Virus record (IMG/VR): IMGVR_UViG_3300044634_000818
Location: 1 to 39,626 of that record
From: a virus
Lineage: Duplodnaviria; Caudoviricetes
Strand: one strand, 5' to 3'
DNA: 39,626 bases
Shown here: positions 1-39,626 of the stretch, piece by piece
How the letters are laid out: each line of letters begins with the position of its first letter
Numbering within the stretch: the stretch's first letter is position 1
Made by a program: the position numbers and the translations under genes
The notes under the pieces: model-generated
Databases searched by the model: none
Seen by the model: only the letters and a program-made list of their open reading frames with translations
Told to the model about the DNA's origin: nothing

Positions 1-315
1 AATGGGCCTGAAGGATCTGGAGATGGATATAAATTTAGAGGAAGAGGATATATACAGTTGACAGGTAAAGAGAATTATACAAGATTTAACTCTACAGTTC
101 CTGAAGACATTATAGCTAATCCTGATTTAGTAGCAACTAAATATCCATTAGCATCAGCAGCATTCTTCTTTAACAGCAACAAGCTATGGGCTATCTGTGA
201 TAAAGGAGCTGACAGTGCTACAGTAACAGCAGTAACTAAACGTGTTAATGGAGGAACAATTGGTTTAGCTGATAGACAAAAACATTTTAACGAGTACTAT
301 AAACTATTATCATAA
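1..315 (+). CDS. GH19 (chitinase-like) endolysin, 5'-truncated by the window edge
   Basis: Frame is open from base 1: NGPEGSGDGYKFRGRGYIQLTGKENY...SAAFFF...VTKRVNGGTIGLADR, typical GH19 phage lysozyme motifs. Confidence 0.9.
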   Translation, partial: NGPEGSGDGYKFRGRGYIQLTGKENYTRFNSTVPEDIIANPDLVATKYPLASAAFFFNSNKLWAICDKGADSATVTAVTKRVNGGTIGLADRQKHFNEYYKLLS

Positions 316-446
316 TGGCTAAACCAAGCAAATCCTCTGAGTCTAAAAAGATTGTCTTTGGCGTGAGACGTAAAGGCAAACATCAAAAAACATTTGGCCC
401 TAAGGCTGCACCAAGTAAAAAGAAATACAGAGGACAGGGAAGATAA
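315..446 (+). CDS. Small basic phage protein (43 aa) ending KKKYRGQGR
   Basis: Manual translation MAKPSKSSESKKIVFGVRRKGKHQKTFGPKAAPSKKKYRGQGR; TAATG coupling to the endolysin stop. Confidence 0.7.
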   Translation: MAKPSKSSESKKIVFGVRRKGKHQKTFGPKAAPSKKKYRGQGR

Positions 447-460
447 CACTTCCCTGTTTT
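434..460 (+). terminator. Putative intrinsic terminator
   Basis: ACAGGGAAG-ataaca-CTTCCCTGT 9-bp stem followed by a short T tract. Confidence 0.5.
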
Positions 461-476
461 CATAAAACCAACCAAC

Positions 477-998
477 ATGAAACTACTTTTCGCTATTACT
501 TTCTGGTTCACATCCACAGTGGTGGGATCAGCATTAATGATTCAGTCTGTATACATCTATAGACACTTTACAACTCCAGACAATCCTATCAAGGTGGCAC
601 CTGTTAACAACAGAATTGTCATGGGACAATTAGCAGGTAGTAGAAACCTGGCATTTGGAGTTAAAGGTATCATGGAAGAATTCTTACAAGAAGATGGCTA
701 TGATGTTAGTGATGAAGCAACTAAGGAGATCAAGATAGAATTGTTGTATCTAGATGTTCTCAAAACGCAAACTAATTTATCAGTATTCCATCGCAACTCT
801 GACGCTGTTGTCATACGTATGAGAGGACAGTTGGTTGAAGATGGTAAAGTAAAGAAGACAGTAATAGTAGAAGAATCTGCTGAGGAAGTATCAATGGCTG
901 CATTGGTTATAGACGAAGGTGGAAAGTTTAATCAAACCAATTTATCAAGTGCACTTAAAAAGTCCTGTAATACATTAGTTAATAAACTTCTCAAATGA
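477..998 (+). CDS. Membrane-anchored CsgG/TolB-N-like alpha/beta protein, paralogous to 3427..4152
   Basis: N-terminal hydrophobic segment; LAFGVKGIMEEFLQE resembles VGLGVTNIVVEYLEE and KFNQTNLSSALKKS resembles KFNQSTIGTTTKKA of the CsgG-like ORF. Confidence 0.55.
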   Translation: MKLLFAITFWFTSTVVGSALMIQSVYIYRHFTTPDNPIKVAPVNNRIVMGQLAGSRNLAFGVKGIMEEFLQEDGYDVSDEATKEIKIELLYLDVLKTQTNLSVFHRNSDAVVIRMRGQLVEDGKVKKTVIVEESAEEVSMAALVIDEGGKFNQTNLSSALKKSCNTLVNKLLK

Positions 999-2719
999 AA
1001 AAACTCTTATTCCTAGTTCTAACCTTAGTAACATTTAATACTCTTGGTCAAAACGTTAAATTAAAACTTGGCTCTGACTCTACTAAAGTTGATATTGCTG
1101 GTGGCGTTATTGACAAAGGTGATGAGTTCATTGTTAACGTAGACCTGAATGGTAATGGTAACACTACTGCTCGCTCACTCTACTTTGATTTTGAATTCAA
1201 CAACGCTGCGTTTGAATTTGTTTCTGTTGCACACACTGGTACTGGTGGTAATGGTGGTGTTCTTCCTGCAGGATCTAGTATAGATCTTACAAACTATTTA
1301 TATCCTGGTTATACTTGGGTGGCTAACGCTAATAACAATACAACCAATGGTAATGCTAACTATCAGAATGCTGCTTATGCTTTCACATCTGGTGGTCCTA
1401 AGACTATCATGCGTGTGTATTTGAACTGGGCATCTCCTAATGCTTTACCATTTGCTGCATATAGTCCATTACTTAAGCTTCGTTTTAGATTAAAAACTAC
1501 AGCTGTTGGTAACTCCTGGGATCCTATAAAGATGAACTTTGGTGCTGCGTTTAATCAAGATGGTTCTACTGGTGCTACGTTAATGGAGGTTCCTCTAACT
1601 ACAATCATTACACAGAATCCTAACGCTACTAAACTTGTTAATGCTACAGTAGCATTAAGTAGTGCGTTGAATCCTGCTTACACTAAGGTGGCGTTTGTTA
1701 ATGCAACTACTAACCAAGGACCTTTATTTGATGTAACATCTAATGGTACTGTTAGCATTGTTGACTCATCACTTGCACCTAATACTCAGTATAAGATCAT
1801 GGTAATGTATAACATGGATCATATCCAAGCATTATACAACGCTGGTATTACAACATCTGATTACACAGCTGCACAGTCTGAGTTTATATCACAGAACTTA
1901 GATGGTACATTTAAGAACACAGTTATCACTAGTGGTGCTGGATATAAAGCTGCAGATGTTAATAGAAGTGGTAAGCTTGATGGTGGTGACTTAACTAGAT
2001 TATTTGCACAAGTAGTAAGTGTAGATCAATTAGTTGTACTTCCTGCTGGATATACAGCTGGATCTAATGGATACATGAGCTTCATGACATTTAAATCATC
2101 TGATTATAACGCTGCTACACCTGCTGATTGGCTTACTCGATTCCCTGTAGGACCTACACAGTATGTATATACTACTCCTGCTCAACGTGGTACACCAGAA
2201 ACGATTAACATTAGCTACTTATTGTTTGGTGACATAAATAAATCTAGTTCATCTACAGTTACACAAAATGGATCTTTAGTATTGAACAGAAGACTTGCAG
2301 TTAATCCTATTAGTGTAAGCTTAACAAACGCTGTAGTTACATCTAATTCAATTGAGATCCCTGTAAAAGTTTCCACAAATGGAAACAAAGTAGAAGCTTT
2401 ACAATTCCAATTCTCTTATGACACAAGTAAGTTGAAGTTTGAAGAGTTGAAGAACGAGATGCCTAACAACTGGCATGTGTTTGCTAACAAAGGTGAAGGA
2501 TATATTAAGTTTGGTGCATTAGATCAGAACCTTAAGACTCCTGTAGAAGGTGAGTTCACTCCATTCAAGTTACGCTTCACAGCATTACAGAATGGACTAG
2601 ACATCAATACATTTATTAGGGTTAGTCCTATCATGGATGCTGCTGACGCTAAAGGATCACAACTACCTATTAACATGAATACAGATAAAATTAAACTTAC
2701 AGGATACAATAACTTCTAA
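995..2719 (+). CDS. Secreted cohesin-dockerin-cohesin-like surface protein
   Basis: Sec signal peptide; cohesin-like segments (GDEFIVNVDL...YFDFEFNNAAFEFVSV; IEIPVKVS...ALQFQFSYDTSKLKFEEL); dockerin/EF-hand-like ADVNRSGKLDGGDL and GDIN. Confidence 0.7.
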   Translation: MKKLLFLVLTLVTFNTLGQNVKLKLGSDSTKVDIAGGVIDKGDEFIVNVDLNGNGNTTARSLYFDFEFNNAAFEFVSVAHTGTGGNGGVLPAGSSIDLTNYLYPGYTWVANANNNTTNGNANYQNAAYAFTSGGPKTIMRVYLNWASPNALPFAAYSPLLKLRFRLKTTAVGNSWDPIKMNFGAAFNQDGSTGATLMEVPLTTIITQNPNATKLVNATVALSSALNPAYTKVAFVNATTNQGPLFDVTSNGTVSIVDSSLAPNTQYKIMVMYNMDHIQALYNAGITTSDYTAAQSEFISQNLDGTFKNTVITSGAGYKAADVNRSGKLDGGDLTRLFAQVVSVDQLVVLPAGYTAGSNGYMSFMTFKSSDYNAATPADWLTRFPVGPTQYVYTTPAQRGTPETINISYLLFGDINKSSSSTVTQNGSLVLNRRLAVNPISVSLTNAVVTSNSIEIPVKVSTNGNKVEALQFQFSYDTSKLKFEELKNEMPNNWHVFANKGEGYIKFGALDQNLKTPVEGEFTPFKLRFTALQNGLDINTFIRVSPIMDAADAKGSQLPINMNTDKIKLTGYNNF

Positions 2720-2724
2720 CCACT

Positions 2725-3087
2725 ATGAGACAAGCATTAGTATTTATATTGTTCATTTTTCTAACACTTGCATGTTCTGATTTAGAACAATTTGAGAGCA
2801 CTCCAATAAATCTAGGTGCAAAAGCATCTAACACACAAATTTTGAGCGTTGTGTCTCAAGGTGTTAAGGCTACTATTACATACAACTTAACAGTGGGAGC
2901 TAAGTATTCTGTACAAGTGTACGAGTTTGGTAAGACAGAACCAACCAAGACTCTTCCTTTAACAGCTGAGGAAGAGATTGTAACTAAAGTGTATGACTTC
3001 AAAGACCTACAAGATGGTATCTATGATCTTACACTTACTGATGTAGCTGGTGTATCTATTAAAAAACCTTTAATCATTAAACGATAA
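2725..3087 (+). CDS. Lipoprotein with a T9SS C-terminal sorting domain (Ig-like) pattern
   Basis: Lipobox LTLA-C followed by acidic residues; SVQVYEFG...YDFKDLQDGIYDLTL...KKPLIIKR resembles a type A CTD. Confidence 0.55.
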   Translation: MRQALVFILFIFLTLACSDLEQFESTPINLGAKASNTQILSVVSQGVKATITYNLTVGAKYSVQVYEFGKTEPTKTLPLTAEEEIVTKVYDFKDLQDGIYDLTLTDVAGVSIKKPLIIKR

Positions 3088-3398
3088 TGTCAGAAGAACA
3101 AAATGATGGTACTTGGTCAGGGTTGGTCAAGACTATAGTAGGAACTGTAGGAACAATTGTAACAGCTGGTGGTGCTTACATAGGCTCACAGATGTTTGGT
3201 GGTGGAGAAGAGAAAGCTGAAGCTGCTCCTGCTGCTACCACAACTCCTGCACCTGTAATCAATATCACTACTAATAACTCTCAACAACAAGCAGCATCTG
3301 CTGGAGGCACAAAAGTTATTGAGCGTGTGGTAGAAAAACCTGCTAAACCTAAGGCTAAGACAGAAAAAGAGGCTTTGCAAGAAGAGCCTAAGTGGTAA
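3087..3398 (+). CDS. Small membrane protein with a Pro/Ala/Thr-rich linker
   Basis: Gly-rich hydrophobic segment IVGTVGTIVTAGGAYIG; TAATG coupling. Confidence 0.7.
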   Translation: MSEEQNDGTWSGLVKTIVGTVGTIVTAGGAYIGSQMFGGGEEKAEAAPAATTTPAPVINITTNNSQQQAASAGGTKVIERVVEKPAKPKAKTEKEALQEEPKW

Positions 3399-3426
3399 CG
3401 AAACCCCCTCTTAATGAGAAAACTAT

Positions 3427-4152
3427 ATGAAGAAATTAAGCTTTTTATTCAGTTTATTATTGAGTGTATTACTAACGTACAGCGTTAGTGGTCAGATTGC
3501 TACAACTAAGACAGAATCTTACACAGCTTCATTTGAAAAGAAGATCAACATAGACTCATTGATGGATTATGATGGCCCAACCATTCCTATTCAACTCTTA
3601 TCTCTTGGTATCAATGAAGACGTCTATACTTCTTATCCAGAACTCAAGGACAAACGAGTGGGTCTTGGTGTTACTAATATAGTTGTAGAGTACCTAGAGG
3701 AAACTAATAGGTTCATATTCACTGAAGACAAAGCTGAGATCAAGAATAGAATGGTCAAACAATTCCAGGCATCACAGTCTGGGATAACTCAAGATAAATT
3801 AGATGGACGTGGTAAGATACGCCTAGCTAAATATTTTGTATACATTGAGGTGTATGACTTTTCTGTTTCTGAAGACGAATCATTATCTTTGAAAGGTAAT
3901 GTAAAGCAAACTGTGGTAACACGACTAGGTCTACAGGTCAAATTTGTAGACGCTGAGACTGGAGCTTACTTCACTGGTTCAGGTTTGGGCACAGCTCAAA
4001 CTACTAGAGAAGCAACATTGATGAACGATGCTAACTTTACTGATGTTAAGTTTAATCAATCCACCATTGGCACAACGACTAAGAAGGCACTTGAAGATGC
4101 TGCTAGCAAGATTGTGGTAAGGATGATAAAAAAGAAAATATTCACTAAATAA
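3427..4152 (+). CDS. csgG: CsgG/HfaB-family (curli transport channel-like) protein
   Basis: Signal peptide; IVVEYLEETNRFIFTE and RLGLQVKFVDAETG match the CsgG family pattern (L..sgrF.vvER; v.lrlvDv.TG). Confidence 0.7.
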   Translation: MKKLSFLFSLLLSVLLTYSVSGQIATTKTESYTASFEKKINIDSLMDYDGPTIPIQLLSLGINEDVYTSYPELKDKRVGLGVTNIVVEYLEETNRFIFTEDKAEIKNRMVKQFQASQSGITQDKLDGRGKIRLAKYFVYIEVYDFSVSEDESLSLKGNVKQTVVTRLGLQVKFVDAETGAYFTGSGLGTAQTTREATLMNDANFTDVKFNQSTIGTTTKKALEDAASKIVVRMIKKKIFTK

Positions 4153-4161
4153 ATAAAACCA

Positions 4162-4500
4162 ATGTTAGAAAAACTAATCATTGCTGGTTCGATTGCATTA
4201 GTTGCATCGATCTACCCTGCTATTAAGATATATCAGGGAGCCAAGATACCTATGTATCAAACTCGTATCTCTAATCTAGAACACAAACTAGAAGTTATTA
4301 AAGTAACAGAAAGCGATCCTGCAGCACGTTACGTAAAGATTTCTAAGGTTGAAGGTAAGATCTTCAAACTACGTGGCAAGATCAAAGAGCGTCAGAAGAT
4401 TAAAGCTATGGAAGCTAAATGGGATTATCAAGATGAGATGTTAAAGTTGAAGCGTTCACAAGTTTCTATTGACTCTACTCTTAAGCTTGAACCTAAGTAG
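4162..4500 (+). CDS. Membrane-anchored coiled-coil protein
   Basis: N-terminal TM segment (LIIAGSIALVASIYP) followed by basic heptad-rich helices. Confidence 0.7.
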   Translation: MLEKLIIAGSIALVASIYPAIKIYQGAKIPMYQTRISNLEHKLEVIKVTESDPAARYVKISKVEGKIFKLRGKIKERQKIKAMEAKWDYQDEMLKLKRSQVSIDSTLKLEPK

Positions 4501-5669
4501 TGAAATGGTTATTGACTGTTACATTACTACTGATGTGGAACTTGTGCGATGCACAGGTTCTTACACAGATTTATGTAGATCCATGTAATGGTCAAGTACT
4601 CACTGTAGTTGTTCCTATTAGTAATGGGACAGTTACAATTGTTTATAGAGGTAAGGCTAAGGTAGTTACAGCAAATGACATAACGTCAGGAGCTTTAACA
4701 GCGTGGATCAATATGATCAACTCTACACCTTGTCCACAAACAACTACAGCTACAACCCTTGTTGTAACACAGGCAGTTGCTCAAGCTACACAGCAAGCAA
4801 CTCAACAGGCTACAGCTCAGGCAACACAAGCTGCTACAGCTGCTGCAACTAGTAGTGCTACTAGTAGTGCTACAAGTGCAGCTACCTCATCAGCAGTTGC
4901 TTCAACACCAACACCTGCTCCTGCAGCGAGCCCATCATCTAGCAGTAGTTCTTCTACTAGTAGTGAGACTAAGAGTGAGAGTAGTTCAGAGAGTAAAACA
5001 GAAAGTAAATCAGAAGAGAAGTCAGAAAGCAAAAGTGAATCTAAAGAGAAAAAGAGTGATGATAAAAAGTCTTCTAAATCTTCCAGCAAGGCTGCTGCTA
5101 AAGTTAATCCTATTGTGTATAGTTCTGATCTTACTGTTCTCAGTGGACCTGATGTTCCTCTCAGTGCTATTATATCATTGGGTGCGTCACAATCCTCACT
5201 CCTTGGGAACGTGTCTTATGGACTTACCTCTATGATATGGAGTTCCTTTAATCAGTTTGCTCTATCAAGTAGATACACAAGGATGGGTAAGGTGATAAAG
5301 AACTTTGGTTTGACAGGAGTATATCTACAAGGTAATACAATAGCGTTTGCTACAGCTGCTGCTATCAAACCAATAGGTAAAGGAGTTACAGGTTTCAACT
5401 ACGCTCTTACATATACAGGTGAGTGGGGCCATGGATTGATGGGCTTCTACACTAGACCATTTAGAGTAAATAAGTACTTATCGATGTCCCCAGACATCTA
5501 TGTTTCCAACTCTTTGACAAAAGATTTTGGTATACTAACAGGCTCTGGATTTGATGTATCACTTAGTAAAAGGTTTAGATTTAACTGTGGACTAAAGGTT
5601 AGCTTGAATACAAATCCTGCTGTACCTATAACATACATGGGTATGATAGGTACCAAGATCAATCTCTAA
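4500..5669 (+). CDS. Secreted protein with a low-complexity stalk and a putative C-terminal outer-membrane beta-barrel
   Basis: GTG start; signal peptide; small Cys-pair domain; QA/T/S and S-E-K repeat linker; C-terminal ~185 aa of alternating Gly/aromatic beta strands ending GTKINL. Confidence 0.65.
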   Translation: MKWLLTVTLLLMWNLCDAQVLTQIYVDPCNGQVLTVVVPISNGTVTIVYRGKAKVVTANDITSGALTAWINMINSTPCPQTTTATTLVVTQAVAQATQQATQQATAQATQAATAAATSSATSSATSAATSSAVASTPTPAPAASPSSSSSSSTSSETKSESSSESKTESKSEEKSESKSESKEKKSDDKKSSKSSSKAAAKVNPIVYSSDLTVLSGPDVPLSAIISLGASQSSLLGNVSYGLTSMIWSSFNQFALSSRYTRMGKVIKNFGLTGVYLQGNTIAFATAAAIKPIGKGVTGFNYALTYTGEWGHGLMGFYTRPFRVNKYLSMSPDIYVSNSLTKDFGILTGSGFDVSLSKRFRFNCGLKVSLNTNPAVPITYMGMIGTKINL

Positions 5670-5684
5670 TCAATTTGATTAGAG
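5664..5684. repeat. Perfect 10-1-10 palindrome at the end of the envelope module
   Basis: CTCTAATCAA-T-TTGATTAGAG. Confidence 0.7.
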
Positions 5685-5748
5685 CTGATGTAATAAAAAC
5701 GATTAACGTAAATTTTTAACAGTATAATACATATTGTTGAAACTAATA

Positions 5749-5756
5749 TATATTTG
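5749..5756 (+). promoter_or_regulatory. Bacteroidota sigma70 -7 element (TAnnTTTG)
   Basis: TATATTTG in an AT-rich gap 21 nt upstream of ORF 5778. Confidence 0.55.
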
Positions 5757-5777
5757 TAATATTTAATAAAAATTATC

Positions 5778-5990
5778 ATGGCTATATCATCTAGACCTAC
5801 AGGGCAAGATCCAGTCTCACAACAATTGTGGAACATTTCTAAGCAAATGGAGCAATTGATTGGACAAGTGGGAGCTGTAGTTAGAAACACTGCAGGATTA
5901 ACTACTAGTACTACAACAAGTAGCACTACATCTACTACTACGTCTACAAGTACATCTACTACGACTACAACAACAACTGCAGCTCCTTAA
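5778..5990 (+). CDS. Small protein with a mucin-like Thr/Ser tail ending TTTTAAP
   Basis: Helical N-terminus plus ~26-residue T/S tract with mixed Thr codons. Confidence 0.8.
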   Translation: MAISSRPTGQDPVSQQLWNISKQMEQLIGQVGAVVRNTAGLTTSTTTSSTTSTTTSTSTSTTTTTTTAAP

Positions 5991-6015
5991 GAGCTTACAT
6001 TAAACCAACAACTAC

Positions 6016-7032
6016 ATGAAGGAATTAAAGTTTATCTGTGCTCAACCAGATGATACCTACTACACTTGGCAGGTACATCTATGGTTAGAAAGCTTAAGAA
6101 ACATTGGACATTCAGATAAGGCTATTGTACTTATCTTTATCCCATCATTCAGAGAAAAGAACCAGAAGTGGCAACAGATCGTAGATCTCTACCCAGAAGC
6201 AAAGTTCGAATTCTATAAAGATCAGGATGGTGTAAGTCAGAAACTAGGAATCTATATTCCTGTTCTACGTCCATATGTTCTAATGCGTTATTGGCAAGAT
6301 CATCCAGACATGAAGAATCATGCTGTATTGTATTGTGACTCAGACGTATTGTTTACAGATAAGTTTAATGTTGACGCCTATATTAATGACGATATAAACT
6401 ATTTATCAGATACCAATAGCTACATCAACGCTTCATATTTTGACAGTAAGATACATCAAGTGCTTCCAGAAAGATTGGAAGCATATAAAGAACTAGATGT
6501 TCTTGAAGACATTGCCACTCAGTGTGGTATATCAAGAACAATAGCAGAAGCTAACAACGACCACTCAGGAGGTGCACAATATCTATTGAAGAATATTGAT
6601 GCTATGTTCTGGGAGAAGGTACTAAGAGATTGCATTACAATACGTAGTTATTTATTAAACATAAACAAACTATACTTCAAGGATGAATCTGCAGGCTTTC
6701 AAAGTTGGTGTGCTGACATGTGGGCTGTCCTCTGGGCTCTTTGGTTTAGAGGTGGGGTCACTAAGAATTTACCTGAAATGGAATTCTCTTGGTCGTCAGA
6801 TCCTATTGACAAAGTCCACAGGCTTGGCATCCTGCACAATGCAGGAATAGTAAACAAAAACATGGGTGACTACCCAGCATTTTATAAGGGTGAGTATATA
6901 ACTGGTAACGATCCATTTACTGATCCTCATTTAGAATATGTATTCAACGATGCAAGAGCACAAGAGAAAGGTACACACTACTATGTTGAGCAAATGATGA
7001 AACTTAAATTTAAGTATAAATTAAACTATTAA
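6016..7032 (+). CDS. GT-A fold glycosyltransferase resembling GT95 (HPAT) / GT96 (SERGT1) peptide O-glycosyltransferases
   Basis: DDTYYTWQ, YIPVLRPYVLMRYW, DxD motif YCDSD and WCADMW align in order with the remembered plant motifs Y..WQ, Y...N[RK]P....W, DAD/EPD and W..EMY. Confidence 0.7.
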   Translation: MKELKFICAQPDDTYYTWQVHLWLESLRNIGHSDKAIVLIFIPSFREKNQKWQQIVDLYPEAKFEFYKDQDGVSQKLGIYIPVLRPYVLMRYWQDHPDMKNHAVLYCDSDVLFTDKFNVDAYINDDINYLSDTNSYINASYFDSKIHQVLPERLEAYKELDVLEDIATQCGISRTIAEANNDHSGGAQYLLKNIDAMFWEKVLRDCITIRSYLLNINKLYFKDESAGFQSWCADMWAVLWALWFRGGVTKNLPEMEFSWSSDPIDKVHRLGILHNAGIVNKNMGDYPAFYKGEYITGNDPFTDPHLEYVFNDARAQEKGTHYYVEQMMKLKFKYKLNY

Positions 7033-7037
7033 TAAAA

Positions 7038-7283
7038 ATGGCAATTCAGAGAGATTTAAAAGCATTTGTTCGCTACGATGGTAGTGGAAGGGTTGTTGCA
7101 GGCAGCCTTATTCTGAGAAAGAACAAGCCAAAAGTGGGAAGATGGCAAGAGATTCCAGCATACGAGTGCTGTAATTATGTTCCTACAACTACGACTACAA
7201 CGTCTAGTACTTCTACGACTACTACCACTAGTACTAGTACGTCTACATCTACAACCACTACTACAACCACAGCAGCTCCTTAA
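7038..7283 (+). CDS. Thr/Ser-tailed protein, paralog A
   Basis: LKAFVRYDGSGRVVAGSLIL...WQEIPAYECCN plus ~29-residue T/S tract ending AAP. Confidence 0.85.
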   Translation: MAIQRDLKAFVRYDGSGRVVAGSLILRKNKPKVGRWQEIPAYECCNYVPTTTTTTSSTSTTTTTSTSTSTSTTTTTTTAAP

Positions 7284-7285
7284 TC

Positions 7286-7555
7286 ATGGCAAATAGCAAT
7301 AATCAATTGAAAGCATACGTTCGTTTCGATGGAACAGGACGTATTGTACCTAGCAGCTTAATCTTACAAAGATTTAAGCCTAAAGATGGTAATTGGCAAG
7401 AAATAGATGCAAAAGAATGTTGCAACTATATTCCTCCTACTACTACAACTACTAGTAGTTCTACAAGTACTACTACATCTACGTCAACGTCAACAAGTAC
7501 TACAACGTCAACATCTACTAGTACCACTACAACTACTACAACAGCAGCACCATAA
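7286..7555 (+). CDS. Thr/Ser-tailed protein, paralog B
   Basis: LKAYVRFDGTGRIVPSSLIL...WQEIDAKECCN plus ~35-residue T/S tract ending AAP. Confidence 0.85.
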   Translation: MANSNNQLKAYVRFDGTGRIVPSSLILQRFKPKDGNWQEIDAKECCNYIPPTTTTTSSSTSTTTSTSTSTSTTTSTSTSTTTTTTTAAP

Positions 7556-7968
7556 TGGCTAAATCATTATTCCCACAAGAAATGTTAAGTAAAGCAACTG
7601 GTAGCGAGCTCTCATTAGAGAGCATCGCTGCTAAGCTTACTTACTTTCATGAGCAATTACACTTGACTCACTGGCAAACAAAAAGCTATGCAGAACATCA
7701 AGCCACAGGAGCATTGTATGATTACGTACATGATTTCAAAGATGGATTGATTGAGAAGCTTATGGGCTATACAGGTAAGAGACCTGGAGCTTATAAAATA
7801 GAACCTCTTACAGACTGTACAGCTGAACAATGTGTATCAGATATAATGTCATTCGCATCATCATTAAAGATGTATGGTGAAAAGAATGCTTATCATGATG
7901 TATGTAACTTAGCTGATGCATTATCTGGTGAGGCAGCCAAAACTAAATACCTATTAACCTTGTCTTAA
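7555..7968 (+). CDS. Ferritin/Dps-like four-helix protein (DUF5856-like)
   Basis: LHLTHWQTKSYAEHQATGALYD...DGLIE and C-terminal KYLLTL resemble Dps-like ferroxidase motifs. Confidence 0.75.
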   Translation: MAKSLFPQEMLSKATGSELSLESIAAKLTYFHEQLHLTHWQTKSYAEHQATGALYDYVHDFKDGLIEKLMGYTGKRPGAYKIEPLTDCTAEQCVSDIMSFASSLKMYGEKNAYHDVCNLADALSGEAAKTKYLLTLS

Positions 7969-8252
7969 TGCAAGTAGAGAAGAGATTCTTTCCCAAAATA
8001 ATGTCTGATAACGATGCGATATACTTTTCACATCTAGAGGGCATTATCGATAGCGTTGATGAACTATCTAGTATGGAAGTTGTAAAACATCCTAAGCACT
8101 ATTCATTCAGAATCGCACCTTCTCTTCCTAGATACACAAACATGTTAATAGAGGAACTGTTTAAGTTCCACAATAGATTCCAGATCAAACTAAATATGAG
8201 TAAGAGCATTAAAACTAATGCAGTTATTTCTTTTGAAATTGATCTAGGATAA
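7968..8252 (+). CDS. Hypothetical protein
   Basis: TAATG-coupled 94-aa ORF. Confidence 0.7.
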   Translation: MQVEKRFFPKIMSDNDAIYFSHLEGIIDSVDELSSMEVVKHPKHYSFRIAPSLPRYTNMLIEELFKFHNRFQIKLNMSKSIKTNAVISFEIDLG

Positions 8253-8261
8253 TTATATTTG
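8232..8261 (+). promoter_or_regulatory. Bacteroidota-type promoter (-33 TTTG, -7 TATATTTG)
   Basis: TTTG at 8232-8235, 18-nt spacer, TATATTTG at 8254-8261. Confidence 0.55.
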
Positions 8262-8282
8262 CCCAAACCAAATAAAAATAAA

Positions 8283-8543
8283 ATGCAAATAGTTAAAGAC
8301 GACGAGACTGGTGCTTCAGAAGTACCAATGTACGACCCATCAAAGAAATACACTTGGCATCAAGATGCCCAGTTCATCCTTTCAGGTAATGAATTTGGAA
8401 TGCTTTTAAACTCATTACGTGGAATTGTATCTACGCCAGAGGCTAGAATCATTCTACGTGCTGCTGATGCAGCTGACGCTATTGAATCTATCATGGCTAG
8501 AAACGTTGAGTCAGGATTAGTTGTTGAGTATAAAGAGCAATAA
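8283..8543 (+). CDS. Hypothetical protein
   Basis: ORF 8259..8543; the ATG at 8283 after an A-rich leader is the more likely start because the TTG overlaps the promoter. Confidence 0.7.
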   Translation: MQIVKDDETGASEVPMYDPSKKYTWHQDAQFILSGNEFGMLLNSLRGIVSTPEARIILRAADAADAIESIMARNVESGLVVEYKEQ

Positions 8544-8968
8544 TGAACATTAAAGAATTTGATATGGGCAAGTACATCTTACTAGTTGGTAAGGATGCTA
8601 CTGACATATTCAAATACTATAAGGTTAAAGAAATGCATGGGCTTAATCTAAAAGACGCTCAAGCAGAAGAGGTTGATAAGACTAAAGGTAATGGTGTATA
8701 CATCTATGGATTGACAAACTACGATCCAGCAGATAAAAAGCTAACAGCTAAAGCTCCTTATAAACCTTTTCTGTTTTTAAACATGGGCACATTTAAAAGA
8801 TATAGTGCTGATGAACAGAAGACAGCGATAATGCATGAGACTATGCACATGGCACTTCTTCTTTATAAATGGGACGCTGAGAAAAAGTCAGAAGAAATAG
8901 TAACAATGGCTGAAGATGAGGCTAATAAAATTATCAAAAAACTTAAAGGTATTAAACTTATAAAGTAA
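8543..8968 (+). CDS. Putative zincin-like metallopeptidase
   Basis: HExxH motif (IMHETMHMAL) with a downstream EE. Confidence 0.55.
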   Translation: MNIKEFDMGKYILLVGKDATDIFKYYKVKEMHGLNLKDAQAEEVDKTKGNGVYIYGLTNYDPADKKLTAKAPYKPFLFLNMGTFKRYSADEQKTAIMHETMHMALLLYKWDAEKKSEEIVTMAEDEANKIIKKLKGIKLIK

Positions 8969-9165
8969 TGGCAAAAATGAAAAAGATGGGTGAGTTATCT
9001 GCAGGTGTAGGTTCTCAACCTAAACGTGTAGGACCTGTTGATCCTAAAGGTGCATGGACTAAAGTACAAGAGCGTACATTAGCTGGTACAAAAGGTGGCA
9101 AACCTTCATTGAAAAAAGATAAGCAGCTTGGTGCTACCAAGATGGGTGCTAAGAAGAAGAAGTAA
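8968..9165 (+). CDS. Small Lys/Gly-rich protein
   Basis: TAATG-coupled, highly basic. Confidence 0.7.
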   Translation: MAKMKKMGELSAGVGSQPKRVGPVDPKGAWTKVQERTLAGTKGGKPSLKKDKQLGATKMGAKKKK

Positions 9166-9392
9166 TGATCTTTGAACCTGCTAACAGAATAGATGTAGCT
9201 ACACCTAAAGGAGATGGCATCATCTGGCTTGTTACAGAATATGGTCATGAAACTGACACAATGTATACGATTATCATTAACGCCACTGGGGAGCTCTGGC
9301 AATTTACTCATAAAGATATTAGGGTAAAACCTAATACAACATTTAAAAGGTATGGCAAAGCAATGGATCCAGAAGGCAACAGCCTCCATTAA
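9165..9392 (+). CDS. Hypothetical protein (SH3-like beta pattern)
   Basis: VATPKGDGIIWLVTEYG...TGELWQF. Confidence 0.7.
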   Translation: MIFEPANRIDVATPKGDGIIWLVTEYGHETDTMYTIIINATGELWQFTHKDIRVKPNTTFKRYGKAMDPEGNSLH

Positions 9393-9510
9393 ACGTAGAG
9401 GTACAGAGGGCAAATGCACTCCTATCACTAAACCTGGTTGTACAGGTAGAGCTAAAGCCTTAGCAAAAACTTTCAAAAAAATGGCTGCAAAGCGTAAATC
9501 TAAACAATAA
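9352..9510 (+). CDS. Small basic protein (52 aa), absent from the ORF track
   Basis: MAKQWIQKATASIKRRGTEGKCTPITKPGCTGRAKALAKTFKKMAAKRKSKQ; fills the gap before 9517. Confidence 0.7.
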   Translation: MAKQWIQKATASIKRRGTEGKCTPITKPGCTGRAKALAKTFKKMAAKRKSKQ

Positions 9511-9516
9511 ATAAAC

Positions 9517-10029
9517 ATGGCACTCCCAAAGAAAAAGATGGCAGGTAAACCTGCAATGATGATGAAGAAAAAATCTTCAATGCGTAAAGCTAAAAATGGC
9601 GAAGAGGTAAAGACTGTAGAGAGAGGTGAAACAGGAGAAGTTAAAGTACGTCCTGGTTTTGGTAGAAGTATAAAAGACGTTGCACAAAATTTTTATAAAA
9701 TGGACGTTTTTGATGCTAAAGATGCTAAAACTAAAGCTGGTAAATTTATTCGTAAAGCAGGTAACACTGCTGTTAAAGCAGCACTTACACCAAGTTTGGC
9801 AGCAGGAGCTGTTCCTTATGGTGCAATGATGGCTACTGAACGTGCTATTAAAAACAAACAAGATCTTAATAAAATCCCTGAGAATAAGATGGGTGGTAAA
9901 GTGAAGAAAGCTGCTATGGGAGCTTCTTTAAAACCTGTACCTGCTGGTAAGAAAGGTTTAGCTAAACTTCCTACGCCTGTAAGAAACAAGATGGGCTTCC
10001 AGAAGAATGGTGGTAAAATGAAAAAATAA
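9517..10029 (+). CDS. Lys-rich protein with K-x-G-G-K motifs
   Basis: NKMGGKVKK, QKNGGKMKK, KKGLAKLPTPVRNKMG. Confidence 0.8.
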   Translation: MALPKKKMAGKPAMMMKKKSSMRKAKNGEEVKTVERGETGEVKVRPGFGRSIKDVAQNFYKMDVFDAKDAKTKAGKFIRKAGNTAVKAALTPSLAAGAVPYGAMMATERAIKNKQDLNKIPENKMGGKVKKAAMGASLKPVPAGKKGLAKLPTPVRNKMGFQKNGGKMKK

Positions 10030-10313
10030 TGGCATCTATAAGAAAGCCTGGTCCATATAATCCTCAGAAGGCTACAGCCTATGTAGGTAAAGGAGTGCTC
10101 AGAAATGGTGATAGTATCCCTGCAATCAAGGGAGCTATCACACCTGTGCCTAAGGGTCATCTTATTAAGAAGGATGGAACATCATTAAAGAATGGTGGTA
10201 AGGTAGATGCTTTTAGTAAGATTAAAAAAGCCATGAAGCCTAAAAAACAAAAGCTTTTTATGGATAAGATTAAGAAAAATCTATCCAAGGTTCAACCTAT
10301 TAAGAACAAGTAA
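10029..10313 (+). CDS. Lys-rich protein with a KNGGK motif
   Basis: TAATG-coupled; LKNGGKV. Confidence 0.75.
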   Translation: MASIRKPGPYNPQKATAYVGKGVLRNGDSIPAIKGAITPVPKGHLIKKDGTSLKNGGKVDAFSKIKKAMKPKKQKLFMDKIKKNLSKVQPIKNK

Positions 10314-10567
10314 TGGCTAAATCAGAAGCTTGGCAACGTAAGGAAGGTAAGAACCCTTCTGGTGGCCTAAATGCAAAAGGTAGGGCATCCTACAATAGAG
10401 CTAACCCAGGTAAGCCTGGTCTTAAAGCTCCTCAACCTGAAGGTGGTCCTCGTAAGAAGTCATTCTGTGCTAGGATGTCAGGTATGAAAAAGAAATTAAC
10501 TAGCTCTAAGACAGCTAACGATCCTAATTCTCGTATCAATAAATCTCTACGTAAGTGGAAGTGTTAA
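10313..10567 (+). CDS. Conserved basic phage protein (DUF6321-like)
   Basis: GKNPSGGLNAKGRASYN...LKAP...RKKSFCARMSG...SLRKWKC. Confidence 0.75.
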   Translation: MAKSEAWQRKEGKNPSGGLNAKGRASYNRANPGKPGLKAPQPEGGPRKKSFCARMSGMKKKLTSSKTANDPNSRINKSLRKWKC

Positions 10568-10568
10568 G

Positions 10569-10721
10569 ATGGCAAAGCAAATGATTAAACGTGCTGATGG
10601 TTCTACCTCTCAGCGTGGTTTATGGGACAATATTCGTGCCAACAAGGGAAGTGGAAAGAAGCCAACTTCAGCAATGTTAAAGCAAGAAAAGAAAATTAAA
10701 GCTCAAACTAAAAAGAAATAA
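10569..10721 (+). CDS. Small basic protein (50 aa), absent from the ORF track
   Basis: MAKQMIKRADGSTSQRGLWDNIRANKGSGKKPTSAMLKQEKKIKAQTKKK; fills the gap between neighbours. Confidence 0.7.
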   Translation: MAKQMIKRADGSTSQRGLWDNIRANKGSGKKPTSAMLKQEKKIKAQTKKK

Positions 10722-10723
10722 TA

Positions 10724-10975
10724 ATGGCAACAATGAAAAAAGCAGAAGCTGGTGCGTCTATGCCTAAGAAACCTGCTGCTAAAAAACCAATGGCTCCTGC
10801 TCCTAAGAAGAAAAAATCATATCCTATTCTTTCTGATGATGGGGAGAACTATAATGGACCTAAGGTTGGACCTCGTGAGAAAACTCCTGGTGGTGGTTTT
10901 TCTAAAAATGGATCTAAGATTAAAATGGCCAAGAAAGGTGCTTCTATAAAGAAATGCAAATATGGCTGCAAGTAA
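10724..10975 (+). CDS. Small Lys/Pro/Ala-rich protein
   Basis: KKPAAKKP, SKNGSK, AKKG. Confidence 0.75.
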   Translation: MATMKKAEAGASMPKKPAAKKPMAPAPKKKKSYPILSDDGENYNGPKVGPREKTPGGGFSKNGSKIKMAKKGASIKKCKYGCK

Positions 10976-11132
10976 GAAAACAAAACCTGTGCTTAAGATG
11001 CACAAACCTGCAAAGGCTCCTAAGGTAGCACCTCCTAAACCAGTTAATGGTAATTATATGAGAGAGGCTGATACGCCAACGCGTCTTAGAAGTAAGATGT
11101 GGCCTTTGAAACAAAAGAGACTTTCTAAGTAA
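10962..11132 (+). CDS. Small basic protein (56 aa), absent from the ORF track
   Basis: MAASKKTKPVLKMHKPAKAPKVAPPKPVNGNYMREADTPTRLRSKMWPLKQKRLSK. Confidence 0.65.
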   Translation: MAASKKTKPVLKMHKPAKAPKVAPPKPVNGNYMREADTPTRLRSKMWPLKQKRLSK

Positions 11133-11174
11133 AACTTTTCATTTCGTTGAATTTTGTGATTTCATTTTGTAAGT

Positions 11175-11206
11175 AAAAAGGAGACCATTGGCCTCCTTTT
11201 TCTTTT
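11175..11206. terminator. Bidirectional intrinsic terminator between the convergent blocks
   Basis: AAAAAGGAG-accattggc-CTCCTTTTT with flanking A and T tracts. Confidence 0.8.
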
Positions 11207-11871
11207 TACAATTGACCATAATAGTCTTCTTTGAAATGTGGACTGAGATTTATAATCCCATTCTCCTTATTAAGTACCTTATCTGTTCTTTTTAATATTT
11301 CTTCACTTGGTAAATCTCCCATACCAGATATGTGTACTGTAGCCATTCCCCATCTATAAATCATTGTTGGTTTAGATATGGTGAATACATCTGCTTTATG
11401 ACCAAAGGTTATATCAGCATCTTCTCCACAACTTGAATCTGGCCAAGTAATTCTATCTAGATAGGACTTACTATAACAGTTACCATTATTGATATTATCA
11501 TTAGCTTGTTTGTATTTATTATCTACAAAGAAGTAATGTGATGAGCTTCTATACACATCATGACCAGGATGATTAATGATTGCTTCAGACATAATGGATA
11601 GTCCCTCGTCTGCAATAAGATCATCATCGTCTAATCTATAGATATAATCATTTATACACTGCTTATAACCCCACTCCAGCTTAGCAGCTATTGATAGAAA
11701 TCTTTCCTTACAGTTAAAGATCTTAACTCTAGGATGGTCGTACACATACTCTACCTTAGGACTATCGTTAACTACAACCATTTCATAGTCACCATCCTGT
11801 TGTAAGAATGACTCAATAGCCTCTTCAAGAAGGTGATGACGTTGGTAGGTAATTGTTAGTACACTAATCAT
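11206..11871 (-). CDS. Family 2 glycosyltransferase
   Basis: ISVLTITYQR..LLEEAIESFLQQ, VVVND, LDDDD and GED motifs. Confidence 0.85.
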   Translation of the reverse strand: MISVLTITYQRHHLLEEAIESFLQQDGDYEMVVVNDSPKVEYVYDHPRVKIFNCKERFLSIAAKLEWGYKQCINDYIYRLDDDDLIADEGLSIMSEAIINHPGHDVYRSSSHYFFVDNKYKQANDNINNGNCYSKSYLDRITWPDSSCGEDADITFGHKADVFTISKPTMIYRWGMATVHISGMGDLPSEEILKRTDKVLNKENGIINLSPHFKEDYYGQL

Positions 11872-12497
11872 ACATTCATCTTATATACATAATGTAAATC
11901 AGTGTCAACTAATTCGTCATTATATTGAGTTATTACATTTCTTTCAACATAGTAATCAACAACTTCTTTGATGTTACCAAAGTTATAGTCATCAAATACA
12001 ACAATACCACCTTGCTTTAGCATGAACTGTGTGTAGATAAAATCATTCATCACAGTGTGAGTCTCATGACCACCATCAATATGGATAAAATCAAAAGTGT
12101 GTAACTTATTAGTCTTTACATAGTCTACTAATGTAAGATTACTGTCACCATATATCTCTGTTATCTTTGCAGATGGATATGCGTTCTTGATATACTCTAC
12201 ACAAGGTCTAGTATAAGCATGGCCACCTAAATCAAATAGGAGATATTCTGCAGTGGGGTTAACACTGACCATTAGCAATAAGCTATGGCCAGCGTTAACG
12301 CCTATCTCACATATCTTTGACTTACCTTCAGCTAGCTTTAGTAGATTATGAATCTTAGCTTCATTTCTATCAGCTACAAGATTATCTGACGTTATATCAC
12401 ATATCAAATTACCTTCCACTCTTTCTCCAACACTATCTAATATATTAGCAATGTTGGATATGTGTCCTTTGACTTCTTCTGTAAGTATATCGATCAT
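11868..12497 (-). CDS. Class I SAM-dependent methyltransferase (Methyltransf_24-like)
   Basis: ICEIGVNAGHS, GDS, FDFIHIDGGH, LKQGGIVVFDDY. Confidence 0.85.
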   Translation of the reverse strand: MIDILTEEVKGHISNIANILDSVGERVEGNLICDITSDNLVADRNEAKIHNLLKLAEGKSKICEIGVNAGHSLLLMVSVNPTAEYLLFDLGGHAYTRPCVEYIKNAYPSAKITEIYGDSNLTLVDYVKTNKLHTFDFIHIDGGHETHTVMNDFIYTQFMLKQGGIVVFDDYNFGNIKEVVDYYVERNVITQYNDELVDTDLHYVYKMNV

Positions 12498-12499
12498 GA

Positions 12500-12787
12500 T
12501 TACCAGACTAAGATTACATCAAATGGTGTAACTAATAACTTATTTTCTTCACCAATAGGAAGCACTGGTGCTTTGCTTAAAGCTGCTGGATCAACTAAGA
12601 TCTCATCACCCACCTTGATATTACTAACAAGATCACCTGTAGCATGTACTGTAAGCTTCTTAAGCTTCTGTAACATCTCTTTTTCAAGAGCTTCTTTTGT
12701 GTTCTCGTCTACAATAAGTTTACCTTCATCTTTTTTAGGAAGGTCTAAAAGGATTCTATTTCCTAGTAATTTTTTAAAATTTGCCAT
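12500..12787 (-). CDS. groES: GroES-like co-chaperonin
   Basis: KLLGNRILL...TVHATGD...IKVGDEILV...DVILV; 95 aa. Confidence 0.7.
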   Translation of the reverse strand: MANFKKLLGNRILLDLPKKDEGKLIVDENTKEALEKEMLQKLKKLTVHATGDLVSNIKVGDEILVDPAALSKAPVLPIGEENKLLVTPFDVILVW

Positions 12788-13113
12788 TATTCTTCAATGT
12801 TAGTTAGTTTCTTAAATCTTACAATGTCATCACCTTTCAAATGAATATCTGATTGGAAGATGTCACGCTTACGTTGTACACCTATCACCTTATTAGTCTT
12901 AGGATTAAGTGTAGGAACTTCCTCAACACGCTCATGAATATCATCTAGTAATACTACTAGCTCATCATCAAATGCAATGCTGCGAATCACTTTGTTAATG
13001 TTGAAAGAGTCTGTATACTCTTTGTCACCCTCTTTTCGAGTGTAGAAAAATTGATTTGTCATTGATTGTTTGGTTTTGCGACTCTCCAAGTCTGTGTAAA
13101 CTTCTTGTGTCAT
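12787..13113 (-). CDS. Hypothetical protein
   Basis: Coupled ORF within the operon. Confidence 0.7.
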   Translation of the reverse strand: MTQEVYTDLESRKTKQSMTNQFFYTRKEGDKEYTDSFNINKVIRSIAFDDELVVLLDDIHERVEEVPTLNPKTNKVIGVQRKRDIFQSDIHLKGDDIVRFKKLTNIEE

Positions 13114-13520
13114 TGGTTTATTTTGTTTAAAAGTTCAATACGTCTCTTGTTAACTTCCTCAAATCTGTACATATCATTCTCTACAGATTCATGTTCTGGT
13201 AAAGTTAATAAAATAATATTAGATTTATCATACGCTACCTCTGGATATTTACTCTTAGGAAGGATGTGATGAAAGAAAGTTGATAATGGTTCACTTCCTA
13301 GATACTCACCACTCACTTCTGAGTAATGCTTGCGTTCGTTCCAGATCTCTATAAAGAAGTTTCTCATGGTCTCTGTCTTAGTTCGAATCACAAACAATTC
13401 ACGCCTCATTTTCAGCAATCCACCTTTCTTAGGGGTGATGGGCTTACGTTTGATGTGACTCACACATAAGCCCTTTCCCCATACAGGATTGTTGCATCCA
13501 TCTACGCTACAGTTCTTCAC
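13110..13520 (-). CDS. HNH-like nuclease with an N-terminal CxxxxC...CxxH zinc finger
   Basis: CSVDGC...GLCVSH; FHHILPKSKYP...NIILLT..EH. Confidence 0.65.
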   Translation of the reverse strand: MKNCSVDGCNNPVWGKGLCVSHIKRKPITPKKGGLLKMRRELFVIRTKTETMRNFFIEIWNERKHYSEVSGEYLGSEPLSTFFHHILPKSKYPEVAYDKSNIILLTLPEHESVENDMYRFEEVNKRRIELLNKINQ

Positions 13521-13797
13521 GATCTATCTCTCGTTGAATGTACCAGATAGCTTTCTGAAGGTCTTGTTTCCTATTACCCTTCTTATCAGCTCTAAGAATA
13601 TACTTGATGGCATTACCTAGAGAGAATCCTAACTCATAGTCTTCGATGATATCAATCACCTCAAACTTATTACCTTGGTAGTGATCAGGATGATTGACCA
13701 TCTCTCTTTCTAGTATTTCTTTCATAAGTTTACGTGCTCCATAGGGATCTTGTAATATATTCCCTTCTAATCTATGTTCAATTTCCTTTTGATCCAT
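13507..13797 (-). CDS. DUF3310 / T7 gp1.7-like nucleotide kinase family protein
   Basis: VNHPDHY...EVIDII...GFSLGNAIKYILRADKKG...DLQKAIWY. Confidence 0.85.
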   Translation of the reverse strand: MDQKEIEHRLEGNILQDPYGARKLMKEILEREMVNHPDHYQGNKFEVIDIIEDYELGFSLGNAIKYILRADKKGNRKQDLQKAIWYIQREIDREEL

Positions 13798-13818
13798 TTG
13801 TTTATTGTTTATGTTAAT

Positions 13819-13866
13819 AAAAAAAGAAGATGGAAGCTACAGTAGTACTCCTGTAACTTCCTCTTC
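13819..13866 (-). terminator. Intrinsic terminator
   Basis: Minus strand GAAGA-GGAAGUUACAG-loop-CUGUAGCUUCC-A-UCUUC followed by U7. Confidence 0.75.
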
Positions 13867-14060
13867 CTAAAACACTTGACTAACCATATGAGTTAATGAC
13901 TTTCCTGTAGACTCTCATTTAAGCATGTTTCTATATGTAATTATAATTGCCACCTATTATCGAAAGGCTGTTTGGATATTACATATTGATAGCCTGGTTA
14001 ACCTTCTCTCCTGATGTGTTTCATGACCAGGTAGTTAATTTGTCTACATCCACACTTAAT
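13819..14060 (-). ncRNA. Candidate structured ncRNA (~240 nt) with a pseudoknot, family unknown
   Basis: Gap with no ORF of 60 aa or more, containing five stems plus a terminator; G-U pairs form only on the minus strand. Confidence 0.5.
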
Positions 14061-14063
14061 ATC

Positions 14064-14492
14064 TTAGTTGCCTGTGGACCCATGTCCATCTTGACCTCTT
14101 TCTGTTTCTGATAGTTCGTCTACTTCTACATACTGTGCTAATGGTACAGGCATGATTACTAACTGAGCAATACGATCACTTACTTGATAAATTGTATTAT
14201 CAGGAGTTCTAGAGTTAAAATTAAATGTAACCATGATCTCACCTCTATAACCACTATCAATTACACCCACTGAGTTAGCCATTGATAAATTGTAGTTACG
14301 TACAGAGGAACGTGGGAACACAAGTCCCACCATTCCTTCAGGTATCTCTACTGCAATACCTGTACCATATACTACTTGACCATCTCTAGATAGGTCAACT
14401 GTTGTAGCTACAAGATCTGCACCTGCATCTCCTGGCTTCCCAAACTTAGGCTTCTGTGCCTGTGGGTTCAACTTCTTGAAGTGTATCTTCAT
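14064..14492 (-). CDS. dut: Trimeric dUTPase
   Basis: AGADL, PRSS, GVIDSGYRGEI, DRIAQL and RGQDGHGSTG motifs. Confidence 0.95.
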   Translation of the reverse strand: MKIHFKKLNPQAQKPKFGKPGDAGADLVATTVDLSRDGQVVYGTGIAVEIPEGMVGLVFPRSSVRNYNLSMANSVGVIDSGYRGEIMVTFNFNSRTPDNTIYQVSDRIAQLVIMPVPLAQYVEVDELSETERGQDGHGSTGN

Positions 14493-15513
14493 TTTCTGTT
14501 TCGTTTATTTCGTTTACGTTATTAATTTTATCAATAATGTTTTGCCTTAATGAATCAAAGAATTCAGGATTGTCTGTAAGCAGTTGTTCGAAGTCATCCA
14601 AATCATACTTGTGATCATTGTATGTAATAGTTTTACCATACTTGCGTAGAATACCTAAGTCACTAGCCATGTCCATAACTTCTAACATGCGATCAATACC
14701 TACACCAAATAAGATCTCAAATTCTACACCTTTGAATGGAGGAGCCATCTTGTTCTTGATAGTCTTGATCTTAGTTAGATTGCCATAAGCTTCTGTACCT
14801 TCTTTGGCAACAGTCTTACTTACCTCTACACGAACATCTGCATAGAACTTTAACGCATGACCACCCTGAGTTGTACGAGGATCGCCAAACATAACACCAA
14901 TCTTCTCACGATACTGAGATACAACAATAACACATGTCTGATGCTTAGATAGAATACCTTTCAGCTTAGGATACACATCACTGTTAAGCTTAGCCTTGCG
15001 ACCAATAGAACTATCACCTACCTCACCATCAAGCACCTTCTTAGGGATCAAAGATGAATCTGAGTCAATGATCACAAGATCAATCTCTCCAGTGTTAATC
15101 ATATCCATAGCAATTTGGAAACCCTCCTCACCACAAGTTGGCTGAGCAATTAACATGCTAGCAATATCAACACCTAGAGCAGTGAAGTAATTAGGATCAA
15201 CAGCATGCTCGCCATCGATGTATAACACCTTGCCACCTGCACTCTGACAGTTAGCTACAGCGTGACCACAGATAGTAGATTTACCACTACCTTCCCAGCC
15301 TACTAGTTCATAAAGTTTACCTTTAACAAAGCCACCAACACCTAGAGCAATGTGGTCAAATGCAATTGATCCTGTCGAGATAAGATCATATTCGTTGTGG
15401 TTTTTATCACCTAAAGATAAGATGGTACCCACACCATACTTTTTGTTGAGGGCGTCTAATGCGTCCTCTAGCTTAGATTTACCTGAAGCTACTTCTGTTT
15501 GCTTTTTTGCCAT
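14446..15513 (-). CDS. recA: RecA recombinase
   Basis: ISTGS, Walker A GWEGSGKST, IDGEHAVD, QYREKIGVMFGDPRTTQGGHALKFYA, KNKMAPPFK; likely start MAKKQ at 15513. Confidence 0.95.
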   Translation of the reverse strand: MAKKQTEVASGKSKLEDALDALNKKYGVGTILSLGDKNHNEYDLISTGSIAFDHIALGVGGFVKGKLYELVGWEGSGKSTICGHAVANCQSAGGKVLYIDGEHAVDPNYFTALGVDIASMLIAQPTCGEEGFQIAMDMINTGEIDLVIIDSDSSLIPKKVLDGEVGDSSIGRKAKLNSDVYPKLKGILSKHQTCVIVVSQYREKIGVMFGDPRTTQGGHALKFYADVRVEVSKTVAKEGTEAYGNLTKIKTIKNKMAPPFKGVEFEILFGVGIDRMLEVMDMASDLGILRKYGKTITYNDHKYDLDDFEQLLTDNPEFFDSLRQNIIDKINNVNEINETENEDTLQEVEPTGTEA

Positions 15514-15556
15514 TTCGTTTATTTTTTGTTGTATTAAAGTTACAAATAATTCATTG

Positions 15557-15593
15557 AAAATAAAATAGCCTAGACGCAAAACATCTAGGCTAT
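15557..15593 (-). terminator. Intrinsic terminator after nrdJ and the small Cys protein
   Basis: ATAGCCTAGA / TCTAGGCTAT stem followed by TTTATTTT on the minus strand. Confidence 0.7.
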
Positions 15594-15614
15594 AAACAAA
15601 CTCCAATCTAAATA

Positions 15615-15734
15615 CTAATCTTTAGATCCCTTCACCCATTTAGGGGTGTAAGGACAATTTTTACACTTATTACCACAGCAGATACCTCTGCTTGCTAAGA
15701 ATTCTCTAGACAAGCTCGCAGGCACCTCCACCAC
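15615..15734 (-). CDS. Small Cys-cluster protein (DUF5522-like); start uncertain
   Basis: FLASRGICCGNKCKNCPY; 3' part of ORF 15615..15932; GTG/TTG starts overlap the end of nrdJ. Confidence 0.6.
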   Translation of the reverse strand: MVEVPASLSREFLASRGICCGNKCKNCPYTPKWVKGSKD

Positions 15735-17556
15735 AGGCGACTGATTCGTTAAAGTTAACTGTGTCATCTGCTTCTTTAATTTTAGTAATATCAATCTCTT
15801 TAAGTTCACTAATAAGTGAATTATATTTCTCTTCAGATATGTCCTCAAATGGAGCTTGCTGATATGTTCCACCCCAATAAGGTAGTACAGATAGTCCATT
15901 ATAGAATTCACGATTCTCCCACATCCAATCACCTACAATTTCCCATTCACCTTCTTTGATAGAGATGGTAGCACTTACGTTGTGAGTGTTATCACCATGT
16001 ACATGTCCTGCATTAATCCAATCAGTAGAGAAATGTTTAACACGCTCTAGTGTATCGATAGCTGTCTCAGTACGAAGAATAGAATTCTCTGGTGCCTTCA
16101 CTGGAATACGTACACACACTGTATCTGCAGGGCGTAATACATCATCTTCTACTAGCTCAGGATGATTAGTCATTAGGTATTGTGCAATGTCTTCATTTTT
16201 ATTGAAACGCATTGTACGTAAATAGTAATCATTGTGCCAAGCATGAATACCTGATGCTGTTCCTAACACTAATGATGTAGTTCCTGAAGGTTTGACACAA
16301 CTAATACGAGCTGCCTCATTAATTCCTGTTTTCTCAGAAATCATTTGGTTAACCTTCTTAGCAATGTGTGCTGCCATCTTTAAGTCATACTTCATGATTT
16401 CACCAGATCCAATACCAGTCATACCAATACCTAGTAAGGCATCGTGCTGAGTTGTTTTAGCCCAGATAGGACGAAGGTAATGGAAGTCAGTAAATCCTGC
16501 TTGTAATGTACCAAAGAACGCAGCTGCACCTACACGATTATTAAGGTCATACTGATCTTCTATGTCACTTACATTTACTTCACAAAGATTACAGAATTGG
16601 TAAGGGCGTAAAGCAATCTCACAACATGGGTTAGTTCCCCAGTCTTGGTTGTTACTCCAGTACAATCCTGGTTCTCCTGATCCTGATGCTTCTACACGTT
16701 TCCATAGAGCAAAGAACTCTTCTTTACTCACTTCACCACGTTTCAATACAGCTGAGTTGTTAGCACGTCCACGCTGCTCGTTAGTCTCCCACCAGTTACC
16801 ATACTTACATGTAATCATTTCTTCGTCATCATGATCAAACAAAGAAATCATTGCACTACGACGAATACCACCTGCAAGTACAGAGTTGGCGATGTGACAT
16901 AAGATATCATGACACTCTAGAGAAGATAATGTTTCACCTGGCTGCTTTCTATCAAGGATAGCTTGTACGTGTGCTAAGCATAACTTCAATGGCTCTGGTC
17001 CTGGTGCTTTACCACCTGCTGTAACTAGACGTGCACCTTTCTCACGAATTGCACGAAAGTCAAACTTTGGTAAGAAAGATCCTTCAAGATAAGCTTTCAT
17101 TAACACCTTCACTGCATCAGCCCAGCCCATAATACTATCCTCGATGAGGTATGTACGAGCTTTACCTGGTTTAGTGATGTCTGGTAGTTCACTAACATGA
17201 TGGCGTTGTACACTATATCCTACACCTGTACCACCTAGTAATAAGAACATAGACTCTGAGAAGCTATGTAAGCTATCGATAGGTAAGTAACAACAATTGT
17301 AGATACGAGCGTTGTTAACTTCAGCTGCAGGACCTGCAAACTGTAATGCTCTCATAGAAGGCAAGACTTTCTTGTCTCTGATCATTGGAATAGACTCCTT
17401 GATTGACTCCTCTAAATAAGGATACTTCTTGATCATCATAGCCTCATAACGACCAATGATCTCATCCCACGTTTCTCTTCTGTTTAGCTCAGGGATGTAC
17501 TTGGCGTACTTGCTAAACACTGTAATTTTACTCAAGGCTTCTAGTCCTAAATCCAT
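15706..17556 (-). CDS. nrdJ: Class II (adenosylcobalamin-dependent) ribonucleotide reductase
   Basis: YNCC, GGTGVG, GGIRRSA, NPCCEI, CNL, KPSGT, C-terminal CGGGAC; no nrdB nearby. Confidence 0.9.
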   Translation of the reverse strand: MDLGLEALSKITVFSKYAKYIPELNRRETWDEIIGRYEAMMIKKYPYLEESIKESIPMIRDKKVLPSMRALQFAGPAAEVNNARIYNCCYLPIDSLHSFSESMFLLLGGTGVGYSVQRHHVSELPDITKPGKARTYLIEDSIMGWADAVKVLMKAYLEGSFLPKFDFRAIREKGARLVTAGGKAPGPEPLKLCLAHVQAILDRKQPGETLSSLECHDILCHIANSVLAGGIRRSAMISLFDHDDEEMITCKYGNWWETNEQRGRANNSAVLKRGEVSKEEFFALWKRVEASGSGEPGLYWSNNQDWGTNPCCEIALRPYQFCNLCEVNVSDIEDQYDLNNRVGAAAFFGTLQAGFTDFHYLRPIWAKTTQHDALLGIGMTGIGSGEIMKYDLKMAAHIAKKVNQMISEKTGINEAARISCVKPSGTTSLVLGTASGIHAWHNDYYLRTMRFNKNEDIAQYLMTNHPELVEDDVLRPADTVCVRIPVKAPENSILRTETAIDTLERVKHFSTDWINAGHVHGDNTHNVSATISIKEGEWEIVGDWMWENREFYNGLSVLPYWGGTYQQAPFEDISEEKYNSLISELKEIDITKIKEADDTVNFNESVACGGGACELV

Positions 17557-17580
17557 ATGTTTAATTATTTATGTATGTTT

Positions 17581-17618
17581 AAAAAATAAGGGCTACAAAT
17601 GTAACTTTGTAACCCTTA
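17581..17618 (-). promoter_or_regulatory. Terminator-like hairpin overlapping a TAnnTTTG promoter element upstream of nrdJ
   Basis: TAAGGGCTACAAA / TTTGTAACCCTTA inverted repeat, T6 on the minus strand, TACATTTG at 17596-17603 (minus). Confidence 0.55.
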
Positions 17619-17645
17619 CCAAACAACCACTTTTGAAAATTAACT

Positions 17646-18050
17646 TTAACTATTTTCCTTATCACTAACTGATTTAGTTAACATAGATTCAAGCTGTTTA
17701 ATGGCTGTTTCTACAGCATTTTTATCAGCATCTTTTCTATTTTTATACGTCTCACTTGAGCCACTAGTAGCTACATCAGTCATTATAGAATATGTGAATT
17801 CTAATGTGTCAGGAGAACTTGTAATATTGATATACAAGTTATGATCATCAAAGAACTCGAATAGGTTTCTAGGATTACCATCGATGATTGCAGCGATCTT
17901 TTCGTTATCCATACCTTGTTCTCTAATGAACTCTTTGAAGTCTTCAGGTAAACTTTCGTTATTTAAAGATTCAATCATTACATCCAAGTAGTAGCTAGCA
18001 ATTAGCTTTGCGATATTTGGATTCTGGTCCAGTAATTCTAGTCCTTTCAT
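17646..18050 (-). CDS. Hypothetical protein
   Basis: Coupled 134-aa ORF. Confidence 0.75.
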   Translation of the reverse strand: MKGLELLDQNPNIAKLIASYYLDVMIESLNNESLPEDFKEFIREQGMDNEKIAAIIDGNPRNLFEFFDDHNLYINITSSPDTLEFTYSIMTDVATSGSSETYKNRKDADKNAVETAIKQLESMLTKSVSDKENS

Positions 18051-18604
18051 ACTTCTTCTATTTGTTTAATTTTATCTAAATCTAACCTTTCTTCTTCATA
18101 AACGAATCCACGCCAAAGTTCCATGTCTTCTGTAAATTTTACATCTAACTTTTCCTCCCAATATACACGTAGCTCATCGCTTTTGTTGAAGATTCTAAAC
18201 TGTAAAGACATCTCATCTCTACGTAAACCATTTTTCTTAGTTTTAATAACTTTAGGAAAGACGTCTTGAAATTCTTTAGAAGTCTTAGAATACAAGCCTT
18301 CTCTAATCAAAGCAAAATCATTCTTCCATTTATTATTTAACTTATAAACAACAACAACAAATCCATCTTCGTAATCATAATCATCGATGACGTCTTTTGT
18401 GCGTTCATATTCCTTGTCAAGAAACTCTCGAAACTTGTCAAGGTTTCCTGGTTTAAAAAGTAGATAGACAGAGTCTTTATACTGTACGTCTCTTCTTATA
18501 TCTTCTAGATAAGCATTCACAAAAGTATTAGTAACAAAGTCTTCTTTGTCAATTTTGAGAGTGGGCACCATGAAAATACTAGTGATTGTTTTCTTTACTT
18601 CCAT
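18047..18604 (-). CDS. Hypothetical phage protein
   Basis: 185-aa ORF directly after the exonuclease. Confidence 0.75.
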   Translation of the reverse strand: MEVKKTITSIFMVPTLKIDKEDFVTNTFVNAYLEDIRRDVQYKDSVYLLFKPGNLDKFREFLDKEYERTKDVIDDYDYEDGFVVVVYKLNNKWKNDFALIREGLYSKTSKEFQDVFPKVIKTKKNGLRRDEMSLQFRIFNKSDELRVYWEEKLDVKFTEDMELWRGFVYEEERLDLDKIKQIEEV

Positions 18605-19651
18605 TTATTCTTTAATGTTTACAACTCCTCCACTTAAATAATTCTTACGAGACACACTCCATGTATCATTATCAATAGCCCACTTCAGATTATCGATTGT
18701 TTCTAAGACGCCTGGATACTTGTATCCTCTGTGTTCAAAACCATCTCTAGCATTTGTCATGTCTTCTGTATCTAGTGTATAGATGATAGGACTAAAATAG
18801 TTAGTGCTATCACAAACAATAAACTTTGGATATGCTACATAATACCCTTGATCTACCAAGTCTTTAAAATGATAATGTGCTGCATGCCAGTACAAGAATG
18901 CTTGGATGTAAGCTCTACGATAAAGATAATATTCTTTGTAGAAACCTTCAACAGACCATGTGCACTTTAAGTCATACACTTGAATGGTTTTGTTCTCATG
19001 ATCTACAATCACCTTGTCCATCATACTCTTAAATAGATGACCATGCACTGTATAACCTTCTACCTGCAGCTGGTTATGTACATCGTATCTAGATGTCTTA
19101 TCTTGATTGACAATGTACATAGTAGTTGGATTAGTTTGTAATTCTGTCACAATTTTTTCACAATTTGTGACATCATTGATACTAACAACTGTCATACCTT
19201 TGCTTCTAACAAGCATAATCTCATCAAAATACGCCTCTGCGTCAGAGTCTATGAATTTCTTCATAACAGCTTCATAAGTAATCTTGAACCCTGAATCTTT
19301 GTAGGCGTCTTGAGCTATCTCAGCAAACTCACGAGTGATTTCTCCAGTTTCGTTGGTAGCTTCTTTCATGTTCTTGTATAAAGCTTCCACAAAATCAAGC
19401 ATCAACCCTGTTGGTATACCTTGACATGTAGACAGATAGAACTTCTCATCAAACAAATGTGGTTCCATTAATTTAGTCTCAACCAATCTACCCATGGTTG
19501 CTGCCTTACTGTCATCATCATCTATTTTCTCAGCAAGTACATACTTACGATAATACTTCTTTCTGTCAGATGAAAACTCTTTTAGACTAGAAGAGCTATC
19601 CATTACGATAGCTCTATATGTTGCTTCTGTTTTTGAATTACCTTTAATCAT
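18605..19651 (-). CDS. PD-(D/E)XK exonuclease (RecE/exonuclease VIII-like)
   Basis: SSSSLK, MGRLVE, KSMMDKVIVD...VYDLKCT, YIQAFLY. Confidence 0.8.
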   Translation of the reverse strand: MIKGNSKTEATYRAIVMDSSSSLKEFSSDRKKYYRKYVLAEKIDDDDSKAATMGRLVETKLMEPHLFDEKFYLSTCQGIPTGLMLDFVEALYKNMKEATNETGEITREFAEIAQDAYKDSGFKITYEAVMKKFIDSDAEAYFDEIMLVRSKGMTVVSINDVTNCEKIVTELQTNPTTMYIVNQDKTSRYDVHNQLQVEGYTVHGHLFKSMMDKVIVDHENKTIQVYDLKCTWSVEGFYKEYYLYRRAYIQAFLYWHAAHYHFKDLVDQGYYVAYPKFIVCDSTNYFSPIIYTLDTEDMTNARDGFEHRGYKYPGVLETIDNLKWAIDNDTWSVSRKNYLSGGVVNIKE

Positions 19652-19901
19652 TTTGTTTTTTGTTTTGTGATTCGTAATATGCTTCTACTATTTGGTCATG
19701 CATTCTCCTTACTTCTAAAGGAACACGCTTGAACCACCACCTAACTTCTATTTCGTATTCTCTACCTTGCTCATCTAATCCTCTAGGATTAATAAGCCAG
19801 AAGTTGTGGACCTTACCATTAAACTCTACAGAACCCTCATACCAGATTTCTGTGAATGACGAGTTCTTATTGATGGATACTGTTGCTTGTTTTTCTTCCA
19901 T
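19644..19901 (-). CDS. Hypothetical protein
   Basis: Coupled ORF. Confidence 0.7.
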   Translation of the reverse strand: MEEKQATVSINKNSSFTEIWYEGSVEFNGKVHNFWLINPRGLDEQGREYEIEVRWWFKRVPLEVRRMHDQIVEAYYESQNKKQND

Positions 19902-20191
19902 TATAGTTCGTTTATCTTTTTAGTTGGATTCCACTTATAAGCAAATAATTCATAGCCACGACCTGAGTCTGTTTTACCAATTATTTCGTTTCTTAATTGT
20001 TCTGGTGTTAAGATCATGACGTCATCTTTATGAATGACTTCAAAGTCTTGGCCTAGTTTAACACACTCTCTAACTTCTTTTATACTCAAGTCTGCCCACT
20101 CTATACTAGAGTCTCTTTCTGGCTTGTACAGTTTTTCTAGTCTCTTTCGCATCTTTTTCTGATTTTGTTTTAACATTGTGACATGTCTCAC
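19901..20191 (-). CDS. Hypothetical protein (start may be 20152)
   Basis: Coupled ORF overlapping the end of the HNH gene. Confidence 0.6.
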   Translation of the reverse strand: MRHVTMLKQNQKKMRKRLEKLYKPERDSSIEWADLSIKEVRECVKLGQDFEVIHKDDVMILTPEQLRNEIIGKTDSGRGYELFAYKWNPTKKINEL

Positions 20192-20546
20192 ATAATACCT
20201 GTAGATTATCTACTTCACAAAACAGCCTCTCAATGAAATCAGGCAGGTCTTGTGCAGAATTAAGACTTCCTGCTGGGCAAATATGATCCACATTAATCTT
20301 CTTATCAGGAAACCAATCCTTACATTGATTACACTGATATTCAAACTTCTGTCTCTTCAAAGGTCCTTTGTATGGACGCTTTGCTTTAGCTTTAGCTTCA
20401 GAGATAGGTTTCCACCATCTTGACTTCTGTCTTAGTGCACTCCTGATGAAGGACCAAAACGCTGACTCTGTCAAAGTACCAGAGTTCCTTGTTTTAGGAA
20501 CCCTGGACTTTTTAACTGGTATCTTTTTTACTATTCTCTTAGCCAT
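20106..20546 (-). CDS. HNH endonuclease
   Basis: YQCNQC...VDHICP...NLQVLCETCHNVKT. Confidence 0.85.
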   Translation of the reverse strand: MAKRIVKKIPVKKSRVPKTRNSGTLTESAFWSFIRSALRQKSRWWKPISEAKAKAKRPYKGPLKRQKFEYQCNQCKDWFPDKKINVDHICPAGSLNSAQDLPDFIERLFCEVDNLQVLCETCHNVKTKSEKDAKETRKTVQARKRL

Positions 20547-20559
20547 AATGTGTTATATA

Positions 20560-20587
20560 TGTTACAAATATACATAGAATTGTAACA
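20560..20587 (-). promoter_or_regulatory. TAnnTTTG promoter element inside an inverted repeat
   Basis: TATATTTG at 20565-20572 (minus); TGTTACAA / TTGTAACA arms. Confidence 0.55.
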
Positions 20588-20591
20588 CTTA

Positions 20592-22082
20592 TTACACAAT
20601 AACTACACGACCACCAATAACTTGTTTCATGTCTTCAAGACTAGCTATAATCTTCTCCACAGTTTGAGGATTAATAGTAGGGAAGTTGAAGTTGTACTTC
20701 TTAGCCTCAGCTGCGAATCCTTCTTTAACTTTCTCTGCTAAGTTATCAAGCTCTTGGATAGCATAAGCATCATCAAGTTGCATAGTATCAAAGTCTAGAT
20801 CGTGTAAGATGGTAGTAGCTTCTTCACGTGGTACAGTCATGATTGGTAAATACTCATAACATCTACCTTTGTGCTGACCAATACCTACTACCTTCATAGG
20901 ATTGATTAACACTAACATAGACTGGTCACCACATCCTACATAATGAATCTGATCTGCAGTGAAGTGTAAACCTGCTGCTGCACAATCTTGTGTAGACCAG
21001 TTACACTCTTCCATAGGCATCTTGACAGGAACGCCTACACGAATGTCAAACGTCTTAGTCCAGTCATCAGTAAAACGATTCTCTGCACGATTAGGTAGGT
21101 CAAGATAAAGCTCTGTAAGTGTACCAAGATTTTCTCCATCGTGGTATACATCTTTTATCACTTCACCTTCTCCTTCACAGTTCCAACAAGTTTCAGAATC
21201 ACCATTATAACAATCATTGTATCCTTCAAAATCATCACCTTCCTCAGCAAAGACTGTTCCTGTTCCTTCACAAATACTACATGTTCCTTCTTCTTCATGC
21301 CATAAATCATCAGTGTGTACTAATGTATACTCACCATTTAGTAGGAATACATGATAGTTATCTGGACTCTTCTTCCACACAGCTTTAACCTTATTGTAAC
21401 TGTTACTTACAAAGTGTACAAGCTCTGCACCACCATGCAATGTAACTACGTTACGCAATGCAACAAAGAAACCTTGCTTAGTGATTCTGAAGCTGTTGTC
21501 TTTCAAGAAGCGAAACAACTCATCAGCTACCTCAGCACGTGGGTTCAAGCAACACCACATCCAGAAACGCTTCAAGCCTTCCCAACGCTCATTAACTTCT
21601 TCATTCCAGTCTTCTTGAAACAACATGATAAACTCCTCAATAAGAATCTGAGGCATGCTGCGATCAATACCTATCATGTACAAGGCACCATCACGCTCTT
21701 CAAACTCATCTTCAGCAAAATCCATTAATCTCTTGATACCTTGAGCTAATGCTGTGTTACGCTTAACTTCCTCTTCAAACTTACGTTTCTCTTCTAAACC
21801 TTCTGAAGAACTACAGATGGTAAACAATTCCATTTCAGTCTTTGCATTACGAGCAAATTGAAAATCAGTAAGATTAGCTGGATGTTTACTGATGATATTA
21901 CCATCATTCAAGATGATAGTTAACACATCATTAACAAACTTAATGTTTGAATATGGTTTAGCAAAGACGTTATGCTCTACGCTAAAATCAGATGGAGCTG
22001 TTGTGTCTTTCAACAACAATTCTGCCATCTTTGTGTCTCTTTCGATGAGAGACTTGAAAAACTCTAAACTTGTATTGTTCAT
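20592..22082 (-). CDS. rIIB: rIIB-like protein with an inserted DnaJ-type zinc finger
   Basis: ITKQGFFVALRNV, VKMP...C..GLH, INPMKVV, GRCYEY; downstream of rIIA; CSICEGTG and CWNCEGEG. Confidence 0.75.
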   Translation of the reverse strand: MNNTSLEFFKSLIERDTKMAELLLKDTTAPSDFSVEHNVFAKPYSNIKFVNDVLTIILNDGNIISKHPANLTDFQFARNAKTEMELFTICSSSEGLEEKRKFEEEVKRNTALAQGIKRLMDFAEDEFEERDGALYMIGIDRSMPQILIEEFIMLFQEDWNEEVNERWEGLKRFWMWCCLNPRAEVADELFRFLKDNSFRITKQGFFVALRNVVTLHGGAELVHFVSNSYNKVKAVWKKSPDNYHVFLLNGEYTLVHTDDLWHEEEGTCSICEGTGTVFAEEGDDFEGYNDCYNGDSETCWNCEGEGEVIKDVYHDGENLGTLTELYLDLPNRAENRFTDDWTKTFDIRVGVPVKMPMEECNWSTQDCAAAGLHFTADQIHYVGCGDQSMLVLINPMKVVGIGQHKGRCYEYLPIMTVPREEATTILHDLDFDTMQLDDAYAIQELDNLAEKVKEGFAAEAKKYNFNFPTINPQTVEKIIASLEDMKQVIGGRVVIV

Positions 22083-22098
22083 TTTTGTGATTTTTGTA

Positions 22099-22136
22099 AG
22101 AATGTCCAGTTAATTGTGCAAAAAACTGGACATTCT
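22099..22136. repeat. Perfect 13-bp inverted repeat between rIIA and rIIB
   Basis: AGAATGTCCAGTT-N12-AACTGGACATTCT. Confidence 0.75.
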
Positions 22137-22174
22137 CTTGTTGAAATTGTTATTTAACTAATTAATACTCAGAC

Positions 22175-24493
22175 TCATGCAGCATCTGTTAAGATGTCTA
22201 CCAGCTCCTGATTTACCTTAATGGTGAACCTGTAATTACCCTTAGCCATACGTGTTTTTTTGTAACGACACATATCTATAAGAACTTTCATCAAAGGGTC
22301 TTCACTACCTTTGTAACTACGCATGTGATAACAAATAGTTTCTATAAATGGAAACTTTGTAAGGATCTTGTCTACTTTCAATAACAGTGGATACATTTCT
22401 ACATCATACTTATTGTTTTCTCCAGCAAACTTATCAATATCAAACATTTCGCAAGTCTTAGATACACTGTAATCTACATAATACGTATCCTTAAATTTTA
22501 CTAACTTATCTACATAATATGAAAGATCAGGTAGTACATCACGCATTGCTGGTTTAGAATCAAATGTTGCACCATAAATAGCTTTCATTTTCTTGATGAG
22601 TCTAGCAGTAGCAATACGTCTGAATGGTTTGTTATCACCTTTCAAGAATGTTTCTACGTTCATAAAGTTATGAAGGTTGTACATCTCCAACACTTTAATC
22701 TCTCTATCAGACATAATCACTAAGTCTACATGACCTCTAAACATACCAAATAGATAATCTAATACAGCACGATCAGTTTCCTTACCATACACAGTGAGCT
22801 TCTTTCTTGCATGAAGAGTTTTACCACTTAGTATAATAGGAGTGAACTTAGCATTAGATCCTGTATGACGTTCAGGAATTTCAGCTATCTTACAGTTGAT
22901 ATCGCCTTTCTCTTTTACGCCACCATCCTTAGAAACTTTAGGCTTAGGTTTGTAGTTCTTAGCTTTGTCAGCAATGATCCATGCTTCTGGAATATCAATA
23001 GCGTCAACATCGATGAAGTCTGTAATTACTTTGTGGATACATCCTTGAAACTCTTTGATGATTGATCTCCATTGAACTCTAGGATAGTTGTACAACTTCA
23101 GCAAATCATGATAGCATGACATATCTGTGGTACCTACTAAGTGATTACTCTTACTCCAAGACTTTTCTTTAGAGAACAAAGTAAATGAGATTGTCTTTTT
23201 GACAAACTTAACATCCTTACCAGCATATATTTGTTTAAGATAACGACGTTTTCTGTCACCAAGTATACCTGTAAAGATACCAATCATGTTTCCACGAATC
23301 TGACCAAGTCTTAATTCTTTATCCCAACGACCTTTACACTCACGCATAGTACCTCTATATCGACTGAGCTCATACTTAGCTTCATATTCGTTAAGTAGAA
23401 AGTCTCTAATTTTGTAAAGAGTTTCTGCAGTGAAGTAAGTACATCCTAACAATGTTGGTTTACGTTGCTGAATAGTAGCACGTTTGATAATGTCAGTTAT
23501 CTCAAGATTGTCACCATTGTGGTCCTTGATATATCTAAACTCTGTACTAAAGTGTTCAATAGCTGTACGTACATCATCAGTGTCTACAATAGACTCATTG
23601 TACTTAACCATAAAGTCATTAGCCAGAACACTGATCTTTTTAAGAATGATTTGCTTAGCCTCTTGCGTATATCGTAAAGATTCTCTGTTAGGTGTAGGAA
23701 AGATACCATCTGTCAAAGAGAATCTAAGACCCATCTTCATATCAATACGAGCTATACCAAGCTTATCAAAGTCTAATGGATAATACACATTATCTAAACA
23801 AATATGTAGATGACGATCTGTTGCTATCTCAGAGATTTGATAGTGCTCACTTCTGAAGATATTGAACTGATTATTCATACCTTCTACATCAAAGTATACG
23901 CTCTCAAAGTAAGCTAGCTGCTCTTTGATCTTCATCTTAAACTCAGTTGAATCACTCCACTTAACAGGAATAGTAATCTTAACACCATTAGGTTTATCTG
24001 TTGGTGATTCGTGCAACAAGTCAATAGAATTGACTTCTTCTCCCTCATACATCATATACTTACGCTCTACACCATTCTTACGTGCTGTAAAATAAAAGCT
24101 AGATGCATAAGCTAGTGGAGCTTTGAAGCCCAAGCCCATCATGCCTAATTCTGTGGTAGAATCACGCTTTGTACTCTTACCATACTTACTAATGATGTTC
24201 TCTACATCATATGCATCCAAACCAATACCAAAGTCCTCAACAGAGAACTCATAGTTGTTACTCACCTTGGTGAACTTAACAACAATAGGTGTATTAACAC
24301 CAGCTCTACGATGTGAGTCTAGTGCATTACTAGCACACTCTCGTATCGTAGATCCAATAGAATCTGAATAAAGATTCTTACTCAACATTTGCATTAGGAC
24401 CTGAGCTGAGTCAAGGTCCAATGACATACCAATAGTGCCCTGTGCACTACCTACTTCATGTATTAAAGATTGTGTTTGTTTTTCTAAGATCAT
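22175..24493 (-). CDS. rIIA: rIIA-like protein with an N-terminal GHKL (Hsp90-like) ATPase
   Basis: LYSD...IRECASNALDSH, VEDFGIGL, STKR, GMMGLGFK, PNRESL. Confidence 0.85.
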   Translation of the reverse strand: MILEKQTQSLIHEVGSAQGTIGMSLDLDSAQVLMQMLSKNLYSDSIGSTIRECASNALDSHRRAGVNTPIVVKFTKVSNNYEFSVEDFGIGLDAYDVENIISKYGKSTKRDSTTELGMMGLGFKAPLAYASSFYFTARKNGVERKYMMYEGEEVNSIDLLHESPTDKPNGVKITIPVKWSDSTEFKMKIKEQLAYFESVYFDVEGMNNQFNIFRSEHYQISEIATDRHLHICLDNVYYPLDFDKLGIARIDMKMGLRFSLTDGIFPTPNRESLRYTQEAKQIILKKISVLANDFMVKYNESIVDTDDVRTAIEHFSTEFRYIKDHNGDNLEITDIIKRATIQQRKPTLLGCTYFTAETLYKIRDFLLNEYEAKYELSRYRGTMRECKGRWDKELRLGQIRGNMIGIFTGILGDRKRRYLKQIYAGKDVKFVKKTISFTLFSKEKSWSKSNHLVGTTDMSCYHDLLKLYNYPRVQWRSIIKEFQGCIHKVITDFIDVDAIDIPEAWIIADKAKNYKPKPKVSKDGGVKEKGDINCKIAEIPERHTGSNAKFTPIILSGKTLHARKKLTVYGKETDRAVLDYLFGMFRGHVDLVIMSDREIKVLEMYNLHNFMNVETFLKGDNKPFRRIATARLIKKMKAIYGATFDSKPAMRDVLPDLSYYVDKLVKFKDTYYVDYSVSKTCEMFDIDKFAGENNKYDVEMYPLLLKVDKILTKFPFIETICYHMRSYKGSEDPLMKVLIDMCRYKKTRMAKGNYRFTIKVNQELVDILTDAA

Positions 24494-24503
24494 GATTTCT
24501 AGT

Positions 24504-25220
24504 TTAAATATCTACCTTTTCTAACCAATCAATAGTGTAATTATTAGTCTCTTTGATCAGTGTGTTAATTTTCGTGAATACTCCTTCGCTATCCCAATCT
24601 CCATTCTTATATGAAGCTGAAGCTGGATGGCTAACAACAAATGAGAATGTAAATGGTGATATGTATCTCTTAAGCTTAGCTGCTTCTTTACCAAAGAATA
24701 CAACTGGTATTCCTGTGAATGCGAACGCCTCTTCTAGTAGATATTTCATAAATGGTTCCCATATTTCTAAATGAGAGCCTGCTTTATTAACCTCTGTAGT
24801 GAGAGCAGCATTACACAATAACACGCCTTGCTTTGCAAGGTATGTTAGATCTGGGTTTCTATTTCTATCGAAAGCAAAACCACCATACAGTTCTTTCTCT
24901 ATGCCTTGATAGAGTTGATGTAAGCTAGGCTGTAGCACATTGGTTACAGAGCAACTCATCATCAATCCATCAGCAACAGGTCTATAGTCCATCATTGTAT
25001 GATATGGACACATACCTATAAGAATAACTTTAACGTCTTGGAAGCGTGTTTCTTTAAAACATCTCCATACATTTTCAGATAGAGGAGCAATTTGCTTGCC
25101 CCTCTTACTGTCAGCTTTTAGCTGTGCATAGATTTTATCACACGCTTCACTCTCGATGAATGGCTTCATTTTATAATGCCAACTCTCATCGAACAAATGC
25201 TTAAACTTGTCCCAATTCAT
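24504..25220 (-). CDS. ung: Family 1 uracil-DNA glycosylase homolog with a divergent active site
   Basis: VKVILIGMCPYH, ADGL, PSL, LAKQGVLLCNAALT, GSH, SHPASA. Confidence 0.85.
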   Translation of the reverse strand: MNWDKFKHLFDESWHYKMKPFIESEACDKIYAQLKADSKRGKQIAPLSENVWRCFKETRFQDVKVILIGMCPYHTMMDYRPVADGLMMSCSVTNVLQPSLHQLYQGIEKELYGGFAFDRNRNPDLTYLAKQGVLLCNAALTTEVNKAGSHLEIWEPFMKYLLEEAFAFTGIPVVFFGKEAAKLKRYISPFTFSFVVSHPASASYKNGDWDSEGVFTKINTLIKETNNYTIDWLEKVDI

Positions 25221-26008
25221 TATAACGATAGTTCTAATTGTTGATAACGTTCTACCTGTGGTACGCTAACTATTGCAGGTCTTTTGCTAGAGATCAGTTC
25301 TCCTTGTGCATTTACAAAGAAATCATGAGCATTCATGTGGTCAGTCATCCAACTACCTGGGTGCACTTCCTTCATAGAATGTGTAGTGTGTTGGTAAAGA
25401 TCCCACAATGTATTCTCTACACCATAGTCATAGCTAGGTTTAACTAGCTCCTTGCGAATGATGTTAAGCTGCATAGTAGATATGAGTTGCTCTTCAACAA
25501 CTAAACGACCTAATATCTCGCCTTGTTGTCTTGTGTTAAGCTCCACCTTCTTCATCAACTCACGTTGAATCTGCATCTCTCTAAATGAATCACCTGCACT
25601 CTTGATATACTCAGTGATCGCTGCTGGCGTAAACTCTTGAATAGAACCCTTGTGTGCTTTCTTGAAGGTACCCATGTCACCAGACACACAACCATTAGAA
25701 CATACCATGATGTGTACACCAATAGCAAACTTCAAACTAACCATACGATTGTAGCTGTTCTGCCAACCAATCTGGATCTGCATCTCGCTATCCATAATGT
25801 TAGTGAGTGTAAATCTACCTGTGGCAACTTGACCATCAGCTGCTAATGTATAGGCTTCTTTACCTAATGTAAAGCCTGCACCATCAATAGCTGCTAGTGT
25901 TAAATCAATCAATTGTGCATTGCTTACAGGTTTGTAAGTTGCTGTTTGTGCTGGCACTGGTACATCTGTTACTAAGTGCTTCAAGCTTGTGTAATCTGCT
26001 CTTTTCAT
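25220..26008 (-). CDS. DUF932/DUF945-like protein
   Basis: YKPVSN, NSYN, VCSNG, TLWDLYQ pattern. Confidence 0.7.
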   Translation of the reverse strand: MKRADYTSLKHLVTDVPVPAQTATYKPVSNAQLIDLTLAAIDGAGFTLGKEAYTLAADGQVATGRFTLTNIMDSEMQIQIGWQNSYNRMVSLKFAIGVHIMVCSNGCVSGDMGTFKKAHKGSIQEFTPAAITEYIKSAGDSFREMQIQRELMKKVELNTRQQGEILGRLVVEEQLISTMQLNIIRKELVKPSYDYGVENTLWDLYQHTTHSMKEVHPGSWMTDHMNAHDFFVNAQGELISSKRPAIVSVPQVERYQQLELSL

Positions 26009-26178
26009 TGTTGTGATATTCTGAGTTTAAATCCAAAAAATTTATTTAGTATTCCTTCTAGGTTTTCAATACCTATACATTCGATAGAGTCTCCTTCTGT
26101 AGTCTCTAACCATTCTGTCTCTTGTTGTATCTCATACACAAGATCTTCTACAGCCACTGCTAATTGTTCTACGTTCAT
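26005..26178 (-). CDS. Small acidic hypothetical protein (57 aa), absent from the ORF track
   Basis: MNVEQLAVAVEDLVYEIQQETEWL...; overlaps the primase stop and shares ATGA with the next gene. Confidence 0.65.
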   Translation of the reverse strand: MNVEQLAVAVEDLVYEIQQETEWLETTEGDSIECIGIENLEGILNKFFGFKLRISQQ

Positions 26179-27188
26179 AGTAGTTCTTTTTCTTTTAGAT
26201 AATTTTCTATTGCTTCCATACCATGGACTCTTGCTAAATCAGCCCAATCTTTAATGCCCTCAGATAAATACTTCCTGGGTACATTACAGTAATCAAAGTC
26301 AAATATCTTGGTGATTTGTTGTGAATTCTCTACGCCTGTTATGTCTGAATCAAAACTAAGAATCTGACTAGCAGAATTACTCTTAATATATTCAACGTTC
26401 TCAGGGGAGAAACAACCCAGTCCCTCGTTCTGTACAGCACAGCTGCATGGAAAAAGTTTCTTCATCACCATGTAATCCTTCTTTGATTTGTTAATAAAGG
26501 CAACATCACATTGTTTGATGTCATCTTTACCATCCATCGCAGTGATGGGTACATTGTTTGGTACCCATTTCTTTTTCTTATCCTTAGCATATGGACGATA
26601 TATCTTCCATTTATCTCCATACAAATAACCAAACTTTAACTCATCCATAGGGAAAGAGAACAGTTGTTTGTTAAGATAAACCTTAGATATACTATAAATA
26701 TTATTTGCTTTGAGATCATCAAGACTCTGATGATACTGATTCCAATAAGCTAACTCCTCGTTGGTAAATGATTTGACCATCACCTGGATGTTAGAATATA
26801 TTTTAGGAGCTTTTACTGGTTGAAGGTATTGATTGACAATATACTTGTACACTTCTGTTCTAGTCTCTTTCGAGAAACCTAGTCCAAAGTCCCTGTCAAC
26901 TAAAGCTAGAACTTCTTTCAAATCTTTAAGATTGAACATCATTCTAACAAAATCAAAACAAGAACCTCGTTTGCTTGTGTCTGCAAAATCAATAAACGTT
27001 AACCTTCCATGCTTATTTCCAATCACGAATGATGGATTACGCTCGTTTCTAAATGGAGAAAACGTCACAACATTGGGCTCCCAATCACTATTGGGCATAT
27101 AATATTTAAATATGTCATACTCACTAATCTTGTCAAGTATTAGTTCTGGCGTAAGGTAAGAGTAACGTTTGTTTCCACTTATTGCCAT
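26175..27188 (-). CDS. dnaG: DNA primase (TOPRIM, crAss-like)
   Basis: SPFRNERNPSF...FIDFA (degenerate zinc domain), KIYRP, KSKKD, FDSDITG, KDWADL. Confidence 0.8.
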   Translation of the reverse strand: MAISGNKRYSYLTPELILDKISEYDIFKYYMPNSDWEPNVVTFSPFRNERNPSFVIGNKHGRLTFIDFADTSKRGSCFDFVRMMFNLKDLKEVLALVDRDFGLGFSKETRTEVYKYIVNQYLQPVKAPKIYSNIQVMVKSFTNEELAYWNQYHQSLDDLKANNIYSISKVYLNKQLFSFPMDELKFGYLYGDKWKIYRPYAKDKKKKWVPNNVPITAMDGKDDIKQCDVAFINKSKKDYMVMKKLFPCSCAVQNEGLGCFSPENVEYIKSNSASQILSFDSDITGVENSQQITKIFDFDYCNVPRKYLSEGIKDWADLARVHGMEAIENYLKEKELL

Positions 27189-27207
27189 TTTACATTTTAG
27201 TTTAGAT

Positions 27208-27240
27208 AAAGAAAGCCCAATCTAATATAGACTGGGCTTT
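27208..27240 (-). terminator. Putative terminator between the SSB-like gene and primase
   Basis: AAAGCCCA...TGGGCTTT hairpin. Confidence 0.6.
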
Positions 27241-27261
27241 ACTAAACAATATGGTTACAAA

Positions 27262-28122
27262 TTAATAATCTGAATCATCAACAGCAATCACTTTGTCTGA
27301 CTCAACTAAGTTTGCTTCTGGATCATAGTCATGCAAGTCTTTGAATGTATAGAAATCTTTACATCCATAGTCACCTGTTACAGCAACTACAAAACGCTCA
27401 TGCATCTTTAACTCAGCACTCTTTCTAAATTTAAGACCACGAACTACGTCTGGGTTATTGTAATCAACTAGACGCATGTTTCTGATAGAATAACCTGGGA
27501 AGAATGACTTAACAAAGATGTTCTGATATGACTTAGGACCTTCTCCTTTATCAACAGTTCTTACAGTTGCTAATACGCCAACAGTTTGTGTAAGATCACC
27601 ATCAATTTGTTCTTTTAAATCAGTTAAGTTATTATTCATAACCTTGTCCCAATTTAAGTATATCTCAGTGTCTGGATCAGAAAAGTCAAGAGAACCTAAC
27701 CAAGTACGAACAAATCCTAAGAACTCTTCTTCTCCTATATGTGCTACACGATTTTCACGCTTAGCAAACCATGCAGGTAAAGCCTCTGGACTACTAGCCC
27801 AGCTACACACACCAATGTTATTGATGTATTGCTTCTTAGTGTTGTCCTTGTTAATCTTCTCACCTTTTTCTAACCAAAATGTAGCAGTGGTTCTAAAATC
27901 ACTGTTTACATCTTGCAACCATACGTTAACACGTAACTTACCTGAAACACTGTCATAATAATTAGTTGCATTACTATCTTCTTTTAGGTCAATGCCTAAA
28001 ATCTCTTTGTACTCTAATGGAGTTGGGTTAATAGCAATAACCTTTGCTTCAAATACACCAACTTTCTTTTGGAATTCAGCTCCACCTTGTGGAATTTCTC
28101 TTTTTACTCCTCCTACTGCCAT
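27262..28122 (-). CDS. Putative single-stranded DNA-binding protein
   Basis: Lies between the AAA ATPase and primase; KVIAINPT; acidic C-terminus VDDSDY. Confidence 0.5.
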   Translation of the reverse strand: MAVGGVKREIPQGGAEFQKKVGVFEAKVIAINPTPLEYKEILGIDLKEDSNATNYYDSVSGKLRVNVWLQDVNSDFRTTATFWLEKGEKINKDNTKKQYINNIGVCSWASSPEALPAWFAKRENRVAHIGEEEFLGFVRTWLGSLDFSDPDTEIYLNWDKVMNNNLTDLKEQIDGDLTQTVGVLATVRTVDKGEGPKSYQNIFVKSFFPGYSIRNMRLVDYNNPDVVRGLKFRKSAELKMHERFVVAVTGDYGCKDFYTFKDLHDYDPEANLVESDKVIAVDDSDY

Positions 28123-28143
28123 GGTTTCTAGTTTTTATTTAGT

Positions 28144-28815
28144 TTATTTATAATACTCATCTACTGTGTCTGCAACTAATTGTAAATTGTTAGGAATCTT
28201 GGTGTCTGCAAACATGCCATCAGGACTCTTAGCAGGGAACTTTCTGAACCTATTGGTTACAAAGTTATACGTTACTGAGCCATCTTTGTTCTCCTCTACA
28301 AATGTGTAAAGGCAAACAGTTAACAAGCCCTCTAATAAGATTTGATTATCGATCAACTTACCTGCTGTCTTGATCTTATATCCTACAATCTCTCCACCTT
28401 CTTCAATAGTTTCTGGGTGAGTGAAATAGAATACTTTCAAATCGTCACGTAGTTTACGAGCTTCTTGAAACAAAGCCACCATATCTCTAGCCATGATGCT
28501 AAATTTAGTGAACCCTACTTCTGTTGCTCGTGACACAATGTTAAAACCCATGATGTAGTTTGAATCCTCAATCACAATGTTTTTGATGTGTGGTGCTTTC
28601 TGAGAAATGTTTTGTAACAATCGAGTGATCTCAACTGCGTCATCAATTTCTCTGTAGTTCTTCTTCTCTGCGTTGTACAGACTTTCAGAACCTTTAAAAG
28701 GTAACTCCTTTTTTGCTACATTGATAATGTAGGTTTCTTCTGGATTCAGATGCTTAATCGATGTCGATTTGCCAGTTCCAGTGGATCCAACGATCCCAAT
28801 CAGTTTACTTGCCAT
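28144..28815 (-). CDS. P-loop ATPase (AAA_24/Sak4-like)
   Basis: Walker A GSTGTGKST; IVIEDSNY; KTAGKL; AKSP. Confidence 0.8.
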   Translation of the reverse strand: MASKLIGIVGSTGTGKSTSIKHLNPEETYIINVAKKELPFKGSESLYNAEKKNYREIDDAVEITRLLQNISQKAPHIKNIVIEDSNYIMGFNIVSRATEVGFTKFSIMARDMVALFQEARKLRDDLKVFYFTHPETIEEGGEIVGYKIKTAGKLIDNQILLEGLLTVCLYTFVEENKDGSVTYNFVTNRFRKFPAKSPDGMFADTKIPNNLQLVADTVDEYYK

Positions 28816-28850
28816 GTTTATTTTATTTAGTTTTTACTTACTCTAAATTA

Positions 28851-29945
28851 CTAAATATCAGTCATATTAACAACTTTAATTTTGTCTTTATCAAAGAATT
28901 CTAGTGATTTATTTAACCACTTTTCCTCTACTGCTTCATTGGTGGAAATGATATAAATCTGTGCTTTCTTGTCTGGATTATTGTATTCCATAGCCATGCA
29001 CCTATTTACCTTTTGAGCTAGATTCTCAGCGTTACTGTCAAAGTAATTCAAGATCACTTTGTTTAAAGGTTTGTATGTAACTCCTGTATTACCAATCTTT
29101 ACAACAGCCATGTGGTTTCCTTCTCCTTCTGCAAACCTTTTGAAGCCCTCTTTGTCAGGCGATTTACTATGGTGTGAAGGGATGCCTAAGCTATCTGCAC
29201 TATCAGTAGTACCACAAAATACAAGTATACGCTCGTCTGCATACTTGTTTAACACTGCTCTAGTCATATTTAACTTAGCAATGCTACCTTGGATGATTCT
29301 CATTCTCTTCAGGCGTAACATCATTGTGTTCTTGCCCTCAGAATCAAGCTTCTCGATCACCCAACTACACGCATCAAAATGCTTCTTTTCTGTTCTAGCT
29401 TTACCCTTGATAGTTTGAACAACCTTGTTATCTAATGGCACCTTAATCACTGTGATTTGGTAGTCAACGATAACTCCTTCCTGGATGGCTTGTTCAATAG
29501 GATAGTATGCTAGTACAGGGAGTTGCAATCTCATATCAAGTTCAGACTGTGTAAACGTTGATAGAGTTCCTGTGAGTCCTAACACTTGATGATTCTTCAA
29601 TGTTAAATCATACGCAGCATCTATCTGTGCATCAGATAACAAATGTATCTCATCAATGATTACAATATCATACACATTGTTTACATGTTTATGTAAAGAT
29701 AAGTGTGTTGTGTATGTAATGTTTGAATTGTTGTATCCTCTTGTGTTGAAATCTTGTTCCCAAGAATCCTTGATTTTAACGTCAGGATAGGCGATTAGTA
29801 CAGATATATTTGAATTCATCTTTTCCAAGATGTTAATTGTTGTATATATCTTACCAAACCTAGGACATAGATTTAGGATTCCCCATTTCTTATCAAGCCA
29901 TATCTGTGCAAACTCCTGTTGTCTTTTATTCCTCAGGTTGCTCAT
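28851..29945 (-). CDS. SF2 (DExH) helicase
   Basis: PRFGK, IIDEIH, GLTGT, ILVFC, QKVNR. Confidence 0.85.
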   Translation of the reverse strand: MSNLRNKRQQEFAQIWLDKKWGILNLCPRFGKIYTTINILEKMNSNISVLIAYPDVKIKDSWEQDFNTRGYNNSNITYTTHLSLHKHVNNVYDIVIIDEIHLLSDAQIDAAYDLTLKNHQVLGLTGTLSTFTQSELDMRLQLPVLAYYPIEQAIQEGVIVDYQITVIKVPLDNKVVQTIKGKARTEKKHFDACSWVIEKLDSEGKNTMMLRLKRMRIIQGSIAKLNMTRAVLNKYADERILVFCGTTDSADSLGIPSHHSKSPDKEGFKRFAEGEGNHMAVVKIGNTGVTYKPLNKVILNYFDSNAENLAQKVNRCMAMEYNNPDKKAQIYIISTNEAVEEKWLNKSLEFFDKDKIKVVNMTDI

Positions 29946-30129
29946 CTAGTGTTTCAGTTGTTGGATTAGCTACGTCTCCAAATGCTGTTAGCTGGATGCG
30001 TATCTTCTTCATTTGTAACTCGATACCATTAATCTCTTCCACATCATCTTTAGCAATTGCTTGCTTATACATTGACATAAGCTTGTCATACTTACTTAAT
30101 AAGGCTTGTTTTTCGTTATTTGTTGCCAT
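29926..30129 (-). CDS. Small coiled-coil hypothetical protein
   Basis: 67-aa ORF within the operon. Confidence 0.65.
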   Translation of the reverse strand: MATNNEKQALLSKYDKLMSMYKQAIAKDDVEEINGIELQMKKIRIQLTAFGDVANPTTETLDEQPEE

Positions 30130-30140
30130 TGTTATAATAT

Positions 30141-31208
30141 TTAAGGTTCTAAAAAATACGTTTTATTTACTACTGATTGATAGTCATACTCTGACATGTC
30201 TTTGAGTCTCTTTAATTCTTTAAACATACCAATCTGACCAAGAAAGCCTAAGCCTATTCGTACATCATCCTCACCATAACTATTTTTGATTAGTCTTAGT
30301 GAACGATAATACTTAGCACCAAACTCATCCTTTAATCTATCTAAGTTATAACCACTAGGGTCTGTAACTTTATATCTCATTGGATCAAATAGTGCTAGCA
30401 CAACATCAGCATCGTTCTGTGTAGATGAGCTATCAGCAAAGTCTTCTAGCTGTGGTTCCACATCACCATTCTTAATACGCATTGGGTTAGAGATGTCACG
30501 ATTAAACTGACTCACTACAACAGGGCTGTATCCATAGAAATCTCTAGCATATCTAAGCTCATCAGACATCTTATCGATAGAGTCTTTCTTACTTGGATAG
30601 TCTTTCGTTCTCTTCAATAAACCAACGTGATCAATAACTACTAAGGTTATTGTGTTGTCGTTGTTTGGTACATACACTCTATTATACTTATCAACCTCAT
30701 GTATCTCTCCATTAGCTTCAGCATTATCTCTAAGCTGCTTAGCGATACCCACTGGGTTATCTGGACCATCTATTATAGTAATGATTTCATTCATACTACC
30801 AATATAGTCTTCTTGTAATAAGAATAGATCATGCTCATCATGAGTCATCTTACCAGTCCAGCCCAATAGTTTACTAACAGGAATGATTATTCCATTATCT
30901 AGAAATATCTTTCTACTAACCCATTTAGCCATCTTATATGTCTTACTACGCTCCATTGATCTGTATATAATCTTGAGCTTAATGCCAGATTCCTGACCTT
31001 GTCTAGATATATACCAATCAAATGGATTAAGTACATACGCATCATCGATGAATGAAGTCTTACCAGAACCTGTTAAGCCACCCACCAATGTATACATAGA
31101 CTTACGAATACCAATGTATCTGTTAAGCCTATCAAACCCCATAGGAATACCACTATTCCTACCATCAATACCATCTTGTACAGCCTTAGCTAAGTCTTGA
31201 AATATCAT
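30141..31208 (-). CDS. dnaB: DnaB-like SF4 replicative helicase
   Basis: GGLTGSGKTS, SME, VIDHVGLL, SQFNR, PQLEDFADS, DADVVL, KNSYG. Confidence 0.9.
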   Translation of the reverse strand: MIFQDLAKAVQDGIDGRNSGIPMGFDRLNRYIGIRKSMYTLVGGLTGSGKTSFIDDAYVLNPFDWYISRQGQESGIKLKIIYRSMERSKTYKMAKWVSRKIFLDNGIIIPVSKLLGWTGKMTHDEHDLFLLQEDYIGSMNEIITIIDGPDNPVGIAKQLRDNAEANGEIHEVDKYNRVYVPNNDNTITLVVIDHVGLLKRTKDYPSKKDSIDKMSDELRYARDFYGYSPVVVSQFNRDISNPMRIKNGDVEPQLEDFADSSSTQNDADVVLALFDPMRYKVTDPSGYNLDRLKDEFGAKYYRSLRLIKNSYGEDDVRIGLGFLGQIGMFKELKRLKDMSEYDYQSVVNKTYFLEP

Positions 31209-31831
31209 ATGTCTGTTGTTCCTGTTGGTTTAGCTTGTTCTTCAACCACAATACCTTGTTTAACAAGTTCTATGAATGGTTCGAAACTTCTCTGTGTCAA
31301 ATATGTCAGACTGTTCTGAATGTATTTAAGTTTATTCTCTCCTGATTTGTATGAGTTCTCTTTCTTTTGAAGAACATCAAACTCTATGGCTGCTATCAAA
31401 TCATCTGCAGTGTAATCTCCTTCTGACAAAATGGCGTTAAACTTAAGCCTACAGTTCTCTTCATCTCTACGTAAAGATCTAGATCCTGCGAAGGTTTTAT
31501 CTTTATGTCTAAATGTATCAGTACCTGGGAATGCTTTCCACCATCTCTTGAAATCTTCACTAGCTGGTTTCTTCTTAATCACCTTGTCTTTAGGAGCTTC
31601 CTCTTTCATAAACTTCAATAGATTCCTACCTGTAAGGGTGATCTTATTGTCACCTGATATCAAACCTTTACGATAGATACCTTGACATATAATTTCCATC
31701 TTAGCATCTCCTTGACATATCTCTTTCAGATCATGGCCTTCCTCCACTAATCTAAGGAGGAATACCATGTCTAAACTAAAACCATTCTTTAACAGCTCTT
31801 TAAAATGAAATAGCGTCAATTTTAAGTTCAT
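31205..31831 (-). CDS. Putative replication initiator or helicase loader
   Basis: Directly upstream of dnaB; winged-helix-like N-terminus; FKRWWKAFP...YLTQRSFE resembles phage replisome-organiser C-termini. Confidence 0.5.
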   Translation of the reverse strand: MNLKLTLFHFKELLKNGFSLDMVFLLRLVEEGHDLKEICQGDAKMEIICQGIYRKGLISGDNKITLTGRNLLKFMKEEAPKDKVIKKKPASEDFKRWWKAFPGTDTFRHKDKTFAGSRSLRRDEENCRLKFNAILSEGDYTADDLIAAIEFDVLQKKENSYKSGENKLKYIQNSLTYLTQRSFEPFIELVKQGIVVEEQAKPTGTTDI

Positions 31832-32066
31832 AATTTCTGATTATTCTGCGATCTATTTTTCTAATCAAACTCTGAGGAATGCATACATTAATTTTAGCTT
31901 GCTCTTGTAAAATTTGTAGATCATTAAGATCGACTTTATCGCTCATAAAAACCTCAATTTGAGCGATACCAGGATCATTTAATGATCGATAAAATGCTTG
32001 CATATCTTCTTGTAAATATACTAAATCTTTCTGAGCTTCGTGCTCATAATCTTCGATGTGTATCAT
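31800..32066 (-). CDS. Hypothetical protein
   Basis: 88-aa ORF. Confidence 0.6.
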   Translation of the reverse strand: MIHIEDYEHEAQKDLVYLQEDMQAFYRSLNDPGIAQIEVFMSDKVDLNDLQILQEQAKINVCIPQSLIRKIDRRIIRNYELKIDAISF

Positions 32067-32078
32067 GATTGTTTCTTT

Positions 32079-32246
32079 TTAAAATCTTGATTTAATTACT
32101 TCAATGTGTTTGTCATCAATATATAATGCTAAGTCTACTCTTTCAATATCTTTAATTACTGATTGTTTAAAATCTGTACAAAGAATGGCATTTTTTGAGA
32201 CTCTATTATTACATAAATCTGATTTAGTTAATATTATAATTTTCAT
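32079..32246 (-). CDS. Hypothetical protein (55 aa), absent from the ORF track
   Basis: MKIIILTKSDLCNNRV...IKSRF; TAATG-coupled to the upstream ORF. Confidence 0.6.
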   Translation of the reverse strand: MKIIILTKSDLCNNRVSKNAILCTDFKQSVIKDIERVDLALYIDDKHIEVIKSRF

Positions 32247-32458
32247 TATTCTGTATCATTATAACGTTCATACTCTCTAAACTTTGGATCTAATGTACGT
32301 CCTTCATTGTCCCAAAATTGGTCACAATAAAAGGTTCCCTCTTTACGAGGTGATTCAGAAAAGAACGATTGTCTAAACTGATTCTCTGGTGCTGTGTGCC
32401 TATAGCACGTAAACTTCATAGGACATTTCATGTCCCTACACATACAAATATCACTCAT
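32246..32458 (-). CDS. Small Cys-rich phage protein
   Basis: DICMC....CP....CYR...QSFF...C..FW. Confidence 0.7.
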   Translation of the reverse strand: MSDICMCRDMKCPMKFTCYRHTAPENQFRQSFFSESPRKEGTFYCDQFWDNEGRTLDPKFREYERYNDTE

Positions 32459-32645
32459 TGTTTTGTTGTTTAAATAAAGTTTGTTGTTTTTCTTCTGGGA
32501 AATGTCTATAACCTTTTAAATCATAGGTAATGTATTGACCCATTCTAAATTGAACTATTATATGGTTTTCTAAATAATCTATTATTCCATTACCATATCT
32601 TTCGTCATAAACTCTATCACCTCTTTTAAATGTTATATCAGCCAT
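32451..32645 (-). CDS. Small SH3-like hypothetical protein
   Basis: FKRGDRVYDERYGNGII. Confidence 0.65.
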   Translation of the reverse strand: MADITFKRGDRVYDERYGNGIIDYLENHIIVQFRMGQYITYDLKGYRHFPEEKQQTLFKQQNNE

Positions 32646-32845
32646 CAGATTTCTATTTCTTTAATAACTATATCATTGTCTTTCTTCTTCTGCTGTAAAT
32701 ATGTAATATAATTATCAACCTGTCTTTCTGAATCAAAACGTTTTTCAAGATTATCACCAACATATACATCATAGTCTGTTTCTATAATACAAGTTGAATC
32801 GTTTATAAACCTTGCTTTTTCTCTTTTTATTACTTTAACTTTCAT
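32645..32845 (-). CDS. Hypothetical protein
   Basis: Coupled ORF. Confidence 0.65.
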   Translation of the reverse strand: MKVKVIKREKARFINDSTCIIETDYDVYVGDNLEKRFDSERQVDNYITYLQQKKKDNDIVIKEIEI

Positions 32846-33206
32846 TGTCTTGTTGTTTAGCTATTTCTATAAGTTTATCAATACAAGCATTCTCTGCTTC
32901 TTCGTAGGTGTCAGCCCATCCAATGAAAAAAACATCACCCAAACCAATATCAATTTTCCATTTATATTGATTAGTACTTGGATATGCTTTTCTACGAAAA
33001 TCCATAGTATGATACCAGTTATATTTATTTTGAAACCATCTAAATGCTTGTTGTTTAAGTGGAGCAGCTAAAGTAGAAACACCATCAGCTTTTACATCAC
33101 CATACCATAAATGTTTATCTATAGTATATGTATAATTGTAATCACCATCGTATTTTAACTCATTCAATACTACTGCTTGATCAAAGCTTACAACTTCATT
33201 TTTCAT
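32835..33206 (-). CDS. Hypothetical phage protein
   Basis: APLKQQAFRWF...TYEEAENACIDKLIEI. Confidence 0.7.
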   Translation of the reverse strand: MKNEVVSFDQAVVLNELKYDGDYNYTYTIDKHLWYGDVKADGVSTLAAPLKQQAFRWFQNKYNWYHTMDFRRKAYPSTNQYKWKIDIGLGDVFFIGWADTYEEAENACIDKLIEIAKQQDNES

Positions 33207-33387
33207 GTTGCTTTGTGATTAAAATTCCAGATTTAGTATATCTACCTGGTTCTAACTTACCATGCCATTCATCATGGCTTATTTCCATAGAGAAAGGTTT
33301 GTAAGGTTGAAAAGGTTGAGCTTTAGGCTCTTCTTGTGTACATGATGCCACTCCCAACATCAATAACAAACATAGTTTACTACTCAT
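33196..33387 (-). CDS. Small putative lipoprotein
   Basis: Lipobox LGVAS-C. Confidence 0.55.
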   Translation of the reverse strand: MSSKLCLLLMLGVASCTQEEPKAQPFQPYKPFSMEISHDEWHGKLEPGRYTKSGILITKQHEK

Positions 33388-33458
33388 TTCTTATCTAATA
33401 AGTCTTGTATTTTCATACCTGTAACTATGCCTATAATAAATGCTGCTAGTGCTAACAT
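33384..33458 (-). CDS. 24-aa membrane peptide, absent from the ORF track
   Basis: MLALAAFIIGIVTGMKIQDLLDKK; fills the gap with an ATGA overlap. Confidence 0.45.
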   Translation of the reverse strand: MLALAAFIIGIVTGMKIQDLLDKK

Positions 33459-34006
33459 GCTGCCATACCAAAGAATACATACTGACCATCTCTTTCTGTA
33501 AGAGAAGACTTATACGTAATGCATGCTACGTTAGGATCTTGATTGCTCAAGAACTTCTCCATACGTACAAACGTAGTGTCTTGTGTCTTCTCTGTATGCT
33601 TACGAGCATATTCAACAGCATCACCTTTTGTCTTGAATGACTGTAACTGTCTCTCATCATAGCTACCAACATATACATTGTATCTAAGTTCCCATTTACT
33701 GGTGCCTTTAACAATAGTGTGCTGCACAAATGATTTAATCTTGTTAGTGTTACCTTTTGGCTCTAGTTCACAGATTACATAACAGTCTCTTTTACCCATG
33801 TCACCAATCTTATCATCGATGAACTGTTTAATAGACTTGTTAGTACGATGAAACTCAGACGTGACGTCTCTAAATGTATGACATGTACTGATGGTACCAT
33901 TATAAATGTCATTACCATACTCTTCAATAGCATCTTCTTGTGCTAAGGTGAATGCATCTGATGCACTCTTTGCTCTTTTTCTTAGGATGAATGATTGTGC
34001 TCCCAT
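33452..34006 (-). CDS. Hypothetical phage protein
   Basis: 184-aa ORF; YGNDIYNGTIST; YVFFGMAAC. Confidence 0.75.
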   Translation of the reverse strand: MGAQSFILRKRAKSASDAFTLAQEDAIEEYGNDIYNGTISTCHTFRDVTSEFHRTNKSIKQFIDDKIGDMGKRDCYVICELEPKGNTNKIKSFVQHTIVKGTSKWELRYNVYVGSYDERQLQSFKTKGDAVEYARKHTEKTQDTTFVRMEKFLSNQDPNVACITYKSSLTERDGQYVFFGMAAC

Positions 34007-34030
34007 TGTTTATGATTTAAATTGTGAAAC

Positions 34031-34057
34031 AAAAAAGCCCCAGATTTCTCTGAGGCT
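34031..34057 (-). terminator. Intrinsic terminator
   Basis: Minus strand AGCCUCAGA-GAAA-UCUGGGGCU followed by a U tract. Confidence 0.75.
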
Positions 34058-34063
34058 CAAAGC

Positions 34064-34255
34064 GTTACAAATTGTAACAGTTTAAATAATTCGTAAAAGT
34101 AGTAGTAATACTACTGATTTACGATGTTAAATTACATCGTCTAATTCGACGATAATTCGAATTAATGTGCATTATATTACACTTTTTGTCAAATTTTATA
34201 CCCTTTCACGTATAAATTTTGGAAATAGTGCAATATTATACCCTTTCGCGTATAA
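34064..34255. repeat. Array of different short palindromes plus a 20-bp direct repeat
   Basis: GTTACAA-A-TTGTAAC; AGTAGTA-A-TACTACT; ACGATGT-N6-ACATCGT; ATCGTC-N6-GACGAT; TAATTCGAATTA; TTATACCCTTTC(A/G)CGTATAA twice. Confidence 0.8.
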
Positions 34256-34651
34256 TTAGAATCCAATGAAAAACTTCTTAATCTTCTGCCACAATGTAAG
34301 CTTCTCTTTAATTGGTTTAAATACCAATGTGGTAGTTGTGCTTGTTGTGGGATTAGTTACTTGTTCATAATAGATATCATCTTTGTTATCTGGATTAAAC
34401 TCACGTAATCCTAAATTCAGTTCAAACATAGCCATTGTAAGCTCAGCTCTACGTTTATTACACTTAAATGTCTTCTTAATAAGTGGTAAAGCTGCTTTAC
34501 GCCATTCTAATGTTTGTTCTGTTGTCAGTGTATATATTCTCCAGAACTCTGGTGTATCCACTGCGTCCTGATAAGTTAGCCCTATCATTTCCATTTGCAT
34601 AGAGACCAACTTCCTGTTGATCTCTTCACGTTGTTTCTCTGTTCCTGCCAT
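34256..34651 (-). CDS. Hypothetical protein
   Basis: 131-aa ORF directly after polB. Confidence 0.7.
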   Translation of the reverse strand: MAGTEKQREEINRKLVSMQMEMIGLTYQDAVDTPEFWRIYTLTTEQTLEWRKAALPLIKKTFKCNKRRAELTMAMFELNLGLREFNPDNKDDIYYEQVTNPTTSTTTTLVFKPIKEKLTLWQKIKKFFIGF

Positions 34652-34652
34652 A

Positions 34653-36602
34653 TTAAAATAATGATAATTGGTTTGGTGCTACATATGGTCTTCTCTTACC
34701 ATTGTAACTAATCTTATTAATAATTCTTTCTGCCCTCTCTATATAATAAGAATGATTAATGTTATCTAGAGGATGATCTGGTGTTAAATGATTACATACA
34801 GTCATTAGCCATTCACCTGCTTCAACTTGTGATACAGCTGCTGCTCCTGATGTAGAGTCTTTGTTCTTTACCTTGATGAGCTTCTCTCCTGTATTTGATA
34901 CATAATATCTAATAAGTTTGTTGTAGACGTTTGTTCTTCCATCAGAAAGTCCTTCGAAATGGAAATCTCTCGTAGCTCTTTGACGCATAGCAAAATCATA
35001 GATGTTTCCATGATTACGTATAGTGTCGTTAACAGGAGTCCCATTAATAAAATACTGTTCGAGTGCGATAGGAACAACCCTGCCAGACTTATTCTTGTGC
35101 AGCTCAAAATCAGTAAGAAAGTCACCCTTCTTCTTGATTCCTCCATCAGTTTTAATCGCAAGGTAATCATTAACAGTCGAGAAGATAATCTTTCTATAGT
35201 CTGTTCGTTCAAGCTCATATCTTGTTAGTTTTGACCACCAATCATTAATCTTATAATGCTTGGCTATGTCTGTTTTCTTAATTCTAATCGTTACACCATC
35301 TGTGTTTGCAGATATTACATGTATACCAGCTAGCTCATACGCTTCAATAAGCATAAGCAAGCTAAGCTCTCCAGTAATAGTAGTAAACATAGTAAGTTGT
35401 CTATCGTAGATCCACGACTGCATATCAGAAGATTTACCATATACAGAATTGACAGCAAGCTTAAGAGCCCCAACAATCCCTGCAATGCGTTTATCTTTTT
35501 TAGCCTGTGGTTTAAGTTCGAGACGACGTTCAAACATTTTAATATAACCATTAAGAAATTCTCTACCAAGATCACCAGGATATTGACCATTATTGATAAT
35601 AATAGCAGGATAATAACTAGAAACATCCCAATCAATGATTTCATATTCATCATCAGCTTCAAAAATCTCAGGTTTGTTCTCTGTGTGTAAGCCACCTTTA
35701 GCAAACGTATAAGTGTTGCCATAGAATTCTATACTTTCTTTAAAATCGTCATTCAGTGCTAAGACTACAAGTTTCATTCTGCTCAAAAAGCTTTGCAACT
35801 GTGGCGTTTCAAATGCTACATATTTTGCAATACAATTCTTAATCTTGATGTTCTTTCTAAAATATCCTTTGCGTGGTATATCACCCACTTGAATGCGTTT
35901 CTCTTCGCAGTAATATTTCTTGATCATCTCATCACCAATTTTACTATCAGAATAGTTAAGACATGGTATACCAAACTCTGCTTCGATATCTTGTCTAAGT
36001 TCTATCTGATTGTTACCCTTGTACAATGGATGATTTGTATCACCTGTAGTTACTTTGTAGAACTCATAGGTAGCCATTACGTCATTTGTACAATAGTCTC
36101 TTGTTAACTGTATCTCTTCTAGAGTCATATCAGTCTTACTGTGATGGATAGGCATCTCCTCGATGTTCTCCAGATCCATCTCAAACTCTAGTCTCTTCAG
36201 ACTAACCATACGATTCTTATTGTCGTAATGATTAACCTTGAACAAATCTATCTGTTTGCATGTAAGATCATGTTCTCTATACTCTGAGAATACTTCATAG
36301 TTAGCGTCATGGATTACATCTTGAGCTTTCTGTGCAATAGCTGCACATATCTCTAATCCACCCCACTCATGCCAGAAGTCATAGTTACGCAAGACCCACT
36401 CAACCACTTGAGCATCGAATCGTAAGTTGTTATAGCCCACCCAGTAATGCTCTGGATGCTCACTAATAAACTTAACCATCATGTCTAGTGTGTTGTGCCA
36501 TTGACTCACCATAAACTCGTGAGTCTTATCCTCCTGTGGATCGTAGACGTTGACAAGAAAGAACTCTTGCATTGTCTCGATGTCATAAATAAATACATTC
36601 AT
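34653..36602 (-). CDS. polB: Family B DNA polymerase with 3'-5' exonuclease
   Basis: YDIET, YNNLRFD, YCTND, DVSSYYP, KLAVNSVYGK, NTDG, KKKG. Confidence 0.92.
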   Translation of the reverse strand: MNVFIYDIETMQEFFLVNVYDPQEDKTHEFMVSQWHNTLDMMVKFISEHPEHYWVGYNNLRFDAQVVEWVLRNYDFWHEWGGLEICAAIAQKAQDVIHDANYEVFSEYREHDLTCKQIDLFKVNHYDNKNRMVSLKRLEFEMDLENIEEMPIHHSKTDMTLEEIQLTRDYCTNDVMATYEFYKVTTGDTNHPLYKGNNQIELRQDIEAEFGIPCLNYSDSKIGDEMIKKYYCEEKRIQVGDIPRKGYFRKNIKIKNCIAKYVAFETPQLQSFLSRMKLVVLALNDDFKESIEFYGNTYTFAKGGLHTENKPEIFEADDEYEIIDWDVSSYYPAIIINNGQYPGDLGREFLNGYIKMFERRLELKPQAKKDKRIAGIVGALKLAVNSVYGKSSDMQSWIYDRQLTMFTTITGELSLLMLIEAYELAGIHVISANTDGVTIRIKKTDIAKHYKINDWWSKLTRYELERTDYRKIIFSTVNDYLAIKTDGGIKKKGDFLTDFELHKNKSGRVVPIALEQYFINGTPVNDTIRNHGNIYDFAMRQRATRDFHFEGLSDGRTNVYNKLIRYYVSNTGEKLIKVKNKDSTSGAAAVSQVEAGEWLMTVCNHLTPDHPLDNINHSYYIERAERIINKISYNGKRRPYVAPNQLSLF

Positions 36603-36604
36603 TT

Positions 36605-37186
36605 CTAGTAGTTTTTACCATGGCTATCAACTAATGATATCCATCCTGTTAAGATGTATTTAGTTGTTGTGTTACTCACTTCACCTTTGTGTGTGTACGT
36701 CCAATCAGCAGGAAAGAACAAAAGCTTACCTTGTTCAGCTTTAACTGTTCTTTCTTGCATCATGAATTGTGTCCCACCATCTGGTACATCATTGAGATAT
36801 ATCATCCATACAAATAGCCTAATCTTATCAGTTGTTGACTCGTAGTGCCATTTATGAAATCCTTGACCTGGTTCGTATTTCTGTAAGTTAAATGAATCAA
36901 TAGAAACTGTAGTCATTTCAAATATAGGAAACTGATCCATATACTTATACATCTCAACTAACATTGCGTCTAACATATCAGGAATACGCTCACCATAGAT
37001 TCGCTGTACGATTTTTAGATTATCATCATCAAAATGAAAGTCTGTTGATTCTTTTACAGATTTATTAATACCATTACCTATTAGTCCTTCAACTTGGTAT
37101 TTATTATTCTCTTCAAAGATATTAATTAAGTCTTCACATTGCTCTTTGGTTAGAGCGTTATGCTTCTCATAAATGAAATCTACCAT
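36605..37186 (-). CDS. 2OG-Fe(II) oxygenase (prolyl-hydroxylase-like)
   Basis: WHYE, YLND..DGGT, LFFPADWTYTHKG, KYILTGW. Confidence 0.85.
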   Translation of the reverse strand: MVDFIYEKHNALTKEQCEDLINIFEENNKYQVEGLIGNGINKSVKESTDFHFDDDNLKIVQRIYGERIPDMLDAMLVEMYKYMDQFPIFEMTTVSIDSFNLQKYEPGQGFHKWHYESTTDKIRLFVWMIYLNDVPDGGTQFMMQERTVKAEQGKLLFFPADWTYTHKGEVSNTTTKYILTGWISLVDSHGKNY

Positions 37187-37473
37187 CTTTCAATGAATTT
37201 AAAGTTACCTGCGTTGATTAGATAATCATGAGCCTCTTTGTCAACCATCTTGAGTTGTGCTAATCCTATTCTAAAAGTCATTTGTCTATCTTCTAAAATG
37301 CGAATACGTTGAATTAAAGAATCATTAGCAAAGATAATACTATCACATTTAGAAAGCACAGGTTCTGGTACATATACTTCACGTTGATTATTAAGTGCAT
37401 TAATAGCAATAACAACAAATGTACACACCACTATTAAAGTTGATAATAATAGGAATTTGTTATGTGGTGTCAT
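37180..37473 (-). CDS. Membrane-anchored hypothetical protein
   Basis: N-terminal TM segment plus coiled coil. Confidence 0.7.
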   Translation of the reverse strand: MTPHNKFLLLSTLIVVCTFVVIAINALNNQREVYVPEPVLSKCDSIIFANDSLIQRIRILEDRQMTFRIGLAQLKMVDKEAHDYLINAGNFKFIERW

Positions 37474-37643
37474 GATTCCAATGCTGTTCTAGGTGTATTA
37501 GTCTTAATCTCACGTAGATTATACTTCTCAAGATAGTTCTTCTTGCTACGCATGTGTTCTTGTTGTAGCTCATTATCAACTGATTTATATACATTGATGA
37601 TGGCCTTGATTACTTCTGGTGATTCTATTTCTGTGTTGTTCAT
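37470..37643 (-). CDS. Hypothetical protein (57 aa), absent from the ORF track
   Basis: MNNTEIESPEVIKAIINVY...; ATGA overlap with the next gene. Confidence 0.6.
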   Translation of the reverse strand: MNNTEIESPEVIKAIINVYKSVDNELQQEHMRSKKNYLEKYNLREIKTNTPRTALES

Positions 37644-37657
37644 GTCTATAAAATTAA

Positions 37658-37681
37658 GGCAGCCACCTTTAGATGACTGCC
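37658..37681 (-). terminator. Hairpin, possible weak terminator
   Basis: GGCAGUCAUCU-AA-AGGUGGCUGCC with G-U pairs on the minus strand, followed by UUAAUUU. Confidence 0.45.
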
Positions 37682-37688
37682 ATGAATA

Positions 37689-38057
37689 CTATTCTTCAAT
37701 ATCTACTACCATATACTTCAACAAAATACCACCAGCTTTAACCTTTGCTCTACCTCTAGTGCTAGCATAGCAATCAATCTTACCACTCTTATTGCGTGTA
37801 ATATTGACATGTACAGTGATACGCTTAGAAGTCAAGAACAGATCATTAACACTCTCTGCTGTACCAGTTTCACGTACTAAATTAAAACTACCATCCATAT
37901 ACCAATATGATGGTTGATTAGTCTCACCAAAGAAACCAAACACTGTACCACGCTTATCATCAATAGCTGTAATTTCTACTGGAACACCATTACGTGTTAC
38001 TACGCTGTACTGTCCTGTATTGTAATCTCTTAAATTGAATTTTGTTAAATTTGACAT
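37689..38057 (-). CDS. Hypothetical phage protein
   Basis: VVTRNGVPVEI...WYMDG...DLFL. Confidence 0.7.
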   Translation of the reverse strand: MSNLTKFNLRDYNTGQYSVVTRNGVPVEITAIDDKRGTVFGFFGETNQPSYWYMDGSFNLVRETGTAESVNDLFLTSKRITVHVNITRNKSGKIDCYASTRGRAKVKAGGILLKYMVVDIEE

Positions 38058-38068
38058 CTTGTTAAATT

Positions 38069-38413
38069 TTAAAGGTTCTTAATTATTTTCTTTCTTGGAG
38101 GATGGTATTTATCCTTAAACCATGCTGCTAGTTCATCAGTCATCTTGACTGGTATTTCAGCTATTACATCGTCCCATGTTCTTGGTCGATAGCTATATGC
38201 ACCTTGGTTTGAGAATACATAAAATCCTCTACGTGTTGTGGTCATTCTTAATGGATACTTACAATTCTCACATAAAAAGTGCATTGTATCTGTACCATTA
38301 TTCTTGTACCTATTTATAATGCGAGTGCTCATATGATCATATTCGCATTGTAAACAAAAGAGGCGATGTCCCTCAATTGGAACACCACCTCGTTTTCTAA
38401 TTATCATCCCCAT
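38069..38413 (-). CDS. Zinc-ribbon protein
   Basis: CLQC...CENC. Confidence 0.65.
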   Translation of the reverse strand: MGMIIRKRGGVPIEGHRLFCLQCEYDHMSTRIINRYKNNGTDTMHFLCENCKYPLRMTTTRRGFYVFSNQGAYSYRPRTWDDVIAEIPVKMTDELAAWFKDKYHPPRKKIIKNL

Positions 38414-38663
38414 CGTAGTAATCGTCTAAGTCTATTGCTTCGTAAATTTCATCTAATGTTATCCATTCAGGCACCTCCATATCTTTAACATGCTCATCAC
38501 AATATGTGAGTAGTTTCATGCTCTTGATATTGATGTCATCTTCACCTGGTTCTTCTAATGTTGCAGGTGAATAGTAATGGGACCATTTGATTTCTACAGT
38601 ACAATAAACATCATCTTGTGTTGGATGGTAAAACTCTGCATGAGTTGATCCTGTTGTTGTCAT
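38397..38663 (-). CDS. Acidic hypothetical protein
   Basis: PATLEEPGE; coupled ORF. Confidence 0.65.
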   Translation of the reverse strand: MTTTGSTHAEFYHPTQDDVYCTVEIKWSHYYSPATLEEPGEDDINIKSMKLLTYCDEHVKDMEVPEWITLDEIYEAIDLDDYYDGDDN

Positions 38664-39052
38664 CTGTGATGTATTATAACTTTATTGTTGAATAATTTAA
38701 GCTCATCGTTATCAGTTGTTTCTAATGAAATCTCGCCAACTAACATTTCTGTAATTATAGGGATTTGCACCTCATGCATCATGCCATGTGCTACCATATA
38801 ACCAATCTGATTAGTTGAAGCTAAAAGTTTTCTCAAGTTGATTTTATCACGATTTTCATCATTATACTGACTGATGTCTTTAGTTTCAGTGGAATATACT
38901 GAATCACCAATGTTGATTAAATCATCACATACAATCAATGGATCACTACTTGCTGTAAATACTAGTGTCGCTGCTTTTAATTTCATGTCTTTGTTTTCTT
39001 TTAAGTTCTGATATGATATGAGGTTGCTCAATTGCTGGTCTAGATTTAACAT
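38660..39052 (-). CDS. Hypothetical protein (start may be 38986)
   Basis: ORF track; MKLKAATL follows an A-rich leader. Confidence 0.6.
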   Translation of the reverse strand: MLNLDQQLSNLISYQNLKENKDMKLKAATLVFTASSDPLIVCDDLINIGDSVYSTETKDISQYNDENRDKINLRKLLASTNQIGYMVAHGMMHEVQIPIITEMLVGEISLETTDNDELKLFNNKVIIHHR

Positions 39053-39170
39053 TTAGCACACTCACCATTTGAGGAATCAAATATATAAAACTAAACAGTC
39101 TGATGCAATAGTATACCATTACGACAGTCGCTATGGCTGCGTATACACTGTGTTTGTTGTCTTGTGTCAT
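38946..39170 (-). CDS. Small membrane protein (boundaries uncertain)
   Basis: ATGA coupling at 39167-39170; hydrophobic N-terminal half; overlaps the next ORF. Confidence 0.45.
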   Translation of the reverse strand: MTQDNKHSVYAAIATVVMVYYCIRLFSFIYLIPQMVSVLNVKSRPAIEQPHIISELKRKQRHEIKSSDTSIYSK

Positions 39171-39400
39171 TTTATCCTGATATATGTTTCCTTCTGCTTA
39201 GTATCTTGAACTCTCCAAGCTTCAATTAACATAATAGCACCATCCTTGTCGAAGTATGAATACCAATGTTCTTTCCATGTAAGTCCCTTTCGATGCATTG
39301 GAATGTAAACATCCTTACCATCTTGGCGATGTATCACACGTATCTTATACGTTGTACAGCCTGTTACACTTAATAGAATCAATAGTATTAACTTCTTCAT
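39167..39400 (-). CDS. Small lipoprotein
   Basis: MKKLILLILLSVTG-C lipobox. Confidence 0.7.
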   Translation of the reverse strand: MKKLILLILLSVTGCTTYKIRVIHRQDGKDVYIPMHRKGLTWKEHWYSYFDKDGAIMLIEAWRVQDTKQKETYIRIK

Positions 39401-39404
39401 GGTC

Positions 39405-39626
39405 TTAGTCTATTAGTTTAGAAATAAAACTACGCTCAACTTGATCTTCTACATTCTTACGTGCACGATCAGCTGCTATGTCTAGCTCTGTATCAATGAA
39501 CATAAATGGACGATACTTACCATCATCATCTTTAAGCATCACTGAGTGATACACTGATGAACTATTCTTCTTTTTGTTCTGGTTGATTACTTTAACCACC
39601 TTACCTACTCTTGTTTTAATTGACAT
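39405..39626 (-). CDS. Hypothetical protein
   Basis: 73-aa ORF at the window edge. Confidence 0.65.
   Translation of the reverse strand: MSIKTRVGKVVKVINQNKKKNSSSVYHSVMLKDDDGKYRPFMFIDTELDIAADRARKNVEDQVERSFISKLID

Follow-up and report, generated by a model that had tools for sequence, protein, structure and literature searches.

The window analysed here is a 39,626-nucleotide stretch of viral DNA, near the start of which seven open reading frames (ORFs), g1 to g7, follow one another on the + strand from position 477 to 5669, neighbours overlapping or lying 5–28 nucleotides apart (Table 1). All seven are real and their coordinates in the preliminary description are right; the unit it proposed shrinks to six genes, with g6 as a passenger. 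Each product carries an export or membrane signal, as had been described, and a hydrophobicity cut-off is reached by five: a hydrophobic N-terminal 15-mer (KD ≥ 1.7) occurs in 5 of the 7 module ORFs versus 1 of the 47 other ORFs in the window, the 15-mers of g4 and g7 (both 1.59) lying under the mark.

Table 1. Features of the envelope-gene block and its edges, in nucleotide positions of the window.
Feature	Position	Strand	Description
GH19 endolysin 3' end	1..315	+	Pfam Glyco_hydro_19, PHROG endolysin; context, not module
43-aa basic ORF	315..446	+	ends KKYRGQGR; context
Hairpin	434..457	.	9 bp; stop of the 43-aa ORF in the loop
g1	477..998	+	shortened g5 paralogue; probable uncleaved membrane anchor here; predicted g5 binder
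g2	995..2719	+	secreted scaffold: signal peptide, N-domain, dockerin-like loops, C-terminal cohesin
g3	2725..3087	+	lipoprotein; single T9SS-sorting-domain-like fold, acidic after Cys
g4	3087..3398	+	small single-span membrane protein; flexible tail, P-V-I-N-I segment, C-terminal Trp
g5	3427..4152	+	CsgG-fold protein; cleavable signal peptide, no lipobox, short polar hairpins
g6	4162..4500	+	N-terminally anchored, basic, helical; lineage-specific passenger, not core
g7	4500..5669	+	signal peptide, small Cys-paired N-domain, linker, predicted 12-stranded outer-membrane beta-barrel
Inverted repeat	5664..5684	.	perfect 10-1-10; spans the g7 stop

The endolysin gene, complete on an identical contig (L001), also encodes a PG-binding domain. 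The 43-aa ORF behind it, overlooked in the preliminary description, has no PHROG or Pfam match; it is conserved beside the lysin whether or not the phage has the module, and was found in 46 of 64 distinct lysin–g1 spacers (strict motif test). Both structures first taken to bound the block exist, with reservations as to their role. The upstream hairpin was scored as a terminator on the − strand only, and a similar hairpin with a T run occurs in only some relatives; it is possibly a weak terminator or a processing site. The downstream palindrome is perfect here and has no T run on the + strand; the nearest relatives have an imperfect version, and most have none.

The most conserved gene of the block is g5 (median dN/dS 0.044). 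Its AF2 model (pLDDT 80.5) has the alpha/beta fold of CsgG (type VIII, E. coli; PF03783) along nearly the whole chain, matching 4uv2 with a Foldseek E of 5.9e-8 and 6lqh with a VIA Z of 13.5 (rmsd 3.2 over 180 aligned residues; next-best Z 9.9). The profile comparison with E. coli CsgG reached 89.3% (hhalign). A Pfam search with g5 gave no match at E ≤ 0.1, PF03783 included; this model is matched by 18 of the 36 distant full-length g5 relatives tested, 14 of them above the cut-off.

The idea that this CsgG-like protein spans the membrane as a pore was not borne out. The hairpins of g5 measure 20 + 20 residues versus 25 + 29 in CsgG, and hairpin 1 averages 0.12 aromatic residues in the g5 family versus 3 in CsgG; its length is fixed at 20, with a near-invariant acidic S-E-D-E, in 84/84 parsed sequences. 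The second hairpin is not modelled as a hairpin in the AF2 prediction. There is no Cys in g5 and none is conserved in the g5-family alignment; the lipobox Cys is present in 7/7 distant g5 versions. CsgF and the curlins CsgA/B (PF10614, PF07012) were found in 0 of 5 records searched, the E. coli control being positive, in agreement with the earlier remark that csgA and csgB are missing. A curli-type pore is thus unlikely, given short and acidic hairpins, no lipid anchor and no curli genes. Mean hydropathy of hairpin 1 (−0.45 in g5, −0.53 in CsgG) is no lower in g5 and does not discriminate, so that length, aromatics and charge pattern carry the case against a pore. The protein is likely to form a periplasmic ring.

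The second protein described as CsgG-like, g1, shows no direct resemblance and is CsgG-like only by way of g5. It lacks the N-terminal arm and middle helix of g5, aligns with the g5 family at 87.8% (hhalign; E = 3e-6), and has an Atlas fold near Lipoprotein_16 (TM 0.71); distant homologues match both g1 and g5 profiles at about 1e-12 to 1e-17. N-termini in the g1 family are a mix of cleavable and anchor types. The pairing of g5 with g1 raised in the preliminary description is supported by complex prediction (score 0.64; best of three controls 0.00), above a mark reached by 116 of 157 solved pairs and 2 of 215 mismatched pairs. Separate runs share at least 93% of contacts, with partner pLDDT of at least 78. 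It may be that the pair passed because it resembles the CsgG subunit interface, which is already solved.

Of the cohesin/dockerin protein first described, g2, the cohesin stands (PF00963, 28 bits versus a cut-off of 24.1; matched by Pfam in 29 of 44 family members), and the dockerin match, at 20.7 bits, is under the Pfam cut-off and was obtained in 1 of the 44. Dockerin-like Ca-binding loops occupy residues 283–332 and 412–420, and D289, D321, N323, D329, D332, G412 and D413 are conserved at 93–100%. One whole loop of the repeat is conserved and the second is apparently split by an insertion site. The N-domain is probably cohesin-like, going by a weak profile match to the C-terminal cohesin (44.5%). 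Cellulosome-type cohesin–dockerin scaffolds are the natural comparison. The block resembles them in its cohesin, its dockerin-like Ca loops and, in phage immuto (below), the distribution of these parts over several proteins, and differs in having no attached enzymes and in the split of the dockerin-like domain.

The g3 family has an invariant Cys17 and is related to the sorting tails of T9SS cargo. Por_Secre_tail is matched by 19 of 39 members at E ≤ 0.1 (best 7e-6), and the family aligns with the tails that are fused to g2 in some loci at 96.7% (hhalign; E = 5e-10). The fused tails lie above the TIGR04183 cut-off in 5/5 tested, as does one g3-family member; g3 itself has no direct match to the PF18962 or TIGR04183 models. 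The preliminary description of g3 did not contain this relation. The Y-P-N-P with which the tail starts has been lost from most members. What g3 keeps is the G-x-Y and K-x-x-x-x-K-type end at the C-terminus, and the C-terminal end is reported, in the text cited, as the most conserved part of sorting tails (PMC5445135). Acidic residues outnumber basic ones after the Cys in 71 of 79 g3 members, a net count and not the K-(D/E)2 consensus; an acidic export signal right after the Cys is described for Bacteroidota surface lipoproteins (PMC5080379).

Of 98 distinct loci, 13 have the tail as a fused part of g2 and 85 have it as a lipoprotein of its own; none has both or neither, and the state changed at least three times on the g5 tree. 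By Pfam, a T9SS tail is found in 9 of 44 g2-family members. T9SS type A cargo, with signal peptide and tail on one chain, is thus encoded in 13/98 loci and by gp15 of phage immuto (below), and g2 here is not of this kind. The tail is absent from 85/98 g2 proteins, and a lipid-anchored tail is not known to bring about export of a partner; g2 may stay periplasmic.

The outer-membrane protein of the preliminary description, g7, is predicted to form a closed 12-stranded barrel (residues 200–389; AF2 pLDDT 90.6) that matches KdgM (Z 21.4, rmsd 1.4), NalP (Z 20.5) and FapF (Z 19.4), the top Z values within this KdgM/autotransporter/FapF class being tied or close. Residues C29 and C78 are invariant. 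The linker is rich in Ala, Ser, Glu and Lys; the long stalk that had been described is not universal, being absent from 328-aa versions of g7. In g4 the P-V-I-N-I segment and C-terminal Trp are conserved in the alignment.

Of the other core genes, g1, g2, g4 and g7 accompany g5 in 58/58 related loci with enough flank, so that the synteny check bears out a co-conserved unit, g6 excepted: g6 lies outside it because it occurs in 9/58 loci only and has a homologue in a sister phage without the module (G405). A phage-encoded, co-conserved envelope apparatus of CsgG fold, cohesin/dockerin-like protein and outer-membrane barrel, free of curlin genes, is accordingly upheld. The block sits in phage backbones with unrelated flanking genes, in many unrelated phages of Bacteroidota, usually beside lysis genes. 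It is optional, being carried by 4 of 17 near-complete sister phages, with g5 missing from the other 13, and all its genes are under purifying selection (median dN/dS 0.04–0.22). The block is common, with 334 relatives of g5 in IMG/VR and about 6,000 protein clusters. The individual parts are known folds. Searches of Bacteroidota genomes turned up no counterpart of the whole set, and the literature searched does not describe the block.

One carrier is in culture, Flavobacterium phage vB_FspM_immuto (gp12–gp19, MW353175; host Flavobacterium sp. LMO8), with homologues of g1, g2, g4, g5 (55% identity) and g7 in records annotated only gene by gene. Unlike in the phage studied here, the immuto block lies among replication genes, has its tail fused to a cohesin, and includes a lectin head and a secreted nuclease; its scaffold is split into cohesin-tail, cohesin-dockerin and lectin-dockerin proteins. 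Lectin_C is matched by immuto gp13 (E = 3e-15) and PA14 in another relative (L056; E = 7e-13). Lectin-motif proteins occur in 16 of 86 distinct full loci; the other 70, this locus included, have none in the fetched flanks. In 6 of 7 distant loci a PorV-family gene directly follows the tailed scaffold (above the NF033709 cut-off in 3/3 tested).

The csgG/csgF clusters of pelagiphages and methylophage Melnitz likewise bring an optional phage CsgG-fold envelope gene into a host without it, and the benefits proposed in the accounts cited are sibling capture, exclusion, uptake and lysis (PMC7029224, PMC9599517, PMC9004378). Those clusters, of SAR11 and OM43 phages, hold CsgF and, per PMC9599517, CsgA/B, FecR, a kinase and a cyclase, whereas the present block, in Bacteroidota phages, has no CsgF or curlin and adds cohesin–dockerin parts, a T9SS tail and a 12-stranded barrel. 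Unlike CsgG itself, g5 has no lipobox and is accompanied by a shortened paralogue and a separate barrel. Its fold is also related to PelBC (PDB 9h80, 5t10; VIA Z 9.3–9.7), in which PelC is described as a ring in the periplasm that lies below an outer-membrane barrel and lacks CsgG's membrane segments (PMC12141448, PMC13631591). By analogy the block may work in this ring-under-barrel layout. PelC is, however, a lipoprotein that forms dodecamers, and PelB, a 16-stranded barrel with TPRs, receives its substrate from a polysaccharide synthase (PMC12141448); the block has a 12-stranded barrel and no synthase. Cryophage T9SS type A cargo also joins host sorting tails to phage genes with variable sugar-related domains, as single variable genes for which the text cited names no cohesin, ring, barrel or PorV partner (PMC7468147).

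The reading we favour, tentatively and at somewhat less than an even chance, is that the block builds an envelope scaffold in the infected Bacteroidota cell and hangs on it a cohesin–dockerin surface coat, most probably for adhesion, which would hold the cell on glycan-rich particles or on neighbouring hosts up to the burst. The sequence shows a signal for export or for the membrane on all products, and joint inheritance of g1, g2, g4, g5, g7 and either g3 or a fused tail. The predictions suggest that g5 forms an oligomeric ring of CsgG fold in the periplasm without crossing the membrane, that g1 joins it side by side, and that the g7 barrel lies above in a PelBC-like arrangement; g4 and the g1 anchor would tie the complex to the inner membrane. 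Copies of g2 would form a lattice through Ca-dependent dockerin–cohesin contacts, and the host type IX secretion machinery would help this lattice to reach the surface or to stay there. Relatives have the tail on g2, some with their own PorV-family barrel encoded alongside; here the separate g3 would serve in trans, either as an adaptor or as an anchor. Swappable sugar-binding heads (C-type lectin, PA14) would dock via the dockerin-like domain in a fifth of relatives. No lectin head is present in the window, so the coat here would be g2 alone, and since 70/86 full loci have no lectin-motif protein, lectin adhesion is not the general purpose unless g2 itself binds. The coat leaves the strong link to lysis genes unexplained except through shared late timing. 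The fullest version is doubtful: a phage-only machine in which a hetero-ring of CsgG fold, not itself a pore, sits beneath the 12-stranded barrel and anchors a cohesin–dockerin coat that polymerises by itself and takes lectin heads as plug-ins, type IX secretion is hijacked by a sorting tail able to act in trans as a lipoprotein, and the infected cell becomes a sticky trap delivering progeny to the next host.

A somewhat unlikely alternative is that the tethered tail (g3, or a tailed g2 on a phage PorV) acts as a decoy that occupies the host T9SS and gliding machinery while receptors are hidden under the scaffold; rival phages would thereby be blocked and progeny kept from re-adsorbing to debris. 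Phage resistance in Flavobacterium is reported to map mostly to T9SS and gliding genes (PMC9804748; bioRxiv 2020.10.02.323337), although in other phages and other species, and superinfection exclusion has been suggested for phage T9SS cargo (PMC7468147). Such a decoy works without a lectin head, and the constant presence of a tail in the 98 loci and its preserved C-terminal end in g3 are consistent with it. It has no need, however, of the ring, the barrel or the swappable heads, and the loss of Y-P-N-P from most g3 proteins and the failure of g3 itself to match a tail model argue against it.

An improbable reading is that a trans-envelope complex assists in rupturing the outer membrane or sets the time of the burst, replacing spanins or working beside them, as a lysis role has been proposed for Melnitz CsgG (PMC9004378). 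The block occupies the slot behind the lysin, which lies within the flank in 50/58 module loci, and a holin-like gene is inside the block in 12/58. Ten module-free sisters were examined, and in 5 of them this slot is taken by a set of membrane protein, lipoprotein and secreted protein that looks spanin-like, in our reading and without Pfam support, and whose first two members were found in no module-bearing locus. A spanin would be expected in all lytic kin or be replaced, yet 13 of the 17 near-complete sisters have no module and the other 5 of the 10 have neither module nor alternative set; an essential role in outer-membrane lysis, which is among the roles first listed, is thus not supported. 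A spanin-like gene is moreover kept in 42/58 module loci, the immuto location does not fit, and a role in lysis would give no reason for lectin heads, T9SS tails and PorV.

Slightly less probable still is a private channel, either a CsgG-type pore of g5 or a ring-and-barrel conduit, for nutrient uptake, as proposed for pelagiphage CsgG (PMC7029224, PMC9599517), or for export of unfolded phage proteins. CsgG is the best structural match of g5, g7 resembles small porins and the amyloid exporter FapF, and the constancy of hairpin 1 is as for a selective lumen. Set against this are the missing curlin and CsgF genes, hairpins that are short and have no girdle of aromatic residues, and the lack of a lipid anchor in this clade; nor do the genes inside the block include a transporter, a binding protein or an amyloid substrate. 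That the products are virion components or decorations is very improbable: in many carriers the block ends the structural and lysis string, but signal peptides, lipobox and barrel route the products to the envelope and most sister phages have no block.

Being common across unrelated phage groups, optional and under purifying selection, the block gives a real advantage that lies outside core replication. A coat on infected cells, if that is what it makes, would offer a direct test of the sibling-capture and exclusion ideas put forward for marine phage curli genes, and would affect how polysaccharide-degrading bacteria in lakes aggregate. For T9SS, a sorting tail that works from a lipoprotein of its own would, if true, be a new principle. 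The cultured pair of immuto and Flavobacterium sp. LMO8 makes the block testable now.

The genes g1, g2, g4, g5 and g7 travel together. The g5 protein matches 6,010 protein clusters, and a g5 search of IMG/VR gave 334 relatives, the best 80 of which were kept. All 58 of these 80 loci with sufficient flank contain g1, g2, g4 and g7, together with g3 or a related lipoprotein (46/58) and g6 (9/58). Anchoring on g1 (48 loci with long downstream flank) recovered g2 and g4 in 48, g7 in 47 and g5 in 46; the two sets of counts are not independent because they share many contigs and include near-copies. The co-conserved unit proposed in the preliminary description thus holds for these five genes, with g3 or a fused tail alongside, but not for g6. 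Flanking genes differ wholly between carrier groups, and the carriers include a 254-kb jumbo-phage-like contig and the cultured Flavobacterium phage immuto (MW353175; gp12-gp19). No viral locus was found for P0140. Every block gene is under purifying selection, strongest on g5 (median dN/dS 0.044, compared with 0.07-0.22 for the others, over 16 chosen pairs). In 32/58 loci there is an acidic-tailed membrane protein of two helices, often inserted between g4 and g5; holin-like genes are likewise often placed there.

The first description is accurate as to the seven ORFs, how they are coupled and the export signals they carry. No name for any of g1-g7 was obtained from PHROG or NCBIfam, and a Bacteroidota-type promoter consensus was not found upstream of the block. 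Both proposed boundary elements are present but are weak as boundaries: the hairpin contains the stop codon of an overlooked 43-residue basic ORF and is absent in relatives where this ORF directly abuts g1, and the downstream repeat is perfect only in the window among the relatives compared. The small ORF (Lys/Arg-rich, C-terminal KKYRGQGR, unannotated) has no family match; it adjoins the lysin and is conserved there whether or not the phage carries the module. One metatranscriptome contained 0.06 of the words, and two 151-base contigs (depth 2) match g3 and g4 exactly, which is evidence for neither transcription nor habitat.

In the scaffold protein g2 the C-terminal cohesin scores above cut-off, as claimed, but the dockerin-like loop scores below it; the loop's Ca-type residues are 93-100% conserved. 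We scored the dockerin by column conservation because a strict regular expression missed many g2 copies (no match in 19 + 4 of 86 loci). An insertion site within the dockerin-like region is occupied by a shared ~110-residue domain or a PA14 domain, depending on the relative. A type IX secretion (T9SS) sorting tail ends 9/44 g2 homologues, and g3 is a lipoprotein made of such a tail (96.7% against the fused tails, profile-profile). Of 98 distinct loci, 13 have the tail fused to g2 and 85 have it as a separate protein; no locus has both forms and none lacks the tail. The separate count takes in a further lipoprotein family, which links to g3 at 85%. The tail changed state at least three times on the g5 tree. 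T9SS-tailed proteins are described as exported and then anchored at the surface (PMC5445135). In one distant clade, with g5 at 39-42% identity, a PorV/PorQ-family gene follows the tailed scaffold in 6/7 loci, the seventh being cut; g5 is lipidated in 7/7, and g7 and g1 then follow. No PorV-like gene was found in the nearer loci. Other additions are a C-type-lectin-motif protein with a g2-like dockerin part (16/86 distinct full loci; Pfam match weak in three tested, strong in immuto gp13), a PA14 protein (two loci) and, within or just after the block among 103 loci, a secreted nuclease (6) or lipase (8).

We tentatively favor, at somewhat below an even chance, a surface coat for adhesion. Among its weakest points, the phage of the window lacks both a fused tail and a lectin head. 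We rate receptor masking or a T9SS decoy second, as a less likely reading.

We infer a Bacteroidota host because immuto, the sole cultured carrier, infects Flavobacterium sp. LMO8, because 4/6 GTDB matches sit in Bacteroidota MAG bins, and because the block uses a T9SS tail. The block's gene set was not found in the Bacteroidota genomes searched. Besides the seed, 26 of 400 genomes have CsgG-family genes, all only distant; these have other neighbors, and the neighborhoods examined, in 14 genomes, contained no homologue (E < 0.05) of g1, g2, g4 or g7. Genome searches gave 0/300 for g1, one weak partial match for the g7 barrel and five for g2. A bacterial origin as an operon was rejected for this sample, with only distant CsgG-family genes and no partner set.

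The window record is linear (39.6 kb, ~35% complete), and its minus strand carries replication genes (DNA polymerase, primase, helicases, rIIA/rIIB, ribonucleotide reductase). A close relative, complete at 114 kb, has very large structural proteins and a terminase-portal-major-head string, whose gene order we take to be crAss-like; in GenBank its head protein has a single, distant match (27%). The phage of the window has the rIIA/rIIB-like pair, and the head module of its close relative is not of the T4 type. Downstream of the block, two short ORFs begin with a conserved motif and end in long Thr/Ser tails, which are likely glycosylation sites; with the PHROG 4417 gene between them they form a string conserved in module-bearing and module-free sisters alike.

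The block is optional. Among sister phages chosen by rIIA, independently of the module (the 24 longest of 74 records searched, two g5-chosen controls excluded), g5 occurs in 4/24, and in 4/17 of those at least 90% complete. In the closest sister, the module-free G405, the holin-like, spanin-like and lysin genes are all retained, as are the small basic ORF and a g6 homologue, and other membrane genes fill the module's slot. This alternative set (a coiled-coil membrane protein, a helical lipoprotein and a C-terminally anchored secreted protein) appears spanin-like by eye and has no Pfam support. A separate scan for a spanin-like gene returned only seven loci. Ten module-free sisters were examined, of which five have the alternative set and five have neither; envelope cassettes therefore land in the slot behind the lysin, and lysis does not need the module. 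Strict replacement of spanins by the module was rejected on the same count. Outer-membrane lysis is among the roles raised in the preliminary description; an essential role of this kind is not supported, with the module missing from 13/17 sisters at least 90% complete. An accessory role in lysis would suit the position behind the lysin but is improbable, given that half of the ten module-free sisters examined also lack the alternative set.

Coordinates of the block genes and associated features (positions without a handle are in the window; L handles are related loci)
Feature	Location	Strand	Remark
Small basic ORF	315-446	+	43 aa
Upstream hairpin	434-457
g1	477-998	+	shortened g5 paralogue (from sequence)
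g2	995-2719	+	cohesin/dockerin-like scaffold
g3	2725-3087	+	sorting-tail lipoprotein
g4	3087-3398	+	small membrane protein
g5	3427-4152	+	CsgG fold (predicted)
g6	4162-4500	+	passenger
g7	4500-5669	+	outer-membrane barrel (predicted)
Downstream repeat	5664-5684
Thr/Ser-tailed ORFs	5778-5990; 7038-7555	+
PHROG 4417 protein	6016-7032		338 aa, weak glycosyltransferase match
Ferritin/Dps-like protein	7555-7968	+	DUF5856, PHROG 858
rIIA/rIIB-like pair	20592-24493	-
Dockerin-region insertions	L045:4537-6582; L129:10492-12618; L062:4284-6359; L135:3966-6566; L056:6643-7782
PorV/PorQ-family barrel	L318:6592-7437; L316:5646-6521; L320:6298-7155		directly after 950-aa cohesin/dockerin protein with T9SS tail
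Alternative slot set	L297:4737-6450 (G405); L298; L299; L303; L305		module-free sisters
g4-g5 insertions	L004:7426-8004 and 37 other loci; L044:3639-3926
Second, linker-free barrel	L149:14704-15603; L080:5291-6181; L084:13507-14328		g7-related, in some carriers

An AF2 model of the mature protein (pLDDT 80.5) bears out a CsgG-like fold for g5. CsgG is its closest structural match (Foldseek E 5.9e-8; VIA Z 13.5, rmsd 3.2, 180 aligned), followed in VIA by CT253, XCC0632 and PelC (Z 9.3-9.9). The g5 profile aligns with E. coli CsgG over 220 columns (89.3%), and Pfam CsgG matches 18/36 near-full-length distant relatives picked from 150 listed, 14 of them above cut-off. Profile searches of the PDB with g5, g1 and g2 gave nothing significant. 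Comparison of the hairpins (84/94 sequences parsable) speaks against a CsgG-type pore: hairpin 1 has 20 residues in all 84 (25 in CsgG), with a near-invariant S-E-D-E that places acidic residues on either face, and an aromatic content of 0.12 residues versus 3 in CsgG. The second segment has 18-21 residues (29 in CsgG) and forms no hairpin in the model; mean hydropathy fails to distinguish the two proteins' hairpins. Because the hairpins are short, acidic and aromatic-poor, and because the signal of g5 is cleavable and the protein lacks Cys, a periplasmic ring resembling PelC and PqiC-like proteins, which lack CsgG's membrane segments (PMC13631591, PMC12141448), fits better than a pore. A channel, to which the CsgG-like fold might point, is slightly less probable than a lysis accessory, given the better fit of the ring and the absence of any curlin (as first claimed) or CsgF gene in five records. 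In other organisms, caspase-family peptidases or Ser/Thr kinases carry fused, distant g5-like domains (P0212, P0227, P0241, P0236, P0242).

Of the two CsgG-like proteins proposed, g5 qualifies directly but g1 only via g5, with no direct alignment of g1 to E. coli CsgG. By profile comparison g1 is a shortened g5 paralogue (87.8% with a widened g5 alignment, 26.9% with the first), and distant homologues score with both profiles. The predicted g5-g1 pair, joined through g5's N-terminal arm and an edge strand, scores 0.64 (best of three controls, 0.00), above a mark reached by 116/157 solved versus 2/215 mismatched pairs, with at least 93% contact agreement between runs and a partner pLDDT of at least 78; the pass may be a product of resemblance to the CsgG subunit interface.

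The beta-barrel assignment of g7 is upheld: residues 200-389 are predicted to form 12 strands (pLDDT 90.6), matching, at close Z values, KdgM (Z 21.4, rmsd 1.4), autotransporter barrels (Z ~20) and FapF (Z 19.4). A Cys pair is invariant in the N-domain, and the long linker is missing in distant versions.

Phage csgG/csgF clusters (PMC7029224, PMC9599517, PMC9004378) and phage T9SS cargo (PMC7468147) are already known; neither comes with this block's partner set. A literature search covering few subscription journals found no description of the block. In the favored coat for adhesion, a g5 ring would lie beneath the g7 barrel and g2 copies would form a lattice, which would be displayed at the cell surface to the benefit of the phage.

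What the first reader, a model, noticed from the sequence alone, without database searches (positions are those of the whole stretch)
5778..7555. Putative phage protein O-glycosylation cassette: GT95/GT96-like transferase flanked by three mucin-like substrates
Seen: one promoter-led unit in which a DxD glycosyltransferase sits among three small genes with 26-35-residue Thr/Ser tails, all ending TTTTTTT-AAP. The tails use mixed codons (ACT/ACA/ACG/ACC, AGT/TCT/TCA), so they look selected as protein rather than produced by slippage. Two heads are paralogs (VR[YF]DG.GR...WQEI...ECCN); the third is unrelated, so the tail behaves as a portable tag. None has a signal peptide. Known: the enzyme's ordered motifs (YYTWQ; Y...RP......W; DSD; WCADMW) resemble, from memory, plant hydroxyproline O-arabinosyltransferase (GT95) and peptidyl-serine alpha-galactosyltransferase (GT96), which glycosylate hydroxy-amino-acid-rich repeats. 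Inference: the phage O-glycosylates its own mucin-like proteins in the cytoplasm, perhaps as a virion glycan coat for adhesion or shielding. I know of no description of such an enzyme-plus-substrate cassette in Bacteroidota phages.
Basis: partly seen in the sequence, partly recalled or inferred. Interest (0 to 1): 0.9.

Follow-up and report, generated by a model that had tools for sequence, protein, structure and literature searches.

The report
Phage glycosyltransferase with threonine-tagged targets
A lake-water crAss-like phage carries an unnamed gene, predicted to encode a sugar-transferring enzyme, between three tiny genes that end in long threonine/serine tails; in unrelated phages the same gene is present or absent together with such tails on head and tail proteins, so it likely adds sugars to the virus particle, though no sugar has been measured.

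Summary
Observation confirmed. Gene 6016-7032 encodes a PHROG 4417 protein ('unknown function') with a confident GT-A model closest to GT8/GT24 enzymes and conserved DxD and His. All 65 distinct clade loci have a poly-Thr ORF within 2 kb. In three unrelated Firmicutes phage sets, poly-Thr C-termini on the capsid or tail protein were present in 52 of 52 enzyme-positive and 0 of 85 enzyme-negative distinct loci, with at least 8 changes on the trees. Two proviruses keep a tail on another protein without the enzyme. The clade is crAss-like; its auxiliary-capsid homologue ends in a Thr/Ser tail in 79 of 80 loci. The two head modules elsewhere carry collagen or fibre-type passengers, but virion location is inferred. 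GT95/GT96 membership is not shown (HPAT below cut-off). Verdict: likely virion O-glycosylation, a new variant of what is reported for mycobacteriophages; donor sugar unknown. The scan reported this system before on other genomes.

The parts
5749..5756 (+). TATATTTG, TAnnTTTG-type promoter element (Bacteroidota -7 consensus, recalled) ahead of the cassette
   Evidence: 54 of 79 distinct upstream regions vs shuffle mean 5.3, max 11
5778..5990 (+). 70-aa protein: head A module (about 40 aa; clade consensus MAIPSRQIGW..LLWQISKQLE) plus Thr/Ser tail; inferred acceptor, inferred virion anchor
5901..5978 (+). 26-residue Thr/Ser run (19 T, 7 S), mixed codons
6016..7032 (+). 338-aa predicted GT-A glycosyltransferase, PHROG 4417; D108-x-D110 at 6337-6345, H274, K291 conserved
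7038..7283 (+). 81-aa protein: head B module (about 48 aa, AYVRYDG..PKVG.W.EI..ECC) plus Thr/Ser tail
7185..7271 (+). 29-residue Thr/Ser run (22 T, 7 S)
7286..7555 (+). 89-aa protein: second head B paralogue plus Thr/Ser tail
7439..7543 (+). 35-residue Thr/Ser run (24 T, 11 S)
7555..7968 (+). Dps/ferritin-like DUF5856 gene, overlapping the last stop codon; conserved downstream neighbour, probably same transcript, no known role in the system

Best explanation
The 338-aa protein is predicted to be a soluble, metal-dependent glycosyltransferase that likely attaches the first sugar to runs of threonine (and serine) on the phage's own particle proteins, and the three neighbouring mini-proteins are likely such targets. 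Shown: GT-A model with conserved DxD/His; tight linkage to poly-Thr ORFs; joint presence/absence with poly-Thr C-termini on capsid and tail proteins of unrelated phages; a conserved Thr/Ser tail on the clade's auxiliary-capsid homologue. Inferred: (1) in the infected cell's cytoplasm the enzyme uses a host nucleotide-sugar with Mn2+/Mg2+ (donor unknown; retention of configuration guessed from GT8-type neighbours); (2) it reads a run of about 5 or more Thr rather than a folded domain, which is why the tag can be grafted on unrelated proteins; (3) heads A and B are N-terminal docking modules that elsewhere carry collagen or fibre-type domains and here carry only the tail, by analogy with the short N-terminal anchors of crAss001 head fibres; (4) further phage GT2/GT4/GT9 genes may extend the glycans; (5) the result would be a hydrated glycan brush that shields the particle or mediates adhesion.
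For: Fold: pLDDT 97.3; Foldseek best glycogenin E 4.7e-7, TM 0.45; VIA Z 14.1 glycogenin (rmsd 3.6, 229 aligned), 14.0 LgtC, 13.8 Skp1 galactosyltransferase, 13.7 UGGT. D108 54/55, D110 55/55, H274 55/55, K291 55/55 in diverse rows. Family domains are fused to GT6, GT29, GT2-type and methyltransferase domains. Linkage: 65 of 65 distinct enzyme loci (from 80) have a T-run ORF within 2 kb; runs in 54 of 58 upstream and 54 of 60 downstream first-kb bins, 0-3 per bin beyond 2 kb. Cultured phages: 77 records at under 60% identity; of 9 regions read, 8 have poly-Thr ends on annotated head/tail genes and the ninth (MA9V-3) on an unannotated gene three upstream. Presence/absence: phiFL-type tail protein 12 enzyme+ all tailed on both tail and capsid protein, 15 enzyme- untailed (n=27); bIL285-type 14/14 vs 0/66 (n=80) and PLE3-type capsid 36/36 vs 1/37, the one being a contig that ends at the capsid gene (n=73). 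After dropping 0, 8 and 4 loci with short flanks or cut genes and collapsing identical DNA: 8/0/0/15, 9/0/0/40, 35/0/0/30 with 4, 1 and 3 changes on trees of the tail-free cores. Four enzyme-negative proviruses lack it genome-wide. Clade is crAss-like (Crass_capsid 4.7e-26, muzzle 4.3e-51); its 379-aa protein matches crAss001 capsid chain 7qof_a (333 aa, gp36 by length; Foldseek E 5.3e-10, VIA Z 11.4) and ends in a Thr/Ser tail in 79 of 80 loci, whereas crAss001 gp36 has none. T-runs in 7 of 72 and 8 of 70 ORFs on the structural-gene strand and 0 of 65 and 0 of 76 on the other strand of two near-complete relatives. Head A/B proteins of 100 aa or less carry a T-run in 63 of 67 and 78 of 82 cases; long forms carry collagen, Fib_succ_major or Lcl_C domains. 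Precedent: glycans at the C-termini of capsid and tail-tube subunits of mycobacteriophages (PMC12619734, PMC11256854 passages).
Against: No glycan, activity or virion proteomics exists for any member here. The fold does not pick the acceptor: LgtC (lipo-oligosaccharide) and WbbM (O-antigen) tie with protein-acting enzymes. Heads A and B show no sequence similarity to crAss001 gp21/gp29 or any PDB virion protein, so their place in the particle is analogy. Exceptions: proviruses L320 and L322 keep a poly-Thr tail on a downstream (tail-region) protein without the enzyme; L349 (56% identical enzyme, 4.6-kb contig) and bacterial loci L354-L356 have no T-run ORF; L167 has no 7-residue Thr/Ser run; 57 of 83 long head-A and 35 of 90 long head-B proteins have no run. 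Enzyme and tail are physically linked, so one recombination can move both; the bIL285 set gives only one change. The freshwater clade offers no enzyme-negative control. The aux-capsid model is of middling quality (pLDDT 66.7, rmsd 7-9). Host enzymes glycosylate Ser/Thr-rich regions in streptococci (PMC12041528, listing only).
Confidence: 0.72

Rival explanations
1. The enzyme does glycosylate the tails, but the three small proteins are not part of the particle: they would act as soluble decoys, primers or carriers in the infected cell, or be remnants of fibre genes that lost their passenger.
For: No sequence link of heads A/B to any solved virion protein; the cassette lies near lysis genes, far from the capsid genes; passengers are freely lost and swapped; glycogenin, a primer-forming enzyme, is the top fold match.
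Against: Long forms carry collagen and fibre-type domains; heads are conserved across the clade (62 and 63 of 65 loci); in other phages the tag sits on capsid and tail proteins; crAss001 head-fibre genes also lie apart from the capsid genes, gp29 among lysis genes.
Confidence: 0.11
2. The enzyme would extend a sugar first attached by a host or other phage enzyme rather than start the glycan on Thr/Ser.
For: Most GT8-type fold neighbours (LgtC, Skp1 galactosyltransferase, LARGE, GlyE) elongate glycans (roles from established knowledge); host Ser/Thr O-glycosylation exists in streptococci (listing).
Against: In small siphophages it is the only new gene that arrives with the tails, across hosts from Lactococcus to Clostridium and Bacteroidota; fusions pair it with typical elongating GT6/GT29/GT2 domains.
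Confidence: 0.07
3. The Thr/Ser runs are unmodified spacers, and the enzyme would modify a host surface glycan (serotype conversion or superinfection exclusion) or another non-protein acceptor.
For: LgtC and WbbM are tied top fold matches; the clade carries GT9/GT4 genes of LPS-type families; some homologues lack T-rich neighbours.
Against: Short terminal tails link nothing; tails on two separate genes appear and vanish with the enzyme; the gene sits inside head/tail operons; no membrane anchor.
Confidence: 0.06
4. The enzyme would modify phage DNA, or transfer a non-sugar group (for example a phospho- or nucleotidyl group) to the tails.
For: GT-A folds include nucleotidyl- and phosphotransferases (lower rows, Z about 9-10); phage GTs that modify DNA are common (PMC12619734 passage).
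Against: Top fold matches are sugar transferases at Z 13-14; the gene lies with structural genes, not with replication or base-modification genes, and tracks protein tags.
Confidence: 0.04

Closest known systems
Virion O-glycosylation of mycobacteriophages (Che8, Rita; Freeman et al. 2023, Cell Host Microbe 31:1216; paper not held, known from passages in PMC11256854 and PMC12619734)
   Same: Phage-encoded glycosyltransferases; glycans at the C-termini of capsid and tail-tube subunits; proposed shielding.
   Different: No Mycobacterium phage is among the 77 records that match this enzyme; here one small enzyme travels with a poly-Thr tag across Firmicutes and crAss-like phages, and the tags also sit on dedicated mini-proteins; here nothing is measured.
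CAZy GT8/GT24-type GT-A enzymes (glycogenin, LgtC, Skp1 alpha-galactosyltransferase, UGGT catalytic domain)
   Same: Fold, DxD and a C-terminal His.
   Different: 7-13% identity, TM about 0.45, no Pfam match; a separate sequence family (PHROG 4417).
Plant GT95 (HPAT1-3) and GT96 (SGT1)
   Same: Start O-glycans on hydroxy-amino-acid repeats; GT95 is related to GT8 and to GT96 (PMC4908140, PMC8012813 passages); weak HPAT hits in 3 of 105 members and an Atlas look-alike cluster with 10% HPAT labels.
   Different: Plant enzymes are ER/Golgi membrane proteins that need hydroxyproline; this one has no anchor and the tails are Thr/Ser with few Pro; no score above the HPAT cut-off.
crAss001 capsid decoration: auxiliary protein gp36, head fibres gp21 (trimer, residues 1-38 docked) and gp29 (dimer, residues 1-58 docked) (PMC10172136, section 6 read)
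   Same: The clade's 379-aa protein has the gp36 fold; two kinds of short N-terminal module with swappable passengers mirror the two head fibres in size and logic.
   Different: crAss001 gp36 has no Thr tail and crAss001 is not among the enzyme's matches; heads A/B have no detectable sequence similarity to gp21/gp29.
PBCV-1 capsid glycosyltransferase (PDB 2p6w)
   Same: Virus-encoded GT-A enzyme linked to capsid glycosylation; fold match Z 11.1.
   Different: Eukaryotic giant virus; weaker match than the GT8 set; no poly-Thr tag (recalled).

Membership tests
GT-A fold glycosyltransferase | Single Rossmann-like GT-A fold | tested here: met
   Z 13-14 to several GT-A enzymes over the whole length
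GT-A fold glycosyltransferase | Conserved DxD and C-terminal metal-binding His | tested here: met
   D108 54/55, D110 55/55, H274 55/55; metal role inferred from family knowledge
GT-A fold glycosyltransferase | Measured sugar transfer from a nucleotide-sugar | not testable with these tools
   needs an assay
PHROG 4417 | Full-length profile match | tested here: met
   E 1.6e-50 over 4-328; cultured homologues and a bacterial one also match
CAZy GT95/GT96 (HPAT/SGT1) | Profile match over the Pfam HPAT cut-off (23.9 bits) | tested here: not met
   query none; 3 of 105 members at E >= 0.012; 15.3 and 13.6 bits for two of them
CAZy GT95/GT96 (HPAT/SGT1) | Closest structural or profile-profile relative | tested here: inconclusive
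   no GT95/GT96 chain listed; Atlas cluster with 10% HPAT at 0.97; no plant sequences could be obtained for hhalign
CAZy GT95/GT96 (HPAT/SGT1) | ER/Golgi membrane anchor and hydroxyproline-containing acceptor | tested here: not met
   no hydrophobic segment (max 19-residue hydropathy 0.9) and pure Thr/Ser tails
CAZy GT8 | Sequence match to Glyco_transf_8 | tested here: not met
   no GT8 Pfam hit in query or 105 members at E <= 0.1; fold is GT8-like
Mycobacteriophage-type virion glycosylation | Phage glycosyltransferase linked to C-terminal Ser/Thr ends of virion proteins | tested here: met
   (genomic association only)
Mycobacteriophage-type virion glycosylation | Homology to the mycobacteriophage enzymes | tested here: inconclusive
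   no Mycobacterium phage among 77 tblastn records at E <= 0.01; remote homology not tested
Mycobacteriophage-type virion glycosylation | Glycans detected on virions, lost in the transferase mutant | not testable with these tools
   needs glycoproteomics
crAss-like phages (Crassvirales-like) | crAss-type capsid, ring, muzzle and auxiliary capsid proteins | tested here: met
   in relative G001 (enzyme 89% identical); the window itself lacks the structural module; formal taxonomy not tested
crAss001 head fibres gp21/gp29 | Homology of heads A/B to the docked N-terminal segments | tested here: inconclusive
   no sequence or profile similarity; very short domains; no structure of the heads was predicted

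The most novel reading that the evidence does not exclude
A portable two-part glyco-tag: one enzyme plus a poly-threonine run that phages of unrelated lineages graft onto any virion protein. In this crAss-like clade, heads A and B are the two capsid-pocket anchors, with the receptor-binding domain replaced by a bare mucin-like brush, so that fibres, auxiliary capsid protein and muzzle together build a mucin-like glycocalyx extended by the phage's GT2/GT4/GT9 genes. The same enzyme family serves as a peptide O-glycosyltransferase in Bacteroidota RiPP clusters and is the prokaryotic sister of plant GT95/GT96.
Probability: 0.3. Interest if true: 0.87.

Novelty: new variant of a known kind. Interest (0 to 1): 0.7.

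Why it matters
It would give a function to a large unannotated phage family (2,674 clusters at 90% identity; 834 at 50%) and extend virion glycosylation from mycobacteriophages to lake crAss-like phages and to dairy, gut and clinical Firmicutes phages. Near-identical prophage pairs with and without enzyme and tag (capsid proteins 94-100% identical) make the open question of what a phage glycan coat does directly testable, and bear on how antibodies, mucus and surfaces meet phages. A soluble enzyme that reads a short Thr run would also be a simple tool for O-glycosylating proteins in bacteria.

Tried and rejected
Sequence searches of the PDB with the enzyme and two alignments gave nothing significant. 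NCBIfam and Pfam gave no match for the enzyme. Pfam HPAT found no match in 5 related records or in 401 genomes of the phylum of G005, and nothing in the controls either, so this is uninformative. A search of longer proteins with alignment A2 returned 20 fused family members and no plant enzyme. No GT95/GT96 entry was listed in the fold searches. Heads A and B: no meaningful PDB, Atlas or cultured-phage match (the designed-repeat hits are repeat artefacts); no similarity to crAss001 gp21, gp22, gp29, gp39. A homotrimer prediction for head A was not obtained, so its oligomeric state is open. Sigma-70 promoter scan at chance level. An enzyme-negative control within the freshwater clade, anchored on the Dps-like gene, failed because every locus with enough upstream DNA had the enzyme. 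RNA runs held only 5-11% of the words and RNA contigs of relatives cannot show expression. Slippage as the origin of the tails was rejected. Literature: no description of this enzyme family or of poly-Thr tags found in searches (open-access PMC and bioRxiv full text only; supplements not searched; one search's single hit was seen as a listing only). Freeman et al. 2023 was not held.

Full report
Observation. The four ORFs, the three Thr/Ser tails (26, 29, 35 residues; mixed codons; longest identical-codon run 2-3) and the T7-AAP ends are as described. They are the only T5+ runs in the window. Contigs without differences from two lake DNA runs tile the region. A TAnnTTTG element (Bacteroidota promoter consensus, recalled) lies at 5749-5756 and in 54 of 79 distinct upstream regions of relatives against 5.3 expected. 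The AAP end is local to close kin, and the transcript probably continues into the overlapping Dps-like gene.

The enzyme. It has no Pfam or NCBIfam match and belongs to PHROG 4417, unknown function. The family is large: 2,674 clusters at 90% identity, 834 at 50%. A model from 105 sequences is confident (pLDDT 97.3) and has a GT-A fold; glycogenin, LgtC, Skp1 galactosyltransferase, UGGT and WbbM tie at Z 13.2-14.1 (Foldseek agrees). DxD (108-110), H274 and K291 are nearly invariant over 55 diverse rows. Fused forms carry GT6, GT29, GT2-type, methyltransferase or radical-SAM domains. So it is predicted to be a sugar transferase; the fold alone does not name donor or acceptor. The link to plant GT95/GT96 is weak: 3 of 105 members touch HPAT at E >= 0.012, below cut-off where shown, and one Atlas look-alike cluster has 10% HPAT labels. 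GT95 is described as related to GT8 and GT96 (PMC4908140, PMC8012813; passages), which fits but does not prove kinship.

The clade. Relatives are about 110-119 kb contigs in IMG/VR; near-identical sequence occurs in lake metagenomes. Relative G001 (enzyme 89% identical, 98% complete) has crAss-type capsid, ring and muzzle proteins. A Bacteroidota host is inferred from this, from the promoter element, from kin binned in Sediminibacterium and Cytophagales MAGs and from a phage-like region in a Chitinophaga chromosome; against it, the only cultured match to the capsid protein is a Leptolyngbya phage at 25% identity. All 65 distinct enzyme loci (of 80 fetched) have a poly-Thr ORF within 2 kb; runs fall in the first kb (54 of 58 upstream, 54 of 60 downstream) and nearly vanish beyond 2 kb. 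217 of 233 distinct T-run ORFs in these loci begin with head A or head B. Both heads are N-terminal modules with swappable passengers: bare tails in short forms (63 of 67 and 78 of 82), collagen, Fib_succ_major, Lcl_C and others in long forms. In two near-complete genomes T-runs occur only on the strand of the structural genes (7 of 72 and 8 of 70 ORFs, versus 0 of 65 and 0 of 76), including the muzzle and a 379-aa protein three genes after the capsid gene. That protein has the fold of crAss001 capsid chain 7qof_a, the auxiliary protein gp36 by length (model pLDDT 66.7), and ends in a conserved Thr/Ser tail in 79 of 80 loci, the other being a truncated frame. In crAss001 there are nine copies of gp36 per asymmetric unit, and two head fibres dock by residues 1-38 (trimer) and 1-58 (dimer) (PMC10172136, section 6). 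Heads A and B match these in size and modularity but not in sequence, so their docking is an analogy.

Unrelated phages. 77 cultured-phage records match the enzyme, mostly of Firmicutes, none of Mycobacterium. I read 9 of them, chosen to span genera: the gene lies in or next to head/tail genes, 8 have poly-Thr ends on annotated head or tail proteins, and MA9V-3 has a long Thr/Ser tract three genes upstream. Three controls were anchored on the structural protein. phiFL-type tail protein: 12 enzyme-positive loci all have tails on both tail and capsid protein, 15 negative loci have none. bIL285-type: 14 of 14 versus 0 of 66; PLE3-type capsid: 36 of 36 versus 1 of 37, that one on a contig ending at the capsid gene. 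After removing 0, 8 and 4 loci with short flanks or cut genes and collapsing identical DNA, the tables are 8/0/0/15, 9/0/0/40 and 35/0/0/30, with at least 4, 1 and 3 changes on trees of the tail-free cores. Four negative proviruses lack the enzyme genome-wide. Limits: genes are linked and phage trees recombine, so changes are not fully independent; L320 and L322 keep a tail on a downstream protein without the enzyme; L349 and L354-L356 have the enzyme without a T-run ORF.

Bacterial homologues. Four loci (L353-L356) place a fused form in RiPP-type clusters with double-glycine precursors, peptidase ABC transporters and grasp/SPASM, radical-SAM or lanthipeptide enzymes; the L353 precursor core starts with a Thr run. 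This independently suggests a peptide acceptor for the family, but it is four loci and untested.

Mechanism and verdict. Most likely (0.72) the enzyme starts O-glycans on Thr/Ser runs of the phage's own particle proteins in the cytoplasm, and the mini-proteins are anchors that display a glycan brush. Rivals: tails modified but proteins not in the particle (0.11), extension of a pre-existing sugar (0.07), host-surface acceptor (0.06), DNA or non-sugar transfer (0.04). It works like mycobacteriophage virion glycosylation (glycans at capsid and tail-tube C-termini; PMC12619734, PMC11256854, PMC12582341 passages; the primary paper was not held) but uses a different-looking enzyme family and a portable tag. 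I found no published description in searches, which miss subscription journals and supplements. The scan's earlier notes report the same system on other genomes; they are not independent support. Novelty: new variant of a known kind; interest 0.7.

Noticed in passing
L353:7609-9575, L354:4272-9755, L355:2294-9743, L356:3091-9728: Homologues fused to a C-terminal GT2/GT7C-like domain lie in Bacteroidota RiPP clusters (grasp-with-SPASM, radical SAM/SPASM, class I lanthipeptide); the L353 precursor core begins with a Thr run, the L354 precursor has Ser-Ala repeats. Possible glycosylated RiPPs.
   Followed up: partly
L087:5771-5890 (Enterococcus phage 9183, end of major capsid gene): A poly-Thr tail is encoded in the -1 frame across the capsid stop codon, after CCCAAAA, which resembles a known capsid frameshift signal (recalled from Lactobacillus phage A2); only a fraction of subunits would carry the tag.
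   Followed up: partly
L083:5911-5985 (Lactococcus prophage bIL285): The capsid gene stops just before an in-frame six-Thr tail that is translated in kin L207-L209; the tail-protein tag is kept.
   Followed up: partly
L359:2648-8775 (G001), L363:3948-10559 (G004, beyond the window's left end), L348:11246-14076, window 11206-12497: The clade carries further glycan genes: GT9, GT4, GT4, GT9 cluster near the fibre genes, a GT2 plus methyltransferase pair in the window, and four more GT-looking genes beside the cassette in L348. Could extend the glycans or act on other acceptors.
   Followed up: partly
window 477-5669: Run of genes with hydrophobic N-termini after the endolysin, including a cohesin/dockerin-domain protein (995-2719) and a 389-aa protein with a Ser/Ala/Thr/Lys low-complexity linker (4500-5669); look like exported host-surface proteins.
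   Followed up: no
window 8968-11132: Cluster of small, very Lys-rich basic ORFs (MAK.../MAT... starts), present in many relatives; function unknown.
   Followed up: no
L018, L020, L021, L024, L077-L079: In several relatives the enzyme's start is fused to or interrupted by an HNH/NUMOD-like homing-endonuclease ORF (MKDLKFICEEWR...), suggesting an intron or mobile insertion at the gene's 5' end.
   Followed up: no
L352 (Chitinophaga sp. YR573 chromosome, G005:C8 about 3,725,000-3,752,000): A phage-like region with a 5,485-aa protein, two copies of the enzyme and a degenerate head-B match lies inside a 4.8-Mb bacterial contig, suggesting an integrated crAss-like relative.
   Followed up: partly
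L362:4857-6410 (G001 capsid protein): The only cultured-phage match is Leptolyngbya phage Lbo-JY46 (25% identity), odd for a clade inferred to infect Bacteroidota.
   Followed up: no
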